In this document: positions 1 to 64,000 of the stretch, piece after piece | Position numbering within the stretch: the stretch's first letter is position 1 | How the letters are laid out: every line of letters begins with the position of its first letter | Assembly: GCA_963827475.1 (NCBI GenBank) | Contig: CAWHAZ010000005.1 | Coordinates: 832,001-896,000, forward strand | From: an uncultured Chloroflexia bacterium | GTDB taxonomy: Bacteria > Chloroflexota > Limnocylindria > QHBO01 | Reading direction: 5' to 3' | Length of the DNA: 64,000 bases | Position numbers and translations under genes: made by a program | The notes under the pieces: model-generated | Seen by the model: only the letters and a program-made list of their open reading frames with translations | What the model was told of the DNA's origin: nothing | The model's database searches: none

Positions 1-1348
1 GTGGCGCTGAAGACCATCGGTCTGCTGGCGCTCATGCACCAGGCCGGCCTTCGGGTGCCCGCCGCTGCCGGCGCCCGCCTGCCGGTCTTCGCCCAGGTCT
101 TTGCCGATATCGGGGATGAGCAGGGCATCGCGCAGTCCCTTTCGACCTTCTCGTCGCACCTGCGCAACGTCGTCCGCTTCCTGGAGGCCGCCGGCCCGCG
201 GAGCCTGGTGCTGCTCGACGAGATCGGTGCCGGAACCGACCCGACCGAAGGCTCCGCCCTGGCCATGGCCGTCGTCACCGTGCTCCTCGACCGCGGCGCC
301 CTGGTCGCGGCCACGACCCACTACGCCGAGCTGAAGGCCTTCGCCGAGACCCAGCCGGGGGTGACCAACGCCGCGGTCGAGTTCGACGTCGCCACGCTGC
401 GCCCGACCTACCACCTGTCGATCGGCCTGCCGGGTGCCTCGCAGGCGTTCGCGATCGCCGAGCGGCTCGGGCTCGCGCCGGAGGTCCTTGCGCTGGCCCG
501 GGAGCGGATCTCCTCGACCCATGCCTCCCTCGAGGAAACTCTGGCCGCCATCCGACGGACCGAAGCCGAGCGCTCCGAGGCGCTGGCCAGCGCGGCCGAG
601 GAGCGCGATGACGGCCCGCGTCGAGCGGGACCGGGCGGTCGCCGGGACCGAGCGCGCCCGGCGGGAAGCGGCCCGCATCCTGGCCGAAGCCGGCCGCGTC
701 GCCGACGCGATCCTGCTGGATGCCGAACGCGACGCGGCCGAGGTCCGCAGGGCGGCTGGCCGCTCTCCGGCGACCGCGACCGTGAAGACCGGGACCGCGA
801 AGACCGCCGCGTCCAGTCCCCCGCGGCGCACGAAACCAGCCGTCCCACCCGAGCTGGCCGAGATCGCCGAACTCGCCCCGGAACCGGGCCCGCAGCCACG
901 TGTCGGCCTGTGGGGTCGCAGCCGGACGCTCGGCCAGAGCGGGCGCATCGGCGCCATCAGCGGGCGGACGGGACGGATCACCCTCGAGTCGGACGGGGCC
1001 CGGCTGGTCGTGCCCGGGGCCGACGTGGAGGTCATCGACGAGCCGCATGCCGGCCCACCACCGCGCGACGAGGCGGCCGATGAGCTCCGGCGCCGGGCGG
1101 CGGCGCAGCTCGGGACCTCACTCGACCTGCGTGGAGAGCGGGTCGAGGACGCGCTGGAGCGACTGGCGGGATACCTGGACCAGGCACTGCTGGCCGGCGC
1201 CGATGAAGCGGTGATCATTCACGGCGCCGGCACCGGCGCGCTGCGACGGGCGATCCGCGAGTACCTCGCCGGTCACCCGCGGGTCCGCGGCCAGCGTCGC
1301 GGGCGGCGCGAGGAAGGCGGGGACGGGGCGACCGTCGCCGAGCTCTAA
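1..1348 (+). CDS. mutS2: Endonuclease MutS2, 5' partial, one frameshift near 608
   Basis: Frame 1 has MutS ATPase motifs (DIGDEQ, SLSTFSSH, LLDEIGAGTDPTEG, TTHY). The 434..1348 frame ends in an Smr domain (LDLRGERVEDA, IIHGAGTGAL, GGDGAT). Confidence 0.92.
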
Positions 1349-4135
1349 GGGCTGGAGCGAGGTCGGCTCGGGGGTCGGGGTCGGCGGCGGCGTCGGCACG
1401 GGCGTGGCCTCCGGCGTCGGGGTGGCCTCCGGCGTCGGGGTGGAGGTCGGGATCTCGCCCGGGACGCACTCCTCGGTCGGCGCCAGCGGCGCGTCCAGGG
1501 CGCCGAGCGGTCCGCGCGGAATGCTCGCCTCGTTGCCGCGCATGGCGTCGATCCACGCCCGGTTCGACGCTTCCCACACCGCGTTCGGCTCGTCCCAGCC
1601 GACGAGATCGAGGAAGACCGACAGGAGCGGCGCGAGGGGCGGCTCGGGCTCCCCGCTGGGCTGCGGCCCGGTCGGCGGCGCCGGGGTGGCGGGCACGAAG
1701 TCGCCGCAACCCTGCTGCCAGATCCGGCCGGTCGCGGCCTCGATGGCCAGCTCGACGTGCGAGTCATCGGTATCGACGTTCGGCCCGTTGGCCATGAACA
1801 GCTCGGTCATGGTCTGCGTCGTGTGCTCACCGGGGGCCTGGCCGGTGATCCGGTCGATCGAGCGCTCGGTGATCCCGTCGGGTCGCACGAAGTCGCGGAT
1901 GGGCAGGGCATTGAGCGCGGTGACCTCGGCCATGTAGTCGTGCCAGATGAAGGTCGGGCCGTCCGCGGCGAAGACCGAGTCGATCGAGGAGAAGTCGCTG
2001 TTGCCGACCCAGACGCCGGTCATGATCGCGCCCTCGTCGATCTCCGGGTCGGCGTCGGCGGCGAGGAAGCCGAAGGCCTGCAGATCGCGGAAGTCGGTCG
2101 TGGTGCCGGTCTTCAGGGTCGCCGGCCGTCGGCCGGCATCGGTCAGCAGCTGGAAGCGCGGGCCCCACAGCGAGTTCTGGGCCGGATCGGTGTTGTCGGC
2201 CAGGATGTCGGTCGTCAGGTACGCGGCCTGCGCGGAGATGGCCTGCACCGGATCGGGGCCGTCCACCGAGCGCTCGTAGATGACGTTCCCATCCCGGTCG
2301 AGGATCCGTTCGACCAGGTATGGCGCGTTGTAGATGCCCCCGTTGGCCAGCGCCCCGTATGACGCGGCAAGGTCGATCATCCGGACGCCGATCGTGCCGA
2401 GGGTGAGCGAGGCGACGTGGGGATCCTGGTTCGGGTCCCACTCGAGGCCGAGACGCTCGGCCTGGTCCACGACCTGCTCTGTGCCGATCAGCTGCTGGGC
2501 CTTGGTGACCGGGATGTTCAGCGAGTACTTCAGCGCGTCGCGGACCCGAACCGGTCCGCGCTCGCGGTTGTCGGCGTCGTGGACCGCGTAGCCGGGCACG
2601 ATCTCGGTCTCGACGTCCATGAGCATCGTGGCCGGCGTGATCGTTCCGGTCTCGAAGCCGGTGGCATAAGTGATCGGCTTGAAGGCCGAACCTGACTGGC
2701 GGAAGGCCTGGCCCACGACGTCGTACTGCGGCTGGTGGATGGGGGTCACCTCGCCGTAGAAGTTGGCGCTGCCGACGTAGGCCACCACCGCCCCGGTCCG
2801 GTAGTTCAGCGAGACGATGGCGTCGTTGCCGATGTTCCGTCCCTGGAGCTGGTTGATCCAGGCCATCGCACCGGCGCCGTAGCGCGCGGCGAGCTCTTCA
2901 TCGGTCAGGCGGTCCATGTCGTACACCACCTGGGCCCACTTCTCGGCCGACACCTGGTAGCCCTCGTACATGAGGGTCGTCTCGATCGTCAGCCCGCCGC
3001 GGTCGATGATGTCCTCCGAGCCGAGCAGCTCGGCGACCTCCCGCCGCGTGGCGTAGACGAAGTGGGGGGCCAGGTAGCGCGGAACCTCGGGCACGACCAC
3101 GTACACCGGCTCGTCGAGGATCTCGTTGCGCTCCACCTCGGGCAGGTACTCGAGCTCGACCATGTCGTTGAGCACGTCATTGCGGATGAGGACCGGCTGG
3201 GCGTCGGCCGGCACCTCGAGCAGGTTCGCGATCGGCTGGCCCGCGTCGTCGGTGGCCGGGATGGCGTACTGGGTCGGGTCGAGCTCGGAGGGTGCCCGGA
3301 GCAGGCCCGCCAGGAGCGCGGCCTCGGCCGGGGTGACCACGTTCGGGTCGGGCGGCGGCTCCGGTGCGGGGCTCGCGCCCGGGCTGGGGGCCGGGGTCGG
3401 GACCGGCGTGGGTGCGACGCTCGGAGCGGGGCTCGCGTCGGGGTCGGTCGGCGTTTCGGTCACCAGCAGGAAGTCCTTGCCGAAGTACCGATCCACCGCG
3501 GCCCAGATCCCGTACCCGTTGTTGCCGTAGTACATCTCGTTCAGGAAGAACTCCATGATCTGCTCCTTGCCCTCGAGGCCCGGGTAGGCCGCGTCGAGCT
3601 CGAGCGCGAGCATCGCTTCCTTGATCTTCCGCTCCAGCTGGCGGGTGGGATCGGCCATGAGGTCGGGCGGCAGCAGCACGCTGCGGACGAGCTGCTGGCA
3701 GATCGTCGAGGCGCCGGACACCACGTCCCCGGCGGACACGTTCTGGAGGAAGGCACGTACGATGGCCCGCGGGTCCACGCACGGGTTGTCCCAGTACGTG
3801 TGGTCCTCGGCCGCCACGGTGGCGTCGACGATGACGGTTGGAATCTGCTCGTAGTCCACCACGCGTCGGTTCGTCTCGGCGAAGGTGGCCAGCTCCCGCT
3901 CGTCGGCGGAGACGACCATCGAGCCCTCGTCGGGTGCGTACTCCTCGAGCACGGTGACGTCGGGGAGCGAGCTCGCGTACGAGGAGTACAGCAGCACGGC
4001 GGCCAGCACCATCCCGCCCGCCAGCACGCCGAAGACGGCGAAAATCACGGCGGGGAGAGGCTGGATGCGCTTCTGCGAAGCGGCGCCGGCCTGGGCGGGC
4101 GGGTAGCCCGCCGGCGGCGGAGGTGACGAGGTCAC
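1345..4135 (-). CDS. Class A penicillin-binding protein (GT51 transglycosylase + transpeptidase) with Pro/Thr-rich linkers
   Basis: TM anchor, GT51 motifs (AAEDHTY, GASTICQQL, RKIKE) and transpeptidase motifs SAFK, SLN, KTGT. GTG start at 4135 is inferred. The true stop is probably 1345 after an indel near 1362; the listed ORF reads on into mutS2. Confidence 0.88.
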
Positions 4136-4223
4136 GGCCGCGAACTCTAACAGAGCAACCTCCGGAACGCCCGCGGGCAGGCCGGGCGGGCCGTGCGGTG
4201 AACGGGCCGGGTACCATCGGCCG

Positions 4224-5432
4224 ATGGAACGGGACGCGGCCATCGAGACCGTCCTCAGCCGCCGGGTGGCCCAGGTCGTGGAGGCGGACGCCCTGCGGAC
4301 CATGCTCCGCGGCGACCGGCCGCTGCGCGTGAAGCTCGGGATCGACCCCACCAGCCCGGACCTGCACATCGGTCATGCGGTCGTCCTCGAGCGCATCCGG
4401 GCCTTCCAGGATCTCGGCCACACCGCGGTCCTGGTGGTCGGGGACACGACAGCCCAGATCGGGGACCCATCGGAGAAGAACGCGACCAGACCGATGCTGT
4501 CGCGGGACGAGGTCCGGGCCAACGCCGAGACGTACCTGGCCCAGTTCCACCTCGTCGTCGACGAGTCTCGAACCGAGGTCCGATGGCAGTCGGAGTGGTT
4601 CGACGAGTTCCGGCTCCGCGAGGTCTTCGCGCTCATGAGCCGGTTCACCCTGGCCCGCATGATCGAACGCGACACGTTTGCCAAGCGCCTGGCGGAGGGG
4701 GCGCCGGTGTCGATGCACGAGACGATGTACCCGCTGCTGCAGGCCTATGACTCGGTCGCGGTCGAGGCGGACGTCGAGCTCGGTGGCACCGACCAGACCT
4801 TCAACCTGCTCGTCGGGCGGGACGTGCAGCGCGACTACGGGCAGGCCCCCCAGCAGATCATGACCTCCGAGCTCCTGGTCGGGATCGACGGCGTCCAGAA
4901 GATGAGCAAGTCGCTGGGCAACGCGATCGGCCTGACCGATGCGCCCTACGACATGTACGCCCGGACGTTGAGCATCCCCGATGACCTGCTCCCGAACTGG
5001 GCCGGCCTGGTCACCCGCTGGACCGATGACGAGACGCGCGCCTTCCTCGTCGGCCTCGAGGCCGACCGGATCCACCCCAAGGCGGCGAAGCAACGCGTCG
5101 CCCGCGAGATCGTGTCCCGATGGCATGACGACGACGCGGCCGACGCCGCCGAGGAGCGCTGGGAGCGCGAGGTCGGCGGGGGAGAGGGCATCACGCTGTC
5201 GGACCTGGAGGAAGTTGAGGTGTCCGTGCCGCTGGCCGGTATCAGCCTGCCGGACCTGCTCGTCGTCGCCGGCCTGGCGTCGTCACGGGGTGTCGGCCGC
5301 CGTCTCGTCCGCCAGGGCGGGGTGCGGGTCGATGGCGAGGTGCAGGTCGACGAGAACCGGATGTTCGCGGCGGGGATCATGCACGAGGTGCGGGTCGGCA
5401 AGCGCTCCGCGGCGCGCGTCAACCTGACGTGA
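4224..5432 (+). CDS. tyrS: Tyrosine--tRNA ligase
   Basis: GIDPTSPDLHIGH, YPLLQAYD, GGTDQTFN, KMSKS and a C-terminal S4-like domain. Confidence 0.97.
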   Translation: MERDAAIETVLSRRVAQVVEADALRTMLRGDRPLRVKLGIDPTSPDLHIGHAVVLERIRAFQDLGHTAVLVVGDTTAQIGDPSEKNATRPMLSRDEVRANAETYLAQFHLVVDESRTEVRWQSEWFDEFRLREVFALMSRFTLARMIERDTFAKRLAEGAPVSMHETMYPLLQAYDSVAVEADVELGGTDQTFNLLVGRDVQRDYGQAPQQIMTSELLVGIDGVQKMSKSLGNAIGLTDAPYDMYARTLSIPDDLLPNWAGLVTRWTDDETRAFLVGLEADRIHPKAAKQRVAREIVSRWHDDDAADAAEERWEREVGGGEGITLSDLEEVEVSVPLAGISLPDLLVVAGLASSRGVGRRLVRQGGVRVDGEVQVDENRMFAAGIMHEVRVGKRSAARVNLT

Positions 5433-5451
5433 CCCGCCCCGGTCGGCGGCC

Positions 5452-7530
5452 TCAGTGCCCTCGTTCGGGGGCGGTGGCCTTGGCCTGGTGCTCGGCGATG
5501 ACCTTCTCGGCAATGGTGTGCGGCACCTCGGCGTAGTGGTCGAGTGCCTGCGCGAACCGGCCGCGGCCCTGGGTGATCGACCGCAGCTCGGTGGCGTAGT
5601 GGAACATCTCGGCCTGCGGGATCTGGGCCCGCAGGTGCTGGGTGCCGTCCACCGAGTTCATGCCCAGCACGTGCCCGCGCTTGGCGGTGATCTGGCCCAT
5701 CACGTCGCCCATGTACTCGTCGGGGACGATGACCTCGACCTCCAGGATGGGCTCCAAGAGGGTCGGATCCGCCTCGCCGAACGCCCTGGTGAGCGCCTGC
5801 GAGGCGGCGATCTTGAACGCCATCTCTGAGGAGTCCACGGTGTGGTACGAGCCATCGACCAGGGTGGCTTTCATGTCGACCACCGGGTAGCCAGCCAGGA
5901 CGCCCTCCGACATCTTCTCGCGGAGTCCCTTCTCCACGGCCGGGATGTACTGCTTGGGCACGGCTCCGCCGACAATCCGGTCGCCGAACACGAACCCCTC
6001 GCCCGACTCGTTCGGCTCGAACTCGATCACGACATGTCCGAACTGGCCGTGGCCGCCTGTCTGGCGCTTGAACCGGTTGTCGACCTTGATCGACCTGCGG
6101 ATCGTCTCGCGGTAGGGCACCCGGGGCGTGCCGGTCTTCACCGCCGCCCCGAACTTCCGCTTCAGTCGCTCGACGATGACGTCGACGTGGGTGTCCCCCA
6201 TGGCGGTCAGGATCGTCTGGGACGTCGCCTCCTCGCGGTGGACCCGCATGCACGGATCCTCCTCGACGATCCGGCTCAGCGCCTGGCCGAGCTTGTCGAG
6301 ATCGGCCTTGGACTCCGGTTCGACCGCGACCTGGAGGGTGGGCTCCGGGAAGTCGAGGGCCGGCAGCTGCACGGCCGACGCGCGATCCGCGACCAGGGTG
6401 TCGCCGGTGTGGGTCGAGGTCAGCTTGGCGACGGCCACGATGTCTCCGGGGCCCGCCTGCGGCATGTTGACCTGGTCCTTGCCCTGGAGGCCGAGGATGT
6501 TGCCGAACCGCTCGTCGTCTCGGCGATTGGCGTTGTGCAGATGGCCCTGCGCCTTCACCGTGCCGGACACGACCCGGAAGTAGCTCAGCCGGCCGACGAA
6601 CGGGTCGGCCGTGACCTTGAACACCTGGGCAACGAAGGGGCCGGCCGGATCGGGCTCGATGACCTTGTCATCGGTCGTGGTCCGTGCGCCGACCTCGGCC
6701 GGCGACGGCACGTGGCGGGCGATCATCCGAGTGAGCTCCCGCACGCCGATGTTGCGCTCCGCTGAACCCACGAACACGGGCACCACGGACCCATCGCGGG
6801 TCCCGGCATGGAGGGCCGTTTCGATCTCCTCGTCACTGATCTCCTCGCCCTCGAGGTACTTCAGCATCAGCTCGTCGCTGGCCTCGGCCGCGGCCTCGAT
6901 CAGTGCCGTGCGGCGCGACTCCTCGGCGGTACGCATCTCGTCCGGGATGGGCACCTCCTTCGCTTCCCCGTTCTCGTAGATGCTCGCGTGCTGCTCGACG
7001 ACGTCGATGTAGCCGCGGAAGGTCTCCGCCGAGCCGATGGGCAGGTAGACGGGCGCGATCTTCGGCCCGAAGGCGGCCTTCAGCTGGTCGAGCGCCGCGT
7101 CGTAGTTCGCGTTCTCGCGGTCCATCTTGTTGATGAACACCATGCGCGGCAGGCGGCGCTGGTCGGCCAGTCGCCAGACGGCCTCCGTCCCGACCTCCAC
7201 TCCGGCGGACGCGTCGATGACCACGATCGCGGCGTCCACCGCGGCCAGGGCCTGGACGACATCGGCCTGGAAGTCGGCATACCCCGGCGTGTCGACGATC
7301 GTGATCCGGGCGCCTTCGGTCTCGAAGGTGCCGATCCCCAGGTTGATGGACTGGTGCCGGCGCTGCTCGTCGGGCTCCCAGTCGAGGGCGGCGGTGCCGG
7401 CCTCGACCGATCCGAGCCTTGGGATGGCGCCGGCATCGAACAGGATGGCCTCGCCCAGGCTCGTCTTCCCGGATCCGCCATGACCGATGAGGGCGACGTT
7501 GCGGATCCGATCGGGCGTGGTCGGCTTCAA
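5452..7530 (-). CDS. fusA: Elongation factor G-like protein (EF-G2 type)
   Basis: GHGGSGKT, DTPGY, NKMD, KRQTGGHGQF, DSSEMAF, LLEPI. Located outside the str operon, with a divergent switch I (RHQSI). Confidence 0.93.
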   Translation of the reverse strand: MKPTTPDRIRNVALIGHGGSGKTSLGEAILFDAGAIPRLGSVEAGTAALDWEPDEQRRHQSINLGIGTFETEGARITIVDTPGYADFQADVVQALAAVDAAIVVIDASAGVEVGTEAVWRLADQRRLPRMVFINKMDRENANYDAALDQLKAAFGPKIAPVYLPIGSAETFRGYIDVVEQHASIYENGEAKEVPIPDEMRTAEESRRTALIEAAAEASDELMLKYLEGEEISDEEIETALHAGTRDGSVVPVFVGSAERNIGVRELTRMIARHVPSPAEVGARTTTDDKVIEPDPAGPFVAQVFKVTADPFVGRLSYFRVVSGTVKAQGHLHNANRRDDERFGNILGLQGKDQVNMPQAGPGDIVAVAKLTSTHTGDTLVADRASAVQLPALDFPEPTLQVAVEPESKADLDKLGQALSRIVEEDPCMRVHREEATSQTILTAMGDTHVDVIVERLKRKFGAAVKTGTPRVPYRETIRRSIKVDNRFKRQTGGHGQFGHVVIEFEPNESGEGFVFGDRIVGGAVPKQYIPAVEKGLREKMSEGVLAGYPVVDMKATLVDGSYHTVDSSEMAFKIAASQALTRAFGEADPTLLEPILEVEVIVPDEYMGDVMGQITAKRGHVLGMNSVDGTQHLRAQIPQAEMFHYATELRSITQGRGRFAQALDHYAEVPHTIAEKVIAEHQAKATAPERGH

Positions 7531-7553
7531 GGCTGTTCCTCCGGCGGGCGGTC

Positions 7554-7559
7554 ATTATA
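7554..7559 (-). promoter_or_regulatory. -10 box (TATAAT) for fusA
   Basis: Minus strand reads TATAAT, a short leader, then GGAGG and the TTG start at 7530. Confidence 0.6.
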
Positions 7560-7692
7560 AGAACTGCCGACCGATTGGCGGTTTGGCGCGACACCGGCCG
7601 CTATCCTGAGCCGACATGCGCCCCGTCCGGTCCGCATCACCGATGAACCAGGCACTGGTGTCCCGTGCGGTCGCGCGGGCGGCTCGTCGCCG

Positions 7693-9849
7693 ATGACCGC
7701 CCATTCGCACCAACAGGTGCCGCGCTGGCTCGTCCGGGCCGGCGCATTCAGCTGGCGGATCGCGGTCCTCATCGCGCTGGGAGCGGTGCTCACCTGGCTC
7801 GCCTTCACGCTGGCCACGGTGACTGCCGCGGTGATCGTGGCCGTGATCGTGGCGGCCACCTTCGCCCCACTCGGACAGGGGCTGCGCCGCCGCGGCTGGT
7901 CGGGAACGGCCAGCGCGGCCGCGGTCACCGGGGCGGCGGTCCTGGTAGGCGGGATTCTCCTCCTGCTCCTGGCGCTCGCGTTTGTGCCCTACATCCCGGG
8001 CGTGGTGGCGGCCGTGCAGGCCGGCATCGAGTCGATCAGCGAACAGGCCGCGGCGTCACCGGAGCTGGCCGAGCAATTCGCGGCCATCAGCGCCAGCATC
8101 CAGGCCTGGCTCTCGGACAATGTCGCCGCCCTCGTCGGCCGGGCCGCCAACGCGGTGACCGTGATCCTCCTCGCGCTGTTCCTGACCTTCTTCCTGCTCC
8201 AGGATGGGGAGGCGGGCTGGGGACGCGCGATCGACATGACCGAGGGCTGGCGCCGCGACCGGATCGACGTGGCGGGACACGAGGCCCTGGAGCGAGTTGG
8301 AGGCTACCTCCGGGGCACCGCGGTGCTCTCCGCGATCGTGGCCGTCACCAACCTGGCGTACTTGACCCTGCTCGGCGTCTCGCTGGCGGCGCCGCTGGCC
8401 ATCCTGTCCTTCGTCGGCGGATTCATCCCGTACATCGGCGGTCTGATTGCCACCGGCGTCATCCTCATCACCGCCTGGGGATCCGAGGGAGCCCAGACCG
8501 CGATCATCCTGCTCATCCTGATCTCGGTGACGCGGGTGGTCGTCTCCAACATCCTGCGGCCGATGGTCTACGGGTCGCGGGTCCGCCTCCATCCGGGGAT
8601 CATTCTCCTCGTCCTGCCCGCCGGCGCCGCGATTGCGGGCATCGTCGGGGTCTTTGCCGCGGTGCCGGTCACGGTGTTCGTCGCCTCTCTGACGTCATCG
8701 GTCGTTGCCGCTCTCGATCCGGACCTGCCGCTCGAGGAAGAGCCGATGGTGCCGCACTGGCTCGACCGCGTGGCGCAATGGGCCTGGCGCCTGCTGGCCA
8801 TCGTGGCCGTGCTGGTGGCCGTCGTCCTCATCCTCGCCCTCATCCCCATCGTGGTGGCGCCCATCCTCCTGGCCGCCATCCTGGCCGCCTCCGTGGCCCC
8901 GCTGGTGGCGGCACTCCGCCGGCGCGGCTGGAGCAGCCAGCGCGCCGCGCTGGTGGTCACCGGTGGATCGGTCCTCTCCATCGTCGCGATCGTGGTCGTG
9001 GCCGTCGTGGCGCTGGGCCCGGGCGTGGCCGGCGCGATCGAAGGCGGCGTCTCCGGCGCCGAGGGGGCGGACGAGGCCACGGGCGGCCTCCTGGGATGGC
9101 TGGGATCCGCGTCGGCCGAGGTGGGAACCTCGATCGTGGGAGCGGTGACGGGGATCCTGGCTGCCGTCTCGTCTCTGGCCGTCGTCCTGCTCCTCGCCAG
9201 TCTCCTGACGTTCTACCTCCTCCGTGACGGTCGGAAGGGATGGGACCGGGTTCTCGAGCCTCTCCACGGCTGGCAGCGGGGCGAGCTCGAAACGACGATG
9301 CGGGACTCGATCGGCGTGCTCGGAGGCTACATGGGCGGAACGGCGGTCATTTCCGCCGTGGGGGCGGTTTCGCAGCTCCTGATCATGCTCCTGCTCGATC
9401 TGCCATTCGCTGTCCCGGTCGCGATCCTGTCCTTCTTCGCCTGCTTCATCCCGTACGTCGGTGGGTTCATCACGACGGGGCTCGCCTTCCTCATCGCGGT
9501 GGCCTATGGCGACGTGGCCACGATCGTGATCATGGGCATCTACACCGTCGTGTTCAACATCGTCCAGGGCAATGTCGTCACGCCCCTCGTCTACCGCCGC
9601 GCCGTGCACCTCCACCCCGCCGTCATCCTCCTCGCCATTCCGGCCGGCGGGGCCCTGGCCGGGATCCTCGGCATGTTCATGGCGGTTCCGATCCTGGCCC
9701 TGATCGTCACGGCGAGGCTCCCGATCATGCGCCTGCTCGGCGGTGAGCCCGCGGAAACGGACGCCCCCTCGGGCGCGACGTCGGCAGTCAGCTCGGCGGC
9801 CTCGACGGGATCAGGGCCAGCCTCGGAGGCCGTCCCGGAGGCCGGGTAG
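7693..9849 (+). CDS. AI-2E family transporter with two tandem domains
   Basis: Two homologous halves (LRRRGWS, F/IPYxGG, LHPxxILL.xPAG), highly hydrophobic. Confidence 0.88.
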   Translation: MTAHSHQQVPRWLVRAGAFSWRIAVLIALGAVLTWLAFTLATVTAAVIVAVIVAATFAPLGQGLRRRGWSGTASAAAVTGAAVLVGGILLLLLALAFVPYIPGVVAAVQAGIESISEQAAASPELAEQFAAISASIQAWLSDNVAALVGRAANAVTVILLALFLTFFLLQDGEAGWGRAIDMTEGWRRDRIDVAGHEALERVGGYLRGTAVLSAIVAVTNLAYLTLLGVSLAAPLAILSFVGGFIPYIGGLIATGVILITAWGSEGAQTAIILLILISVTRVVVSNILRPMVYGSRVRLHPGIILLVLPAGAAIAGIVGVFAAVPVTVFVASLTSSVVAALDPDLPLEEEPMVPHWLDRVAQWAWRLLAIVAVLVAVVLILALIPIVVAPILLAAILAASVAPLVAALRRRGWSSQRAALVVTGGSVLSIVAIVVVAVVALGPGVAGAIEGGVSGAEGADEATGGLLGWLGSASAEVGTSIVGAVTGILAAVSSLAVVLLLASLLTFYLLRDGRKGWDRVLEPLHGWQRGELETTMRDSIGVLGGYMGGTAVISAVGAVSQLLIMLLLDLPFAVPVAILSFFACFIPYVGGFITTGLAFLIAVAYGDVATIVIMGIYTVVFNIVQGNVVTPLVYRRAVHLHPAVILLAIPAGGALAGILGMFMAVPILALIVTARLPIMRLLGGEPAETDAPSGATSAVSSAASTGSGPASEAVPEAG

Positions 9850-9946
9850 TCCTGCCGGTCGGTCTGGGTCGTCAGCATTTGGCGGGCTATTCCACCCGTC
9901 GCGCGCATGCAGCGCCGCTCGGTTTCGCGTCGTAGTCTTAGGAACG

Positions 9947-10711
9947 ATGTCCGGTCATAGCAAGTGGTCGCAGATCAAGCGCCAGAAGGGCGCGAATGAC
10001 GCCAAGCGCGGGGCGCTGTTCACGAAGTTGACGCGCGAGATCATCACCGCGGCTCGGCAGGGCGGCCCCGACACCGAGGCCAACTACCGCCTCCGGATGG
10101 CCGTCGACAAGGCACGGGCCAACTCGATGCCGGCGGACAACATCAAACGGGCCATCGAGCGCGCCACGGGCGCCGGCGGCGAGGCCGAGCAGTACGAGGA
10201 GATCACCTACGAGGGCCTCGGGCCGGAGAACGTCGCGGTCATCGTCGCCACCATGACCGACAACAAGAACCGCACGGCCGCCGAGGTCCGCGCCATCTTC
10301 ACCCGGGCCGGTGGCTCCTTCGCCCCCGTTTCGTGGCAGTTCGAACATCGCGGCCTGCTGTCGGTGCCGCTCAACGGCAACGATCCGGACGAGGTGTCCC
10401 TGGCGGCAATCGACGCGGGAGCGGTCGACGTGGGCACACCGGACGGCGGCACGATCGTGGTCGTGACCGATCCGGCCCGCCTGGAAGCGGTCCGCAGCGC
10501 GCTGACCGATGCCGGCTATCCGCCCGAGACGGCTGAGGTGTCCATGGAGCCGACGACGAGAGTCGAGATCGGCGACGAGAAGGGCGCACGCCACGTCCTG
10601 GACTTCGTCGAGCGCCTCGAAGACCTTGATGACGTGCAATCGGTCTACGCCAACTTCGACATCCCCGACGCGTTGATGGAGCAGCTCGAGGCCTCGGTCG
10701 TCGGGGGATGA
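9947..10711 (+). CDS. yebC: YebC/PmpR family protein
   Basis: MSGHSKWSQIK start, TDNKNRT, LEDLDDVQSVYAN; lies upstream of ruvC. Confidence 0.95.
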   Translation: MSGHSKWSQIKRQKGANDAKRGALFTKLTREIITAARQGGPDTEANYRLRMAVDKARANSMPADNIKRAIERATGAGGEAEQYEEITYEGLGPENVAVIVATMTDNKNRTAAEVRAIFTRAGGSFAPVSWQFEHRGLLSVPLNGNDPDEVSLAAIDAGAVDVGTPDGGTIVVVTDPARLEAVRSALTDAGYPPETAEVSMEPTTRVEIGDEKGARHVLDFVERLEDLDDVQSVYANFDIPDALMEQLEASVVGG

Positions 10712-11184
10712 TCGCGCTCGGCATCGATCCCGGGACGGCAGCCTGCGGATTCGGGATCGTCGCCTCCGACGGGGCGAGCCTGCGGTTCGTGGATGCCGGA
10801 ACAGTCCGGACCGACCCGGCGTCGACCGACGCGGCTCGGCTGGCGGAGCTGGAAGCCGCGCTGGACCAGCTCGTGGCGGAGCACCACCCCGACCGGGTGG
10901 CGGTCGAGCGCCTCTACTTCCAGCGGAACGTGCAGACCGCGATGGCCGTCGGCCAGGCACGCGGCGTGGCCCTCCTCGTCGCGGCCCGCCACGGGTTGCC
11001 GGTCACCGAGCCCACCCCGAACGAGGTGAAGCTCGCGGTCTGCGGCAACGGCGCGGCCGACAAGCGGCAGGTCGCGGTGATGGTCGGGCGCCTGCTCGGC
11101 GTCCGCCTCAACGGTGCCGCGGACGACGCCACCGACGCCCTGGCGGTGGCGATCGGTGCCCTCGCCCCGGGGAGCATCCGGTGA
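10708..11184 (+). CDS. ruvC: Holliday junction resolvase RuvC
   Basis: LGIDPG, AVERLYF, GAADKRQV, DDATDALAVA. Confidence 0.95.
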   Translation: MIALGIDPGTAACGFGIVASDGASLRFVDAGTVRTDPASTDAARLAELEAALDQLVAEHHPDRVAVERLYFQRNVQTAMAVGQARGVALLVAARHGLPVTEPTPNEVKLAVCGNGAADKRQVAVMVGRLLGVRLNGAADDATDALAVAIGALAPGSIR

Positions 11185-11756
11185 TCGGCTCCCTTCGCGG
11201 CCCGGTGAGCCACGTTGGCGTCGACCACGTGCTCATCGACATCGGTGGCGTGGGCTACCGCGTCGTCGTCTCGCCCGCGCTCCTCGGCACGCTGCGCATC
11301 GGCTCCGAAGCTACCCTCCTCGTCCATCACCTCGTCCGCGAGGACCAGCAGGCCCTCTTCGGCTTCGCCAAGCCGGAGGAGCTCGCCTTCTTCGAGCTGC
11401 TGATGACGGTCAACGGCGTCGGGCCGCGCCTCGCGCTGGCGATCACCAGCGCCCATCCGGTGACCCGTCTCCAGATGGCGATCGTGACCGATGACCTGGA
11501 CGTCCTGACATCGGTCAGCGGCGTAGGGCGGAAGACCGCCGAGCGGATCGTGCTCGAGCTGCGGGAGAAGATCCACGCCGCCGGGATCGCGGTCGGCCCC
11601 GGTGGCGCCGCGGACTCGGACGTGGTCGCCGCGCTCGAGTCGCTGGGCTACACCGCATCGGAGGCGCGCCGGGCCGCGGGGACGGTCGCGACCGTGGAGG
11701 GAGGTCTCGACGAGCGGATCCGGGCCGCGCTGCAGGAGCTGGCTCGCTCCCGATGA
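11181..11756 (+). CDS. ruvA: Holliday junction branch migration protein RuvA
   Basis: GGVGY, VREDQQALFGF, VNGVGPR, GVGRKTAERI, ALESLGY. Confidence 0.95.
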   Translation: MIGSLRGPVSHVGVDHVLIDIGGVGYRVVVSPALLGTLRIGSEATLLVHHLVREDQQALFGFAKPEELAFFELLMTVNGVGPRLALAITSAHPVTRLQMAIVTDDLDVLTSVSGVGRKTAERIVLELREKIHAAGIAVGPGGAADSDVVAALESLGYTASEARRAAGTVATVEGGLDERIRAALQELARSR

Positions 11757-12190
11757 CCCTCACCGAGCAGGAGACCATCGAGCGGGTCCTGCGCGAGACC
11801 GAGACCTGGGCGGTGGTTGGGTGCTCCTCGAACCCGGAGCGGCCGAGCCACGGCGTGGCCCGCACCCTCATGCGCAGCGGCTACCGCATGATCCCGGTCA
11901 ACCCGCGCGAGGCGGAGGTCCACGGCCAGCGCGCGTACGCCGACCTGTTCGAGGCCCAGGGCGACGCGGTCGCGGCCGGCCATCCGATCGAGGTGGTCGA
12001 CATCTTCCGCAACTCGGCCTACGCCGGGATCCACGTCGACGAGGCGGTCGAGATCGGGGCGAAGGCGGTCTGGATGCAGCTCGGGGTCATCGACGAGGAC
12101 GCGGCCGAGCGGGCGCGCGAGGCGGGCCTGTGGGTGGTGATGGACCGGTGCCCGGCGATCGAGCTACCCCGACTGGGTCCCACCGGCTGA
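11753..12190 (+). CDS. CoA-binding protein (YccU-like)
   Basis: AVVGCSSNPERPS, IPVNP, VVDIFR, VWMQLGV, VMDRC. Confidence 0.9.
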   Translation: MTLTEQETIERVLRETETWAVVGCSSNPERPSHGVARTLMRSGYRMIPVNPREAEVHGQRAYADLFEAQGDAVAAGHPIEVVDIFRNSAYAGIHVDEAVEIGAKAVWMQLGVIDEDAAERAREAGLWVVMDRCPAIELPRLGPTG

Positions 12191-12199
12191 GGTCTGAAA

Positions 12200-14941
12200 T
12201 TGGACCCGACGATCGTGGACGTTGCCGAACAGAAGCGCTTGAGCGAAGCGCGCGAAGCGCAGGTCCCCTGGAAGAAGTGGGGACCCTACCTCAGCGAGCG
12301 CCAGTGGGGCACGGTTCGCGAGGACTACAGCGACGATGGCAGCGCGTGGGACTACTTTCCGCATGATCAGGCCCGCTCCCGGGCGTACCGCTGGGGTGAG
12401 GACGGACTCGGGGGACTGTGCGATGACCACCAACAGTTGTGCTTTGCACTGGCGCTGTGGAACGAGCGCGACCCGTTCTTGAAGGAGCGCCTCTTCGGAC
12501 TCACCAATGGCCAAGGGAACCATGGCGAGGACGTGAAGGAGTATTACTTCTACCTCGACAGCACGCCCACCCACTCGTACATGAAGTACCTCTACAAATA
12601 CCCACAGCGCGCGTATCCCTACCAGGATCTGCTGGACACCAACCGGAGTCGAACCCGGGACGAAGCGGAATACGAGCTCTTGGATACCGGAGCCTTCGAC
12701 GACAACCGGTACTTCGACGTTTTCGTCGAGTACGCCAAGGCCGCCCCGGAAGACATCCTCGTCCGCGTCACCGTGCACAACCGCGGCCCGGCATCGGCCC
12801 GCATCCGCGTGTTGCCAACACTTTGGTTCCGGAACACGTGGTCGTGGGACCGGGACGAGCCAAAGCCTTCACTTCGCGAGGTGGAGCCCGGGGTCATAAA
12901 GGCCACGCATAGCGAGTTGGGCGAGATGTGGCTCATGTGCGACGGATCTCCGGACGTCCTCTTCACCGAGAATGAGAGCAATGCGGCGCGGCTGTGGGCC
13001 CAGGACAATGCCACCCCGTACGTCAAGGACGCCTTCCACGACTACGTGATCGAGGGTCGCGGAGATGCGGTCAATCCGGCCGGAGAAGGAACGAAAACCG
13101 CCGCCCATTACGCGCTGGACGTGCCCGCAGGCGGGAGCCAGACCGTGCGCCTCCGTCTGGCGACATCCCGCCCTACCGACGTCTTTGGCGGCCTTGAGGA
13201 GATATTCACCAACCGAATCGCAGAAGCGGACGAGTTCTACGAGCGGATCTCACCTGCCTCCCTGACCATCGACGAGCGTTTGGTGCACCGCCAGGCGCTG
13301 GCGGGCATGCTCTGGTCCAAGCAGTACTACTACTTTGACGTGGATCGCTGGCTCCAGGACCACGGGAGCCACCCGGTCATGGAATCGGCTCGGCCAGGTG
13401 TCCGCAACACGGATTGGTTTCACATGCTGAACGCGGACGTCATCTCGATGCCGGACAAGTGGGAGTACCCATGGTATGCGGCCTGGGACCTCGCATTCCA
13501 CACCCTCTCCCTGGCGCTCGTCGACTTCGATTTCGCCAAGGAGCAGCTCCTGCTCATGCTCCGCAGTTTGTATGCCCATCCGAATGGGCAGATACCCGCG
13601 TATGAGTGGAACTTCGGGGATGTGAACCCGCCCGTGCACGCCTGGGCCACGCTCTCGCTGTACAAGACCGAGCGCACCCTCGGCCGCGCAGACATCCAGT
13701 TCCTCCAACGGGCGTTCCAGGGTCTGATGTTGAACTTCAACTGGTGGGTCAATCGCAAGGACCCCGACGGGCGCAATGTCTTTGCCGGTGGGTTTCTTGG
13801 ACTCGACAACGTCGGGGTCTTCGATCGCAGCGCCCCGCTTCCGACGGGCGGCACCCTGGAGCAGGCGGACGGGACCGCGTGGATGGCCTTCTACTGCCAG
13901 AACATGCTCGAGATCGCGCTGATCCTGTCTGCACATGATCCGATGTACGAGGAAGTCGCCTACCGTTTTGCCGAGCATTTCATCTGGATTTCATACGCGA
14001 TGGACCGCATCGGCGATCACCAGAACGAGATGTGGGACGAGGAGGACGGGTTCTTCTATGACCTGCTGCGGCTTCCCGACGGGCAGGCCCAGCGGTTGAA
14101 GGTGCGATCGATGGTTGGGCTACTACCCCTCTGCGCGTCTACCGTCTTCGAAGGCGACGCCGTGGACCGATACCCAAAGCTCATGGAGCTGATCGCCCTG
14201 TTCCGAAAACGCCATCCGAACGTGCTGTCCTACGTGGCTCCGACCAGCGAGGGCTTCGTCGGCTACAAGGGACGGCGTCTGCTGTCGCTCCTCGACAAGC
14301 AGAAGCTCGAGCGCGTACTCGCCTACATGCTCGACGAGAACGAGTTTCTTGGTCCGTACGGCATTCGGTCCCTGTCTCGGTACCACCTGGATCACCCCTT
14401 CGTGTTTCCGGTGGGTGATCAGCAGTTCAAGGTCCAGTACCTGCCGGGCGAATCGGATACGGGGATGTTCGGCGGCAACTCCAACTGGCGTGGCCCGATC
14501 TGGATGCCACTGAACGCGCTGCTGCTCCGCGCGCTGTTGAACCTGTACAGCTTCTACGGCGACGACTTCAAGGTCGAATGCCCCACTGGATCGGGGCGGT
14601 ACATGACGCTCTTTGAGGTCGCCCAGGAGATCACGCGCCGGCTGGCGAGCATCTTCCTGCGCGCCCCCTCCGCCAGTTCCGGCGAGGAGGGTCGGCGCCC
14701 GGTCTATGGTCAGGCCGAAACGTTCCAGCAGGATCCCAAATGGCGCGACCTGATCCTCTTCTACGAGTTCTTCAACGGCGAGACTGGGGAAGGTCTGGGC
14801 GCGAGCCACCAGACGGGTTGGACCGGGCTGATCGCTCGGATGCTCGACACCTTCGGCCGAGTCGACGCCAAGGATCTGGAGCTGGAGCTCGGGCAGTTGT
14901 CGTCCCGCTTGGTGATGGAGCAGGTGGGCAGAGAACGCTGA
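12200..14941 (+). CDS. GH63/MGH1-like glycoside hydrolase
   Basis: WGPYLSERQWGTVREDYS, SMPDKWEYPWYAAWDLAFH, GGNSNWRGPIW, GLGASHQTGWT. Confidence 0.88.
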   Translation: MDPTIVDVAEQKRLSEAREAQVPWKKWGPYLSERQWGTVREDYSDDGSAWDYFPHDQARSRAYRWGEDGLGGLCDDHQQLCFALALWNERDPFLKERLFGLTNGQGNHGEDVKEYYFYLDSTPTHSYMKYLYKYPQRAYPYQDLLDTNRSRTRDEAEYELLDTGAFDDNRYFDVFVEYAKAAPEDILVRVTVHNRGPASARIRVLPTLWFRNTWSWDRDEPKPSLREVEPGVIKATHSELGEMWLMCDGSPDVLFTENESNAARLWAQDNATPYVKDAFHDYVIEGRGDAVNPAGEGTKTAAHYALDVPAGGSQTVRLRLATSRPTDVFGGLEEIFTNRIAEADEFYERISPASLTIDERLVHRQALAGMLWSKQYYYFDVDRWLQDHGSHPVMESARPGVRNTDWFHMLNADVISMPDKWEYPWYAAWDLAFHTLSLALVDFDFAKEQLLLMLRSLYAHPNGQIPAYEWNFGDVNPPVHAWATLSLYKTERTLGRADIQFLQRAFQGLMLNFNWWVNRKDPDGRNVFAGGFLGLDNVGVFDRSAPLPTGGTLEQADGTAWMAFYCQNMLEIALILSAHDPMYEEVAYRFAEHFIWISYAMDRIGDHQNEMWDEEDGFFYDLLRLPDGQAQRLKVRSMVGLLPLCASTVFEGDAVDRYPKLMELIALFRKRHPNVLSYVAPTSEGFVGYKGRRLLSLLDKQKLERVLAYMLDENEFLGPYGIRSLSRYHLDHPFVFPVGDQQFKVQYLPGESDTGMFGGNSNWRGPIWMPLNALLLRALLNLYSFYGDDFKVECPTGSGRYMTLFEVAQEITRRLASIFLRAPSASSGEEGRRPVYGQAETFQQDPKWRDLILFYEFFNGETGEGLGASHQTGWTGLIARMLDTFGRVDAKDLELELGQLSSRLVMEQVGRER

Positions 14942-14963
14942 GGACCGGCTTCCCCGTCGGCCC

Positions 14964-15905
14964 TCAGCCTCGGCGCATGACGAGGCCGATCCGACCAATC
15001 GGCGGGCGGGGATCGGCGTAGGTCTTCACCTTCGGGTCGTCCGGACTGGTCTCGCCCGGGTCCCAGGTCCGGTTCTGCGACTCGAAGCTCACCTCCGCCA
15101 GCTGCGGCCAGCGCTCGAGGATGCGTCCGCCGATCTCGTGGACGAGGTGCTGGATCGACAGGCTCACGAACTCATGGAAGACCGATGCGGCCACGTCGGC
15201 GACCTGGTCGCCGGCGACGTATCGGCCGGGATCGATCCCCAGGGCGTCGGCGGCATCTGCGTACCGCCAGCCGATGTCCATCCAGGTGAACAGGGCGCGA
15301 TCCGGCCGCTCGGGGAGGGTCGTGTGCTCGTCGCGGGCGAAGTCGGCGAACGACGAGCCGGTGATCTTGATCAGCTGGAGGTCCTCACGCCCGCAGGCGA
15401 GATCGGTCAGCCGGACCGAACCGTCATCGGTCAGCTCCAGGTCCAGGCGGGCCGTGGACCGGTCGTTGCGGTCCCGGGCGAAGAGCACCTCGGACCCGAC
15501 GAACCCGTCGCCGTCCTCGGCCGGGACCGTCGACGCGGGGAACGGGAGCTCACGGCCGAGCATCGTGATCTGCTCCATGTGGGGATAGGTGTCCAGGAAC
15601 GCCCGACCGACGTGGTCGAGCCAGCCCTCGAGGGTGGGGGAGGGGTTCGACGCCGACGCGGCGTGGATGAAGTTCTTCATCGTGTCGGTCGCCACCACCC
15701 GGCGGTTGTCGCCCTCGGTGTACGACTCGAGGAAGCCCTGGCCGCGGACCTGGATCTCGACCTCGGCCGCCATCAGGATGTTGTCGCGGCCGGTGAACGG
15801 CGACTCGGGGACGGGCGTCACCCCGGTCAGCGGCGTCCCGTGGGTGCGGTACACGTTGACCTCCGCCTTGCCGTAACGGATCTCGTAGCTGGTCGCGTCC
15901 GTCAT
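14964..15905 (-). CDS. pucL: Urate oxidase (uricase)
   Basis: YGKAEV and VATDTMKNF uricase motifs, KITGSSF, SIQHL. ATG at 15905 overlaps the OHCU decarboxylase stop. Confidence 0.9.
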   Translation of the reverse strand: MTDATSYEIRYGKAEVNVYRTHGTPLTGVTPVPESPFTGRDNILMAAEVEIQVRGQGFLESYTEGDNRRVVATDTMKNFIHAASASNPSPTLEGWLDHVGRAFLDTYPHMEQITMLGRELPFPASTVPAEDGDGFVGSEVLFARDRNDRSTARLDLELTDDGSVRLTDLACGREDLQLIKITGSSFADFARDEHTTLPERPDRALFTWMDIGWRYADAADALGIDPGRYVAGDQVADVAASVFHEFVSLSIQHLVHEIGGRILERWPQLAEVSFESQNRTWDPGETSPDDPKVKTYADPRPPIGRIGLVMRRG

Positions 15906-16423
15906 ACGGCACCTCCCGGCATGCTGCGCAGGTAGTGGAGCCGGTTGGCGGCGATGGCGAGCGAGTCGTCCAGGGCCCGTCGCAGCTCGTCCGCCCGATC
16001 GCGGCCGAGTGCGGCCTCGAACTCGGGAATGAGCTCGTCCCGAGACCGGCCGGCCACGTACACCAGGTAGCGGAAGCCGAACCGCTCCTCGTAGGCGGCG
16101 TTCAGCTTGGCCAGCCGGCGATCCACGTCGTCCGCGGCCGTTCCCTGCTCGCGGCGCGACGCGTCCGACAGGCTGCTGCGGGCTCCCAGGCGCGGATGGG
16201 CGTTCAGGAGCTCGACCTGGTCCGGCTCCGCCATGCGATGGGCGACACGGGACGCGGCCTTCAGCAGATCCTCGTCGGAGGCGAAGGGCCGGGCCGCCGC
16301 CAGCCACGCCCCGAAGCGGGGAGCCCGCTCGAAGAGCATGGCGATCGCCTCCAGGAACGACGGCACCGACACCTCGTTCAGCTCTCCGACGGTCGGGAAT
16401 GGGGCCGTTCGGGCCTCGGCCAT
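15902..16423 (-). CDS. uraD: OHCU decarboxylase
   Basis: LFE, RPF, LNAHPRLG, SRREQ, LNAAYEERFGF, IAANRL. Confidence 0.9.
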   Translation of the reverse strand: MAEARTAPFPTVGELNEVSVPSFLEAIAMLFERAPRFGAWLAAARPFASDEDLLKAASRVAHRMAEPDQVELLNAHPRLGARSSLSDASRREQGTAADDVDRRLAKLNAAYEERFGFRYLVYVAGRSRDELIPEFEAALGRDRADELRRALDDSLAIAANRLHYLRSMPGGAV

Positions 16424-16429
16424 CAGCGA

Positions 16430-16795
16430 TCAGCTGCCCCGGTACACGGTGGCCCCGTACGGAGCCAGGAGCAGCGGGACGTGGTAGCTCCGCTTCGCAT
16501 CGGTCACCCGGAGGGCCACCGCCAAACCCTGGAGGAATGCCTCGTCGTCGTCGCGGTAGTCGGCGAAGTCGAACAGGAGCTGGTAGTCGCCCGCGGTCAG
16601 CTCGCCGCCCACCAGGTCGGCAATCCGCCCGTCGGAATCGGTCTCGCCCTCGTTGAGGACCTCGAACTCGTCATCGCCACCCCGTCGGAACAGGACCACG
16701 CCGATGCCGGCCGCGGGCGTCCCGGACTCGACGTCGAGGACGTGGGTGGAGATGGTCGGGCGCTTCGGATCGGCCTTCGCTTGGCGGGCGGCCAC
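16430..16795 (-). CDS. uraH: 5-hydroxyisourate hydrolase
   Basis: ISTHVLD, TDSDGR, YHVPLLLAPYG and terminal YRGS. GTG start at 16795 follows GGAGG. Confidence 0.93.
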   Translation of the reverse strand: MAARQAKADPKRPTISTHVLDVESGTPAAGIGVVLFRRGGDDEFEVLNEGETDSDGRIADLVGGELTAGDYQLLFDFADYRDDDEAFLQGLAVALRVTDAKRSYHVPLLLAPYGATVYRGS

Positions 16796-16875
16796 GGCGT
16801 CCTCCTGTCCGGTGTCGCTCGGCCTCGGGCGATATCCTTGGTCGGCAGCCGAACGCAGCAAGGGGAGCATGCCAC

Positions 16876-17253
16876 ATGACCAGTCCCGATCGGTTCATGG
16901 TCCAGCGGATGGGTGCCGAGGACGGGCCGTACTCCGCAGCGGACCTCCAGGCGCAGGTCCTTGCCGGATCGGTCAAGAGCGACACGATGCTCCGCCGAGC
17001 CGACGTGGAGGGGAGCTGGTTCCGGGCGGCGGAGGTGCCCGGCCTGTTCTCGGAGAAGGAATGGATCGTCGCGCTCCTCCTCTCGGCATTCCTCGGCACG
17101 TTTGGCATCGACCGCTTCTACCTCGGCTACACCGGCCTCGGCATCCTGAAACTGATCACCCTCGGCCTGTGCGGGATCTGGTGGATCATCGACCTGGTGC
17201 TGATCGCGGTCGGGAACATGAAGGACTCGAAGGGCCTCACCCTGCGCCGATGA
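16876..17253 (+). CDS. TM2-domain protein with N-terminal GYF_2-like domain
   Basis: GPYSxxDL...W.xA in the N-terminal part; LGTFGIDRFYLG...GIWWIIDL TM2 signature. Confidence 0.85.
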   Translation: MTSPDRFMVQRMGAEDGPYSAADLQAQVLAGSVKSDTMLRRADVEGSWFRAAEVPGLFSEKEWIVALLLSAFLGTFGIDRFYLGYTGLGILKLITLGLCGIWWIIDLVLIAVGNMKDSKGLTLRR

Positions 17254-17621
17254 GGGATCTCGCGATCCTTCGGCGCCTCGCCGCCGCGGCGCTTCTCGCG
17301 TCGGTCGCGATCCCGTCCGAGGTCGTGGAGGGTGGACCGGCGCTCTGCCCGTTCCGGGCCGCGACCGGCCTGCCCTGCCCCTCCTGCGGCATGAGCCGGT
17401 CCTGGAGCGCCATGGGTCACGGTCGCCTCCGTGATGCGTCCACCTTCCACCTGATGGGACCGATCACCTTCGTGGCGGCCGCAGGCCTGGTCGTCGCTGG
17501 AGACGAGCGCGTGTCGCGGGCCATCGAAGGTCGGCCCTCGTCGCGTCCCCTGATCGGCGCGCTGGCGACCGCATGGGTCGGGGCGTGGCTCTGGCGCCTG
17601 GCGCGAGACACCCGTGCCTGA
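17250..17621 (+). CDS. DUF2752 family membrane protein
   Basis: [20 protein letters not shown] motif; ATGA overlap with the TM2 gene. Confidence 0.85.
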
Positions 17622-18030
17622 CCTGAAGATCACGGTCGGCGATCTGGTGTTCGCCGCCCGCTGGGAGGACGCGGCCCCGAAGACCCGCGCCGCACTGGGC
17701 CCGTGGCTCCCGATCCGGTCGCAGCTGATCCACTGCCGGTGGAGCGGGGAGGGAACCTGGATCCCGTTCGGCGACCAGCGGCCGGACGTCGGGTACGAGA
17801 ACCACACCTCGCACCCGGCACCCGGGCAGCTGCTGATCTACACCGGCGACCTGTCCGAGTGCGAGATCCTCTTCCCCTACGGGGCGTGCGCCTTCTCGAG
17901 CAAGCTCGGTCAGCTGGCCGGCAACCACTTCGCCACGGTGGTGACCGGCAGCGAGCAGCTCCGGGAGCTCGGCCGTCGCGTCCTGTGGGAAGGCGCCCAG
18001 GACATCGAGATCACCGAAGGGACCGATTGA
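17614..18030 (+). CDS. DUF3830 family protein
   Basis: [44 protein letters not shown]. Confidence 0.8.
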
Positions 18031-19417
18031 CCGACCTGGTCGTCACCGGCGGCACGGTCGTCACCGCCCAGCGGTCGTTCGACGCCGACGTGGCGGTGAC
18101 GGATGGACGGATCAGTGCGGTCGGCCCGGATCTGGCGCGCGAACCGGGGATCGAGGTGCTGGATGCCACCGGCCTCCTCGTCCTTCCCGGGTGCGTGGAC
18201 GTCCATACCCACACCCGGCTGCCGACCGAAGACGAGCCGGATCGGTTCTTCCAGGACAGCGTCGCCGCCGCGTTCGGTGGCACGACGACGTTCCTCGCCT
18301 TCAACAACCCCGGCACGGGCATCTCGGAGGAGGGATCGCGGTCGCTCCTGGCCGGCCTGCGCGAGTTCGGGGCGAGGACCGAAGGGGAGTCGGCGGTCGA
18401 CTTCGGCCTGAGCGCGGTGATCACCGGCCAGCAGCCGGATCCCGCAGGCCGAGCTTCCCGAGCTCATCGCCTCAGGCGTTCCGACCGCCAAGGCATTCAT
18501 GGTCTTCGACTTCCGCCTGACCGATGACCGGCTGTTCGCCGCCCTCCAGGCCATGGGCCGCCATGGCGGCATGCTCCAGGTCCACTGCGAGAACGCGACG
18601 ATCATCGACGCCCTGACGGCCGAGGCCCTCGCCCGCGGCAACGTCGCCTGTCGCTACCACGCGTTGACCCGCCCCACCTACGCCGAGGCGGAGGCCACCC
18701 ACCGTGCCATCGCCCTGGCCGAGGCCGCGGACGCATCGGTCTACATCGTCCATCTCTCCTGCGCCGACGCTCTCGCCGAGGTCGCCACCGCCAAGGCGCG
18801 GGGATTGCCGGTGTACGCGGAAACGTGCCCGCATTACCTGACCCTGACCGAGGACCGATACGCCCCGGCCGACGAGGCCGAGGTGATCAAGTCGGTCATC
18901 TCGCCGCCCCTCCGCCCGGAGGCGGATCGCCAGGCCCTGTGGCTCGGCCTGGCGCGCGGCGGGCTCGACCTGGTCGGCAGCGACCACGTCCCGGACCGCC
19001 TGGCGGTCGAAAAGCGCGTGCCGGCCCCGCCGTTCCCGCAGATCTCAAACGGCGCGCCGGGGATCGAGACCCTGCTCTCGGTCGTCTACGCGGAGGGCGT
19101 GGGCAGGGGCCGGATCACCGTCGAGCGGATGGTCGACCTGCTGTCGACCGCGCCGGCGCGCCTGTTCGGACTGCCGACGAAGGGCGCGATCGAGGTCGGG
19201 CGCGACGCGGACCTCGTCCTGTTCGATCCCGTCGCGGATCGGACCATCCGTCAGGTCGATCTGCACCACACCAGCGACTTCACGCCGTTCGAGGGCCTTG
19301 CGGTTCCGGGCAGCGTCCGATCGGTCCTCGTCCGCGGCCGGCGCGTCGTCGAAGCAGGAGCGTTCGTCGGAGAGCGCCGCCACGGCCGGTTCGTGGAGCG
19401 GTCGCTGGGGATCACCG

Positions 19418-21008
<1,591 letters not shown>

Positions 21009-21037
21009 GGGCGCAGCCTACGCCAGCGCCGGGCCGC

Positions 21038-21643
21038 TCATCGGTCCTCGCCGGGCCGGCGAAGGGCCTTGGGCCGGCGGCCGGCGGCGGATTCCTCGAT
21101 CAGGGTCGCCAGCCTTCGGGCGCGGGTTGCCTCTTGCTTGGCAGACAAGATCCAGAACGCGGCTCCCTTGCGGTAGCTGGCCCGCTGGGCTTCCCAGTAC
21201 GCCCAGGCGGCGGGGTTCGCCTGGATCCGTGCCTCGAGCTCGGGTGGCATCTGCTGACGCAGCGGGTGGTCCCGCATGTACGGCGCGTCCTTCGATCGAT
21301 CGCGCTCCTCGAAGGCCCTGAGTCCGGTCGGGTGCATGCGGCCGGCAGACTTCAGCTCGGCCACCTTGGCGATGTTCGGCGCGCTCCAGCTGCTGCCCTT
21401 CCGACGAGGCGTGTAGCGGTTGGCATGGACCTCGTCGTCGATCCGGTAGGTGAGCCCATCGATCCAGCCGAAGCACAGGGCCTCCTCGACGGCCTGCGGA
21501 TAGGTCATCGCGGCCTTGCCCGTGCTCTTGCGGTAGTACCCGACCCACAACTGATCGACGGTTTCGTGGTTCTCTTCCAGCCAGGCCCGGAACGCGGCTG
21601 TCGTCGGGAAGACCGTCACCTCGTCGCGCGTCGGCCTGCGCAT
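21038..21643 (-). CDS. YdeI/OmpD-associated family protein
   Basis: FRAWLEENH, EALCFGWIDG, YTPRRKGSSWS, AKQEATRARR. Confidence 0.88.
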   Translation of the reverse strand: MRRPTRDEVTVFPTTAAFRAWLEENHETVDQLWVGYYRKSTGKAAMTYPQAVEEALCFGWIDGLTYRIDDEVHANRYTPRRKGSSWSAPNIAKVAELKSAGRMHPTGLRAFEERDRSKDAPYMRDHPLRQQMPPELEARIQANPAAWAYWEAQRASYRKGAAFWILSAKQEATRARRLATLIEESAAGRRPKALRRPGEDR

Positions 21644-21716
21644 CGGTCAGGCGCGTCGTACCATACGCCGCCGCAATCCTCGCGGACCGCAGGTGCCTAG
21701 TGGAGAGAAGCCGTCC

Positions 21717-21968
21717 ATGCCGCTCTATCTTGACACCCACAACCACGTTCCCGGCCTGACCGGGGAGGCGGTCGCGCAGGCGCACGCCCGCGACGTCGAG
21801 GTCCAGGGCAAGTACGGCGTGTCGTACCTGCGCTACTGGTATGACGAGGCGACGGGGAAGGTCTACTGCCTGGTCGAGGCGCCGAGCCCGCAGGCGGCCG
21901 AGGACGTGCATCGTGAGGCCCACGGGCTGCTGGCGGACATCATCCAGGAGGTCACCGAGGGGGCCTAG
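21717..21968 (+). CDS. DUF4242 (SCO4226-like) small protein
   Basis: MPLYLDTH, AHARDVEVQ, YWYDE, YCLVEAPS, VHREAHG. Confidence 0.85.
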   Translation: MPLYLDTHNHVPGLTGEAVAQAHARDVEVQGKYGVSYLRYWYDEATGKVYCLVEAPSPQAAEDVHREAHGLLADIIQEVTEGA

Positions 21969-24718
21969 GCGGCACCCGCGGACATCGCAGCGCCCAGCAC
22001 GGCGTCGAGCGAGGAGCGCCGTCCGTCGCCTCGCAGCCCGGTGAAGGCGTCCCCGAGGCGGCTCTGCAGGGCGGAGATGAGCTGATCGCGCTCCGCGGCA
22101 TCCGCCGGCGGGAGCGATGCGCCGATCGCGTCGCGTTGGGCGTCGGCGTAGCCCAGGAGCCGCGCCGCCCGTTCGGGGTCGGACAGGACGAGCAGGCGCG
22201 CGATGCGGTCGCAGGCGGCGGCCAGCCCGGCCCGGTCACCGAGCCGGCTCCGTTCATCGATGCTCAACCGATACATCCGTTCCGCCTCCGCCAGGTCGCC
22301 CTCGACGGCGACGATGTCGCCGAGGAACATCAGGGTGCGAGCCACGCCTCGACCATCGCCGAAGCGGCGGTACAGCTCGAGCGCCTCCTCGTGCTTGGCC
22401 CGGGCCTCGGCCGCGTCTCCGACCTGGAGGCTGAACGTCGCATCCCGACCGAGCGCAATGGCCAATCCAATCGGATCGCCCGTCGATCGGACGATCGCGA
22501 CCGCCTCGTCGAAGAGCCGCCGTGCTTCCGCCCGGTCCCCCTGGCGGGCGGCGACATCGGCCAGGTTCAGCACACCAAAGGCCACCCCTGGCGCGTCCGG
22601 CGTCTGCCGGATGAGGGCGATCCCCTCCTCGTAGAGATCCCGTGCCCGCTCGAAATCCCCACGTTCCACGCAGACGTTGGCGAGGTTGGTGCACGCGTAC
22701 GCCGTGGCGTGCGCCTTGCCGATCTCCCGCTGGATCGTGAGCGCCCCCTCGTAGGCCGTCAGGGCGGCGGCCAGGTCCCCCTGCTGGGACGCGAGGCTGC
22801 CCAGCCCGCTGAGCGCATTCGCGCGCAGCTCGGACACCTCGCCGTCGGTCCGCGCCAGCGCGCGCGACAGCCACCCCCGGCCCTCGGCCAGGTGGCCCTC
22901 CATCTCCCAGTAGCGCCAGAGGTTGCCGGCGAGCCGCAGCTCCTCGGGGGCACCGGCCGGGTCGTCGTCGGTCCACTGGAGCGCGGCGCGCACGTTCTCG
23001 TGGTCAGCCGCGATGCGAGCCGCGGCATCCGCGGCCTGCGGGCCGGCAAAGAGCAAGGGCGCAGTGCGTTCGACCAGGCTGAGCATGTACGACCGGTGTC
23101 GTTCTCGAATCGCGCTCGCCGGGTCGCTCTCCAGGAGCCGCTCCTGCGCGTATTGCTGAACCGTGTCGAGGAGCCGGTAGCGCGCCTCGGCGGGTGTTTC
23201 CTCGAGGACCACCAGGGATCGGTCGATGAGGCGGCTGAGCAGGTCCAGGGCGTCGCCCCGGGCCACGAGCCCGCCTTCGCACACGCTCTCGACCGCTTCG
23301 AGGCCGAACGTGCCGGCGAACACCGACAGCCGCACGAACAACTCTCGTTCGGCATCGGTCAGGAGCTCGAAGCTCCAGTCCATGGCCGCCTTCAGCGTCC
23401 GGTGGCGGGGCAGCGCCATGCGGCTGCCACCGGTCAGGAGACGGAAGCGGTCGTCCAGGCGAGTGGCGATCTGCTCGGGGGGCAGTGACTTGACTCGCGC
23501 TGCGGCAAGCTCGATGGCGAGCGGGATGCCATCCAGCCGGCGACAGATCTGGGCGACGGCCGCGGCATTCTGCTCGGTGAGCGTGAAGGCTGGCTGGACG
23601 GCTTTCGCGCGGTCCACGAAGAGTTGGCCGGCCTCGGCCTGAGCGACGTCAACCGCCGATACCTCGGCTCCACGGGCTGGGAGGTCGAGGGACGGCACCG
23701 GGTAGAGGCTCTCGCCGGCCATGCCCAGCGCTTCCCGGCTGGTGACGAGGATGCGCAGCTGGTCGCAGGCGCGCAGGAGCTCGTCGGACACGGCGGCCAC
23801 CGACTCCAGGACGTGGTCGCAGTCGTCGAAGAAGAGGAGGATGCGCCGCTCGCCGATGTGCTGCGCGAGCGTGCGGAGAATCGGGACGCCGGGCTGCTCC
23901 TTGACGCGAAGCGTTGAGCCCACGGCCTCCGGGATCAGTGAGCCATCTCCGAGCGCTGCGAGGTCGATGACCCATGCTCCATCGGGAAACCGGTCCATCG
24001 CGCTGGCAGCGGCCTCCAGCGCGAGGCGGGTCTTGCCAACTCCGCCCGGGCCGACGAGCGTGAGCAGCGGGGTCGTGCCCAGCTGCTCGGTCACCGCCGC
24101 GAGGGATTCGGCACGGCCGACGAAGGTCGACAGTTGGCGCGGGAGGTTGTTCGGCCAGTTGTCCAGCGAGCGCAGCGGCGGAAACTCGGTCGGCATGTCG
24201 GACGCGGTCGCCTGGAACACCCGCTCGGGGCGATCGAGGTCCTTCAGACGGTGCTCCCCCAGGTCGCGCAGGGTGGTGTCGGCGGGCGCAGCCCCTCCCA
24301 GCAGCTCGTGGGTCGTGACCGAGACGAGCACCTGTCCCCCGTGACCCGCAGCGCAGATCCGGGCCGCTCGATGGACGTCGATCCCCACCAGCTGCGCGTC
24401 GGAGGAGACGGGCTCCCCGGTGTGGATGCCCATCCGCGCCTCCACTTCCGCGTCCTGGGGCCACCGATGCGTCCGAAGCGCGCGTTGGGCGTCAAGGGCG
24501 GCGATGAGGGCACCACGCGCCGTCGGGAAGGAGTAGAACAGGCCATCCCCCGCGGTGTCGATGAGCGTCCCGCTCTGGGGAGCCGCCGCCTCGTGCATGA
24601 GACGGCGGTAGTCCGCCAGGACGGCTGAGTAATCCGCGCCGAGCGCCGCGAGCAGCCGCGTCGAGCCCGCCACGTCAGCGAAGAGAAGCGTGACGGTCCC
24701 GGACGCGGACTGGGTCAT
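21965..24718 (-). CDS. Class III nucleotide cyclase + STAND NTPase + TPR protein
   Basis: VTLLFADVAGST, AGDG, RMGIHTGE, LRDLGEHRLKDL; GPGGVGKTRLA, LDGIPLAIELAAAR; C-terminal TPR-like helices. Confidence 0.88.
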   Translation of the reverse strand: MTQSASGTVTLLFADVAGSTRLLAALGADYSAVLADYRRLMHEAAAPQSGTLIDTAGDGLFYSFPTARGALIAALDAQRALRTHRWPQDAEVEARMGIHTGEPVSSDAQLVGIDVHRAARICAAGHGGQVLVSVTTHELLGGAAPADTTLRDLGEHRLKDLDRPERVFQATASDMPTEFPPLRSLDNWPNNLPRQLSTFVGRAESLAAVTEQLGTTPLLTLVGPGGVGKTRLALEAAASAMDRFPDGAWVIDLAALGDGSLIPEAVGSTLRVKEQPGVPILRTLAQHIGERRILLFFDDCDHVLESVAAVSDELLRACDQLRILVTSREALGMAGESLYPVPSLDLPARGAEVSAVDVAQAEAGQLFVDRAKAVQPAFTLTEQNAAAVAQICRRLDGIPLAIELAAARVKSLPPEQIATRLDDRFRLLTGGSRMALPRHRTLKAAMDWSFELLTDAERELFVRLSVFAGTFGLEAVESVCEGGLVARGDALDLLSRLIDRSLVVLEETPAEARYRLLDTVQQYAQERLLESDPASAIRERHRSYMLSLVERTAPLLFAGPQAADAAARIAADHENVRAALQWTDDDPAGAPEELRLAGNLWRYWEMEGHLAEGRGWLSRALARTDGEVSELRANALSGLGSLASQQGDLAAALTAYEGALTIQREIGKAHATAYACTNLANVCVERGDFERARDLYEEGIALIRQTPDAPGVAFGVLNLADVAARQGDRAEARRLFDEAVAIVRSTGDPIGLAIALGRDATFSLQVGDAAEARAKHEEALELYRRFGDGRGVARTLMFLGDIVAVEGDLAEAERMYRLSIDERSRLGDRAGLAAACDRIARLLVLSDPERAARLLGYADAQRDAIGASLPPADAAERDQLISALQSRLGDAFTGLRGDGRRSSLDAVLGAAMSAGAA

Positions 24719-24990
24719 GCAGTGATGTCGGGATCGCCCGGCGGGTCGGCTGGGACCTCCGGCGGAACGGCGGCCTGCCGGTCGCGGACGAGCCGGATGA
24801 CCCACACCGTCGTCGCGATGGCGACCGCGCCGAGGAAGATCGCCCCGAACGTGAACAGCACCGAGCCGTTGGGGATGCCGCTCTCCACGAAGGCCATGCT
24901 CAGGAATGCCCACAGACCGATGAAGACCACGACGATGATGACCAGCACGAGGAGAATGCCCAGGACCCGCGAGCCGCGCGGCTCGATCAT
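24715..24990 (-). CDS. Small two-TM membrane protein
   Basis: MIEPRGSRVLGILLVLV..., two hydrophobic helices; stop overlaps the cyclase start. Confidence 0.65.
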   Translation of the reverse strand: MIEPRGSRVLGILLVLVIIVVVFIGLWAFLSMAFVESGIPNGSVLFTFGAIFLGAVAIATTVWVIRLVRDRQAAVPPEVPADPPGDPDITA

Positions 24991-24994
24991 CTGA

Positions 24995-25855
24995 CTACCA
25001 GCCTCCTTCTTCTCGGATGATGCGGCGGAGGACACGTCCCGCCACCAGCTTCCGATACTCCGCCGTGGAGCGGACGTCGTCGATGGGACTGATCTCGCCC
25101 TCGAGGGCGACGACCGCACTATCGGCGGTGGCCGCCACCGGATGCGTTCCGTTCAACGCCGCCTCGGTGGCGTGGGCCCGAACCGGAGTGGCGGCGACGG
25201 ACCCGAGGGCCAGCCGGGTGTCGTGCCACTCCCCGTCCTCCCCGGTCAGCCAGGACAGGGCCATGACCACCTTGCTGATCGCCTGCGCTCGCCGCGTACC
25301 GACCTTGCGGAACCGGACGTGGCGACGGGGGAGGAGCGGCACGCGGACGCGCAGGACGAGCTCGTCGTCGCGGCGAGCGGTCTCCCGGTAGGCGGTGAAG
25401 AACTGCGCGGCGGGCACGGAACGCTCGCCGGCGGCACTGCCGAGCACGATCTGGCCGTCGGTGGCGAGCCAGACGGGCAGGGTGTCCCCGGCGGGGGAGG
25501 CGTTGGCCAGGTTGCCGCCGACCGTGCCCCGGTTCTGGATCTGCGCCGCGCCGATGGTCGCGGACGCGGCTGCCAGGGCCGGCAGCAGCTCGCCCACCAG
25601 CGGCGACGTGCGCAGGTCGGTGTACGTGGTGAGCGCGCCGATCACGAGCTCGTCGCCCTCGAGGTTGATGCCCCGCAGCTCCTCCAGTCCCCAGATGTTC
25701 AGGACGCGGTCCGGCGCCGGACCGAGCTCGCCCGTGATCTGGACCAGCAGGTCCGTCCCTCCGGCAACCGGCCGCCAGGCTGCCCCACCATCGGCCAGCA
25801 GCCGATAGGCATCGGTCAGGGAGGTCGGTGACTCGACGGGCGGCTCGACCGGCAT
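24995..25855 (-). CDS. Xanthine dehydrogenase family FAD-binding subunit
   Basis: VAGGTDL, QIQNRGTVGGNLANASPAGD, PIDDVRSTAEYR. Confidence 0.9.
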   Translation of the reverse strand: MPVEPPVESPTSLTDAYRLLADGGAAWRPVAGGTDLLVQITGELGPAPDRVLNIWGLEELRGINLEGDELVIGALTTYTDLRTSPLVGELLPALAAASATIGAAQIQNRGTVGGNLANASPAGDTLPVWLATDGQIVLGSAAGERSVPAAQFFTAYRETARRDDELVLRVRVPLLPRRHVRFRKVGTRRAQAISKVVMALSWLTGEDGEWHDTRLALGSVAATPVRAHATEAALNGTHPVAATADSAVVALEGEISPIDDVRSTAEYRKLVAGRVLRRIIREEGGW

Positions 25856-25862
25856 CGTTCCG

Positions 25863-26341
25863 CTACCCGACCGGTGGGCTGTTCGCCAGCCGCCGCTCGG
25901 CGGCGAGCACGATCGCGTCGATGATCTTCGTGTACCCGGTGCAGCGGCACAGGTTGCCGGCGATCGCCTCGCGGACCGCCTCCTCGGTGGGCTCGGCTCC
26001 AGACGCAAGGAAGGCCTCGCCCGCGATCAGCATGCCGGGCGTGCAGATCCCGCACTGGGCGCCCCCGGTCTCGAGGAACGCGGCCTGCAGCACGTTCAGG
26101 CCGTCGTCCGTGCCAAGGCCCTCCACCGTCTCGACCGACGCGCCGTCGGCCTGGCACAGCGGGACGAGGCACGCGTCGACCACCGCCCCGTCGAGCAGCA
26201 CCGAGCAGGCGCCGCACTCGCCCTCGCCGCAGCCCTCCTTGGTGCCGGTCAGCCCGAGGTCCTCGCGCAGGACGTCGAGCAGGCGGCGCATCCCGGGTGC
26301 CTCGACCTCCGAGGGCACACCGTTGACCGTCAGCCGGTAGG

Positions 26342-26345
<4 letters not shown>
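25863..26345 (-). CDS. Xanthine dehydrogenase family 2x[2Fe-2S] subunit
   Basis: KEGCGEGECGAC, AQCGICTPG, NLCRCTGY. Confidence 0.93.
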
Positions 26346-28627
<2,282 letters not shown>

Positions 28628-28651
28628 GGCCGCATGGTATCCAGTCGCGAA

Positions 28652-30241
28652 CTAGTCGCGCCCGTGGCGGAGGGCACGTCCCGGGAGGGCGCCGGTGTGG
28701 CGACCGCCGTCGACCACCAGCTCCCCGTTGACGATCACGTGCTCGATCCCGTCCGGGAACTGCCTCGGCTCGTCGACCGTGGCATTCGACCGAACACGGG
28801 CCGGGTCAAAGACCACGACGTCCGCCGCGTACCCGTCGCGCAGCAGGCCGCGGTCGCGCAAGCCGAGCCGGGCCGCCGGGGCGGAGGTCATCTTGCGCAC
28901 CGCCTCTTCGAGACTGAGCCGCCGCTCGTCGCGGACGAACTGGCCCAGGACCCGGGGATAGGAGCCATAGCTGCGCGGCGACGGCTTCAGACCGATGAAC
29001 GTCGAGTCGGTGCCGACCATGCCGACCGGGTGGGCGACGAAGTGGGGGAGGGTCTCGGACCACGGCCCGGGCGTGACCTGGTTGAGGCGGAGGTCCTCCT
29101 CGAGCAGGAGATCGCACAGCGTGTCGATCGGGTCGCGGTCGATCTCGCGGCTGACCTCCTCCAGCGTGCGGCCCTCCCACCGCTGGTTCGCCGCGGAGTG
29201 AAAGGCACCGAGCCGCACGTCGGCCCAGGTGAGCGGCGCGCCGTGCAGGGGGTCGTGGCGTGACATCTCCTCGCGCAGTCGCTGGCGGGTTGCCCCGTCC
29301 GCCAGCCGCTCCTTGAGCGCGTCCGGCCCGCCGGCCTGGACCCAGTGGGGGAGCTGGATGAGGAGCCGGGTCGACGCCCACTCGTACGGGTAGGTGTCGA
29401 ACGTGACGTCCTGGCCCTCGGCCCGGGCGTCGTCGACGAGCGCCAGCATCGGCTCGTGCCCACCGGGGTAGTTCCGGCGGTGATAGAAGTGGGTGAGGTG
29501 CACCGGTCCGTGGGCCATGTCGCCGATGGCCAGCGCCTCGCGGAACGGATCGAGGTACCGGTCGCCGAGGTCGTACCGCACATGGGTGTGGTAGAAGCCG
29601 CCCTCGCGCGCCGCGGTGGCGGTGAGATCCGCCAGCTCCTCCGTGGTCGCGTAGGCGCCGGGCGGGTAGTCCAGCCCGCTCGACAGGCCGAACGCGCCCT
29701 CGGCCATCCCCTCGCGGAGCATGGCCCGCATGTCGGCCATCGCCATGTGGTCGGCCGGGACGTCGTCCCAGCCGAGGACGCAGATGCGCAGGGCGGAGTT
29801 GCCGATCATGAGCGCCACGTTCACCGCTACCGTGCCGTCGAAGCGGCCGAGGTACGAGGCGACCGTGTCCCAGTCGAGCGCGACGTCCGGACGGCCGTCG
29901 AGGCCGGCGTTCATCACCACCAGCGCCTGGAGATCGTCCGGATCGTTCAGCGGCGCATAGGACAGGCCGTCCACCCCGATGACCTCGGTGGTCACCCCCT
30001 GGCGGACCTTCGGCTCGTGCGACGGCTCGTGGAGGAGCCACAGGCCCGAGTGCGAGTGGAGGTCGATGAACCCGGGCGCGACGACCATCCCCGTCGCGTC
30101 GATGACCCGCTCGACCGGTGGCGCGTCGTCGTCGGCCTCGAGCAGCCGCAGCCGTCCATCGGCGACAAGCAGGCTGCCGGTGCGGCCGGGCGCGCCGCTG
30201 CCATCGACCAGGGTGCCGCCGCGGAGGAGGAGGTCGCTCAC
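28652..30241 (-). CDS. N-acyl-D-amino-acid deacylase family amidohydrolase
   Basis: APGFIDLHSH, QGVTT, GLSSGLDY, FDTYPY, VGTD, PRSYGSYPRVLG. Confidence 0.85.
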   Translation of the reverse strand: MSDLLLRGGTLVDGSGAPGRTGSLLVADGRLRLLEADDDAPPVERVIDATGMVVAPGFIDLHSHSGLWLLHEPSHEPKVRQGVTTEVIGVDGLSYAPLNDPDDLQALVVMNAGLDGRPDVALDWDTVASYLGRFDGTVAVNVALMIGNSALRICVLGWDDVPADHMAMADMRAMLREGMAEGAFGLSSGLDYPPGAYATTEELADLTATAAREGGFYHTHVRYDLGDRYLDPFREALAIGDMAHGPVHLTHFYHRRNYPGGHEPMLALVDDARAEGQDVTFDTYPYEWASTRLLIQLPHWVQAGGPDALKERLADGATRQRLREEMSRHDPLHGAPLTWADVRLGAFHSAANQRWEGRTLEEVSREIDRDPIDTLCDLLLEEDLRLNQVTPGPWSETLPHFVAHPVGMVGTDSTFIGLKPSPRSYGSYPRVLGQFVRDERRLSLEEAVRKMTSAPAARLGLRDRGLLRDGYAADVVVFDPARVRSNATVDEPRQFPDGIEHVIVNGELVVDGGRHTGALPGRALRHGRD

Positions 30242-31209
30242 CGGCGGCTCAGCGGTCCGCCGCCGCGACCATGACGGGCGGCCACCAGCTCGGCCACGAT
30301 CGCCAGGCCGATCTCGGCGGGTTCGCGCCCTCCGAGATCGAGACCGATGGGTGCCCGCAGCGCGGCCAGCTGCTCGTCGGTGAGGCCCGCGGTGCGCAGC
30401 CGGGCCCGACGATCCTCCTGCGCTCGCTGGCTGCCGATCGCGCCGACATAGGCCGGGCCGTGCTCGGCGGTCAGGGCGGCGACCAGGGCCGGCTCGTCGA
30501 TCTTCGGGTCGTGGGACAGCACGACGACCGCGTCGTCCGCGCGGAGCCCGTGTTCGGCGAACGCGCGATCGGGCCAGTCAGGGATGACGGAGGCGCCCCC
30601 GAAACGCGGCTGCTCGGCGAACAGCCGCCGCGGGTCCACGACCAGGGGCGTGAATCCGGCGCGGGCGGCAAATGCGGTCACGTGCTCGGCGATGTGGCCC
30701 GCGCCCACGATCCAGACCCGCGGCGGCGGCAGGGCACGGTCATAGACGACCTCGCCGGAGTCGGTGACGTGGAGCGCCGCATCCCCGTCGAGGATGCGCC
30801 GGGTCCCCATCGCCTCGCCTGTGATCGCGATCTCGCGGGCTGCCGGCCGCTCAGCGGCGACGAGGGCGGTGAACAGCTCCACCAGCGCCGCCCGCGGCCC
30901 CTCGACCGGCTCGATCAGCACCTCGATCGTGCCGCCGCACATCAGTCCGACCTCGAGCCCCTGCTCGTCACTGATCCCGTAGCGGCGCACGACCGGGTGA
31001 CCGGCGTGCAGCACGGTCAGCGCGTGCTCGACGACGTCCCCCTCCACGCATCCGCCGCTGACCGATCCGGCCATCTCGCCGTCCGTGGACACCGCCAGCT
31101 TGGCGCCGACCCTCCGTGGAGCGGAGCCCTCGACCCGGACCACGGTGGCCAGCGCCGCCTGACGACCGTCACCCCTCCAGCTGCGGACCGCCGCGAGCGC
31201 TTCGTCCAT
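30238..31209 (-). CDS. xdhC: XdhC/CoxI molybdoenzyme maturation factor
   Basis: GSAPR, GSVSGGCVE, GLMCGG, SHDPKID, YVGAIGS, APIGLDLG. Confidence 0.9.
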   Translation of the reverse strand: MDEALAAVRSWRGDGRQAALATVVRVEGSAPRRVGAKLAVSTDGEMAGSVSGGCVEGDVVEHALTVLHAGHPVVRRYGISDEQGLEVGLMCGGTIEVLIEPVEGPRAALVELFTALVAAERPAAREIAITGEAMGTRRILDGDAALHVTDSGEVVYDRALPPPRVWIVGAGHIAEHVTAFAARAGFTPLVVDPRRLFAEQPRFGGASVIPDWPDRAFAEHGLRADDAVVVLSHDPKIDEPALVAALTAEHGPAYVGAIGSQRAQEDRRARLRTAGLTDEQLAALRAPIGLDLGGREPAEIGLAIVAELVAARHGRGGGPLSRR

Positions 31210-31230
31210 CAGAGGTCCAGTATGCGACCG

Positions 31231-31803
31231 ATGACGGACCAATCGAAGGTGGCCGCCGTGATCCTCGCCGCCGGTCAGGGCCGGCGCTTCGGCAGCCCCA
31301 AGCTCGTCGCCCAGCTGGGCGGGCAGACGCTGCTCAGCCACGTCGCGAGGCGGGCTCGCGAGGCCGGGCTCGACCCGATCATCGCGGTCGTGCCGGTCGG
31401 GGCGGAGACGCCGGCACGCGTGGAGGCGGTGGTGAACCATGACCCGGCCCGCGGGATGAGCACCTCCCTCCAGCTCGGGATCGGTGCCGTGCCGCCGGAG
31501 CGCGCCGCGCTCGTCCTGCTCGTCGACCAGCCGACGGTGGCGCCCGAGGCGATCGCGGCGGTGCTCGCCGCGCGCGGGAACCGGCCGCTGGTGGCCGCCT
31601 CGGCCGAAGGCCGCTACGGGCCGCCCGTCCTGATCGAGCCCGATGCCGTCCCCACGGTCATGGCGCTGAGCGGGGACATCGGTCTGCGGGAGGTCCTGGC
31701 CGCCCATCCCGAGATGGTCGAGGCGGTGCCCGTGCCGGTGCATGCCCCGGATGTCGACACCGAGGCCGACCTCGACGACCTGGAGGCTAGACTCGACTCG
31801 TGA
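31231..31803 (+). CDS. mocA: Molybdenum cofactor cytidylyltransferase-like nucleotidyltransferase
   Basis: [33 protein letters not shown]; divergent from xdhC. Confidence 0.82.
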
Positions 31804-32846
31804 CCATCGAACGGGTCGGCAGCGCCGAGGCCCTCGAGGACGAGCTCGCGCTCGAAGCGACCGTTCGCCCTCGCCGCCTGGACGAGTTCGCGGGGCAGGA
31901 GCGGATCAAGGAGAACCTGGCCATCCTGATCGACGCCGCCCGCCAGCGGTCCGAGCCGGTGGACCACATCCTGCTCTACGGACCCCCCGGCCTGGGCAAG
32001 ACGACGCTGGCAACGATCGTGGCGGCGGAGGTCGGCGCGCAGCTGCGGACGACGTCGGGGCCGGCCATCGAGCGGGCCGGAGACCTGGCCGCCATCCTGA
32101 CCGGCCTCCAGCGCGGCGACGTCCTGTTCATCGACGAGATCCACCGCCTGTCGCACGTCGTCGAGGAGGTGCTCTACCCGGCGATGGAGGACTTCGCGCT
32201 CGACATCGTGCTGGGCAAGGGCCCGGGAGCGCGGACGGTTCGGCTCCAGATCGAGCCGATCACGATCATCGGGGCCACCACCCGGGTGGGGAGCATCACC
32301 GGACCGCTGCGCGACCGCTTCGGGGTCACCCATCGGCTCGACTACTACACCGATGCCGACCTGGTCACCATCCTCCACCGCAGCGCCGGGATCCTCGAGA
32401 TTCCGTTGGACGGCGACGCGGCCACGCTCATCGCGCGCCGCAGCCGGGGCACGCCCCGGATCGCGAACCGGCTGCTCAAACGGGTCCGCGACTACGCGCA
32501 GGTCCGTGGCGACGGGGACGGGCGAGCGACAACGGCCGCCGCGGAGGCGGCCCTCGATCTGCTCGATATCGACAAGCGGGGGCTCGACGCGCTCGACCGT
32601 CAGCTGCTGACCGCGATGGCCGAGCACCACGGCGGGGGACCGGTCGGCCTCCAGACCATGGCCGCCACCATCAGCGAGCCGGTGGAGACGATCGAGGACG
32701 TCGTCGAGCCGTACCTCATCCAGGCGGGCCTGCTGGCGCGGACCTCGCGCGGTCGCCTGTTGACGCCCACCGCCTGGACCCACCTGGGGATGACGCCCCC
32801 CGCCGAGGCGCTGACCGCGAGCGCGCAACCGGGCCTGTTCGACTGA
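31800..32846 (+). CDS. ruvB: Holliday junction branch migration helicase RuvB
   Basis: [44 protein letters not shown]. Confidence 0.97.
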
Positions 32847-33005
32847 ATTTCGGGCCCCTGCCGCACGAATCGGTGCGGTCGGGGACAGCCGCGCAGAAAT
32901 CCGCCGATATCCACATTCTGGCCCGCTACGATCCGGCTCCGGGTCGCGTCACGCACCCAGCCCTTGGTGCGGCGTCGGCCCAGGGAAGAGGAGGGTCCCC
33001 ATAAC

Positions 33006-34350
33006 GTGGATTCGTTCTTCAAGTTCACGGAACGGGGTACAAACGTCGGCACCGAGATCCGGGCCGGCGTAACCACTTTCTTGGTGATGGTCTATATCGT
33101 GGCCCTCAACCCGGCGATCATCGCCGGGCCGATGGGTCTCGATCCAGTCGCGGTGGCGGCGGGGACCGCGCTGGTGGCCGGAATCATGACCCTGGCCATG
33201 GGCCTCATCACCAACTATCCCTTCGCCCTGGCCGCCGGCCTCGGTCTGAACGCGGCGGTTGCGTTCGGCCTGGTGCTCGGCCTGGGCATGACGGCCGCCC
33301 AGGCCATGGGCGTGATCGTCATCGAAGGTCTCATCATCTCGTTGCTGGTCATCGTCGGCCTGCGCGAGGCGATCATGAACGCGGTGCCACTGGGCCTGAA
33401 GCGGGCCATCGGCGTGGGCATCGGCCTGTTCATCCTGTTCATCGGCTTCTGGGATGGCGGGATGATCGTCGGGGTTACGCCGGAATTCGCTCCGCCGCCC
33501 CCGCCGCTCGCGTTCCAGTTCCCGACCGATCCGGCCGACTTCGTCTTCCTGGCCGGCCTGCTCCTGACCTTCGCGCTCTGGACCCTGAAGGTGAGGGGCG
33601 CGCTGATCATCAGCATCGCAGCGACCACCATCCTGGCCATCATCACCGGGGTGCAGGCCATTCCGGATGAGTTCGTGTGGACGCCGAGCTTCAGCACGCT
33701 GGGCCTGGGCCTCCAGGACCTGGCGGGGATCTTCACCATCGAGGCCGGCGTGCTGGCCGCGATCCTGGCGATCTTCACCATCATGCTCAGCGACTTCTTC
33801 GACACGATGGGCACCGTGACCGGCATCTCCGCCGAGGCGGGTCTCGCCGAGGAAGACGGCACGGTTCCGGGCGTCGGACGCGTCCTCCTGGTCGACGGCC
33901 TGGCGGCCGCGGTTGGTGGTGCGGCTGGCGTCAGCTCGAACACGACGCTACATCGAGAGCGCGGCTGGAGTGGGGGAGGGCGGACGGACCGGCATGACGG
34001 CCGTCGTCGTCGGCCTCCTGTTCCTCGCCGCGATCTTCCTGGCACCGATCGTCCAGATCATCCCGCTGGTGGCCACGGCCCCGGCCCTGGTCCTGGTCGG
34101 CTACCTGATGTTCACCCAGATCGGCGAGATCGACGTTCGGGACATCTATATCGGTCTCCCGGCGCTCCTGATCATGATCCTGATGCCGTTGACCTTCACG
34201 ATCACGATCGGCATCGGCGCCGGCCTCGTCGTATGGGTCTTCCTCAAGGTCATCGGGCGCCAGGCCCGGGACGTCCACTGGCTGATGTGGATCGTCTTCC
34301 TGGCGTTCCTGGTGTACTTCGCGCAGGCGCTGATCCAGACGTACATCTAG
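33006..34350 (+). CDS. NCS2/AzgA-like purine permease, frameshift near 33948
   Basis: EIRAGVTTF, GLGLNA, GIGLFI, DFFDTMGT, then YIESAAGV.EGGRTG, ATAPAL. Confidence 0.9.
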
Positions 34351-34368
34351 CGCCTGCCTCAAACCGAT

Positions 34369-34399
34369 GACGCCCGGCCGGGCCATCCGGCCGGGCGTC
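34369..34399 (+). terminator. 13-bp perfect hairpin after the permease gene
   Basis: GACGCCCGGCCGG-gccat-CCGGCCGGGCGTC, with only a weak U tract. Confidence 0.55.
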
Positions 34400-34434
34400 G
34401 CACTGTTCCCCGTCGATCGGACTAGCCTGTTGTC

Positions 34435-35508
34435 GTGACCGATGCCTCCGAACGCCGTCTTCGGGTCGACGACTTCGACTACGAGCTGCCGACCGACGCT
34501 GTCGCCCAGTCGCCGGCCGAGCCGCGAGACGCCAGCCGGTTGCTGGTCTTCGATCGCGCTGCCTCCACGCCGGGGCAGCCCGCGCTGACCGAGGGACGCT
34601 TCGCGGACATCGGCCGATGGCTGCACCGCGGTGACCTCCTGGTCGTCAACGACAGCCGCGTGCTGCGGGCCCGGCTCCGCGGACGGCGCTCCGGCGGGGG
34701 AGCGACCGAGGTCCTGCTCCTCCGTCCACTGTCCCACGGGCAATGGGAGGCCCTCGTCCGGCCCGGTCGCCGCCTGCGACCGGGCGCATCGGTCCAGCTC
34801 ACGAACGGCGACACCCTGACCGTGGGCGATGCGGTGGGGGAGGGGACGCGGGCGGTGACCCTGACGCGCGACCCGATCGAGCTCATGGACGAGATCGGCG
34901 AGATGCCCCTGCCGCCGTACATCACCGCCGGCGATGCGCCCGACGACCGGTACCAGACCGTCTACGCCGAGCCGCCCGGCTCGGCGGCCGCTCCGACGGC
35001 TGGCCTCCACTTCACGCCGCGCCTCCTGGACGAGCTCGCGCAGGGGGGCGTCGAGCGCGCGGCAGTGACGCTCCACGTGGGGCTGGACACGTTCCAGCCG
35101 CTGGACGGCACGTACGTCGACGAGCACCACATCCACCGCGAGTGGTACGTCGTGCCGGACGCGACCCGGTCGGCCATCGTCCGGACGAAGACCGGTGGCG
35201 GCCGGGTGGTGGCGGTCGGGACCACGACGGCCAGGGTCCTCGAGACGCTCGCCCAGACGGGCGACCCCCAGGGTTGGACCGACCTGTTCATCGCCCCGCC
35301 CCACGCCTTTCGGTCGGTGGACGCGCTGGTGACCAACTTCCATCTGCCGCGCAGCTCGCTGCTGCTGCTGGTGACCGCGTTCGTCCAGGACGGGATGCAG
35401 GGCACGAGCGCGCTCGAGGCCCGTGACACGCTGCTCGCCGCCTATCGGTCCGCGCTGGAGCGCGGCTTCCGGTTCTACTCGTTCGGGGACGCGATGCTCG
35501 TCCGCTGA
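34435..35508 (+). CDS. queA: SAM:tRNA ribosyltransferase-isomerase QueA
   Basis: DFDYELP, PLPPYI, YQTVY, AAPTAGLHFT, TNFHLPRS, FYSFGDAML. Confidence 0.97.
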   Translation: MTDASERRLRVDDFDYELPTDAVAQSPAEPRDASRLLVFDRAASTPGQPALTEGRFADIGRWLHRGDLLVVNDSRVLRARLRGRRSGGGATEVLLLRPLSHGQWEALVRPGRRLRPGASVQLTNGDTLTVGDAVGEGTRAVTLTRDPIELMDEIGEMPLPPYITAGDAPDDRYQTVYAEPPGSAAAPTAGLHFTPRLLDELAQGGVERAAVTLHVGLDTFQPLDGTYVDEHHIHREWYVVPDATRSAIVRTKTGGGRVVAVGTTTARVLETLAQTGDPQGWTDLFIAPPHAFRSVDALVTNFHLPRSSLLLLVTAFVQDGMQGTSALEARDTLLAAYRSALERGFRFYSFGDAMLVR

Positions 35509-35538
35509 CCGGGCTTCCCCGGCCGGTATCCTCGGCAC

Positions 35539-36711
35539 GTGCCGCCACCCATCAGCTTCGAGGTCCGGCCCACGGGCGTCGGCCGCGCCCGCCTGGGTCG
35601 GCTGGACACGCCGCACGGCACCGTGGACACGCCGCAGTTCATGCCAGTCGGAACCCAGGCCACGGTAAAGGCGGTCACCCCGCGCGACCTCCGCCAGGCC
35701 GGAACCACCATCCTGCTCGCCAACACCTACCACCTCACCCTCCGGCCGGGAGAGGAGCGGATCGCCCGGTTGGGCGGACTGCACGAATTCATGGCCTGGG
35801 ACGGACCGATCCTCACCGACTCCGGTGGCTACCAGGTCTTCAGCCTCGGCCATCTGCGAACGGTGGACGACGATGGCGTGACCTTCGCCTCGCACCTCGA
35901 TGGATCGGCAGTCCGCCTCACCCCGGAACGGGCGATCGAGATCCAGGAGGCACTGGGCAGTGACATCGCCATGGTCCTGGACCACCTGGTCGGGTCGGAC
36001 GCGCCGCCGGGCGAGACGTCGGCGGCCATGGACCGGACGCACGCCTGGGCGGCTCGTTCCCTCGCGTCCCGGCGGCGGGCCGACCAGGCGGTGTTCGGGA
36101 TCATCCAGGGCGGGGTGGATCGCTCCCTGCGGCAGGCGTCAGCCCGCGCCATCGGCGGGCTGCCCTTCGACGGCATCGCCATCGGTGGCCTGTCGGTCGG
36201 GGAGTCGAAGGCGGACATGGCCGCGGCCCTGGAAACGGTCGCCGACGCGCTGGCCGACGACCCGCGTCCGCGCTACCTGATGGGGGTCGGGTCGCCGGAG
36301 GATTTCTTCGTCGCCATCGAGCATGGGGTGGACCTGTTCGACTGCGTGCTCCCCACCCGCCTGGCGCGCCACGGGCAGCTGTGGACCTCGGAAGGGCGTC
36401 TCCGGCTGGCGAACACGGCGGTCCAGGACGACCCCCGCCCGGTGGACGCAGCCTGCGGCTGCGAGACCTGCCGCGACTACTCCCGGGCATACCTCGCCCA
36501 CCTGTTCCGGGCCGGGGAGCTGCTCGTCCATCGGCTCACTTCGGTCCATAACCTCACCTATACTCTCGACCTGATGCGGGCCATCCGCCAGGCGCTCACG
36601 GATGGCGGCTACGAGGCCCTTCGCGACCGCGTGACAGGCCAGTTCGCGGCTCCGGACGACGACCCGCAATCAAGCAGTAACGAGCCGATACAGGACGCTG
36701 TCCGAGACTGA
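35539..36711 (+). CDS. tgt: tRNA-guanine transglycosylase
   Basis: TPQFMPVGT, NTYHL, LTDSGGYQ, GGLSVGE, FDCVLPTR and a CxCxxC zinc site. Confidence 0.97.
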   Translation: MPPPISFEVRPTGVGRARLGRLDTPHGTVDTPQFMPVGTQATVKAVTPRDLRQAGTTILLANTYHLTLRPGEERIARLGGLHEFMAWDGPILTDSGGYQVFSLGHLRTVDDDGVTFASHLDGSAVRLTPERAIEIQEALGSDIAMVLDHLVGSDAPPGETSAAMDRTHAWAARSLASRRRADQAVFGIIQGGVDRSLRQASARAIGGLPFDGIAIGGLSVGESKADMAAALETVADALADDPRPRYLMGVGSPEDFFVAIEHGVDLFDCVLPTRLARHGQLWTSEGRLRLANTAVQDDPRPVDAACGCETCRDYSRAYLAHLFRAGELLVHRLTSVHNLTYTLDLMRAIRQALTDGGYEALRDRVTGQFAAPDDDPQSSSNEPIQDAVRD

Positions 36712-36749
36712 TCCTGCGTCGGACATCGACAGGGACGAGTGATACGCCG

Positions 36750-36899
36750 ATGGGCAATCGAGACCGCCCCAAGAAGCAGCCGAAGCGCCAGAAGAAGGAC
36801 AAGGCCCACAAGGCCGCGCCGCCGATGGTCTACGAGCCCACGACGGTGGAGGTCATCAAGCCGACCCGCAAGCCGCGCGACGAACCCGACGCCGGGTGA
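36750..36899 (+). CDS. Small basic protein, 49 aa, absent from the ORF track
   Basis: [49 protein letters not shown]. Strong G/C third-position bias; fills the tgt-recA gap. Confidence 0.7.
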
Positions 36900-36943
36900 C
36901 CCGCGAAGCCACCCGAGCAGTCAGGAAGGAGCCCGGATCCCGC

Positions 36944-38056
36944 ATGGACGCGACAGCGGCCGCCCCCAAGACCAAGGCCAACGGGGAGAAGAACCCGGCC
37001 AACGGCGAGCGCGCCCGCGCGGTCGATGCGGCCATCCTCCAGATCGAGAAGCAGTTCGGGCAGGGCGCGATCATGCGGCTCGGCGACACCGGTGCGCGGA
37101 TGGCGGTCGATGTCATTCCGACCGGGTCGATCGCGCTCGACCTCGCCCTCGGCGTGGGCGGCGTGCCGCGCGGCCGGATCACGGAGATCTTCGGCCCCGA
37201 GTCGAGCGGCAAGACGACCCTGTGCTACCACATCGCCGCCAACGCCCAGAAGACCGGCGGGATCGTGGCCTTCATCGACGCCGAGCACGCGCTGGACCCG
37301 GGGTACGCCCGCAACCTGGGCGTCAACGTGGACGAGCTGCTCGTCAGCCAGCCGGACACCGGGGAGCAGGCACTCGAGATCGCGGAGACCCTCATTCGGA
37401 GCAGCGGCGTGGACGTCGTCATCGTCGACTCGGTGGCGGCCCTCGTGCCGCGGGCGGAGATCGAAGGCGAGATGGGGGACTCCTTCGTCGGCCTCCAGGC
37501 CCGGCTCATGAGCCAGGCGCTGCGCAAGCTCACCGGCGCCGTGAGCCGCTCGAACACGGCGCTGGTCTTCACCAACCAGCTGCGCGAAAAGATCGGGGTC
37601 ATGTTCGGCAACCCCGAGACCACGCCCGGCGGCCGCGCCCTGAAGTTCTACGCCTCGATCCGGATGGACATCCGTCGGATCGAGACGCTGAAGAACGGGA
37701 CCGATGCGTTCGGCAGCCGGACCCGGGTCAAGGTCGTGAAGAACAAGGTCGCCTCGCCTTTCCGGATCGCGGAGTTCGACATCCTCTACAACGAGGGCAT
37801 CTCCCGCGAGGGCGGCCTGCTCGACGTCGGGATCGCGTCGGGCGTGCTGTCGAAGACGGGCGCGTGGTTCAACTACGGCGACACCCGCCTCGGCAACGGC
37901 CGCGAGGCGGCGCGCGAGTTCCTGAAGGCCAACCCCGGCATGGCCGACGCGATCGAGGACGAGATCCGCGGCCGGGTGGCGGCCATCACCATCGGCGACG
38001 ACGGGACGGTGCCCGAGTCGGAGTCGGCGACCGCGGAGTCCGCGACCCCGGCCTGA
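36944..38056 (+). CDS. recA: Recombinase RecA
   Basis: [43 protein letters not shown] precedes the ATG. Confidence 0.98.
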
Positions 38057-38060
38057 CCGG

Positions 38061-38633
38061 GTGACAACGCCTCGGAAGCGCGCGGGGAGGGCCTCGGAGC
38101 CGAAGCCTCCGCCGGATCCCGAGCAGGCGTTCGAGATCGCGGGACGCTTCCTCGGGACGCGGCCTCGCTCTCGCTGGGAAGTCGAGCAGCGGCTTCGCCG
38201 TGCCGGCGCGTCCGACGAGGTGGTGGCCGCCACGCTCGAGCGCCTGGAGCGGATCGGGTTCGTGGACGACGAGGCCTTCGCCCGGTGGTGGGTGGAGCAG
38301 CGCGATCGCCACGCCCCGCGCGGACGGATGGCGCTCGAATCTGAGTTGCGGGCCAAGCGGCTGTCGCCGGCGGTCATCGCGTCGCTGCGGGACGCGCCGG
38401 ACGGGGAGCTGCCGGCCACCGATGACGAGCGGGCGGCCGCCGCGCTTGACCGGCACCTGAAGGGACGGCCGCTGCCAGAGGACCCGAAGGCGCTCCAGCG
38501 GCTCGGGATGTTCCTCGTGAGACGCGGCTTCGAGCCGGGCACGGCGCGGCGCGTCCTCCAGGCAGCTTCCGCCGAAAGTACTGGTGCCGAAAGTACTGCC
38601 GGAGGGGGTCGTTCCGCCGCGGACGAGGACTAG
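38061..38633 (+). CDS. recX: Regulatory protein RecX
   Basis: RPRSRWEV, GFVDDEAFA, ELRAK, FLVRRGF; directly follows recA. Confidence 0.88.
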   Translation: MTTPRKRAGRASEPKPPPDPEQAFEIAGRFLGTRPRSRWEVEQRLRRAGASDEVVAATLERLERIGFVDDEAFARWWVEQRDRHAPRGRMALESELRAKRLSPAVIASLRDAPDGELPATDDERAAAALDRHLKGRPLPEDPKALQRLGMFLVRRGFEPGTARRVLQAASAESTGAESTAGGGRSAADED

Positions 38634-38675
38634 CCTCGCATGAGGTGACGAGGCGCGTCACCAACAGGCGATGGC

Positions 38676-38762
38676 CTGAAAAAGGCAAACCTGCCGCGAG
38701 GTGGGGACGCAAAGCCAAGGGTCTCGTGGTCGAACCCCACGAGACAGCCCGGCCGCCAGAAT
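38676..38762 (+). ncRNA. c-di-GMP-I (GEMM-I) riboswitch
   Basis: GGCAAAC-CTGCC-GCGA-GGTGG-GGACGCAAAGCC-AAGGGTCTCGTGG...CCACGAGACAGCCCGGCCGCC fits the recalled GEMM-I layout: GNRA-capped P2, GACGCAAAGC junction, P3. Confidence 0.88.
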
Positions 38763-38793
38763 GCCCTCGCATCATTCTGTGAAGGGGAGAGTG

Positions 38794-40485
38794 ATGCAGG
38801 CAGTCAGCACCGCAGGCGCGGATGTCGACGGTCGACGCGACCGCGCCGCCGACCGCGCTCTGGTAACCCACATCGAGCTTCCCGCCGGTCCTGTTGCACG
38901 GCTGCGGATCCTCTTCGGCGTGTCCTGGGAATACTTCCGATCGGGCCCTTCATCCGGCGGGAGTCGGCCCTTTGGGCGTCCGCATCGCTTTGCGACTGCC
39001 CTGACCGCCTTTGCGCTCTTCGCCTCGGTCGTGGCGCCTTCCGCATCCATGGGCGCGACCTACGATCCGGCCACCGATCCGTACGCGATGTCCAACACGA
39101 CCCTCTTGATGGGCGCCGCCGCCTGGTGGCAGGCGGGATACACGGGCGCCGGGGTGGACGTCGCGGTCATCGACACGGGAGTCAACCCGGTCGAGGGACT
39201 GGCCACTCCCGGCAAGATCGTCTACGGCCCCGACCTGTCCCTGGAATCGCAGGCCGACGCCTACCGGCACCTCGACACCAATGGGCACGGGACGTTCATG
39301 GCGGGCCTGATCGCCGGCCGGGATTCCGGACTCCAGCAGCCGTACGCCTCCGCTCCGGCGTCGGCCTACCGGGGTGTCGCCCCGGATGCCCGAGTCGTGA
39401 GCCTCAAGGTGGGCGTCGCGGACGGCGGCGTCGATGTCTCGCAGGTGATCGCGGCCATCGACTGGGTCGTCCAGCATCGGTACGACAACGGGATGAACAT
39501 CCGCGTCATCAACCTGTCCTACGGGACGAACTCGACCCAGGATGCGATCTTCGATCCGCTGTCGTTCGCCGCCGAGCAGGCGTGGAAGAAGGGGATCGTG
39601 GTCGTGGCGGCCGGGGGCAACGCGGGCTTCCAGCGGCACATGAACAACGCGCCGGCCCTCGCCAACCCGGCGAATAACCGCTACCTGCTGGCCGTCGGCT
39701 CGACCGACTCGCTCGGCACCGCTGTGCTCGCCGACGACGTCGTCCCGGCGTTCTCGCCGTGGCCGAAGCGCGGCGCGACGAGGGGTGTCGACCTGGTCGC
39801 CCCGGGTGTCCGCCTCCAGGGCCTGCGCGTCCCGAACAGCTACATCGACCTCAACTACCCCGCGGGACAGCTCGGTGATCGCTTCTTCCGGGGCAGCGGC
39901 ACGTCGGAGTCGGCCGCACTCGTTTCGGGCGCCGTGGCGCTCGTCCTGCAGAAGTACCCCGACGCCACGCCGGACCAGGTCAAGGCGCTGCTCATGGGCA
40001 GCGGGTACGAGATCAATGCCAAGGCGCAGGCCATCGGCGGCGGTGAGGTCCAACTCACTCAGGCGCTCACCATGAACCTGCCGATCTCCGTGCAGATCTG
40101 GCCGTCCTCGGTCGGTACCGGATCGCTCGAGCTGGCCCGCGGCACGGACCACGTCTCCGACGATGGGGTCGTGCTGTCCGGCGAGCAGGACATCTTCGGC
40201 CACGAATTCAATTCGCCGGCCATGGCCGCTCTCGAAGCCGCAGGCAACTCGTGGTCCGGTGGCGTCTGGAACGGCAACAGCTGGTCGGGCAACTCGTGGT
40301 CCGGCAACTCGTGGTCCGGCAACAGCTGGAGTGGGAACAGCTGGTCGGGCAACTCGTGGTCCGGCAACAGCTGGAGTGGGAACAGCTGGTCGGGCAACTC
40401 GTGGTCCGGCAACAGCTGGAGTGGGAACAGCTGGTCGGGCAACTCGTGGTCCGGCAACAGCTGGAGCACGGGCGGCTGGAACTAG
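38794..40485 (+). CDS. S8 subtilase with C-terminal (GNSWS)n Trp-pentapeptide tail
   Basis: Catalytic motifs VAVIDTG, NGHGTFMAG, AAGGN, GSGTSES. Internal hydrophobic signal/TM segment. AAGGGGAG precedes ATG 38794. Confidence 0.9.
   Translation: MQAVSTAGADVDGRRDRAADRALVTHIELPAGPVARLRILFGVSWEYFRSGPSSGGSRPFGRPHRFATALTAFALFASVVAPSASMGATYDPATDPYAMSNTTLLMGAAAWWQAGYTGAGVDVAVIDTGVNPVEGLATPGKIVYGPDLSLESQADAYRHLDTNGHGTFMAGLIAGRDSGLQQPYASAPASAYRGVAPDARVVSLKVGVADGGVDVSQVIAAIDWVVQHRYDNGMNIRVINLSYGTNSTQDAIFDPLSFAAEQAWKKGIVVVAAGGNAGFQRHMNNAPALANPANNRYLLAVGSTDSLGTAVLADDVVPAFSPWPKRGATRGVDLVAPGVRLQGLRVPNSYIDLNYPAGQLGDRFFRGSGTSESAALVSGAVALVLQKYPDATPDQVKALLMGSGYEINAKAQAIGGGEVQLTQALTMNLPISVQIWPSSVGTGSLELARGTDHVSDDGVVLSGEQDIFGHEFNSPAMAALEAAGNSWSGGVWNGNSWSGNSWSGNSWSGNSWSGNSWSGNSWSGNSWSGNSWSGNSWSGNSWSGNSWSGNSWSGNSWSTGGWN
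40243..40482 (+). repeat. Coding 15-nt tandem repeat, 16 units (GNSWS, GGVWN, 13x GNSWS, TGGWN)
   Basis: Read codon by codon; includes a perfect 3x45-nt higher-order repeat at 40318-40452. Confidence 0.97.
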
Positions 40486-40518
40486 GCGGCTCAAGGCCCG
40501 GAGTGGGCTGACGACGCT

Positions 40519-43173
40519 ATGAACGGCCGCCTCGGGGAGCGCCTGCGCCACTACCCCGGTCTCGGCCGGGGCAGGACGCTTGGCGCACCGATGGCTCAGG
40601 CTGTCGTGGCTCGACTGACCCGGGTGCCGCTCGTATCGCGGGTCTGGGCCTTCGTGTTGCTGATCGACGTCGCCGCGGTGGCGGTGGCCGTCCTGGTGCT
40701 CCCCGGGCTGGAGCCCCTGGATCCGTCATGGCAGCTGCCCTGGTTCGTGCTCGCCGGCGGTTTCTGGGCCGCCGAGGCCCGCGTCATCCACTTCCATTTC
40801 CGCCGAGGGGCTCACACGTTCTCGTTGAATGAGCTCCCGCTCGTCATCGGCATGTTCCTCGCCGCTCCGCTGGACGTCGTCATCGCGCAGGTGGTGGGAT
40901 CCGCGGTGGCCCTGGCCTGGAACCGCCGGCAGCCCCCGGTCAAGCTGGCCTTCAACATCGGTTCGTTTGCGCTGTCGTCGAGCATTGGGCTCGCGGTCTT
41001 CCACATGGTCGGGTCCGGACCGATGACCGATCCATCTCGTTGGTTGGCGGCCTTCCTCGGCACGGGGATCGCGAACGTGGTGGGCGTCTTCGCGGTGGCT
41101 GCCGCGCTCACCGTGTCCGAGGGCAGCCTGGGGTTGGCAAAGCTGCGGCAGATGCTCGGCGTGTCATCGGTCGTCGCCGCCACGAACACGAGCGTGGCCC
41201 TGCTGGCGGTCATCATCGTCATCGCCGACCCGCGCGCGGCATGGCTCCTGGTCGTGCCCATCGCCACCCTCTTCTTCGGGTATCGAGCCTTCATCGGAGC
41301 GCGACAGCAGCACGAGTCCATGGAGCTCCTGTACGAGTCCACGCGCATCCTCCAGCGCACGCCCGAGCTCGACTCGGCGCTCGTCCAGCTGCTGGTCCAT
41401 AGCCGGACGATGTTCCGTGCGGAGCGCGCGGAGATCGTCATCTTCCCCGCCGAGCCGTCGGAGGCGTACCTGGTGACATCGGTGGCGGAGGACCGGACGA
41501 CGGTCATGGCGCCCGGCGACGCCGCCATCTGGAAACCACTCCACGCCTACCTGGCCGAGCACCCGAAAGCGTTCCTCCTGAACTCCACCTCCCTCGAGCT
41601 TGGCGAGGACCGCGAAGTCCGAGACGCGATGGTGGCGCCGTTGGGGACCGACGAGGGCATCGTTGGTGCGATGGTCGTGACCAACCGGCTCGGGGACGTG
41701 ACCACCTTCACCGCGGAAGATCTGCGCCTGTACGCGACGGTCGCCAGCCACGCCGGCACGGCCCTGGAGAATGGGCAGCTGGAGCGCTCGCTGACCAAGC
41801 TGTCCGTTCTGCAGGATGAGCTCAAGCACCAGGCATTTCACGACGGGCTGACCCAGCTGGCCAACCGCAGCCTGTTCCGCGAGAACGTCGATGCGCGGCT
41901 GGCCGCAATCACGCGCAGCCGGCGATCGGTAGTGATGTTCGTGGACCTCGACGATTTCAAGTTCGTGAACGACACGTACGGACACGAGGTGGGGGACGCC
42001 ATGCTGGTGGAGGTCGCGCGACGGCTCAACCTCTGCACCCGGACGGCCGATCTGACCGCTCGCCTGGGCGGCGACGAGTTCGCGATCCTGGTGGACGACC
42101 ATGCCGACCTGTCCAACGCCGAGCAGGTTGCGCAGCGCGTCACCGACTCGATCGGCCAGCCGTTCCTGATCGGGGACATCCAGACCCACGTCACCGCCAG
42201 CATCGGAATTGCCGCCGGACGGCAGGGAGGCTCGGCCGAGGACCTCCTCCGCCAGGCCGATATCGCGATGTACAGCGCCAAGGCAGCCGGAAAGGGCCGC
42301 TGGGCGGTGTACAAGGCGTCGATGCTGAAAGGCATCCAATCCCGGCATGACGCCGGCGAGGAGCTGCGCCGGGCCGTCGACCTCGGCGAGTTCGAGCTCC
42401 GCTACCAGCCGGTCGTCTCGCTCGAGTCGGGGGCGATCGTCGGCGCCGAGGCGCTGCTGCGCTGGAACCATCCCACCCGAGGCGAGGTCGAGCCGGACGA
42501 GTTCATCGGGGCCGCCGAAGACGGCGCGATCATCGTGCCCATCGGTCGCTGGGTGCTGGACGAGGCCTGTCGCCAGGCAGCGCGCTGGGGATCCGGCGAT
42601 GGATCGGGAGCGCCGTGGGTGGCCGTCAACCTCTCAGCGCGCCAGCTGCTTCACCCCACCCTCCTCGACGACGTCCGCGGCGCCATCGCCCGGTCCGGCC
42701 TGGCGCCGGCAAGCGTGGTGCTGGAGGTGACCGAGAGCGTGCTCCTGCACGACGCGGAGGCGGCGATCGCCGTCATCAGCGATCTGCGCAGGCTGGGGAT
42801 CCGGGTTGCCCTCGATGACTTCGGGACCGGATTCTCGTCGCTCAGCTACCTCCATCGGTTCCCGATCGACATCCTGAAGATCGGGCCCGGCTTCGTCGGG
42901 GTTGGGGATCGGAGCGACACCCGGTGGATCCTGACCGATGCGATCATCTCCCTCGGCAAGGCGCTTGGCCACCAGGTCGTGGCGGAGGGAGTCGAGCGCC
43001 GACATCAGGTCCAGCGCCTGAAAGCCGCCGGCTGTGAGCTGGCCCAGGGCTTCTTCTTCGCTCGGCCGCTGCACCCGGACACCCTCGCCACCCAGTTTGC
43101 GCATGACCTGGCCCAACGCCAGGGGTCGGACCGGATGGTGCAGTCGGAGGTCGGCGTAGACCAGGCCGCGTAG
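40519..43173 (+). CDS. Multi-TM sensor - GAF - GGDEF - EAL protein
   Basis: About 6-7 N-terminal TM helices, GAF-like segment, HDGLTQLANR, DLDDFK.VND.YGH..GD, RTAD I-site plus GGDEF, EALLRW, DDFGTGFSSL, VAEGVE. Confidence 0.92.
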   Translation: MNGRLGERLRHYPGLGRGRTLGAPMAQAVVARLTRVPLVSRVWAFVLLIDVAAVAVAVLVLPGLEPLDPSWQLPWFVLAGGFWAAEARVIHFHFRRGAHTFSLNELPLVIGMFLAAPLDVVIAQVVGSAVALAWNRRQPPVKLAFNIGSFALSSSIGLAVFHMVGSGPMTDPSRWLAAFLGTGIANVVGVFAVAAALTVSEGSLGLAKLRQMLGVSSVVAATNTSVALLAVIIVIADPRAAWLLVVPIATLFFGYRAFIGARQQHESMELLYESTRILQRTPELDSALVQLLVHSRTMFRAERAEIVIFPAEPSEAYLVTSVAEDRTTVMAPGDAAIWKPLHAYLAEHPKAFLLNSTSLELGEDREVRDAMVAPLGTDEGIVGAMVVTNRLGDVTTFTAEDLRLYATVASHAGTALENGQLERSLTKLSVLQDELKHQAFHDGLTQLANRSLFRENVDARLAAITRSRRSVVMFVDLDDFKFVNDTYGHEVGDAMLVEVARRLNLCTRTADLTARLGGDEFAILVDDHADLSNAEQVAQRVTDSIGQPFLIGDIQTHVTASIGIAAGRQGGSAEDLLRQADIAMYSAKAAGKGRWAVYKASMLKGIQSRHDAGEELRRAVDLGEFELRYQPVVSLESGAIVGAEALLRWNHPTRGEVEPDEFIGAAEDGAIIVPIGRWVLDEACRQAARWGSGDGSGAPWVAVNLSARQLLHPTLLDDVRGAIARSGLAPASVVLEVTESVLLHDAEAAIAVISDLRRLGIRVALDDFGTGFSSLSYLHRFPIDILKIGPGFVGVGDRSDTRWILTDAIISLGKALGHQVVAEGVERRHQVQRLKAAGCELAQGFFFARPLHPDTLATQFAHDLAQRQGSDRMVQSEVGVDQAA

Positions 43174-43217
43174 CGCGGCGCAGACGGGGCACAACCGGCC
43201 GGGTACCCTCTGCCCCG

Positions 43218-44210
43218 ATGCGCTTCGCCCTGATGACCGAGCCCCAGCAGGGGCTGTCCTACGACGAGATCCTCTCCGCCGCGCGGGCGGCCGAGACAGC
43301 AGGGTTCGAGGCGTTCTTCCGCTCCGACCACTACGCGAGCTTCCCCGGCCCGCCGGACAACCCGACGACTGACGCGTGGGCCACCCTCGCCGGCCTGGCC
43401 CGCGACACGGCGACCATCCACCTCGGGACGCTCGTGTCGCCGGTCACCTTCCGCCATCCGGGCAACCTGGCCAAGGTCGCGGCCACCGTCGACGAGATGA
43501 GCGGGGGCCGGGTCGAGGTCGGCCTGGGAGCCGGCTGGAACGACGTGGAGCACGCCGGGTATGGATTCCGTTACCCGGACCTCCCGGAGCGCTACGACAT
43601 GGTCGAGGAGACGCTCACCATCATCCACGGCCTGTGGACCGAGCCCGACGGTTGGTCGTTCACCGGGACGCACTGGCAGGTCCGCGACGCCCTGTTCCGC
43701 CCGCGGCCCACGGCATCGGGGAAGAAGCATCCGAACCTCCTCCTCGGCGGCGAGGGCGGCCCGCGCCAGGCCCGCCTGGTCGCCACCTGGGCCGACGAGT
43801 ACAACCGCACGTCGGCCTCGCCAACCAATGTCGGCGCGTCCTACGAGCGGGTGCGCGCCGCGTGCGAGGCGATCGGTCGCGATCCGGCCGAGGTCGAGCT
43901 GTCCGCCATGGTCGGTGTGCTGGTCGCGGAAACGGCGACGGAGCTGCAGGAGCGCGTCCGGGCCCAGCTGGCGGCATTCGGGTCAGACGCGCGTGGGGAT
44001 GGCGAAGCCTGGCTGGCCGAGCGGCGGGGGAGATGGATCCTGGGGACCCCGGACGAGGCACGGGAGCAGATCCGGGTCTTCGAGCAGGCGGGGGCGCAGC
44101 GGCTGATGCTCCAGGACTTCCTGCCCCGCGATCTCGACATGATTGGTCTGCTCGGGCAGATCGCCCGCAGCCTGAGCGCGGGAGGCGACCACCGGGACCA
44201 GTTGGAGTAG
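43218..44210 (+). CDS. LLM-class (putative F420-dependent) oxidoreductase
   Basis: EPQQG, FFRSDHY, TDAWATLAGLAR, FRHPG, DEMSGGRVEVGLGAGW. Confidence 0.88.
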   Translation: MRFALMTEPQQGLSYDEILSAARAAETAGFEAFFRSDHYASFPGPPDNPTTDAWATLAGLARDTATIHLGTLVSPVTFRHPGNLAKVAATVDEMSGGRVEVGLGAGWNDVEHAGYGFRYPDLPERYDMVEETLTIIHGLWTEPDGWSFTGTHWQVRDALFRPRPTASGKKHPNLLLGGEGGPRQARLVATWADEYNRTSASPTNVGASYERVRAACEAIGRDPAEVELSAMVGVLVAETATELQERVRAQLAAFGSDARGDGEAWLAERRGRWILGTPDEAREQIRVFEQAGAQRLMLQDFLPRDLDMIGLLGQIARSLSAGGDHRDQLE

Positions 44211-44324
44211 AGTACCCGCCACCGATCGTCGGACCGAACCCCGCCCATCGGCTTGACAGACCGTTAACGCGGGCCCTGGCAGGGCACGCCCGGACCTGAT
44301 CCTCGCTCCTAGAGGAAGGGAGCC

Positions 44325-45853
<1,529 letters not shown>

Positions 45854-45857
<4 letters not shown>

Positions 45858-46667
45858 CCGCCGCCGGCGCTGCCACCATGCGGTGCCTGGCGATCGGCGA
45901 CATCATCGGCAAGCCGGGCCGCCTGGCCATCGAGAACGCGCTGCCCGACCTGCGAACCGAGCTGGAGGTCGACTTCGTGATCGCCAACGGCGAGAACGTG
46001 GCCGCCGGGGCCGGCCTCACACCGAGCCTGGCCGAAGGGCTGTTCGAGACGGGAATCGACGTCATCACCAGCGGCAACCACATCTGGGACAAACGCGAGA
46101 TCTACGACTACCTCGACACCGATGCGCCGGTCCTCCGACCGGCGAACTACCCCGATGACGCCCCGGGCCGCGGCTGGCTCATCGCCAACCTGGCCGACGG
46201 CACGCCGGTGGCGGTCATCAACCTCATGGGTCGGGTCACCATGAACCAGCTCGACTCACCATTCGTGATGGCCGACACCCTGCTCGACGGGGTGGGGGAG
46301 CCGCTGCCGCTCCTGCGATTCGTGGACTTCCACTGCGAGCTCACCTCCGAGAAGAACGCCATGGGCTGGCACCTGGACGGTCGGGTGACCGCGGTGGTGG
46401 GCACCCACACCCACGTCCCGACCGCCGACGCCAAGGTCCTGCCCCAGGGGACGGCGTACCTCAGCGACGTCGGGCATGACCGGTCCGCGCGACTCGGTCA
46501 TCGGCTTCCGGCTGGACACCGTCCTGCCCCGCTTCCTTCGCCACCTGCCGACCCGGTTCGAGGTGGCCGAGGGCCCCGTCAACCTGAACGCCGCGCTGAT
46601 CGAGGCCGACCGGGCGACTGGCCTGGCGACGAGCATCCAGCTCATCCAACGCCTGGTCGAGGTCTGA
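45854..46667 (+). CDS. ymdB: YmdB-family metallophosphoesterase, frameshift near 46473
   Basis: GDIIGKPG, NGEN, TSGNH, DFHCE, GTHTHV, then GMTGP.DSVIG. Confidence 0.9.
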
Positions 46668-47651
46668 CCGATCTGACCGATCCGCTCATTCGCGCCTCAG
46701 GGCGGCGGACATCCCGACCCGCTCCACTCGGTGCCGTGGTCGGGCCGACAGCCACCGGAAAGACTGACCTCTCGCTGGTGCTCGCCGATCAGCTAGAGCG
46801 CGGAGATCCTCGTCGCCGACTCGCGGCAGGTGTACCGCGGCCTGGACATCGGAACCGCCAAGGTGGGCGCCGCGGATCGGAAGCGGGTGCCGCACCACCT
46901 CCTCGACCTGGTGGAACCGGGTGAGCCGTTCACGGTTGCCCAGTGGGCCGAGCGGGCGCGGACGCTCGTGCCCGAGATCGCGTCCCGCGGCCGCCTGCCG
47001 CTGGTCGTGGGCGGAACGGGCCTGTACGTCACCGCCCTGGTGGACGGCTTCGACTTCGCCAGCCAGCCGTGGAGCCCGGAGGTGCGGGAGCGCCTGGCGG
47101 ATGAGCTCGAAGCCGAGGGCCTCGCGGTGCTGGCTGAACGGCTCACGATGCTCGATCCGGCGAGCGCGGCCCGGACCGACCTCCGCAACCCCCGCCGCGT
47201 GCTCCGCGCTCTCGAGCGGGCGGACCTCATCGGTGCCGCGGCCGCCAACACCGTTGGCGCGAAGCCCTACCCCGGCCGGATCGGGCTCATCGGTCTCACC
47301 AGGCCGTTATCGGTCCTCGACCAACGGGTGGGGGAGCGGGCCGAGACCATGTTCCGCGAGGGGATCCTCGGCGAGACCCGCGTCCTCCTCGAGCGCAACC
47401 TCGACCCGGCCACGCCGGCCTTGACCGGCCACGGCTATGCGGAGGCTGCCCGTCATCTGGCGGGGGAGTGGAGCCTCGAGGAGGCGATAGCCGTCACCGC
47501 GCGCCGGGTCCGTCGCTATGTCCGCCGGCAGCTGAGCTGGTTCCGACGCGATCGGCGCATCGTGTGGCTCGACGCCGGCGACAAACCGGCAGACGATCCG
47601 TCGCTCGTGCGGCAGGGGAGTGATCTCCTGCGCAGCCTGACCCTGGGCTAG
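46664..47651 (+). CDS. miaA: tRNA dimethylallyltransferase, frameshift near 46799, start uncertain
   Basis: GPTATGKT, then DSRQVYRGLDIGTAK, HHLLD, VGGTGLY, RRQLSWFR. Confidence 0.9.
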
Positions 47652-47663
47652 CATGGCCGCTTC

Positions 47664-48989
47664 ATGAGTCGTTCCACCGCCAAGACCGTGGAGGTTGCCC
47701 CGCCGGTCGAGCGCGCATTCCTCGTCGCGCTCGAGTCACCGGCTGCCGAGCGCTGGCCGGTCGATCGTCGCCTGGCGGAGCTCGCGGCCCTCACCGCGGC
47801 CGCCGGGGCGGAAGTGGTGGGGAGCGCCTCGCAGAAGCGGGCGCATCCTGACCCAACGTGGTACTTCGGGAAGGGACGCGCAGCCGATCTGGCCGACGAA
47901 AAGGCCCTGTCCGGGTTCAGCGTGCTCGTCGTCGACGACGAGTTGAGCCCGGCTCAGCAGCGGACGCTCGAGAAGCTGCTCGACGGCAAAGTCGTTGACC
48001 GCAGCGCCCTGATCCTCGACATCTTCGCGCGCCATGCCCGGACCCGCGAGGGCCGGCTCCAGGTCGAGCTGGCCCAGCTCGAGTACCACCTGCCGCGGCT
48101 GACCCGGATGTGGACCCACCTCTCGCGCACCGCCGGCGGGATCGGGGCCCGGGGCCCTGGCGAGAGCCAGCTCGAGACCGACCGCCGCCGCATCCGGGAA
48201 AAGATCCATCGGCTCCGCGGCGAGATCAGTCGGGTGAAGCGCCATCGCGCGACCGCCGGTCGTCGTCGGGATCGGTCCGAGGTGCCCGTTGTGGCGCTGG
48301 TGGGGTACACGAACGCCGGCAAGTCCACGCTCCTGAACGCCCTGACCGATGCCGACGCGTTCGTGGCCGACATGCCATTCGCGACCCTGGATCCGACCTC
48401 GCGGCGGATCACGCTCGAATCGCACCGCAAGGTCGTGCTGACCGATACGGTGGGCTTCATCAACAAGCTGCCCCACGACCTCGTCGACGCCTTCCGCGCC
48501 ACGCTGGAGGAGGTCCTGCGCGCCGATCTGCTGCTCGAGGTGGTCGACGCGTCCGACCCGGACTTCATCGCCCAGCAGGAGACGGTGGCGACCGTCCTCG
48601 AGGAGCTCGGAGCGGGCGGCAAGCCGCGCATCCTGGTCTTCAACAAGCTCGACCGCCTGAACGGGGCGGTGGCCACGGCCGGGCCGCCACCATCCGACGA
48701 CGACGTCGCCTACGTCAGCGCGCTGACCGGTGACGGGCTGGACGCGCTCCGGGATCGAATCGCAACCGCCCTCCGCGGCCGGCTGGTGCCGGTGGATGCG
48801 GTCGTGCCCTATCCGCGTGCCGAGCTGCTGGCCCGTGCCCGCTCGGCGGGGGAGGTCACCGAACGCTTCACCGATGACGGCGTCCGGATCATGGGCCGCC
48901 TGCCGGAGTCACTCGCCGGCGAGCTCCAGGCTGCCGCCGTGGGCCCGCCACCCCCGTCGCCCCGTCGGCGCGCGTCGCAGGCGGGCTAG
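47664..48989 (+). CDS. hflX: GTPase HflX
   Basis: LILDIFA, EGRLQVELAQ, GPGESQLETDRR, GYTNAGKST, DTVGFI, NKLD. Confidence 0.96.
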   Translation: MSRSTAKTVEVAPPVERAFLVALESPAAERWPVDRRLAELAALTAAAGAEVVGSASQKRAHPDPTWYFGKGRAADLADEKALSGFSVLVVDDELSPAQQRTLEKLLDGKVVDRSALILDIFARHARTREGRLQVELAQLEYHLPRLTRMWTHLSRTAGGIGARGPGESQLETDRRRIREKIHRLRGEISRVKRHRATAGRRRDRSEVPVVALVGYTNAGKSTLLNALTDADAFVADMPFATLDPTSRRITLESHRKVVLTDTVGFINKLPHDLVDAFRATLEEVLRADLLLEVVDASDPDFIAQQETVATVLEELGAGGKPRILVFNKLDRLNGAVATAGPPPSDDDVAYVSALTGDGLDALRDRIATALRGRLVPVDAVVPYPRAELLARARSAGEVTERFTDDGVRIMGRLPESLAGELQAAAVGPPPPSPRRRASQAG

Positions 48990-49021
48990 ACCCACCGCCC
49001 AGCGCGACCCTCGCGGCCCGC

Positions 49022-49350
49022 CTAGCGGCCGAGTGACGCGTCGCCTGCGTGGGACGGCGCCCGCCACGCCGACGCGCAGCGCGCTGCTCGCGCCGTACGA
49101 GGAGCTCGACGCCCGACGACGACCCAGCCGCCAGTCAGGACGAAGAGCAGGCCGTAGCGCGCCGGCGAGGAGCGCGCCGCCACCTGCCACGAATGCGCCG
49201 ATCGCCGGCCGAATGGACTCCAAGGCCACGGTACGCCAACCAGCCGGCAGCGCGCATGACCCTCGCGTCGTCTTCTGCATGACCGAGACGCTACGGCGGC
49301 GCTGGATCCAGGCGACATCCATGGCCATTCAGGTCGTCGGCCCGATCCAT
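49022..49350 (-). pseudogene. Fragmented small membrane-protein-like ORF
   Basis: Hydrophobic stretches (AIGAFVAGGGALLAGA; YGLLFVLTGGWVVVG) fall in different frames. Could be decay or sequencing error. Confidence 0.3.
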
Positions 49351-49378
49351 TAGTCCCCGAACGGCTGCTCGCGCCATC

Positions 49379-49406
49379 ACTTCCGCAAATGGAGGTTATG
49401 TTGCGT
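49379..49406. other. dif-like XerC/XerD recombination site
   Basis: ACTTCCGCAAA-TGGAGG-TTATGTTGCGT: 11-6-11 layout with AA/TTATGT inner arms, at the gene-orientation switch. Confidence 0.7.
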
Positions 49407-49500
49407 TAGGCTCGAAACCAAGCGGTGGCGGCTGAGTGCCCATGGCCATGACTCGCGCCCTGACTGGACTGATTCGCAGGATTGGCCCGGGGTTCGGCAG

Positions 49501-50091
49501 TCAGCGACGCGTCCACGGCGTGCCGGGCATGCCGACCAGCAGGACCCACGCGGCCATGAAGCGACATTCCTTCGTCTCGCAGGCGGAAATGTCCACGGGC
49601 TCGGGGGTGAGCTCCAGCTGGTCGCCGTCAACGCGGTACTGAAACTCCTGGCCGTTGATGACGATCGTGTCGTCATCAACTAGGGAGTACTCCCCGTCGT
49701 CCACCTGGTCCCCGTTGAAGTCTCGGGATCCGAAAGCTCCGTCTGCCGTGAAGAAATGGGAGTGCTCGCGATCGACCGCTCCGGCGCACGGCTGGCCTGG
49801 ATCCTGCAGTTCTGACGTGTCAGGTGGCACACCAGGAACCAGCTCGTTCCCATAGATCTGTTCCGCAACGAATTCGTCCAGGCCGGCATCAGTCAGAAGC
49901 GCATAGATCGTGTCGCAATCGTGGAGGGCCATCCACTCGCCGACGATTGGGTCGGCCGCGCTCGATGCCACGGCGGCGGGTGACTCGGACGAGAGCACAG
50001 AACTCGGCGGAGTCGACGCCGAGGGCGTCGCACCGCCGCATGCAGTGACAGCACTGAGGAGTACGGCAGCCATCATGGATCGGCGTTGCAT
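49501..50091 (-). CDS. Hypothetical lipoprotein
   Basis: Signal with VTAC lipobox, Ser/Pro linker, acidic domain with four Cys; more A/T-ending codons than neighbours. Confidence 0.65.
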   Translation of the reverse strand: MQRRSMMAAVLLSAVTACGGATPSASTPPSSVLSSESPAAVASSAADPIVGEWMALHDCDTIYALLTDAGLDEFVAEQIYGNELVPGVPPDTSELQDPGQPCAGAVDREHSHFFTADGAFGSRDFNGDQVDDGEYSLVDDDTIVINGQEFQYRVDGDQLELTPEPVDISACETKECRFMAAWVLLVGMPGTPWTRR

Positions 50092-50157
50092 CGAACGCGC
50101 ACCTCAACTCGGGTGGGCCTCAGTTGCCGGGGCGTGGCCCCTGTTGGGCGCAGGACC

Positions 50158-50599
50158 TCAGAGCAAGGCTACTGGAAGTGCCCGATGGTCCATCGGCGGG
50201 GATGCGCAGCCTGAGTCAGTCGCCGTTCGGGATCTGGACGCCGAGGGTGATGGCCGCAGCGACCACGGCAGCACGGCGAGCGCAACGGATTCGACGCCCG
50301 TGAGGTCGGCGTCACCGCCGAGGGCCTGGAAGATCTCCCACGGGAGCGCGGCGAAGATCACCGGCGCAATGGTCCAGGCCAGCACGACGACGGTGGGAGC
50401 GACGGCGCCCGGGAGGCTCATGGCCCGGGTCGCCACGCCGGTCAGGAGTCCCAGGAAGGCCGCCAGGAGCAGGATGAGGATCACGGCCGGTTCCTCGTGC
50501 CGCGCCGGAGCCCTGGACGAGCTTCACGAGGCCCTGCTGAACCACGGCGACGACGCCAGTGAGGAGCAGGGTGAGCAGCACCGCTCGGGCGCCTCTCAA
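50158..50599 (-). CDS. Hypothetical membrane protein, probable frameshift near 50487, 3' end uncertain
   Basis: ORFs 50312..50599 and 50158..50484 each contribute hydrophobic helices; start overlaps the murC stop. Confidence 0.45.
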
Positions 50600-52008
50600 G
50601 AGATGCCCTCCCCTGCCTGCTCCTCGAGGATTTCGGCGATCCGGGCCGCGATCTTGTGGCTGGAGCCGATCCCGAGCGTGACCACGGCCTCGCCCGGCCG
50701 TAGCTTGTGGCCGACGTAGTCGCCGGTCTCGAGCACGTCCCCCGTCGCGATGGCGGGCACGGCCGACACCTCCTCGATGGCATCGGCCAGCTCCTCCGCG
50801 CTCACGATCGTGGTGTCGGGGTCGCGGGCGGCGAAGACATCGGCCACCACCACCTCATCGGCCGCACCGAAGGCAGAGGCGTACTCGTCGAACATCGCTC
50901 GCGTTCGGGCGAACGTGTGCGGCTCGATGACGGCCCACAGCCGGCGGTTCCCGACCCGCTGCCGGGCGCCCTCGAGCGCGGCCCGCACCTCGGTCGGATG
51001 GTGCGCGTAGTCGTCGAACACGAGCACGCCGGCAGTATCCGCGATCAGCTCCAGCCTCCGGGACGCCCCGCTGAAGCCATCCAGAGCCTCGTGGAGGGTC
51101 TCAGGATCGATTCCCAGCTCTCGGGCCATGACCAGCGCCCCGACAGCGTTGAGCACGTTGTGCGCGCCGGCCAGGCGCGATCGGTAGCGCAGGCCGAACA
51201 GGTCGAAGCTGGTGCCGCCCTGGTCGAAGGTGACGTTGGCCGCCGCGATATCGGTGCCCGGCCCGTACTCAACCAGCCGGCCGTCCCAGCCCTCCAGCCG
51301 GGCCAGGACCGCCTCGGTGCCCGCATCCCCTGCCAGGGCCACCAGCAGCCGGCCGCCCACCAGCTCGTGGCTGCTCATCCCGAGCAGGAAGCGGACGAAC
51401 ATGTCGTACACGGCGTCGGTGTCGACGAACACGTCGGGGTGGTCCATCTCGATCGTGGTCAGGAGGACGGCCGATGGGTGGAGGTGGAGGAAGTTGCCGT
51501 CGTACTCGTCGGCCTCGGCGATGAACTCCAATCCCCCACCGGTCCGCGCCGATGCGCCCCAGGCCGGGATCAGCGCGCCGACTTCCACCGCCGGGTCGTG
51601 GCCGGCGGCGAGGAGGAGGTGGCCAAGGAGGGCGGTCGCGGTCGACTTGCCGTGGGTGCCGGCGACGGCCACCCCGAGCCGACCTCGCTCCCCCATCAGC
51701 TCGCCGAGGAGGGTCTGCCAGGGCACGACCGGGATCCCCCGCTCGCGTGCGGCGGCGAGCTCGGGCAGGTCCGGCTCGAGACGCAGGGCTGCGCTGACCG
51801 CGACCCGGTCCACGCCTTCCAGGTGGGCTGGGTCATGGCCTGTAACCACTGAGACACCGATACTGGTTAGTGGCTCGGTGTACGCCGACAGCCCGGCGGC
51901 ATCGCAGCCGTCCACCTGGGCCCCGGCATGGGCGGCGAGCAGAGCGGTCCCTGCGGCTCCGGCGCCGGCGATGCCGATGACGTGGATCCGCTCGCCGGGC
52001 GCCACCAT
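50596..52008 (-). CDS. murC: UDP-N-acetylmuramate--L-alanine ligase
   Basis: IHVIGIAGAG, VAGTHGKST, EADEYD, MDHPD, HNVLN, DDYAHHPTE, EPHTFART. Confidence 0.9.
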   Translation of the reverse strand: MVAPGERIHVIGIAGAGAAGTALLAAHAGAQVDGCDAAGLSAYTEPLTSIGVSVVTGHDPAHLEGVDRVAVSAALRLEPDLPELAAARERGIPVVPWQTLLGELMGERGRLGVAVAGTHGKSTATALLGHLLLAAGHDPAVEVGALIPAWGASARTGGGLEFIAEADEYDGNFLHLHPSAVLLTTIEMDHPDVFVDTDAVYDMFVRFLLGMSSHELVGGRLLVALAGDAGTEAVLARLEGWDGRLVEYGPGTDIAAANVTFDQGGTSFDLFGLRYRSRLAGAHNVLNAVGALVMARELGIDPETLHEALDGFSGASRRLELIADTAGVLVFDDYAHHPTEVRAALEGARQRVGNRRLWAVIEPHTFARTRAMFDEYASAFGAADEVVVADVFAARDPDTTIVSAEELADAIEEVSAVPAIATGDVLETGDYVGHKLRPGEAVVTLGIGSSHKIAARIAEILEEQAGEGIS

Positions 52009-52511
52009 CAGGGGGTGGTGATCTCCCTGCGCGCGAGCTCGAGCGCGGCGAGGGCTGCCGCGGCCTTGTTGCCGTCCCGGTCGTGGCTGAACACGTGGCG
52101 CTCGACGGTGGCGGGATGTCCCCGACGGGAGGCGGCGACGAAATGGAGGCCGACCGGCTTGTCCACTCCCCCGCCGTCCGGCCCGGCGATCCCGGTCACC
52201 GCCACGCCCAGGTCGGCGTCGAACCGGGTCCGGACGCCCACGGCCATGGCGTGCGCCACCTCCTCGCTGACCGCGCCGTGGCTGACGAGCAGGTCCGCCG
52301 GAACGTGCAGCTCCCGCTCCTTGGCCAGGTTCGAGTATGCGATCACGCCCCCGAGGTAGTAGCGGCTGGCGCCGGGGATCATGGTGATGACATGACCGAT
52401 GAGCCCCGCCGTGGAGGACTCGGCGGTGACGAGCGTCCACTCGGCGGCCAGCAACGCCTCCCCCAGGCCGGCCGCGGCCGATTCGAGATCGGTCTCGGCG
52501 GGCCCGCTCAT
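52008..52511 (-). CDS. cinA: CinA C-terminal / PncC NMN deamidase family protein
   Basis: TAESSTAG, PGASRY, AYSN.AK, HGAVSE, TGIAGPDGG..KPVG. Confidence 0.88.
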   Translation of the reverse strand: MSGPAETDLESAAAGLGEALLAAEWTLVTAESSTAGLIGHVITMIPGASRYYLGGVIAYSNLAKERELHVPADLLVSHGAVSEEVAHAMAVGVRTRFDADLGVAVTGIAGPDGGGVDKPVGLHFVAASRRGHPATVERHVFSHDRDGNKAAAALAALELARREITTP

Positions 52512-52996
52512 CGGTAGTTGATGAACTGGAGGGCGACCGGGTAGTCGAGTGCCCGCAGGTCGGTGATGACCGCCTGCAGGTCGTCCTTCTTGGGCGAGAT
52601 GACCCGCAGCGCGTCGCCCTGGATCGAGACCTTGACCTTGGGAAAGTGGTCGCGGACGTGCTTCGACAGCTCCTTGGCCTGCTCGGAGGTCAGGCCCCGC
52701 TTCAGACCGATGACCTGGCGGACGGTTCCGCCGGCAGCCGGCTCGACCTTCCCCCAGTCGAAGATCTTCAGGGAGAGGCTTCGCTTCACGGCCTTGGACT
52801 GGAGCAGGTCCTTGACTGCGGCAGCGCGGAAGTCGTCGTCGGCGATGAGGGTGATATCGGTCTTGCCCAGGTCGAGGGCGCTCTTCGAACCCTTGAAGTC
52901 GTATCGGGTCGCGATCTCGCGCCGGACCTGGTCCAGCGCGTTCACCAGCTCCTGCTGATCGAAGTCGCTCACCACGTCGAACGAGAAGTCTGCCAT
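52508..52996 (-). CDS. yajQ: YajQ family nucleotide-binding protein
   Basis: SFDVVS, RYDFKGS, IQGDALRV, DDLQAVI, LQFINYR. Confidence 0.93.
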   Translation of the reverse strand: MADFSFDVVSDFDQQELVNALDQVRREIATRYDFKGSKSALDLGKTDITLIADDDFRAAAVKDLLQSKAVKRSLSLKIFDWGKVEPAAGGTVRQVIGLKRGLTSEQAKELSKHVRDHFPKVKVSIQGDALRVISPKKDDLQAVITDLRALDYPVALQFINYR

Positions 52997-53007
52997 CGGT
53001 CCCTATC

Positions 53008-53757
53008 TTATGGGCTGGTGGGGCTGCCGCTCGGCAGCGCGGCGGGCGGCGCACTCGGGGCCGGGGTCGGTGTTTCGGGCGGCAGGGTGACCGTGATCGT
53101 GCGACTCACCGGGCTCGACGGGCGCAGGGTCACCGGGTCGGTCGCGACCAGGGTGATGACGTTCGAGCCGGGCACCAGCTCCACCCGGATCGTGAAGACT
53201 CCGGTGTCCGAGGCGGTCGTGCTCGGGTTCTCGCGGAGCCCGTCGACGGTGATCTCGGCATCCGGCACCGTCTCTCCACGGACGAGGTAGGAGGTGCTCC
53301 CGTAGGCGGCGATGTCGGTGGGCGGGTCGGTCACGATCAGGCCGGGCGTGCCGGCGAAGGTGAGGAACTGGTAGGCGAGGTACGACACGAACCCGACGAC
53401 CACCAGCAGGAGCGCCACTCGAACGAGGCGCGCTGTGGTGATGAGGGTCGTTCCCCGGGGCTCGACCGATGTCGGGCGCGGGGCGATGGGGGCGGGTTTC
53501 GCCTTCTCGGCCGGGTTCGTCTCCAGGCGGTAGAGATCGAGGCACCACTCGGGGTCGAGACCGAGGTACCGAGCGTAGTTGCGGACGAAGCCGCGGGTGT
53601 AGACCGGGTCCGGCAGGTCGCGGTAGTCGCCGGCCTCCAGCGCGGTCAGGTATCGGGCACGGATCCGGGTCTCGCGCTCAACGCGGGCGATGTCCCAGCG
53701 CTTCCCCTCGCGGGCCGCCCGGAGCGTCTGCCCCAGCGTGCGGCTCGCATCGGTCAT
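53008..53757 (-). CDS. rodZ: RodZ-like HTH membrane protein
   Basis: LGQTLRAARE, YLTALE, Y.RGFVRNYA..LGLD, then a TM helix and an Ig-like external domain. Confidence 0.8.
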   Translation of the reverse strand: MTDASRTLGQTLRAAREGKRWDIARVERETRIRARYLTALEAGDYRDLPDPVYTRGFVRNYARYLGLDPEWCLDLYRLETNPAEKAKPAPIAPRPTSVEPRGTTLITTARLVRVALLLVVVGFVSYLAYQFLTFAGTPGLIVTDPPTDIAAYGSTSYLVRGETVPDAEITVDGLRENPSTTASDTGVFTIRVELVPGSNVITLVATDPVTLRPSSPVSRTITVTLPPETPTPAPSAPPAALPSGSPTSP

Positions 53758-56033
53758 GCCTCATCCTCACCCGGGCCGATCTCCCCGCCCCAGCCGTCGG
53801 GCGTGATGAGCACCTCGCGGAAGCGGCTGCCGTCGGCGGGGCCGACGATGCCGCGGTCCTCCATCTGGTCAAGGATGCGGGCCGCGCGGGCGTAACCCAC
53901 CCGCAGGCGGCGCTGGAGGAGCGACGCCGAGGCCTTGTCCGAGCGGCGGACGATATCGACCGCCTGGCGGAGCAGCGGGTCCGCATCGCCCTCGCCGTCG
54001 GTCCCGTCACCGTTGCGGTTGTCGCGGCGAGCCGCGGTGATCTCGGTCCGATAGCGCGGCGCGCCCTGGGCCTTCCAGAAGCGGACGAGGCCCTCGATCT
54101 CCGGGTCGGTGACCAGCACACCCTGGAGGCGAACGGCGCGCGGCGCGTCGATGGGCAGGTACAGCATGTCGCCGCGGCCGAGCAGGTCCTCCGCTCCCCC
54201 GGCGTCGAGGATCGTCCGCGAGTCGACGCCGCTGGTCATGGCGAACGCGATGCGGGACGGGATGTTGGCCTTGATCAGCCCGGTGACGACCTGGACCGAT
54301 GGGCGTTGGGTGGCAACGACGAGATGGATGCCGGTCGCCCGCGCCAGCTGGGCGATGCGAGTGATGGTGGCTTCGACCTCGTAGGCGCTCATCATCATCA
54401 GGTCCGCCAGCTCGTCGATCACGACCACGATGTACGGCATCCGCGGCTCGTCCGAGCGCAGCGCGGCGTTGTAACCGGCGATGTTCCGCACGCTCCGCAG
54501 CGCGAACTCGTGGTAGCGGCTCTCCATCGTGCCGACCGTCCACTTCAGAGCGTTGACCGCCTTCTCGGGCTCGACGATGACCTCGGTCAGGAGGTGCGGC
54601 AGGCCGCGGTACTGGGCCAACTCCACGCGCTTGGGGTCGATGAGGATGAGCTTCACCTCGTCGGGCTTGGCGCGCATGACCAGCGAGCAGATGAGCGCGT
54701 TCACGCACACGCTCTTGCCCGACCCGGTGGCGCCGGCGATGAGCAGGTGCGGCATCTTGCCGAGGTCCGCGGCCACCGGCTGGCCGGCCACGTCCTGGCC
54801 GAGCGCGAAGGCCAGCTCGCCCTCCGAGGCGACCTGGATCAGGACCTTGGAACCGAGCACCTCCTTGAGGGTGACCAGGTCGAAGGCCGCGTTCGGGATC
54901 TCGATGCCGACGAACGGCTCGCCCGGGATGGGGGCCTGAATCCGGATCGAGCGGGCGGACAGGGCGAGGGCGAGGTTATCGGCGAGGCCCTGGATGCGGG
55001 ACAGCTTGATCCCCGGGTCGACGTCGAGTGCGTACTGGGTGACGACCGGGCCCTCCTGGATGCGGGCCACCTTCACCCCGATGTCGAAGCTGGCCAACGT
55101 GTCCCTGATCCGGTTTCCCTTGGCCGTGAGGTCCATCTGGGCCGGACCGTTGCCCGGTGCGTCGGCGAGCAGGGTGAGGTCCGGCAGGGCCCACTCCTGG
55201 GCAGCCGCCTCGAGGGCGGCATCCACCGCTTCCCGCTCCCCGATCTCGGCCAGGTGCGCTTCCTCGCTGGACTCGATGTCCTCCTCGGTCGCCGGCGGCG
55301 GACTGACGATGGGCACGGCCACTGCGCTGGCAGCCGTGGCGGCGGCCATAGGAGCGGGCTCGGCCCGCTGCCGTCGAAGGATGAGGGGCGGATCCTCGGG
55401 GACGGGGCGACCGGTTGGCACTGGGGCCACGCCCGCCTTGGACCCCTTGCCACCAGCCGCCGCGGCGGCTGCGGCGGGGCCTACTTCTTCCTGGCGGCGG
55501 GACCAGGCGGTGAACACGTCCCCGATGGTCATGTTGAAGAAGAGCAGGAAGCCAACGACCAGCAGCAGGAACAGCACGATGGCCGCGCCAGTGGTGCCGA
55601 GCAGCAGCACGAGCGGAGCGCACATCAGGGTGCCGATCACCCCTCCCCCATCGCCCGGCGGCACGACCGCGCCCGCGCCGCCGACCGCCAGTTGGAACAG
55701 CCCCAGCAGCGAGAGCGTCACGAGGAGCACGCCGAGGGCGGAGATGATCCGCTCAGTCGGCACGGTGCGCATCCAGAGCAGGAGCGCGGCGAGCAGGAGG
55801 AGGGCAGGAGCGAAGAAGATCCCCCACCCGAGCATCGTCTCGAGGAAGTCTCGCCAGAGCGCCACCCCGGCCGCGGCGTCCGGGGTCAGGATGGCCAGCA
55901 GCGACACCAGGGCCAGGACGACGAGCACGATGGCGCCGACCTCGCGGACGACGCGGCGGCTGATCCGGATCCCGGTGTTCGCCGCCCTCCGGGCCCGCTT
56001 CTGGCGCCGCGAGCGACTCCTCGCCTTGGCCAT
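53754..56033 (-). CDS. ftsK: DNA translocase FtsK
   Basis: N-terminal TMs, AGATGSGKS, IDPKRVEL, IDELADLMM, ATQRPS, gamma domain LLQRRLRVGYARAAR. Confidence 0.96.
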   Translation of the reverse strand: MAKARSRSRRQKRARRAANTGIRISRRVVREVGAIVLVVLALVSLLAILTPDAAAGVALWRDFLETMLGWGIFFAPALLLLAALLLWMRTVPTERIISALGVLLVTLSLLGLFQLAVGGAGAVVPPGDGGGVIGTLMCAPLVLLLGTTGAAIVLFLLLVVGFLLFFNMTIGDVFTAWSRRQEEVGPAAAAAAAGGKGSKAGVAPVPTGRPVPEDPPLILRRQRAEPAPMAAATAASAVAVPIVSPPPATEEDIESSEEAHLAEIGEREAVDAALEAAAQEWALPDLTLLADAPGNGPAQMDLTAKGNRIRDTLASFDIGVKVARIQEGPVVTQYALDVDPGIKLSRIQGLADNLALALSARSIRIQAPIPGEPFVGIEIPNAAFDLVTLKEVLGSKVLIQVASEGELAFALGQDVAGQPVAADLGKMPHLLIAGATGSGKSVCVNALICSLVMRAKPDEVKLILIDPKRVELAQYRGLPHLLTEVIVEPEKAVNALKWTVGTMESRYHEFALRSVRNIAGYNAALRSDEPRMPYIVVVIDELADLMMMSAYEVEATITRIAQLARATGIHLVVATQRPSVQVVTGLIKANIPSRIAFAMTSGVDSRTILDAGGAEDLLGRGDMLYLPIDAPRAVRLQGVLVTDPEIEGLVRFWKAQGAPRYRTEITAARRDNRNGDGTDGEGDADPLLRQAVDIVRRSDKASASLLQRRLRVGYARAARILDQMEDRGIVGPADGSRFREVLITPDGWGGEIGPGEDEA

Positions 56034-56038
56034 CGGTG

Positions 56039-57701
56039 TCAGACCTCGAGCACGATGGGCAGGATCATCGGTCGGCGGTGAGTCTTCTCGTAGAAGAAGC
56101 GGCTGAGCACGTCGTGGATCTTCGACTTCAGGTACCCCGGCTCCGCCCGCTGGCCCTCGCCGGTCTGCTCCAGCGCCTTGGCGAGGTGAGCGCGAGCCTC
56201 CTCCATCACCGGGTCGTCGGGGTCGGACAGGAAGCCGCGGCCGGTGAGGTCGGGGCCGCTCACGGGCCGTCCGGTGGCCGCGGCCACGGTCAGGGCCACG
56301 GTCACTACACCGTCCATGGCGAGCGCCCGCCGGTCACGGAGAATGACCCCGTCCACGCCGTCCACGGCGGCCAGGCCGTCCACCAGCACCGCGCCGGCCG
56401 GGACGCTGCCCGCGAGTCGGGCCCGCTGCCCGTCGAACTCGACCACCTGTCCATTCTGCAGGACGAAGATGCGGTCGACGGCCACCCCGGCCCCCTCGGC
56501 CAGCAGCGCATGCTGGACGAGCATCCGGTACTCGCCGTGGACCGGGATGAAGTGGCGCGGCTTGGCCAGGCCGAGCATGAGCTTGAGCTCCTCGCGCGAG
56601 CCGTGGCCCGAGACGTGGCAGTGGGTCATCGGCTCGTAGTGGACCATCGCGCCTTCCTTGAACAGGTTGTCGATGGTCCGCGCGACCGCCTCCTCGTTGC
56701 CGGGGATCGGCGAGGCGGACAGGATCACCGTGTCGCCGGGCACGATCGTGATGCTCCGGTGGTCGCGGTTGCTCATCCGGGTCAGCCCGGACATCGGCTC
56801 GCCCTGCGAGCCGGTGGTGACGACCATCAGTCGCGACGGGTCCAGTCGGTCGAGCTGGTCCTTGCGCACGACCGTGCCGTCGCGCCCATCGAGATAGCCC
56901 AGCTCGGTGGCGATGGCCGCGTTCTGCTCCATGCTCCGACCGATGAGCACGACCTTGCGGCCGTGCTCCGCGGCGGCATCGATGGCCTGTTGCACGCGAC
57001 CGATGTTCGACGCGAAGGTGGCCATGATGACCCGGCCTTGGGCGGCCCCGATCAGCTGGCGGAGCGACTCCCCGACCGTGGCCTCGGACAGCGTGTAGCC
57101 CTCGCGCTCGGCCCGCGTCGAGTCCGACAGGAGGAAGTCCACGCCCTGCTTCCCCCACTCGGCGATGAGGCCGAGATCGGCGCGCGTCCCGTCCGGTGGG
57201 GTGTGGTCGAACTTGAAGTCCCCGGTGTGGATGATCGTCCCCCGCTGATGGCGGATCGCGAACCCGACGCCGCCGGGAATGGAGTGGTTGACCCGGAACG
57301 GGGTGATCGCGGAACGCGCCGACCGTGAACTCGACCCCCGGCTCGACCTCGTGGAGGGTGGTCGAGCCGAGCAGCTTGTGCTCCTTGAGCTTGCCGGTGA
57401 CCAGGCCGATGGTCAGCTTGCTGGCGTAGATCGGGGTGCCGCTGATCCGGGGCAGGACGTACGGCAGGCCGCCGGTATGGTCCTCGTGGCCGTGGGTCAG
57501 GACGATGCCGCGGACCTGGTCGCGGTGCTCGGCGAGATAGGTCGCGTCGGGCACGACCAGGTCGATGCCGAGCATGTCCGGATCGGGGAAGGCGAGACCG
57601 CAGTCGACGACGACGATCTCGTCATCGGCCTCGATGGCGGTGATGTTCTTGCCGACCTCGCCGACCCCGCCCAGCGGGATGATGCGTAGGGTTCCTGGCA
57701 T
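56039..57701 (-). CDS. rnj: Ribonuclease J, frameshifts near 57315 and 57245
   Basis: PLGGVGEVGKN, THGHEDH, HTGDFK, FASNI.R, GSQGEP, HVSGHG, PVHGE, RRPMILP. Confidence 0.93.
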
Positions 57702-57724
57702 TGGGTCCTTTCAGATAGCTGTGT

Positions 57725-58420
57725 TCAGAAAAGTGTGAGTTGGTCGTCGTCCCGGGACGCCGGCAGCGGCGCCTCGGCGGGTGAGTCACCCGGCGAGTCA
57801 CCCGGCCCCACGGGCGTGATTCCCTGGTCTGCCCCCTCCGCCTGCTCGGCGGCGAGCGCCTCGCGCGCCTCCAGGAGCGCCGCCGGCAGCGCCGCGAAGT
57901 CTCGGGCCAGCGTCTCGCGCAGGGCCGTGGCCCGGAGCGCGGCAGCGGGATGGTACATCGGCAGCACAAACCGGCTGCCCGATCGGCGGAGGCGGCCGTG
58001 GACCTCCGAGATGCGCGCCCCGGGCAGGTAGCGCTGGAGCGAATACCGGCCGAGGGTCACGATCAGGACCGGGTCCAGCGCCCGCTCCTGGCGGTCGAGG
58101 TACGGGCCGCACGCGGCGATCTCGGTCGGCTCAGGGTCCCGGTTGCCGGGCGGGCGGCACTTCACCACGTTGGTGATGAACACGTCGCTCCGCCCCCAGC
58201 CGATCGAGCCGAGCATCTCCTCGAGGAGCTGTCCAGCGGCGCCCACGAACGGGCGGCCGGTGGCGTCTTCCCGCTGGCCGGGCCCCTCCCCAACGAGCAG
58301 GACGTCGCTGATCAGGTTCCCCTCCCCTGGAACGGCCAACGTGCGGCCGTTCGCCAGGGGACAGCGGGTACAGGCTCGCACCTCGGCCGCGACCGCGGCG
58401 AGATCGGCCTCCCCGCTCAT
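57725..58420 (-). CDS. Family 4 uracil-DNA glycosylase
   Basis: CTRC, VGEGPG, GRPFVG.AG, NVVKCRPP.NR, YHPAA. Confidence 0.92.
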   Translation of the reverse strand: MSGEADLAAVAAEVRACTRCPLANGRTLAVPGEGNLISDVLLVGEGPGQREDATGRPFVGAAGQLLEEMLGSIGWGRSDVFITNVVKCRPPGNRDPEPTEIAACGPYLDRQERALDPVLIVTLGRYSLQRYLPGARISEVHGRLRRSGSRFVLPMYHPAAALRATALRETLARDFAALPAALLEAREALAAEQAEGADQGITPVGPGDSPGDSPAEAPLPASRDDDQLTLF

Positions 58421-58436
58421 TCGGGGATTGTCCGCC

Positions 58437-61070
58437 TTACGAGCGCTCCGCGTCCGACCCGGCCGCAGCCCCGACGCCGGAGTGGGCCATGTGCCGCTCC
58501 ATCGCCGCGCGCCGGCTGAGGTTGACGCGACCCATGCGGTCGATCTCGGTCACGACCACCATCAGCTCGTCGCCGATGGTCACGACGTCCTCGACGCGAG
58601 CCACCCGGTAGTCGGCCAGCTGGCTGATGTGGACCAGCCCCTCCTTGCCCGGCAGGATCTCGACGAAGGCCCCGAAGTTCATGATCCGGGTGACCTTGCC
58701 GAGGTACTCCTTGCCGACCTCGACGTCGCGGGTCAGGCCCTCGATCCAGCGGACCGCCTTCTCGGCGGCCTCGCCGTCCACGGCGGCAATCTGGATCGTG
58801 CCGTCGTCCTCGACGTTGATCTGGGTTCCGGTCTCGGCCGTGATCTGGCGGATCACCTTGCCGCCGGCGCCAATGACGTCGCGGATCTTGTCGACCGGGA
58901 TCTTCAGGGTCGTGATCCGTGGCGCGTACGGGCTCAGCTCCGAACGGCTGGCGCTGATGACCGAGGTCATCTTGTCCAGGATGAACAGTCGCGCGGTGCG
59001 CGCCTGCTCCAGGGCGTCGCGGAGGATCTCCGCCGTGATGCCGGCCACCTTGATGTCCATCTGGAGGGCGGTCACGCCCTCGGCCGTGCCGGCCACCTTG
59101 AAGTCCATGTCGCCGTACGCGTCTTCCTTGCCGGTGATATCGGTCAGGACCGCGTAGCGGTTGGTGTCCGGGTCGGTGATCAGGCCCATGGCCGCGCCGG
59201 CCACCGGGGCCGAGATCGGCACGCCGGCGTCCATCAGCGACAGGGTGCTGCCGCAGGTGCTCGCCATCGAGGTCGAGCCGTTGGACGACACCACCTCGCT
59301 GACGACGCGGATGACGTACGGGAACTCGTCAACCGAGGGCAGGACCGGCAGCAGCGCCCGCTCGGCGAGCGCGCCGTGGCCGATCTCTCGGCGGCCGGGG
59401 CCCCGCATCGGTCGTGACTCACCCACCGAGTACGGCGGGAAGTTGTAGTGGTGGAGGTACCGCTTCTCGGTCTCCGGCCCGATCGTGTCCAGGCGCTGGA
59501 CGTCGCTCGAGGGACCGAGGGTGGCGATGGACAGGGCCTGGGTCTGGCCGCGGGTGAACAGGCCCGAGCCGTGCGTCCGCGGCAGGACGCCGACCTCGAC
59601 CGAGATCGGTCGGATGGTCGTCGCGTCGCGGCCGTCGATCCGGATGTTCTCCGACAGGACGAGCTCGCGAGCGCCGGCCTTGGTCAGGACGTCCATCAGG
59701 GGCGAGCCGATGCCGTGGCGGCGGCGGACGTCCTCCAGGGCCTGTCCCTGCTCGGCGCGGTTGTACGCTTCCTTGCCCCGCCGAATTTCGGCCGCGATAT
59801 CGGCCCGGACAGCGTCCAGCCGCTCGATGAGGTTGCCGGTCAGGCTGATGAACAGCTCGGCGGTGGCCTCCGCGTCGGGCATGGCCCGGTGCGCAGCCGG
59901 ATGGTCCTTGCCGAAGATGAAGCGCATGAGGTCGGCCAGCTTGTAGCCGCCGGCATCGGGGTAGAGCTGGTAGGCCAGCTCGAGGGTGTCGTAGATCGCG
60001 CTGGGAGCCCACTCGACGTCATTCGGCAGATGGCGCAGCACGAACGGCAGGTCGAAGGCCACGTTGTGGGCCACCACCGGGGCGTTGCCGACCCACTCGA
60101 CGAACTTGGGGAGCACCTCGGCCGCGGTCGCGGCGGAGGACACGTCTTCATCGGTCAGGCCGTGGATCTGGTGACCGATGATCGAGCGACCGGGGTTGAC
60201 CAGCGACTCGAAGCGGTCGACCACTTCGCCGTCCCGCACGCGCAGGGCGGCGATGTCCACGATGTAGCCCTGCTCGGGCTTCATGGCCGTGGTCTCGACG
60301 TCGAGGATCACGAACTCGGCGCCCTTCTGGCTGAGGGCGCGGCCGAGCTTGACGATGGAGTCGGCCTTCGGGCCGATGAACGGCGAGCGCTTGGGCGTCC
60401 CGGAGTTGGCGACCAGCTTCTCCTGGATGTCGATCGACTTCTGGAGCTCGCTGTGGCCCCAGGTGATCGCGTCGAGCATGACCGCCTCGGGCAGGATCTT
60501 CGCCCCGGCCTCGACCATCATGATCGCGTCGCGGGTGCCGGCCACGACCAGGTCCATGTCGCTGTTTTCCAGCTGGCTGGTCGTCGGGTTGGCCACGAAC
60601 TGGCCGTCGACCCGGCCGACGCGGACGGCGCCCACGGGGCCGAGGAACGGGATGCTGCTCACGCTGAGCGCGGCCGAAGCGCCGTTCACGGCGAGGATGT
60701 CGGGGTCGTTCTCCTGGTCCGCGCTGAGGACGGTCAGGACGACCTGGACGTCGTTCTTGTAGCCCTTCGGGAACAGGGGGCGAATCGGCCGGTCCGTGAG
60801 GCGCATGGCCAGGATGGCCGCCTCCGACGGGCGCGACTCGCGCTTGATGAAGCCGCCGGGGATCTTGCCCGCGGCGTACATCCGCTCCTCGTAGTCGACG
60901 GTGAGCGGGAAGAAGTCGATCCCCTCCCGGGGCTCGGACGAGACGGCGGTGGCGAGCACGACCGTGTCGCCGTAGCGGAGCACGACGGCGCCGTCCGCCT
61001 GTTCGGCGAGCTTGCCCGTCTCCATGGACAGGGTCTGCCCGCCGATTTCAGTTTCAACCTTGATGGCCAA
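58437..61070 (-). CDS. pnp: Polynucleotide phosphorylase with inserted DEDDh exonuclease domain
   Basis: [52 protein letters not shown] and S1; extra domain at about 59841-60317. Confidence 0.95.
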
Positions 61071-61202
61071 GAGTTTCCTCCAATGTGGTGGTCCGCTCCG
61101 GCGCGGCAGACCCGGATCGGGTGGCGCGGCACGGACGGGGTGCGTCGCGAAGGACGCGAAATACGGGAATCCCGGCGGAGCCGGGTCAGTGGGTAGGTGA
61201 CG

Positions 61203-61472
61203 TTACCTTCGCAGGCCGAGTCGGCCGATGACCGCGCGATAGCGGTCCACGTCCGTGCGGACGAGGTAGGCCAGGAGTCGGCGGCGCTGCCCGACGAGCT
61301 TCAACAGCCCGCGGCGCGAGGCATTGTCGTTGGGATAGCTGCGGAGATGATCGGTCAATGACTTGATCCGCTCGGTCAGGAGCGCGATCTGCACCTCGGG
61401 CGAACCGGTGTCGCCGTCGTGGGTGGCGAAGTCATTGGCGACAGCGACCTTCGTTGCCGGGTCGAGCGGCAT
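61203..61472 (-). CDS. rpsO: 30S ribosomal protein S15
   Basis: [34 protein letters not shown]. Confidence 0.97.
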
Positions 61473-61513
61473 TCATCCTCCAATTTCAAACGTCTTTCGT
61501 CCGGCGCATCGTA

Positions 61514-62447
61514 TCAGACGGCCACGTTGAGCGCGGCGCGGGCATCGGATTCGTCCCGTTTCATCTGCTCGATCAGATCGTCGACCGATGCAAATGTGCG
61601 TTCCTCGCGCAGGCGGGCCGCGACCTCAACCCGCAGCTCCTGGTCGTACAGGTCGCCGTCCCAGTCGAGGAGATGGGCCTCGAAGACAACGTCGCCATCG
61701 GTATGGAACACCGGACGTCGGCCGACGCTGATCAGCGCTGGTTGACCGATGGCCCAGCCGGCGTAGATGCCGAGCGCCGGCAGTGCGGGACGGTAGCCAA
61801 AGGCGAGGTTGGCGGTGGGATAGCCGAGCTCGCGGCCGCGACCGTCGCCACGGACCACGGTCCCGGTCACCGCCGACAGGCGACCGAGGAGCCGATGCGC
61901 GGTCTCCACGTCACCGTCGGCCAGGGCCTGGCGGATCCGGGACGAGGAGATCACGCCGTCGTCCGTCTCGGGCTCGACGAGCACGACCTCGAACCCGCGC
62001 TGGGCGCCAATCTCCGTCAACCGCTCCGGCGTACCGGCTCGGTCCTTCCCGAACGAGCTATCCGGGGTCATGAGCGATGGCAACGGGGCGTAGGCCAGGT
62101 CCCAACCGGTCGAGGAACACCTCGGGCGGCAAATCGCGGACGGCGGGGTCGAACCGCACGGCGAGGGGCTGGACGCCCACCGCCGCGATGTGCTCGAGGT
62201 TCTCTGCCAGCGGAGCAAGACGCTCCACGGTGCGGTCCGTGCGGATGACCTCGATCGGCGATGGGTCGAAGACGAGCGCCACCGGCTGGGCATCGCGGGC
62301 CGCGGCTGCCTCCCGGGTCGCCGAGAGGAGGTACCGATGTCCCCGATGCACTCCGTCGAAGACGCCGAGCGCGAGCGCGACCGGCCCGATCGACAGCTCG
62401 GCGACCTCGTCGAGGGCGAGGACGCGGTGGGTGATGGTGGCAGTCAT
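61514..62447 (-). CDS. ribF: Riboflavin kinase/FAD synthetase, frameshift(s) near 62070-62100
   Basis: GVFDGVHRGH, then FGKDRAG, ISSSRIR, GRELGYPTAN, EAHLLD, LREERTF. Confidence 0.92.
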
Positions 62448-63316
62448 CCGCCTTCGACCAGCACAGTCCGCGGATGGAGGCGGCCGTCCCGCAGCTCCCC
62501 GATCCCGAGCAGCCCGGACGGCCCGTGGACCTGGACCCGCCCCTCACCGAACCACGCCAGCTCTCCGCCGTGGGTGAATCGGCTCGCCTGGTCGGCGTCG
62601 AGGGTCACCGGCTGCAAGTCGAGCAGGCGCTCGACGGGAATGATTGCCACGTCCAGCCGCCCCTCGGTGGCCAACGACTCCAGCGCATCCGGCGTCCGCC
62701 CCTCGGTGGCGGTCAGTCCCGCGGCCTCCGTCCGGCGCAGGGCGTGGAGGTAGCCGCCGCAGCCCAGCTGCTCCCCGAGGTCCCGGGCCACCGAGCGCAC
62801 GTAGGTTCCCGGACCGGTCTCGAGGTCGAGGCGGACGTCGAGCCAGCCCTCGCCCTGAGTCGTGCCCAGCAGCCTGATCGCGTGGATCGTGACCTCTCGT
62901 GGCTCGAGCTCCAGCACCGATCCCCCGCGTGCGGCCTCGTAGGCGACCACACCGCCCGACTTGCGCGCGGAGTAGGCCGGCGGCCGTTGCGCGAACGTGC
63001 CGACGAACCCGGGGAGCACCTCCCGGACCGCGTCCTCGCCAGGCGGCTCGGTGCCGGGTTCGATCGGTCCCTCGCCGTCATCGGTCCGTGACCGGAATCC
63101 CAGGCGGACCACCGCGTCGTACCGCTTCCGGCCCCCGGTCAGCTCCTGGGACAGCCGGGTAGCGGGCCCGACCAGGATCGGCAGCACGCCTGATGCCAGT
63201 GGATCCAGGGTGCCGGCGTGCCCGATTCGGCGCAGCCCGGTCAGCCGTCGGACGAGGCCGACCATGTCGTGCGAGGTGGGACCGACCGGCTTGTCGAGGT
63301 TAATGACGCCGATCAT
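62444..63316 (-). CDS. truB: tRNA pseudouridine(55) synthase
   Basis: LDKPVGPTSHD, GHAGTLDPLASGVL, QRPPAYSA, GTYVRS. Confidence 0.96.
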   Translation of the reverse strand: MIGVINLDKPVGPTSHDMVGLVRRLTGLRRIGHAGTLDPLASGVLPILVGPATRLSQELTGGRKRYDAVVRLGFRSRTDDGEGPIEPGTEPPGEDAVREVLPGFVGTFAQRPPAYSARKSGGVVAYEAARGGSVLELEPREVTIHAIRLLGTTQGEGWLDVRLDLETGPGTYVRSVARDLGEQLGCGGYLHALRRTEAAGLTATEGRTPDALESLATEGRLDVAIIPVERLLDLQPVTLDADQASRFTHGGELAWFGEGRVQVHGPSGLLGIGELRDGRLHPRTVLVEGG

Positions 63317-64000
63317 CGGCGCGTTTCAGCTCCCGCTCGCACTCGGCGAGGACCTGCACCCGGGCGTCCGCAAGCGGCGCCGCGACCGTGCAGCCCGCCG
63401 CGCGGGCATGACCACCCCCGCCGAAGACCGATGCCACCGCCACCGCGTCGGCCACGTCCGTGGTGCGGATGCTGACCCGTGTGGCGTCGGGGCCGTGCTC
63501 CTTGAACAGCAGGACGATGTCCGCCTCCTTCGACAGGCTGAGGATGTCGATGAACCCCTCCGAAGCCTCCCGCGTGGCGCCGGTCTCGGTCAGCATGGCC
63601 TCGGTCATCGCGGCGTGGACGATGCGTCCTTCAGCGGCGAACCCCACCGTGCCCAGGATCCGGCCCCAGACCGCGATCGTGACGTTGGACTTCTCGGCGT
63701 AGATCTTGCGATTGATCTCCGACAGGGAGGCTCCGGCCTCGACCAGGGCGGCGGCCACCCGCAGGGTTCGCGGCGTGACGTTGGGGTGAGCGAAGGTGTG
63801 GGTGTCGTTCACCATGCCGGCCAGGAGGACCGTGGCCAGCTCCTGGTCCAGCTCGACGCCCAGGTCCGGTAGAAGCAGGGCGACCATCTCGCACGTCGAC
63901 GCGGCCTCGGCATCAACGTGGTTCACCGCGCCGAAGCCGGGATTGCTCACGTGGTGGTCGATGTTCACGATCCGCGCCCGCTCGAGCCATGCCCCATGGT
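63300..64000 (-). CDS. nrnA: DHH family phosphoesterase (NrnA-like), 5' partial
   Basis: NIDHH, ASTCE, GMVNDT and DHHA1 GGGGHARAAG; upstream of truB. Confidence 0.88.
   Translation of the reverse strand, partial: HGAWLERARIVNIDHHVSNPGFGAVNHVDAEAASTCEMVALLLPDLGVELDQELATVLLAGMVNDTHTFAHPNVTPRTLRVAAALVEAGASLSEINRKIYAEKSNVTIAVWGRILGTVGFAAEGRIVHAAMTEAMLTETGATREASEGFIDILSLSKEADIVLLFKEHGPDATRVSIRTTDVADAVAVASVFGGGGHARAAGCTVAAPLADARVQVLAECERELKRADDRRH

What the first reader, a model, noticed from the sequence alone, without database searches (positions are those of the whole stretch)
38676..43173. Candidate c-di-GMP feedback system: riboswitch, Trp-repeat subtilase and membrane GGDEF-EAL sensor
Seen: a c-di-GMP-I riboswitch heads a two-gene unit (33-nt gap). 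It encodes an exported subtilase with a (GNSWS)n tail and a multi-TM GAF-GGDEF-EAL protein, and it interrupts the usual recA-recX-rny-ymdB order. Established: GEMM-I RNAs sense c-di-GMP, and GGDEF/EAL domains make and degrade it. Inference: c-di-GMP controls a protease whose tail, or peptides cut from it, is sensed by the adjacent TM domain, which resets c-di-GMP. This would be a peptide-signalling or matrix-assembly loop. I know of no characterised system with this layout.
Basis: partly seen in the sequence, partly recalled or inferred. Interest (0 to 1): 0.9.

Follow-up and report, generated by a model that had tools for sequence, protein, structure and literature searches.

The report
Riboswitch-protease-sensor c-di-GMP cassette in Limnocylindria
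An uncultured soil Chloroflexota bacterium carries a three-part gene cassette, inherited as a unit: a c-di-GMP-sensing RNA switch, a secreted protease with a tryptophan-repeat tail, and a membrane enzyme that makes and breaks c-di-GMP, a layout I found described nowhere.

Summary
A c-di-GMP-I-type riboswitch (38675-38761) precedes an active S8 protease that ends in 16 Trp pentads, 14 of them GNSWS. Next comes a polytopic GAF-GGDEF-EAL protein.

In 401 genomes of the class, 35 of 38 protease-tail loci have a homologous membrane sensor beside them, in either gene order. The other three lie on different contigs from any sensor hit. Within the genus the riboswitch, protease and sensor are present or absent together, between recX and a luciferase-like gene.

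New findings:
- The sensor's membrane domain is MASE9-like and has an ECF-S-component-like fold.
- A sister clade of sensors sits beside DUF5317, the same riboswitch and tiny peptides ending G-x-G-[MI]-[RK]-W, in place of the protease.
- One relative joins the membrane domain to a histidine kinase.
- The family is essentially confined to Candidatus Limnocylindria.

Rfam's best hit is the GGC variant model, but the RNA has the canonical A at that model's conserved G.

That the tail is sensed, the riboswitch's polarity, and any release of peptides all remain inferences. The complex prediction gave no answer.

Verdict: a genuine, conserved, undescribed c-di-GMP module. The feedback mechanism is plausible but unproven.

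The parts
38061..38633 (+). recX, the left backbone flank of the cassette
   Evidence: Pfam RecX_HTH1/2/3. In 4 of 4 congeners examined that lack the cassette, recX is followed directly by the LLM gene.
38644..38662 (+). Small conserved hairpin just 5' of the aptamer. A TANNNT-like hexamer overlaps the recX stop at 38631-38636. A possible start of the leader, not verified.
   Evidence: Read from the sequence and from the upstream stretches of orthologous leaders printed. The promoter scan found nothing.
38675..38761 (+). c-di-GMP-I-type (GEMM-I) riboswitch aptamer
   Evidence: RF03167 64.4 bits. RF01051 60.0 bits. Orthologs in 9 of 11, 30 of 40 and 72 of 80 related loci. On 70 distinct sequences 92.7% of cells are paired and 47 cells show changes on both sides. 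The junction reads GACGC-AA-AGCC in all 113 rows of A1, A2 and A7.
38770..38796 (+). Predicted hairpin that pairs the start codon and the 3' half of the Shine-Dalgarno sequence (SD at 38784-38789). Candidate expression platform.
   Evidence: Present in the minimum-free-energy and centroid folds of the window leader. Analogous hairpins with different inner stems appear in 4 other S8-type leaders. RNAalifold gave no consensus.
38794..40485 (+). S8 serine protease gene, 563 aa from ATG 38794
   Evidence: PF00082 E 8e-40. Asp, His, Ser and the oxyanion Asn are invariant in 23 orthologs. The catalytic domain is modelled with confidence.
38989..39057 (+). Signal-peptide-like or anchor segment (P0001 residues 97-119), after a 65-residue N-terminal extension with a conserved Trp-containing motif
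   Evidence: Inspection of the translations. No signal-peptide predictor was run.
40063..40242 (+). Conserved post-catalytic region specific to this protease subfamily
   Evidence: Residues 455-594 recover 1216 proteins at E<=1e-5. All 120 listed carry PF00082. Invariant columns in A4.
40243..40482 (+). Tail of 16 Trp pentads: GNSWS, GGVWN, 13 x GNSWS, TGGWN
   Evidence: TRF finds a 15-nt period, 12.9 copies and only 70% DNA matches, so identical peptide units are written with different codons. Orthologs have 4 to about 20 x-x-x-W-[ST] units. AlphaFold pLDDT is 26-44, so no confident fold.
40519..43173 (+). Sensor enzyme gene: membrane domain, GAF, GGDEF, EAL. The true start is possibly ATG 40591.
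   Evidence: No intrinsic terminator was predicted between the two genes.
40591..41298 (+). MASE9-like polytopic membrane domain with an ECF-S-component-like fold
   Evidence: Model pLDDT 88.6, pTM 0.83. The top 15 VIA matches are all ECF S-components, Z 10.3-13.6, and the next is Z 7.5. Foldseek's best is RibU at E 0.05. 4 of 36 members hit PF20972 MASE9, best E 0.0012. Atlas feature score 0.90 to a MASE9-bearing cluster.
41473..41772 (+). GAF domain
   Evidence: PF13492 and PF01590 at or just above their cut-offs.
41833..42297 (+). GGDEF domain with an intact GGDEF motif and an RxxD I-site five residues upstream
   Evidence: In 45 family members: 43 GGDEF, 40 RxxD-x5-GGDEF.
42358..43068 (+). 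EAL domain with intact EAL and DDFGTG motifs
   Evidence: In 45 members: 41 EAL.R and 44 DDFG[TAS]G.
43218..44210 (+). Luciferase-like monooxygenase, the right backbone flank and not part of the cassette
   Evidence: PF00296. It is retained next to recX in genomes that lack the cassette.

Best explanation
This is a self-contained, co-inherited c-di-GMP circuit specific to Candidatus Limnocylindria (Chloroflexota).

Shown:
- A GEMM-I aptamer with canonical-type junction nucleotides heads the gene of a catalytically intact, signal-bearing subtilase that ends in a Trp-pentad tail.
- The neighbouring enzyme has intact GGDEF (with I-site) and EAL domains behind a MASE9-like membrane domain and a GAF domain.
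- The three parts travel together through evolution.

Inferred:
1. c-di-GMP made or degraded by the sensor (and by the genome's other cyclases) binds the aptamer. It sets translation of the protease through a hairpin that pairs the start codon and Shine-Dalgarno sequence. I cannot tell whether the ligand turns expression on or off.
2. The exported protease stays at the outer face of the membrane through its Trp-rich tail.
3. The tail, whole or clipped, acts on the membrane-embedded MASE9-like domain and shifts the cyclase/phosphodiesterase balance. That would close a feedback loop like MgrB acting on PhoQ.

In the sister clade the same role would fall to the riboswitch-controlled 28-37-residue peptide that ends G-A-G-[MI]-[RK]-W plus aromatic residues.
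For: Parts.

Linkage:
- 35 of 38 S8-tail loci (E<=1e-15) in 401 class genomes have the homologous membrane domain adjacent on the same strand. Without the unpublished G016 the count is 34 of 37.
- Both gene orders occur.
- G309 has two pairs.

Co-presence in the genus:
- The same 8 congeners have both genes and 8 others have neither.
- In 4 of 4 lacking genomes examined, recX abuts the LLM gene.

Sensor-centred view: of the 80 best loci of sensor homologs, 48 carry the S8 with tail, 30 carry DUF5317 and/or the peptide ORFs, 2 are cut by contig ends, and none has both. The riboswitch is present in 72 of 80.

The peptide is a real gene. 32 distinct DNA versions have a fixed 28-codon core. Codon-position entropy is 15.5, 8.1 and 25.1, and 44% of differing codons are synonymous.

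Both cargos end in Trp-rich segments.

The same membrane domain is fused to a GAF-PAS-histidine kinase-receiver next to an S8 with a (GLSWS)n tail and no riboswitch. Kinase and GGDEF-only architectures also appear in the database.

MASE9 was proposed to bind its ligand inside the membrane (passages read in bioRxiv 10.1101/2021.11.05.467447).

Tail units are identical as peptide but differ in codons.

RNA-library contigs of 95-99% identity cover parts of both genes in 4 runs of one rhizosphere study. This is weak, because DNA carry-over is not excluded.
Against: No experiment or computation here shows contact between the tail and the sensor.

By the positive-inside rule (my inference and the sequence), the sensor's outer loops are only a few residues long. 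Its S-component-like pocket may even face the cytoplasm.

The tail has no confident fold.

The sensor tree needs only one change between peptide-type and protease-type cargo, and layout B is a single clade at 100 SH-aLRT. The many linked loci therefore represent few independent events, and vertical co-inheritance alone could keep them together.

In layout B the sensor lies upstream of the riboswitch. Several distant pairs lack a detectable riboswitch. The full loop is therefore not universal.

In peptide-type loci DUF5317 is an equally close candidate partner for the peptide.

An open-loop regulator-target reading needs fewer assumptions.
Confidence: 0.4

Rival explanations
1. Open-loop local signalling pair. 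The MASE9-like domain senses an unrelated membrane or envelope cue. The enzyme sets c-di-GMP, and the riboswitch reads it to switch an envelope-acting effector (protease or mini-peptides) on or off. The Trp-rich ends serve only to hold the effector at the membrane or wall. Nothing feeds back on the sensor.
For: A regulator next to its target is the commonest reason for conserved adjacency.

The kinase-fused relative fits 'same sensor, different wire to the same target'.

c-di-GMP-I riboswitches controlling a secreted protease (ZmpI) and small membrane proteins are known in C. difficile. I saw the search listing, and read the abstract and section 7 of PMC13724677.

The genome has about 11 GGDEF and 4 EAL proteins but a single GEMM RNA.

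The outer loops of the sensor are tiny (inference).
Against: It does not explain why the two alternative cargos of one sensor family both carry Trp-rich C-termini.

It does not explain why the S8-sensor pair persists where the riboswitch is not found.

With 11 cyclases feeding one pool, a dedicated neighbour is not needed for read-out alone.
Confidence: 0.35
2. Inside-out control in the manner of LapD/LapG. The sensor is mainly a c-di-GMP receptor (I-site, EAL, GAF). Its membrane domain captures or releases the protease by the Trp tail, and so gates proteolysis of a surface target.
For: A protease gene beside a membrane GGDEF-EAL protein is the lapG-lapD arrangement (recalled knowledge). NCBIfam lists a below-cut-off LapD match: 133 bits against a cut-off of 1020. 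The RxxD I-site is conserved in 40 of 45 sensors.
Against: The GGDEF and EAL motifs are intact, not degenerate. There is no periplasmic domain, only short loops. The protease is S8, not a LapG-type cysteine protease. The kinase-fused relative cannot work inside-out through c-di-GMP.
Confidence: 0.1
3. The tail is a polyprotein precursor. Autoproteolysis releases GNSWS-type pentapeptides, and signal-peptidase cleavage of the mini-peptide releases [MI][RK]W-type peptides. These act as diffusible signals read by the MASE9-like domain.
For: Perfect peptide units are kept despite codon differences. Copy number varies from 4 to about 20. An active protease sits in cis. The fold of the membrane domain resembles small-ligand-binding S-components.
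Against: No processing site, transporter or modification gene is conserved nearby. A repeat can equally be a structural or adhesive module. Nothing shows cleavage.
Confidence: 0.1
4. Chance adjacency, or a mobile insertion with no functional tie between the genes.
For: The cassette is present or absent among congeners at one site. The genome is rich in GGDEF genes.
Against: The linkage persists down to about 31-45% sensor identity. It survives two gene orders, two families and a change of output domain.
Confidence: 0.02

Closest known systems
c-di-GMP-I (GEMM-I) riboswitches, Rfam RF01051, and the variant model RF03167
   Same: Both models match above their gathering scores. The helices are supported by covariation. 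The aptamer sits in a 5' leader in front of an envelope or secreted protein gene.
   Different: Rfam ranks the GGC-variant model first. The window RNA and all 113 aligned rows of A1, A2 and A7 (the related riboswitches, with overlap between sets) have A where that model has its conserved G. The meaning of 'GGC' (changed ligand-contact nucleotides) is recalled. The source paper, PMC5358364, is not held. Ligand and polarity are untested.
C. difficile c-di-GMP riboswitch regulon: ZmpI/PPEP-1 protease, and the 58-aa membrane-associated small proteins (PMC13724677)
   Same: Class I c-di-GMP riboswitches directly control a secreted protease and small membrane-associated proteins (search listing; abstract and section 7 read).
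   Different: ZmpI is a metalloprotease. The small proteins are reported to have no homologs outside C. difficile. None is described as paired with a dedicated membrane GGDEF-EAL gene. Regulation there is by transcription termination, whereas here a start-codon hairpin is predicted.
LapD/LapG inside-out c-di-GMP control of a periplasmic protease
   Same: A protease gene next to a membrane GGDEF-EAL protein. c-di-GMP ultimately decides extracellular proteolysis.
   Different: LapD is catalytically degenerate, with a HAMP and a periplasmic domain, and LapG is a cysteine protease (recalled). Here the motifs are intact, the membrane domain is polytopic with minimal loops, and the protease is S8.
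MASE9 membrane sensor domain (PF20972; Galperin and Chou, bioRxiv 10.1101/2021.11.05.467447)
   Same: The paper describes eight predicted helices, two of them too short to span the membrane and forming a hairpin, with polar residues in the core. It reports fusions to GGDEF-EAL and to other outputs (passages read). The model here has short helices at 51-63 and 81-90 flanking a hairpin, and conserved Glu, His, Ser, Lys and Asn.
   Different: Sequence membership is marginal: 0 hits for the window protein and 4 of 36 relatives at best E 0.0012. MASE9's ligand is unknown. Its Figure S5 is in supplements that I did not open.
MgrB-PhoQ type feedback by a small membrane protein
   Same: A sensor's output controls expression of a small membrane peptide that could act back on the sensor's membrane domain. 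This is a working analogy for the peptide-type sister loci.
   Different: The analogy is recalled and not tested here. The sequences are unrelated, and the output is c-di-GMP read by a riboswitch rather than a response regulator.

Membership tests
c-di-GMP-I riboswitch (RF01051) | Covariance-model score above Rfam's gathering score | tested here: met
   60.0 bits against 35.
c-di-GMP-I riboswitch (RF01051) | Conserved helices kept by compensatory changes | tested here: met
   92.7% of cells paired, against 32-59% when slid. 47 cells and 5 pairs show changes on both sides, on 70 distinct sequences. The alignment was fitted to the model.
c-di-GMP-I riboswitch (RF01051) | Binds c-di-GMP and switches expression | not testable with these tools
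   Needs in-line probing, ITC or reporter assays.
c-di-GMP-I-GGC variant (RF03167) | Score above the gathering score | tested here: met
   64.4 bits against 59.
c-di-GMP-I-GGC variant (RF03167) | G at the junction position that the variant model conserves (model position 37) | tested here: not met
   The window has A (alignment). All 113 rows of A1, A2 and A7 read GACGC-AA-AGCC. That this position defines the variant is recalled, not read.
Subtilase, peptidase S8 (PF00082) | Pfam match and the Asp/His/Ser triad with the oxyanion Asn | tested here: met
   E 8e-40. D44, H82, S288 and N193 are invariant in A4.
Type VII secretion mycosin (TIGR03921) | Score above the NCBIfam equivalog cut-off | tested here: not met
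   138.8 bits against 278.75.
Bifunctional GGDEF-EAL enzymes | GGDEF motif, RxxD I-site, EAL and DDFGTG motifs | tested here: met
   Seen in P0002. Family tallies are 43, 40, 41 and 44 of 45. Enzyme activity was not tested.
MASE9 (PF20972) | Pfam HMM match | tested here: inconclusive
   Window protein: none at E<=1. 4 of 36 relatives match, best E 0.0012. Atlas feature score 0.90.
MASE9 (PF20972) | About 8 membrane helices, with two short ones forming an intramembrane hairpin | tested here: met
   Secondary structure of the model, compared with the description read.
ECF transporter S-component | Six-helix S-component fold | tested here: inconclusive
   Z 10.3-13.6 for the top 15 matches, all S-components, then Z 7.5. 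Foldseek E 0.05. Helical bundles can reach such Z values by arrangement alone, and the topology may be inverted (inference).
ECF transporter S-component | Works with EcfT/EcfA modules as a transporter | not tested
   Here it is fused to signalling domains. No ECF genes were looked for.
LapD/LapG system | Degenerate GGDEF/EAL receptor with a periplasmic domain, and a LapG-type cysteine protease | tested here: not met
   Motifs are intact. The LapD model scores 133 bits against a cut-off of 1020. The protease is S8.

The most novel reading that the evidence does not exclude
The Trp-pentad tail is a tandem precursor of pentapeptide signals, and the sister clade's mini-peptides are single-copy precursors. 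c-di-GMP gates their production through the riboswitch. The MASE9-like domain receives them within the membrane and retunes c-di-GMP. This would be a peptide-signalling loop wired through a second messenger and a riboswitch, and it would give a MASE-type domain its first ligand.
Probability: 0.12. Interest if true: 0.9.

Novelty: new variant of a known kind. Interest (0 to 1): 0.62.

Why it matters
c-di-GMP riboswitches, subtilases and GGDEF-EAL enzymes are each familiar. A cassette in which all three are inherited together, and in which the riboswitch-controlled product can be swapped between a Trp-tailed protease and Trp-terminal mini-peptides while the sensor stays, is not described in anything I could search.

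It offers three things:
- A concrete candidate partner or ligand for a MASE-type membrane domain. The one paper I read on MASE9 names no ligand for it.
- A compact circuit in which the producer, the RNA reader and the output of a second messenger sit in 4.5 kb. That makes feedback directly testable in a heterologous host.
- A first functional handle on signalling in Candidatus Limnocylindria, a lineage known from soil and freshwater metagenome-assembled genomes.

Tried and rejected
Complex prediction of the membrane domain (A3) with the last 91 residues of the protease (A4, 390-480): the machine was busy three times. The job then ran and gave 'no answer', with scores of 0.00 in both runs. This counts neither for nor against binding.

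Structure of the tail: pLDDT 26-44, so no usable fold.

RNAalifold on 24 leaders gave no consensus structure. The hairpin claim therefore rests on single-sequence folds, whose z-scores are modest (-2.2 to +0.3).

On/off polarity: I could not derive a convincing anti-sequestor pairing.

Promoter and terminator scan: no promoter, and no plus-strand terminator, in 38000-44400.

DUF5317 against the sensor membrane domain: not homologous, hhalign probability 1.3%.

The apparent 1505-aa protease-sensor fusion in G215 is a frame change inside the repeat DNA and is not counted.

Small G-x-R-W peptide ORFs: the few motif matches in the window's genome lie in unrelated ORFs that look like chance hits in GC-rich DNA, and there were none in the S8-type loci.

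Earlier findings of this scan: nothing by place, words or sequence.

Literature:
- No paper for 'DUF5317'.
- No paper holds 'c-di-GMP riboswitch', 'protease' and 'small peptide' together.
- 3 papers mention c-di-GMP-I-GGC only in passing.
- The 2026 Limnocylindria genomics paper has none of the six terms searched.
- The paper that defines the variant is not held.

Metatranscriptome contigs are short, come from one study and are 95-99% alike. They show neither transcript ends nor co-transcription. No contig was seen to bridge the two genes.

The first genome-contig scan with A3 was rejected because the alignment was too diverse. It was repeated with the 8-row A6.
Full report
WHAT IS THERE

The window is contig C5:832001-896000 of a 1.92-Mb, 7-contig, 90%-complete genome.

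Rfam finds a single structured RNA in the 64 kb. It is a clan CL00126 aptamer at 38675-38761 on the plus strand.
- The top model is the variant RF03167 (c-di-GMP-I-GGC), at 64.4 bits against a gathering score of 59.
- The canonical RF01051 also matches, at 60.0 bits against 35.
- It is the only GEMM RNA in the genome.
- In the cmscan alignment the one conserved model position that the window fails is a G in the junction after the first hairpin. The window reads A there.
- All 113 aligned rows of A1, A2 and A7 (the related riboswitches I later collected, with overlap between sets) read GACGC-AA-AGCC.

From memory, the variant's name refers to altered ligand-contact nucleotides. I could not read the defining paper. 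On that reading the RNA is a canonical-type c-di-GMP aptamer that the variant model happens to score slightly better.

On 70 distinct sequences fitted to my own model, 92.7% of cells pair, against 32-59% when partners are slid. Five pairs show changes on both sides.

THE PROTEASE

The ORF 38701-40485 most likely starts at ATG 38794. A GGGGAG sits five bases upstream, and the database copy of the window's own protein is 563 aa long.

It is a Peptidase_S8 (E 8e-40). The best NCBIfam model is mycosin, but at half the cut-off. Asp, His, Ser and the oxyanion Asn are invariant across 23 orthologs, so the protease looks active.

A signal-like hydrophobic segment lies at residues 97-119 of the long ORF. 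It is preceded by a 65-residue extension with a conserved Trp-containing motif. Export is my reading; no predictor was run.

The last 80 residues are 16 pentads with Trp at position four, and 14 of them are GNSWS. At DNA level the 15-nt units match only 70%. The identical peptide units are therefore written with different codons, which argues for selection on the peptide and not only for slippage.

Orthologs carry 4 to about 20 units of x-x-x-W-[ST]. The units are GNSWS, GSSWS, [AG]NEWS, GSSWT, GLSWS or ARSWT, depending on the clade.

AlphaFold models the catalytic domain well. The tail scores only pLDDT 26-44.

THE SENSOR

ORF 40519-43173 carries GAF, GGDEF and EAL. It has an intact GGDEF motif, an RxxD I-site five residues upstream of it, and intact EAL and DDFGTG motifs. 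The family tallies are 43, 40, 41 and 44 of 45.

Conservation starts near Met25, and one ortholog has a stop upstream of that point. The intergenic gap is therefore 33 or 105 nt. No terminator is predicted in it.

Pfam sees nothing in the first 300 residues. A 36-sequence alignment gave a confident model, with pLDDT 88.6 and pTM 0.83.
- By VIA-align its 15 best matches among 48,161 chains are all ECF-transporter S-components. RibU scores Z 13.6, rmsd 3.2 over 164 residues, and the fifteenth match scores Z 10.3. The next hit scores Z 7.5.
- Foldseek agrees weakly (E 0.05).
- Four of 36 relatives touch Pfam MASE9 (best E 0.0012).
- A language-model search points to the same family at 0.90.

The MASE9 description I read lists eight helices, two short ones forming an intramembrane hairpin, polar residues in the core, and promiscuous fusion to HD-GYP, GGDEF-EAL and other outputs. 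Its authors propose that the ligand binds inside the membrane. That matches the model's short helices flanking a hairpin and the invariant Glu, His, Ser, Lys and Asn columns.

I call the domain MASE9-like. Membership is inconclusive.

IS THE LINKAGE CONSERVED?

Among 401 genomes sampled from the class, the protease's post-catalytic region plus tail hits 38 places in 35 genomes at E<=1e-15.
- In 35 of those places the sensor's membrane domain hits the same contig and strand right beside it.
- The other three (G336:C168, G388:C61, G391:C190) lie on different contigs from any sensor hit. Two are fragments at contig ends.
- One of the 35 is the unpublished genome G016. Without it the count is 34 of 37.
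- Most pairs read riboswitch, protease, sensor. In others the order is sensor, riboswitch, protease.
- One genome has two pairs.

In the window's genus the same 8 congeners have both genes and 8 others have neither. In 4 of 4 lacking genomes that I fetched, recX abuts the luciferase-like gene. The cassette is therefore exactly riboswitch plus protease plus sensor. The luciferase-like gene is backbone. The wider order is recA-recX-[cassette]-LLM-rny-ymdB-miaA-hflX.

THE SISTER CLADE

Starting from the sensor instead, a scan of one genome per species found 215 relatives. The 80 best are almost all labelled Candidatus Limnocylindria, Limnocylindrales or Chloroflexota. A few short contigs are binned elsewhere.

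The 80 loci sort as follows:
- 48 carry the tail-bearing protease.
- 30 carry a DUF5317 membrane protein and/or small ORFs after the riboswitch.
- 2 are cut by contig ends.
- None has both cargos.
- 72 of 80 have the riboswitch.

The first small ORF has a GTG start behind an AAGGAG. It encodes 28 fixed residues: a basic N-terminus, a hydrophobic stretch, then G-A-G-[MI]-[RK]-W. These are followed by 0-9 mostly aromatic or acidic residues.

It has 32 distinct DNA versions. Codon-position entropies are 15.5, 8.1 and 25.1, and 44% of differing codons are synonymous. It is a real gene.

A second, less conserved ORF often ends [AS]-G-[HQ]-R-W.

Neither the window's genome nor the protease-type loci contain convincing ORFs of this kind.

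On a maximum-likelihood tree of 75 sensors, the peptide-type sensors form one side (28 rows, 99 SH-aLRT). The protease-type sensors form the other side (47 rows), and the sensor-riboswitch-protease order forms a single clade within them at 100 SH-aLRT.

So the cargo changed about once. The many linked loci represent few independent events.

RELATIVES THAT BREAK THE PATTERN

Several more distant protease-sensor pairs (sensor identity 31-43%) have no detectable riboswitch.

In G146 the same membrane domain is fused to GAF-PAS-PAS-GAF-histidine kinase-receiver, and it still sits next to a protease with a (GLSWS)n tail.

The database also holds kinase and GGDEF-only architectures.

The membrane domain is therefore an input module that can drive different outputs, and its tie to the protease outlasts the c-di-GMP wiring.

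THE EXPRESSION PLATFORM

In the window's leader, bases 38770-38778 pair with 38788-38796. This buries the AUG and half of the Shine-Dalgarno sequence, in both the minimum-energy and the centroid fold.

Four other protease-type leaders form analogous hairpins with different inner stems. Peptide-type leaders also enclose their ribosome-binding site.

The evidence is modest. The z-scores are weak, and RNAalifold found no consensus on a sequence-only alignment.

I could not derive the alternative pairing, so I cannot say whether c-di-GMP switches the protease on or off.

HOW IT MOST LIKELY WORKS

Three steps are well supported:
- The RNA is a c-di-GMP-type aptamer in front of the protease.
- The neighbour can make and break c-di-GMP.
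- The three parts are co-inherited.

The closing step is inferred. The Trp-rich exported end, on the protease or on the mini-peptide, would act on the membrane-embedded MASE9-like domain, giving feedback like MgrB on PhoQ. I put this whole loop at 0.40.

The main rival, at 0.35, is an open loop. The sensor reads some other envelope cue, and the Trp-rich ends merely hold the effector at the membrane.

Points for the loop:
- Two unrelated cargos share a Trp-rich C-terminus.
- The pair persists without the riboswitch.

Points against the loop:
- The sensor has minimal outer loops.
- The cargo changed only once.
- DUF5317 is an alternative partner.
- In one layout the sensor lies outside riboswitch control.

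A LapD/LapG-like inside-out reading (0.10) fails on intact catalytic motifs and on the protease class. A pentapeptide-pheromone reading (0.10-0.12) is the boldest one not excluded.

The one complex prediction gave no answer and is not evidence either way.

COMPARISON WITH WHAT IS KNOWN

c-di-GMP-I riboswitches in C. difficile control the ZmpI protease and, as reported in October 2026, a family of 58-aa membrane-associated proteins. For these I saw the search listing, and read the abstract and section 7 of PMC13724677. These are the nearest functional precedents.

Neither precedent is described with a dedicated neighbouring sensor enzyme. The proteins are unrelated.

My searches for DUF5317, for the riboswitch-protease-peptide combination, for the variant name and in the Limnocylindria genomics paper found nothing on this cassette. 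Subscription journals and supplements were not searched.

EXPRESSION

Four rhizosphere metatranscriptome runs of one study hold contigs 95-99% identical to parts of recX, the riboswitch, the protease, the sensor and the LLM gene. This is compatible with transcription in soil. It proves neither transcription nor operon structure.

VERDICT

The system is a new, lineage-specific variant of c-di-GMP riboswitch control with an unexpected protease/mini-peptide alternation. The feedback mechanism is a reasonable but untested inference.

Noticed in passing
L069-L082 and L123-L166, for example L070:5235-5384 (-) and L136:8502-8704: Sister loci carry the sensor, DUF5317, the riboswitch, then a 28-37-aa ORF ending G-A-G-[MI]-[RK]-W plus aromatics. 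Often a second ORF follows, ending [AS]-G-[HQ]-R-W. In six loci the order is DUF5317, riboswitch, peptides, sensor.
   Followed up: yes
L061 (G146:C33), minus strand, about 1-5100: The same membrane domain is fused to GAF-PAS-PAS-GAF-HisKA-HATPase-REC instead of GGDEF-EAL. It sits next to an S8 with a (GLSWS)n tail. No riboswitch was detected.
   Followed up: partly
L045 (G135) aptamer, and about 6 other rows of A2/A7: A few related aptamers have A or C instead of G immediately before the conserved GCAAAC. This may be the G20-equivalent position. From memory, a G-to-A change there shifts GEMM-I towards 3'3'-cGAMP. The window itself has G.
   Followed up: no
window 38794-38988: The protease has a 65-residue N-terminal extension before its signal-like segment, with a conserved G-V-S-W-E-Y-F-[KR]-S-G motif. 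Similar Trp motifs precede the signal peptide in reversed-layout orthologs. The first codons after the aptamer (GTG AAG GG. at 38779) resemble the start of the sister clade's peptide.
   Followed up: no
window 38644-38662: A conserved GC-rich hairpin lies directly 5' of the aptamer in protease-type and peptide-type leaders alike. Its role is unknown.
   Followed up: no
G000 genome: This 1.9-Mb genome encodes about 11 GGDEF and 4 EAL proteins but only one GEMM riboswitch. A DUF5317 homolog (30% identity) lies far away, at C5:9540-10088.
   Followed up: partly
L062 (G215:C1), L038 (G001:C4), L037 (G014): The repeat DNA of the tail is an assembly hazard. It produces a frame change that reads through into the sensor (G215), several frameshifts (G001) and a run of N (G014).
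   Followed up: partly
window 43218-44210: The luciferase-like monooxygenase between recX and rny is part of the genus backbone. It is a local peculiarity of the recA-recX-rny-ymdB neighbourhood.
   Followed up: yes

Follow-up and report, generated by a model that had tools for sequence, protein, structure and literature searches.

A tryptophan pentapeptide-repeat tail on a putatively exported S8 subtilase encoded next to a membrane sensor in a Chloroflexota genome

At the 3' end of a subtilase gene from an uncultured Chloroflexia bacterium of soil, a tryptophan codon recurs every fifth position almost up to the stop codon. Is so regular a stretch a selected part of the protein, and what could it do on a protease? 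The window analyzed here is the whole 64,000-nucleotide stretch of DNA that holds the gene (contig CAWHAZ010000005.1, positions 832,001 to 896,000), and all coordinates refer to it.

The repeat array and its coding sequence

40243..40482, + strand: tail of 16 Trp pentapeptide-repeat units, in frame with the open reading frame 38701-40485; stop codon 40483-40485
40303..40466 (164 nt), + strand: exact 45-nt (three-unit) periodic block, a probable trace of recent expansion within the array

The tail makes up the last 80 residues of the S8 subtilase. Translation bore out the 16 pentapeptides read in the original prediction, with Trp at position 4 in all 16; fourteen are GNSWS, while the second unit is GGVWN and the last is TGGWN. 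The switching of serine codons between TCG/TCC and AGC/AGT was likewise recovered as a mixture of TCN and AGY at both serine positions, with TCG in six units and AGC in eight at position 3, and TCC (6), TCG (4), AGT (3) and AGC (1) at position 5. Positions 40318-40452 consist of three identical 45-nt copies, as had been described, and the exact period extends further, to 40303-40466. TRF finds the same array. In a six-frame scan of the 1.92-Mb genome it was the only run of at least five Trp at five-residue spacing, accompanied by one unrelated run of four, which argues that it did not arise by chance. The best public DNA run contained 0.42 of the sampled words and one RNA-library run 0.21; among short contigs from public runs none spanned the array, and contigs broke inside it.

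Unit number differs among relatives. Close relatives carry 7, 8, 16 or 18 units, and the modal tail among 119 close homologues is 80 aa, or 16 units (55/119). Across relatives whose sensors (described below) are 84-92% identical the number runs from 7 to 21, so tail length does not appear to be tuned to the sensor. The longest exact in-register repeat is 119 nt in the window and 150 nt at locus L015, compared with 15-44 nt at most other loci. These long exact repeats and the differing unit counts among close relatives agree with the recent expansion that had been proposed. The array probably gains and loses units via slippage or unequal recombination, and the 45-nt three-unit block appears to have been duplicated recently here.

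Conservation of the tail among S8 proteases

The run of Trp at every fifth residue is kept in 119 of the 120 best homologues, the sole exception (P0008) being frame-shifted inside the tail, and is present at 23 of 24 related genome loci, the 24th being truncated by a contig end. The possibility that orthologues lack the tail, which the original prediction had weighed against itself, is contradicted by these counts. Its claim that selection acts on the peptide finds support in the same homologues and in synonymous diversity: at locus L012, 12 GNSWS units are encoded by 11 distinct DNA strings. Similarly, 13 GSSWS units at L017 are encoded by 10 strings, and when the tail codons of the window are compared with those of L012, 47 are identical, 24 differ synonymously and 9 differ non-synonymously.

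A logo of 72 diverse S8 representatives gave the family consensus x-[S/T]-W-[S/T]-G, with W at 100%, G at 81% at W+2, S/T/A at about 80% at W-1 and W+1, and a variable residue at W+3. In the window this variable position is the one occupied by Asn, so the Asn ladder proposed earlier cannot characterize the family. Net charge per unit spans -1 to +1 across the family, and in many proteins the tail combines several kinds of unit and retains irregular units at specific positions. Conservation of the two opening units and of the last ones is seen in an 86-sequence alignment (A1) and a 48-sequence alignment (A3), units of the same index are more alike than those of different index (0.56 vs 0.43), and the protein C-terminus nearly always lies one residue past the last W. 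From these patterns, purifying selection is judged to preserve the Trp, the Gly two residues later and the flanking small hydroxyl residues.

When 1.84 billion representatives were searched with the tail alone, the best 150 matches included 74 S8 proteins with the run, mostly C-terminal. Another 61 of these 150 were non-S8 proteins with W runs; by eye most looked like short fragments or simple repeats in translation (VVWCG, LVWSG, LAWLG), and they were set aside. A census of Chloroflexota DNA that was blind to protein family used a pattern of eight TGG at 15-nt spacing, which matched 51 of 401 genomes; the backwards control also matched many. Thirty loci were fetched, 20 of which were simple repeats in short open reading frames, and in all 10 long-frame cases, the only ones used, the run was an S8 C-terminus. 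The tail thus appears to belong to S8 proteases, and the comparisons support it as a real, selected protein module.

The protease and its sensor partner

38794..40485, + strand: S8 subtilase gene, 563 aa from ATG 38794, start as in database copy P0001
38983..39054 (residues about 95-118 of the open reading frame), + strand: N-terminal hydrophobic segment, putatively a signal anchor or a signal peptide of the Sec type, with ATYDP of the mature enzyme after it
39145..40002, + strand: catalytic subtilase domain; first bases of D158 at 39172, H196 at 39286, N307 at 39619 and S402 at 39904
40003..40242, + strand: conserved C-terminal sub-domain and helix into the tail, GSLELARG.DH...GE.DIFG...MA.LEA, conserved columns in A1 and A3
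40486..40518 (33 nt), + strand: spacer between protease and sensor, without a terminator-like site
40519..43173, + strand: membrane sensor gene, 884 aa (Pfam, hydropathy); GAF 319-418, GGDEF 439-593, EAL 614-850

The subtilase frame is open from GTG 38701, giving 594 aa, and P0001 is a 100% identical database copy of 563 aa. PF00082 matched residues 149-434 of the 594-aa frame (E 8e-40; 137.4 bits, above the cut-off of 21.8). The triad occurs in subtilase order together with the oxyanion Asn, as D158 (IDTG), H196 (GHGT), N307 (GGNAG) and S402 (GTSES), and neither alignment shows any variation in the D, H and S columns. The only hydrophobic segment found by hydropathy covers residues 97-115, with none C-terminal; its position is kept in homologues, and the signal cleavage site probably lies before ATYDP. 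Given the triad and the export signals, the enzyme is predicted to be catalytically intact and exported. AlphaFold2 modelled the sub-domain preceding the tail with a pLDDT of about 77-89. Sorting signals at a C-terminus consist of a signature motif, then a hydrophobic helix, then a basic tail; no signal of the LPXTG, PEP-CTERM or GlyGly-CTERM type was found at this C-terminus, which ends ...GNSWSTGGWN without a hydrophobic segment.

The adjoining gene encodes a sensor whose N-terminal multi-pass membrane domain has its hydrophobic segments within residues 33-261, about eight helices by reading, and is almost devoid of extracytoplasmic loops. At 21 of 24 related loci the gene that directly follows the protease gene encodes a homologous membrane domain, and two of the other three stop at a contig edge, so that the pairing holds in 21 of the 22 that can be assessed. 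The output domain varies by clade, with GGDEF-EAL at 12 loci and PAS-histidine kinase at nine, while the membrane domain stays homologous. The association was also seen from the sensor side: the best nine matches to the sensor domain in 151 genomes (eight plus that of the window) all have a Trp-tailed S8 gene directly upstream, compared with none of 14 weaker matches. The genome of the window carries a single protease and a single sensor of this kind, and genome G164 has three pairs, each with its own unit flavour (GSTWS, GQ[S/T]WS and NNSWS). By eye, unit flavour showed no simple correspondence to the sensor outer loops. Four of ten more distant tailed S8 genes, as well as that at L021, have no sensor within reach, which indicates that the tail can occur without this partner.

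The other neighbours in the window, tgt, recA and recX, differ in other clades, leaving the sensor as the only neighbour conserved across clades. The two genes make up a conserved two-gene unit, and the downstream sensor, which the original prediction does not mention, is the strongest contextual fact about the protease. A complex of the sensor membrane domain (residues 25-300) and the mature protease, predicted from alignments of 84 and 86 rows respectively, scored 0.00 in both runs and is evidence neither for nor against contact.

Possible roles of the tail and related systems

We infer, at rather less than an even chance, that the tail is an extracytoplasmic multivalent Trp module that holds the protease at the envelope beside the sensor, with joint control of c-di-GMP. 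Once the protease is exported, the tail would lie outside the cytoplasmic membrane and could act as an aromatic 'Velcro' through many weak Trp contacts. It would keep the protease at the envelope by the loop-poor sensor, in the position where mycosin-type subtilases have a transmembrane anchor, and protease and sensor might then work as one signalling device controlling c-di-GMP. With a mean Kyte-Doolittle value of -1.2 the tail is on the whole hydrophilic, which counts against such binding, and the range of unit charge in the family makes a single simple electrostatic ligand in the wall or membrane a poor fit. In addition, given the P1 preference of subtilisin, a tail that is flexible and has an aromatic side chain at each fifth position would be a good substrate for a subtilisin-type enzyme, so the tail is presumably folded, protected or meant for cutting.

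A folded tail might resemble pentapeptide-repeat proteins, whose consensus, of the A(D/N)LXX type, puts a hydrophobic residue at the center and a small one at i-2. When the 80-aa tail was compared with 177,635 PDB sequences by phmmer, only four chains were returned at E<=10, all of them Qnr and non-significant (E 0.075-0.44), and the alignments place the tail W on the central L/F/W position and G at i+2. This would suggest a Trp-centred beta-helix of the right-handed quadrilateral Rfr/Qnr type, serving as a rigid spacer or docking rod, a role compatible with Velcro-like function at the envelope. Such a helix would take four units per coil, hence four coils from 16 units, and Trp would point inward from the center of each unit. 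The five-residue period, the modal length of 16 units, the cap-like conservation of the first two and last units and the greater likeness of same-index units all fit this fold. However, the would-be buried i-2 position is variable in the 72 proteins (43% A/C/S/T/V, 17% Arg, against W at the center in 100%), unit numbers in the same proteins show no preference for multiples of four, and the tail plus 31 upstream residues matched no Pfam family at E<=10, including the pentapeptide-repeat families and W_rich_C (PF07483). The heterogeneous tail of L005 had no match in the PDB. We therefore regard both the helix and this arrangement of its coils as unlikely.

Structure prediction of the monomer, which had been suggested at the outset, was run and speaks neither for nor against the proposed beta-solenoid or cross-beta structure. 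AlphaFold2 with an 86-sequence alignment gave a pLDDT of 20-46 over most of the tail (model residues 414-476), which also counts against the beta-helix. With the heterogeneous 16-unit tail of L005 and a 48-row alignment the mean pLDDT was 43.6 and the catalytic domain itself was unfolded, making that model uninformative on the tail. In a protein Atlas, the tail drew clusters without names, at 0.89-0.90, together with a hexapeptide-repeat lead at 36%.

A monomer for which prediction gives no confident fold would also fit a module that orders only on association. In this case the tail would be a self-associating, low-complexity module with aromatic stickers and a Gly/Ser/Asn spacer, clustering the protease into oligomers, a surface layer or a reversible cross-beta assembly. 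The S-W-S-G core can be likened to kinked segments of the S-Y-S-G-Y-S type, as in FUS, and the every-fifth-Trp pattern is shared with the WR region of Nanog, the shortest natural tails here having 7-8 units. The likeness to Nanog is one of pattern alone, with no homology. Units rich in Arg or Asp would weaken homotypic stacking, and the strict pairing with a sensor gene is left unexplained, so that we consider self-association doubtful as well.

A tail meant for cutting would itself be the substrate: the protease or a neighbouring molecule would cut after Trp, and the sensor would read the pentapeptides or a shortening 'fuse'. At P1, enzymes of the subtilisin type usually take large hydrophobic or aromatic residues, the tail is terminal and predicted to be flexible, the near absence of outer loops on the sensor makes a small or membrane-active ligand plausible, and the three pairs of G164 each have their own flavour. 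Nevertheless, tailoring, export and immunity genes are not conserved nearby, mixed unit types and position-specific irregular units fit a domain better than identical products, and the conservation of the first and last units looks structural. This reading is improbable, and the original suggestion of a multi-copy precursor processed by its own subtilase is left unsupported, as no tailoring genes are conserved in the neighbourhood and units differ both inside a protein and from one protein to another.

In a broader version, the pair would be an extracytoplasmic signalling device in which the sensor reads the tail either as a message, cut after Trp into pentapeptides, or as a tether, a multivalent ligand of the membrane interface; we give this only a small chance. 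It is about as improbable that the state of the tail sets c-di-GMP turnover, or histidine-kinase output in the actinobacterial version, and there is a similarly slim prospect that paralogous pairs with different unit flavours are insulated channels.

A neutral or artefactual simple repeat, whether an assembly error or tolerated junk at the protein end, is very hard to credit and already contradicted for the module itself, the exact number 16 apart: that number rests on assembly, as no public-run contig spans the array, and P0008, L001 and L015, from assemblies of a similar kind, show frame-shifts in or near it, but the tail is conserved over two phyla and hundreds of protein clusters, identical units differ by synonymous changes only, the reading frame is fixed through to the stop codon, and independently assembled relatives (P0003, L012, L015, L057 and L058) also have arrays of 16-18 units.

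The tail occurs on thousands of subtilases predicted in soil Actinomycetota and Chloroflexota, and no domain library names it. The motifs GNSWS and SWSGNSW were absent from the full-text literature (supplementary files lie outside that search), and a literature search for a Trp pentapeptide repeat at a subtilisin-like C-terminus found only one unrelated match. Should the multivalent Velcro or a cleavable signal prove true, it would give a first handle on the input to a large class of GGDEF-EAL and histidine-kinase sensors without extracytoplasmic domains. If the Trp-core beta-helix were true, the pentapeptide-repeat fold would reach a core residue and a cellular location that are new for it. 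Because the gene pairing is strict, these ideas can be tested directly in any cultured carrier.

Among known systems, the pentapeptide-repeat proteins (PF00805 and relatives; Qnr, MfpA and Rfr) share with the tail a strict five-residue period and one large hydrophobic residue per unit, but the tail has Trp in place of Leu/Phe, a variable and often charged i-2 position and no HMM match, and AlphaFold2 builds no helix from it. Pentapeptide-repeat proteins are cytoplasmic DNA mimics or lumenal, whereas the tail is predicted to be extracytoplasmic and sits on a protease. Unlike multi-core RiPP precursors, which have conserved tailoring, export and immunity neighbours, the protease has only its sensor conserved beside it across clades.

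Choline-binding repeats, GW modules and WxL domains are aromatic-rich C-terminal repeats that retain exported Gram-positive enzymes at the envelope non-covalently. One paper describes W_rich_C (PF07483) as a Trp-rich C-terminal domain on a cyanobacterial subtilisin (PMC2605481). The tail matches none of these Pfam families, and their units are 20-80 residues long, compared with five in the tail.

The best NCBIfam match of the catalytic domain is the mycosin family TIGR03921, at 138.8 bits, below its cut-off of 278.75. Like mycosins, the protease is a predicted exported S8 enzyme with no classical propeptide in this clade and a C-terminal element after the catalytic domain; in contrast to them it has no C-terminal transmembrane helix and no ESX genes nearby, and the Trp-repeat tail takes the place of the anchor. 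By analogy, the protease may work beside a membrane complex, as mycosins do.

A parallel in pattern is the vertebrate Nanog WR, in which each fifth residue is likewise Trp (16/16 units here) in a context rich in Ser, Asn, Thr and Gln. It is eukaryotic and nuclear, with about ten units and no shared ancestry, whereas the tail has a near-invariant Gly at W+2 and belongs to a putatively exported enzyme. For Nanog, the strength of homo- and heterodimerization is reported to be set by how many Trp are present, and activity falls sharply below eight Trp (PMC5446312). Nanog WR is a possible working model, by analogy, for multivalent Trp-mediated binding by the tail.

A tryptophan-repeat tail on a subtilase

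The 594-residue open reading frame starting at GTG 38701 encodes a subtilase of family S8, with PF00082 matching residues 149-434 (E 8e-40). D158, H196, N307, and S402 lie in the expected motifs, and neither of two alignments shows any variation in the columns of D, H, and S. The start chosen in the database copy (P0001, 563 residues) is Met32 of this frame. The single hydrophobic segment of the protease, residues 97-115, directly precedes the conserved ATYDP at which the mature enzyme begins and probably serves as a signal anchor or as a Sec signal peptide; the protease is intact and predicted to be exported. Limnocylindria-type enzymes have an unusually long conserved stretch (MQAVS...DR...LRILFGVSWEYF...) ahead of this signal-peptide-like segment (window 38794-38982, residues 32-94), and in these enzymes the segment may remain uncleaved, as a signal anchor. 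An I9 propeptide is present in actinobacterial relatives and absent in the clade of the window protease. The nearest named relatives come from metagenome-assembled genomes labelled Chloroflexia or Candidatus Limnocylindria, followed by Actinomycetota. The protease ends in a Trp repeat with the following features:

40243-40482, + strand: Trp-repeat tail of 16 pentapeptides, in frame with the open reading frame at 38701-40485
40303-40466, + strand: exact 45-nt period within the tail array
40318-40452, + strand: three identical 45-nt copies within the tail array

Fourteen of the units are GNSWS, with GGVWN second and TGGWN last. Translation and repeat analysis reproduced what the original prediction had described, namely 16 pentapeptides with Trp at position 4 in every unit, mixed Ser codons, and the triplicated block at 40318-40452. 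Several DNA versions encode the 14 identical units, both Ser codons alternating between TCG/TCC and AGC/AGT. A six-frame scan of the whole 1.92 Mb genome found no second run of at least five Trp at 5-residue spacing; the sole other run with this spacing comprises four WRPTP units in an unrelated frame outside the window (contig C5:661098-661145).

Among the best 120 of 7590 homologues with E<=1e-10, 119 ended in a W-every-5 tail, the lone exception (P0008) being a 99%-identical copy frame-shifted inside the array. Tail length in these 119 peaked at 80 residues (n=55), followed by 85 (n=22) and 90 (n=12), with a range of 40-115, and the stop nearly always fell one residue past the final Trp. 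The tail was also present in 23 of 24 related genome loci, the remaining one being cut by a contig end. In locus L012, 12 GNSWS units were written in 11 different DNA strings, and in L017, 13 GSSWS units in 10, while tail codons of the window and L012 were identical at 47 positions, synonymous at 24, and non-synonymous at 9. Selection thus acts on the peptide, as had been predicted, and the tail is a C-terminal module under purifying selection. Frame-shifts in or near the array, and in neighboring genes of the same loci, occur in near-identical relatives (P0008, L001 at 7453-7716, and L015) and seem to stem from assembly, not from biology.

The longest exact in-register repeat is 119 nt in the window and 150 nt in L015, versus 15-44 nt in the other loci, which bears out the proposed recent expansion. 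Unit counts are 7, 7, 8, 16, and 16 in close relatives whose sensors are 84-92% identical, and 16 and 18 in two further family members; these repeat patterns indicate that the window array expanded recently and that unit number drifts. Heterogeneous 16-unit tails of actinobacterial and other clades align gap-free and have position-specific units: their second unit is GGxWN, the ninth is irregular (SCxFS or SADWT), and the final two are distinctive. Likeness at non-Trp positions was 0.56 for units of the same index versus 0.43 for different indices. The tail thus behaves in part like a domain whose length is defined and in part like a homogenizing repeat. In actinobacterial 16-unit tails (L004-L010, L013, and L014), unit 9 is a conserved irregular S-C-x-F-S, with Phe for Trp and a Cys, at the exact middle of the array.

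Across 72 diverse S8 representatives, tails had 9-37 units (median 17) with W at 100%, G (81%) or A (10%) at W+2, S/T/A at W-1 and W+1 (about 80%), and a net charge per unit spanning -1 to +1. Position W+3 was variable (S 22%, R 17%, N 14%); therefore, the Asn of the window is not a family feature, and the Asn ladder originally envisaged does not extend to the family. Similar units also occur elsewhere: seven proteins that are 415-510 residues long and lack any Pfam domain (P0228, P0232, P0241, P0279, P0310, P0362, and P0364) have 4-17 of them (xxSWxG, xDPWxG) near the N-terminus, not on an S8 C-terminus. Three distant S8 proteases (L030, L042, and L053; 31-37% identity) terminate in Trp pentapeptides with a different register (GSVNW, DSLNW, NSTSW), with no sensor gene within 1.5 kb.

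Pairing with a membrane sensor

The sensor gene (40519-43173, + strand) starts 33 nt past the protease stop codon, with no terminator-like site in the gap. Its 884-residue product has an N-terminal multi-pass membrane domain with very short outer loops and no Pfam match, followed by GAF, GGDEF, and EAL domains. The GGDEF motif, the RxxD five residues upstream of it, EAL, and DDFGTG are all intact in the translation (region of 41950-42000), and therefore the sensor could both make and break c-di-GMP.

A homologue of the membrane domain was encoded directly downstream of the protease in 21 of 24 related loci; of the others, two end at a contig edge and L021 is truly without one. The output is GGDEF-EAL in 12 loci and PAS plus histidine kinase in 9 actinobacterial loci, with the membrane domains homologous across both types (24% identity over 194 residues, E 9e-11). 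Of 100 database proteins homologous to the membrane domain, most are GAF-GGDEF-EAL proteins, a few have GGDEF only, and two have a histidine kinase. Reciprocally, a membrane-domain profile gave 23 matches in 151 Chloroflexota genomes; all of the best nine (eight from genomes other than that of the window) had a Trp-tailed S8 gene directly upstream, versus none of the 14 weaker matches. In a wider, family-blind sample, a sensor lay within 1.5 kb of 6/10 tailed S8 genes. The window's genome has one tailed protease and one such sensor, while G164, another compared genome, has three pairs that differ in unit flavor (GSTWS, GQ[S/T]WS, and NNSWS; loci L060, L075, L077, and L047, including a fourth protease). 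These gene neighborhoods show the protease and a membrane sensor predicted to have almost nothing outside the membrane as a strict two-gene unit. No sensor lies within 1.5 kb of the fourth tailed protease of G164 (GQSWS).

Directly upstream, tgt, recA, and recX lie in the same orientation (35539-38633), an order kept in Limnocylindria-type loci only. Identity of the protease to its orthologues in L002, L003, and L011 is only 66-67%, versus 89-97% for recA, 80-91% for tgt, and 84-92% for the sensor, suggesting that it either evolves much faster than its neighbors or was exchanged.

Possible roles of the tail and known systems

We tentatively favor a reading in which the exported tail would be a multivalent Trp module that acts on the outer side of the cell membrane and holds the protease next to the sensor at the envelope. 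A Trp-core pentapeptide beta-helix, compatible with the same envelope function, is unlikely. A PDB-wide phmmer search with the tail (E<=10) returned four chains, all Qnr pentapeptide-repeat proteins (E 0.075-0.44, non-significant), and the heterogeneous L005 tail had no match in the same search. The Qnr matches are a hint of pattern likeness below significance: the tail Trp sits on their central Leu/Phe position. In the tail family, the would-be buried i-2 position is variable and often Arg. AlphaFold2 with an 86-sequence alignment gave a well-folded catalytic domain (pTM 0.86), with pLDDT of about 72 in the first tail units and 20-46 in the remainder. Equally improbable is a low-complexity module that self-associates as the Nanog tryptophan repeat does, for which PMC5446312 describes dimerization strength as set by Trp number. 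That the tail is a substrate or "fuse" cleaved behind its Trp residues, the product being read by the neighboring sensor, seems a poor prospect. An artefact or neutral repeat is hardly credible and already contradicted, save for the exact unit count.

Full-text searches of the main texts of open-access papers found no paper for GNSWS or SWSGNSW, nor a related one for a Trp pentapeptide repeat at a subtilisin-like C-terminus. We class the tail among the short-repeat accessory modules of exported proteases, and an undescribed protease-sensor device is a real possibility.

PMC2605481 records a Trp-rich C-terminal domain, W_rich_C, on a cyanobacterial subtilisin; the window tail is likewise C-terminal on a subtilisin-type protease, but had no Pfam match at E<=10, pentapeptide-repeat families and W_rich_C included. 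Among solved structures, archaeal subtilisin-like proteases come closest (E about 2e-27), and none covers the tail. The top NCBIfam match of the protease was mycosin, below cut-off (138.8 bits versus 278.75), and whereas mycosins have a transmembrane anchor, the window protease has in that place its Trp tail, which would retain it at the envelope.

Follow-up and report, generated by a model that had tools for sequence, protein, structure and literature searches.

The pnp gene of an uncultured bacterium of the class Limnocylindria (phylum Chloroflexota) encodes a polynucleotide phosphorylase, PNPase, in which a unit of about 234 residues carrying a predicted DEDDh (DnaQ/PolC/DinG-like) 3'-5' exonuclease domain has taken the place of most of the all-alpha linker domain between the two RNase PH-like modules, PH1 and PH2. 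PNPase is among the most conserved and best studied enzymes of RNA decay, with a domain order that is regarded as invariable. The protein shares with canonical bacterial PNPases (5yjj, 3cdi, 4am3, 1e3h), whose linker is whole, the order PH1-PH2-KH-S1, the rpsO-pnp gene position and the phosphate-site and metal-site motifs, and the nearest solved PNPase chain matches it at an E value of 6e-227. No publication or characterised protein with the PNPase-DEDDh architecture was found in a search of the literature and databases, in line with an earlier reading of the DNA letters (hereafter called the sequence-only reading), which did not recognise the arrangement from characterised proteins. The architecture occurs in three families of the class, here numbered f1 (that of the source genome), f3 and f4; the sister families f2 and f5 have a plain pnp. 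The gene was found in the window, i.e. the whole stretch of 64,000 nucleotides that was analysed (contig CAWHAZ010000005.1 of assembly GCA_963827475.1, positions 832,001 to 896,000). The positions given below are those of the window, and all the features described are on its minus strand.

The pnp open reading frame (58437..61070) comprises 877 codons and is unbroken from a TTG start at 61070 to the stop codon at 58437-58439. All 5 loci of the same genus share the TTG start at this place in the alignment, and the first codon is GTG, TTG or ATG in 17 of 18 relatives, some f3 and f4 rows beginning within the ORF. In the 877-aa protein, Pfam identified RNase_PH and RNase_PH_C twice each, RNase_T, KH and S1, that is, a pair of RNase PH-like modules with KH and S1 after them, as in a PNPase, and the NCBIfam PNPase equivalog TIGR03591 matched with 981.9 bits (cut-off 525.05) in two stretches which flank the insert. 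PH1 (RNase_PH and RNase_PH_C, residues 1-227, 60390..61070) ends at a conserved 'GKPK'-type motif, with K227 at its end invariant in alignment A1. PH2, with the phosphorolytic centre, spans residues ~481-715 (58926..59630) and is followed by the KH domain (residues 720-777, 58740..58913) and the S1 domain (residues 783-854, 58509..58724), both identified with Pfam. The phosphate-site motif (residues 597-602) and the metal-site motif (residues 649-658) of PH2 do not vary among the 30 loci or in alignment A1, and align residue for residue with 5yjj; from work on the E. coli enzyme we take them to bind phosphate and metal, respectively. The gene for ribosomal protein S15, rpsO (61203..61472, TIGR00952, 118 bits), is directly upstream, and this canonical pair adjoins in 34 of 34 related loci examined. 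The claims of the sequence-only reading that an 877-aa PNPase lies in the normal rpsO-pnp position, with its PH2 catalytic motifs, KH and S1 intact, were thus borne out. The adjacency of pnp and udg4 was considered as a conserved DNA-repair link and rejected, as it is confined to the genus of the window (5 of 5 loci) and one f4 locus (L040), and is absent in the three f3 loci and the one f4 locus whose downstream sequence extends for 640 nt or more.

The predicted DEDDh domain itself lies between PH1 and PH2, at residues 250-410 (59841..60323); the interval 59841-60317 marked in the sequence-only reading corresponds, by arithmetic, to residues 252-410. The RNase_T profile (PF00929) matched residues 254-407 over its full length (positions 1-164 of 164, E 1.8e-23, 84.3 bits, cut-off 24), and the ExoI, ExoII and ExoIII motifs, which had been described as complete, were found after PH1 at residues 256-261, 334-340 and 393-400. 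The putative catalytic residues are D257 (60300-60302) and E259 (60294-60296) in ExoI, D340 (60051-60053) in ExoII, and H394 (59889-59891) and D399 (59874-59876) in ExoIII. A linker of residues 228-249 (60324..60389), not homologous to plain pnp, leads into the domain, and in alignment A1 its residue S238 is invariant and P230 and P234 are nearly so. The domain is followed by a segment of residues 411-457 (59700..59840), for which no family match was found and in which L414, R417, R449 and R450 are conserved, and then by a remnant of the PNPase all-alpha helical domain at residues 458-480 (59631..59699), corresponding to the last ~25 of the 81 positions of PF03726. This profile matched the window protein at positions 57-79 of 81 with 17.1 bits, below the cut-off of 24.6, so that a helical domain of a PNPase was not recovered as such; the score reaches 25.8 bits in the f3 relatives P0295 and P0300, and a precomputed PF03726 annotation is present for some relatives. 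The 'remnant helical domain' that had been noted after the insert therefore amounts to one terminal helix, which is detectable, and a segment of about 47 residues without detectable homology. Compared with the solved PNPase 5yjj, about 40 linker residues are replaced by about 200, and compared with the plain pnp of the sister families, about 75 residues are replaced by about 234.

The same architecture was recovered from independent collections and sequencing runs. In searches of two protein collections, RNase_T together with RNase_PH was present in 120 of 120 best matches of the first (467 matches at E ≤ 1e-3 among 4461 candidates) and in 120 of 120 of the second (852 at E ≤ 1e-10 among 8000 scored), i.e. 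in all 240 listed homologues. The insert was also present in single-contig genomes, e.g. G087 and G179. Public runs were consulted as Logan contigs only (four runs from three studies, X1 and X2 being one study). A DNA-run contig of 1080 nt (X4 record 29, 59424-60503) covers the insert and both junctions, another contig, from an RNA library (X2 record 14, 60291-60503, 0 differences), extends over the junction between PH1 and ExoI, and 30 of 30 depth bins were covered in 4 of 4 runs; such contigs show presence and bridging, not transcription level, and those from RNA libraries may contain DNA. The gap in reads across the junctions, which had been named as what would undo the finding, was thus not observed.

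The insert was found in 131 of 133 sampled genomes of f1, f3 and f4, the query matching in 64 of 66, 60 of 60 and 7 of 7 genomes, respectively, in frames of about 860-970 aa. The two f1 genomes without a match have no assembled middle of pnp (in G060 no match to pnp was found, and in G174 only the ends of pnp, at contig edges), and secondary loss of the insert was not found among the 66 f1 genomes. A query spanning the junction matched end to end in 33 of 33 sampled f1, f3 and f4 genomes, the source genome included, and with its PH1 part only, among the matches listed, in the other 268 Chloroflexota. The pnp was plain, with frames of 737-756 aa, in 4 of 4 f2 genomes and in the one f5 genome, and matches of the insert query in these families were to the N-terminal DEDD domain of DinG-type helicases; the insert was consequently rejected as a feature of the whole class. 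Four internal-DEDD matches (P0152, P0174, P0159 and P0244) were considered as further PNPase fusions, and none is a PNPase. A representative protein library gave 26558 matches at E ≤ 1e-3, of which no more than 20, for the most part fragments, reached E ≤ 1e-30; the matches listed included no full-length members of the family, probably because these are clustered under plain PNPase representatives. One homologue, with 77 % identity to the query region, is labelled as a 'Zixibacteria' MAG, which was taken as a binning label.

In 'quick' IQ-TREE runs with SH-aLRT support only, the inserts formed one clade (94), and in the tree of the PNPase core, rooted on 14 other Chloroflexota sequences, the insert-bearing proteins formed one clade (99) sister to the plain proteins of f2 and f5 (100). 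That the insert and the core each give one clade shows a single ancient gain. The tallies given here and below include unpublished genomes (insert query: G156, G084, G120, G093, G106, G091, G067, G112 and G151; junction query: G235, G331, G404, G443 and G356; DEDD count: G084 and G120). The PF13307 and RNB tallies probably sampled the same class genomes as the DEDD count, and the table of DEDD-DinG matches outside the class lists the unpublished G235. All conclusions stand without these genomes.

No substitution of D257, E259, D340, H394 or D399 was seen in any of the 30 loci, the 42 rows of alignment A1 or the 238 database proteins that cover the domain fully, so that the domain is neither missing from relatives nor stripped of its catalytic residues, the outcome that the sequence-only reading had regarded as damaging. 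The dN/dS ratios, estimated with a home-written Nei-Gojobori script on GC-rich genes, were 0.143 (f1), 0.437 (f3) and 0.085 (f4) for the insert and 0.075, 0.234 and 0.045, respectively, for PH2, the f3 values probably being inflated for all regions since dS appears saturated in that family. Identity of the window protein to f3 and f4 proteins is 37-45 % in the insert and 65-74 % in the core; the insert thus evolves faster, which indicates a looser constraint. The two catalytic centres show complete conservation and evolve under purifying selection, and a dual phosphorolytic and hydrolytic 3'-5' exonuclease, as proposed in the sequence-only reading, is the natural reading of this conservation. 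Judged from the residues, it is likely that both sites are active.

Among solved structures, the chain nearest to the insert is the PolC exonuclease 2p1j (E 8.6e-21), other near chains being PolC (including 9qpc), DnaQ epsilon and the DinG exonuclease 8zef (E 6.8e-12), and NCBIfam DinG models matched the insert at 1e-29 to 1e-33. The nearest proteins outside the family are PolC, DEDD-DinG, DEDD-BRCT and DEDD-UvrC-motif proteins. PolC, the closest solved relative, also has its DEDDh domain nested inside another domain (RNase_T in PHP), but its host is a replicative polymerase whose primer terminus the exonuclease proofreads, whereas the host here is a 3'-5' exonuclease in its own right. Both RNA and DNA serve as substrates of DEDDh enzymes, those of DinG type among them. 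Orn, a nanoRNase, and RNase T, a tRNA-end trimmer, share the DEDDh pentad and the 3'-5' polarity, and work as obligate homodimers forming the substrate site. Neither was present among the 10 solved chains at E ≤ 1e-5 or among the best 25 of 68 matching NCBIfam families, and the insert is not counted with them. These matches place the insert, as a predicted member, in the PolC/DnaQ/DinG branch of DEDDh enzymes; its kinship with DNA-side enzymes does not fix its sugar specificity. In the DEDD tree, the insert clade and the clade of DinG exonuclease domains from the class lie in an unresolved polytomy. A tree constrained to unite them was 22.9 lnL better than the quick free tree, and the union was not rejected in the AU test (p 0.78), a result that is only compatible with common descent of the insert from the DinG exonuclease of the class itself.

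The pnp insert is the sole match of PF00929 in the source genome, and exactly one DEDD domain was found in 36 of 40 f1 genomes (the source genome included) and 28 of 34 f3 genomes that were at least 90 % complete; f4 genomes keep an additional, free DEDD gene of about 206 aa. The DinG helicase domain PF13307 was found in 21 of 21 f2 genomes, where the DinG-type protein consists of RNase_T, DEAD and Helicase_C_2, and in the one f5 genome. It was found in 1 of 39 f1 genomes (a 107-aa fragment at a contig edge), 1 of 34 f3 genomes (a frame of 2041 aa) and none of 5 f4 genomes. It was not found anywhere in the source genome, and Pfam identified no helicase domain in the pnp protein, which is thus not a DinG itself. 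Outside the class, near-full-length matches to DEDD-DinG were present in more than 40 of 134 genomes. Presence of the insert is therefore complementary to that of the DEDD-DinG exonuclease-helicase, which f2, f5 and much of the phylum possess, the complementarity resting on essentially one event, i.e. one correlated gain and loss in one clade compared with its sister and not on independent repeats. DEDD-DinG (B. subtilis and S. aureus DinG; 8zef) carries an exonuclease of the same DEDDh branch on an ATPase with an XPD/DinG helicase body, whereas the carrier here is a phosphorolytic RNase ring with no helicase body.

We propose a bifunctional 3'-5' exonuclease in which the canonical PNPase core, with its PH1-PH2 ring and its KH and S1 entry cap, keeps its phosphorolytic site. 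Most of the all-alpha linker has been replaced by a two-metal DEDDh exonuclease, probably catalytically competent, which was gained a single time on the stem of f1, f3 and f4 and inherited vertically since. In solved PNPases the helical domain occupies the face opposite S1/KH and lines a side pore to the active site, according to PMC2723993, so that three hydrolytic modules would be exposed there in a trimer, a position which we infer from published structures and the topology. DinG's role as an exonuclease would in this way have moved onto PNPase, a new carrier that already binds single-stranded 3' ends of RNA and DNA, and PNPase would also have gained a phosphate-independent hydrolytic activity in a class without RNase R/II. 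The insert apparently stands in for a lost repair nuclease. That its substrate range is DinG-like is proposed tentatively, at somewhat less than an even chance. The paper on DinG names PNPase as another 3'-5' exonuclease for 3' tails and reports degradation of ssRNA by S. aureus DinG with Mg2+ and by B. subtilis DinG with Mn2+ (PMC12525004), so the DinG branch of DEDDh enzymes can cut RNA; ssDNA exonuclease and DNA-repair roles of PNPase are described in PMC2709576, PMC3241651 and PMC5379764. Of the two roles suggested in the sequence-only reading, trimming of DNA ends is supported indirectly by the distribution of the insert, complementary to that of DEDD-DinG, with the substrate itself conjectural. 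The finishing of nanoRNA at the exit side gains no specific support, given the PolC/DnaQ/DinG affinity and an NrnA-like gene in the same gene cluster.

A more specific and rather speculative version, which we consider unlikely as it stands, is that PNPase-DEDDh works as one trimeric machine that removes RNA-DNA hybrids and stalled 3' ends where replication and transcription come into conflict. In it, the free RNA 3' tail would be captured and phosphorolysed by the KH/S1 cap and PH ring, and three DinG-derived hydrolytic modules on the opposite face would degrade ssDNA 3' tails or the RNA strand held within the hybrid, a ring-nuclease thus taking the place of the helicase-nuclease DinG. Such a machine would be a bacterial counterpart of the PH ring and DEDD nuclease of the eukaryotic exosome, with both chemistries active in one polypeptide.

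Alternatively, the insert may serve RNA only, as a hydrolytic partner in RNA decay that finishes nanoRNA, or removes stalling 3' nucleotides or structures independently of phosphate, and so offsets the missing RNase R/II. PNPase is the only large 3'-5' exoribonuclease found in the source genome, where neither an RNB (RNase R/II) domain nor an RNase D/PolA-type exonuclease domain was found, the phosphorolytic and DEDDh sites are both conserved, and the module would lie beside the pore leading to the phosphorolytic site (PMC2723993); the ssRNA degradation reported in PMC12525004 also favours such a role. RNB was, however, found in 0 of 101 class genomes, those with plain pnp included, and f2 and f5 manage without the insert; a gap common to the whole class does not explain an insert in only one subclade, and the absence of RNB was rejected as its reason. 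The NrnA-like gene, of DHH-DHHA1 type, and a second DHH protein make it probable that a separate enzyme handles nanoRNA turnover, Orn and RNase T are not close relatives of the insert, and the disappearance of DinG from precisely the insert-bearing clade would be left unexplained. A purely RNA-directed function is possible but doubtful.

The insert could also be a general-purpose enzyme, the sole DEDDh nuclease of streamlined genomes of about 1-3 Mb, trimming 3' ends of DNA and RNA with no dedicated pathway, and fused to PNPase mainly to secure the high expression of a housekeeping operon. The single DEDD domain in most genomes, their small size (1.0-3.8 Mb) and the rpsO-pnp position kept in all 34 loci would fit this. 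Yet the precise insertion point and linker residues (S238, R449, R450 and others) have been kept over deep divergence, which suggests that the domain and the ring are functionally coupled and not just expressed together, and a separate small gene, such as the free one that f4 does keep, would be a simpler route to co-expression. We therefore hold this explanation to be improbable. A further explanation would have the DEDDh fold replace the helical domain as a nucleic-acid-binding, regulatory or protein-docking surface, without hydrolysis; the replaced domain influences activity of PNPase and access to its active site (PMC2723993), and the insert is less constrained than the core. Against this, the pentad is invariant in all the loci and all the fully covered proteins, across lineages that are 37-45 % identical in the domain. 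Pseudo-enzymes normally lose their catalytic residues, and a non-catalytic module is very unlikely. A chimeric assembly, or a neighbouring gene fused by a frameshift, might be suspected from apparent indel errors in neighbouring genes of the same assembly and a 1-nt difference from all four runs at 61095, but has practically no probability given the 240 proteins of independent collections, the single-contig genomes and the bridging contigs from four runs of three studies.

The eukaryotic RNA exosome combines an Exo9 PH-like ring with the DEDD-family nuclease Rrp6 and the RNB-family nuclease Rrp44. It resembles PNPase-DEDDh in having a ring of PH domains that channels 3' ends, an S1/KH cap and hydrolytic exonucleases that include one from the DEDD superfamily. 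It differs in that its ring is catalytically dead and its nucleases are separate subunits, whereas here the phosphorolytic residues are intact and the DEDDh domain is in the same polypeptide; the DEDD nuclease of the exosome is moreover of the DEDDy (RNase D-like) type, and the insert of the DEDDh (DnaQ-like) type. The parallel would be one of analogy, not of homology of arrangement.

In public records these proteins go under the name of plain PNPase or of 'DNA polymerase III epsilon subunit family exonuclease', and the finding matters for their annotation. It provides a natural PNPase that has exchanged most of its helical domain, a part still poorly understood, for a predicted second exonuclease of different chemistry, and this architecture has been kept throughout one subclade of a lineage that is abundant in soil, rhizosphere and fresh water. 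Should both sites be active, the enzyme would be a ready-made system to probe the ring face opposite the S1/KH cap and the side pore, and a bacterial analogue of the PH ring with hydrolytic nuclease. It would also represent a nuclease domain that changed its carrier, from a helicase to an RNase ring, with the old carrier lost, and would be relevant to the part, still under debate, that PNPase plays in DNA repair and R-loop metabolism.

The window's pnp gene (58437-61070, minus strand), with rpsO directly upstream, is a single unbroken open reading frame of 877 codons with a TTG start. The predicted protein contains two RNase_PH and two RNase_PH_C domains, a KH domain (residues 720-777) and an S1 domain (residues 783-854), all identified with Pfam, and scores 981.9 bits against the NCBIfam PNPase equivalog (cut-off 525) in two stretches on either side of an insert. 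An RNase_T/DEDD exonuclease domain, matched over the entire Pfam profile (positions 1-164 of 164, E 1.8e-23), is located at residues 254-407, after the first PH module and before the second. The sequence-only reading had placed an in-frame DEDDh domain at window positions 59841-60317, which correspond to residues 252-410, and the ExoI, ExoII and ExoIII motifs that it quoted were located at residues 256-261, 334-340 and 393-400. Because the open reading frame, the Pfam domains, the equivalog score, the motif positions and the position of rpsO agree, its description of a PNPase with a DEDDh domain between the PH modules was correct as written.

In an alignment with the solved PNPase 5yjj, residues 6-256 and 459-855 corresponded to chain residues 21-272 and 313-707, and therefore approximately 40 linker residues have been exchanged for approximately 200. 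Compared with plain pnp from f2 and f5, sister families in the class Limnocylindria, homology extends to the conserved K227 and picks up again near residue 462, with approximately 234 residues present where the plain gene has approximately 75. The last 25 or so of the 81 positions of the helical domain PF03726 are alone still detectable in the window PNPase, as a match at residues 458-480 of 17.1 bits, which is under the cut-off; two relatives in family f3 score 25.8 bits. No family match was obtained for residues 411-457, within which L414, R417, R449 and R450 are invariant, and K227, P230, P234 and S238 in the N-terminal linker are invariant or near-invariant. The joints are therefore, judged from this conservation, not free-evolving spacers.

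An artefactual origin of the fusion is excluded. RNase_T and RNase_PH occurred together in all of the best 120 of 467 matches from a collection of 5.8 billion proteins, mostly 860-890 amino acids long and derived from NCBI, ENA and JGI assemblies. A second search, with the most divergent member as query, gave 852 matches at E ≤ 1e-10, the best 120 of which share the same architecture. The pnp stretch was present at least in part in 20 public sequencing runs from 14 studies, and none of the 30 depth bins was empty in any of the four runs examined, two RNA-library and two DNA (X1 to X4, X1 and X2 being from the same rhizosphere study). Continuity over both junctions, which the sequence-only reading had proposed as a check, was confirmed by a DNA contig of 1080 nt (X4, record 29) spanning the insert and both junctions. 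A contig from an RNA library (X2, record 14) reads through the PH1-ExoI junction without a difference, and the insert and C-terminal junction are tiled by records 19, 21 and 22 of X3. As these data are contigs, they demonstrate presence and continuity, not expression level.

Among 201 genomes of the class, some of the tallies taking in unpublished genomes from which no sequence was used, the insert was matched in 64 of 66 genomes of f1 (the family of the window's genome, G000), 60 of 60 of f3 and 7 of 7 of f4, always in frames of approximately 860-970 amino acids. The two f1 genomes without a match have either no assembled pnp (G060) or only the ends of pnp, at the edges of contigs (G174). With residues 120-420 as a junction-spanning query, full-length matches were obtained in all 33 of the f1, f3 and f4 genomes sampled, G000 included, in a sample without f2 and f5. 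In the other 268 Chloroflexota genomes the best matches, among those listed (a further 484 were weaker), ended at query position 109-202, so that mainly the PH1 part was covered. Plain pnp was found in all five f2 and f5 genomes checked (four f2, one f5), in which the DEDD domain is elsewhere in the genome, in a DinG-type exonuclease-helicase with RNase_T, DEAD and Helicase_C_2 domains (Pfam). The source names of family proteins in both protein searches were 'Candidatus Limnocylindria', 'Limnocylindrales' and 'Limnocylindrus' (Chloroflexota).

The solved chains nearest to the insert were PolC exonuclease domains (2p1j, 8.6e-21; 9qpc), followed by DnaQ epsilon, Staphylococcus aureus DinG (8zef), ExoX and Cas2-DEDDh; no solved chain of Orn or RNase T matched at E ≤ 1e-5. 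The top NCBIfam exonuclease models were DEDD-domain proteins of the PRK07883 group, PolC and DinG. Among 1.84 billion representatives, the closest proteins outside the family were PolC, DEDD-DinG, DEDD-BRCT and a triple-DEDD protein with a UvrC-type motif, and no PNPase was among them. Several near relatives have an unusual architecture with more than one DEDD domain (P0128, P0131, P0125 and P0137): P0128 (1045 amino acids) has three tandem RNase_T domains and a UvrC-type motif, P0131 (1631 amino acids) is a PolC with two RNase_T domains, and double-DEDD-BRCT proteins are also found.

The pnp inserts grouped as one clade (SH-aLRT 94) in a phylogeny of 98 DEDD domains, with six database fragments of the PNPase-DEDDh family nested among them. 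In a PNPase-core tree, from which the insert columns had been removed, the 15 insert-bearing sequences likewise formed one clade (support 99), sister to four plain f2 and f5 sequences (100), and the class as a whole held together (94) to the exclusion of the 14 Chloroflexota sequences used as outgroup. The insert and core trees share an internal pattern, in which f1 stands by itself and f4 falls within f3. By these trees, the insert was gained once and descended vertically afterwards.

The five catalytic residues of the exonuclease (D257, E259, D340, H394 and D399) are kept in relatives: none varies in the 30 loci compared (f1, 6 with the window counted; f3, 18; f4, 6), in any of the 42 rows of alignment A1 or in 238 of 238 database proteins with full domain coverage, a count outside which stand 2 of 240 proteins with partial domain matches only. 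The phosphate-site and metal-site motifs of PNPase are likewise invariant (30 loci, A1). Identity to the window's protein is 45 % (f3) and 37 % (f4) in the exonuclease domain and 65-74 % in the PH and KH-S1 regions. The dN/dS ratios (Nei-Gojobori) were 0.143 (f1, 15 pairs), 0.437 (f3, 153 pairs) and 0.085 (f4, 11 pairs) for the insert and 0.075, 0.234 and 0.045, respectively, for PH2, the f3 dS values appearing saturated. By these measures both the DEDDh and the phosphorolytic centre are thus under purifying selection, and we infer that both are active.

In the genome G000 (1.92 Mb, 90 % complete) pnp is present once, and the sole PF00929 match is the domain inside it. No DinG helicase, RNB or RNase D/PolA-type 3'-5' exonuclease domain was found in G000. 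Two DHH proteins are encoded there, including an NrnA-like one whose gene lies in the same cluster as pnp. Within the class, counts were made in 101 genomes with a completeness of 90 % or more. A single DEDD domain was present in 36 of 40 f1 (G000 included), 28 of 34 f3, 16 of 21 f2 and 1 of 1 f5 genomes; in f4, an additional unfused copy of approximately 206 amino acids occurs in 4 of 5 genomes. This second, free-standing gene of the very small f4 genomes (approximately 1.0-1.4 Mb, Ca. Limnocylindrus) encodes approximately 206-246 amino acids (e.g. G011:C2:301392-301853 and G104:C8:8005-8472) and stands apart on a long branch of its own among the DEDD domains of the tree. RNB (RNase R/II) was found in 0 of the 101 genomes, so it does not separate insert-bearing from plain-pnp families. 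The 3'-5' exoribonuclease set is unusually small, with no RNB found in these class genomes and also no RNase D/PolA-type domain in G000.

The DinG helicase domain was present in 21 of 21 f2 genomes and the single f5 genome, and in 1 of 39 f1 (a 107-aa contig-edge piece), 1 of 34 f3 and 0 of 5 f4 genomes. The f3 case is a 2041-aa open frame (G086:C10:19756-22632) with a Helicase_C_2 match and a weak RNase_T match, the usual DinG fusion being approximately 900 amino acids. Of 134 genomes from outside the class, more than 40 gave near-full-length DEDD-DinG matches, so the DEDD-DinG fusion is likely the ancestral state. A clade of the pnp inserts and the class's own DinG exonuclease domains, a grouping named before the test, was not rejected by the AU test (p 0.78), and the constrained tree was 22.9 lnL units better than a quick free tree. 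This result is compatible with, and does not prove, a history in which the DinG exonuclease moved into pnp and dinG was later lost.

Several neighbouring genes on the minus strand are irregular. RNase J (56039-57701) is split over two frames, 56334-57701, matching RNase J models over its first approximately 120 residues only, and 56039-57142, with the beta-CASP, RMMBL and C-terminal domains; either the gene is frameshifted or the assembly has an indel error. The ribF gene (61514-62447) is split likewise into FAD_syn (62058-62447) and flavokinase (61514-62293) parts, which overlap in different frames. Between truB and infB, the NrnA-like DHH-DHHA1 gene (63300-64000 and beyond; L066:988-1764 at its locus) reads as only 258 amino acids; since its DHH match begins at position 42 of the profile, the N-terminus is apparently truncated or displaced. 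Together these three genes suggest indel errors in the 7-contig assembly, which may be the cause of the 90 % completeness of G000. One base at 61095, in the rpsO-pnp intergenic leader outside the ORF, is absent from all four public runs, which probably reflects either an indel in the assembly or variation between strains. A family-4 uracil-DNA glycosylase gene (57725-58420) starts 16 nt past the pnp stop, an adjacency shared by all five same-genus loci and one f4 locus and absent in f3 loci with enough downstream sequence.

PNPase-DEDDh sequences sit in public databases under ordinary names, and no description of a PNPase-DEDD fusion, Limnocylindria and Chloroflexi included, was found in literature covering few subscription journals. 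Both parts belong to well-known families; their combination and placement are new.

One rival reading is an RNA-only helper, which would finish oligonucleotides or trim independently of phosphate, and another is a general-purpose sole DEDDh nuclease. A purely structural role of the insert is unlikely because the catalytic pentad is invariant. In published structures (PMC2723993), the helical domain of PNPase is placed on the torus face opposite the S1/KH cap and described as dynamic, influencing activity and lining a pore that is a second route into the active site; general PNPase architecture is also covered in 10.64898/2026.09.06.749684. By topology, a trimer would hold three DEDDh modules on the face opposite the cap. 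According to the respective papers, PNPase has been suggested by authors as another 3'-5' exonuclease on DNA 3' tails (PMC12525004), degrades ssDNA and has a part in DNA repair (PMC2709576, PMC3241651, PMC5379764), and the human enzyme is linked with R-loop processing (PMC10362022). In view of these roles, the favoured reading is that a predicted DinG-type hydrolytic activity would in these bacteria now be carried by PNPase, which serves as its platform for binding 3' ends.
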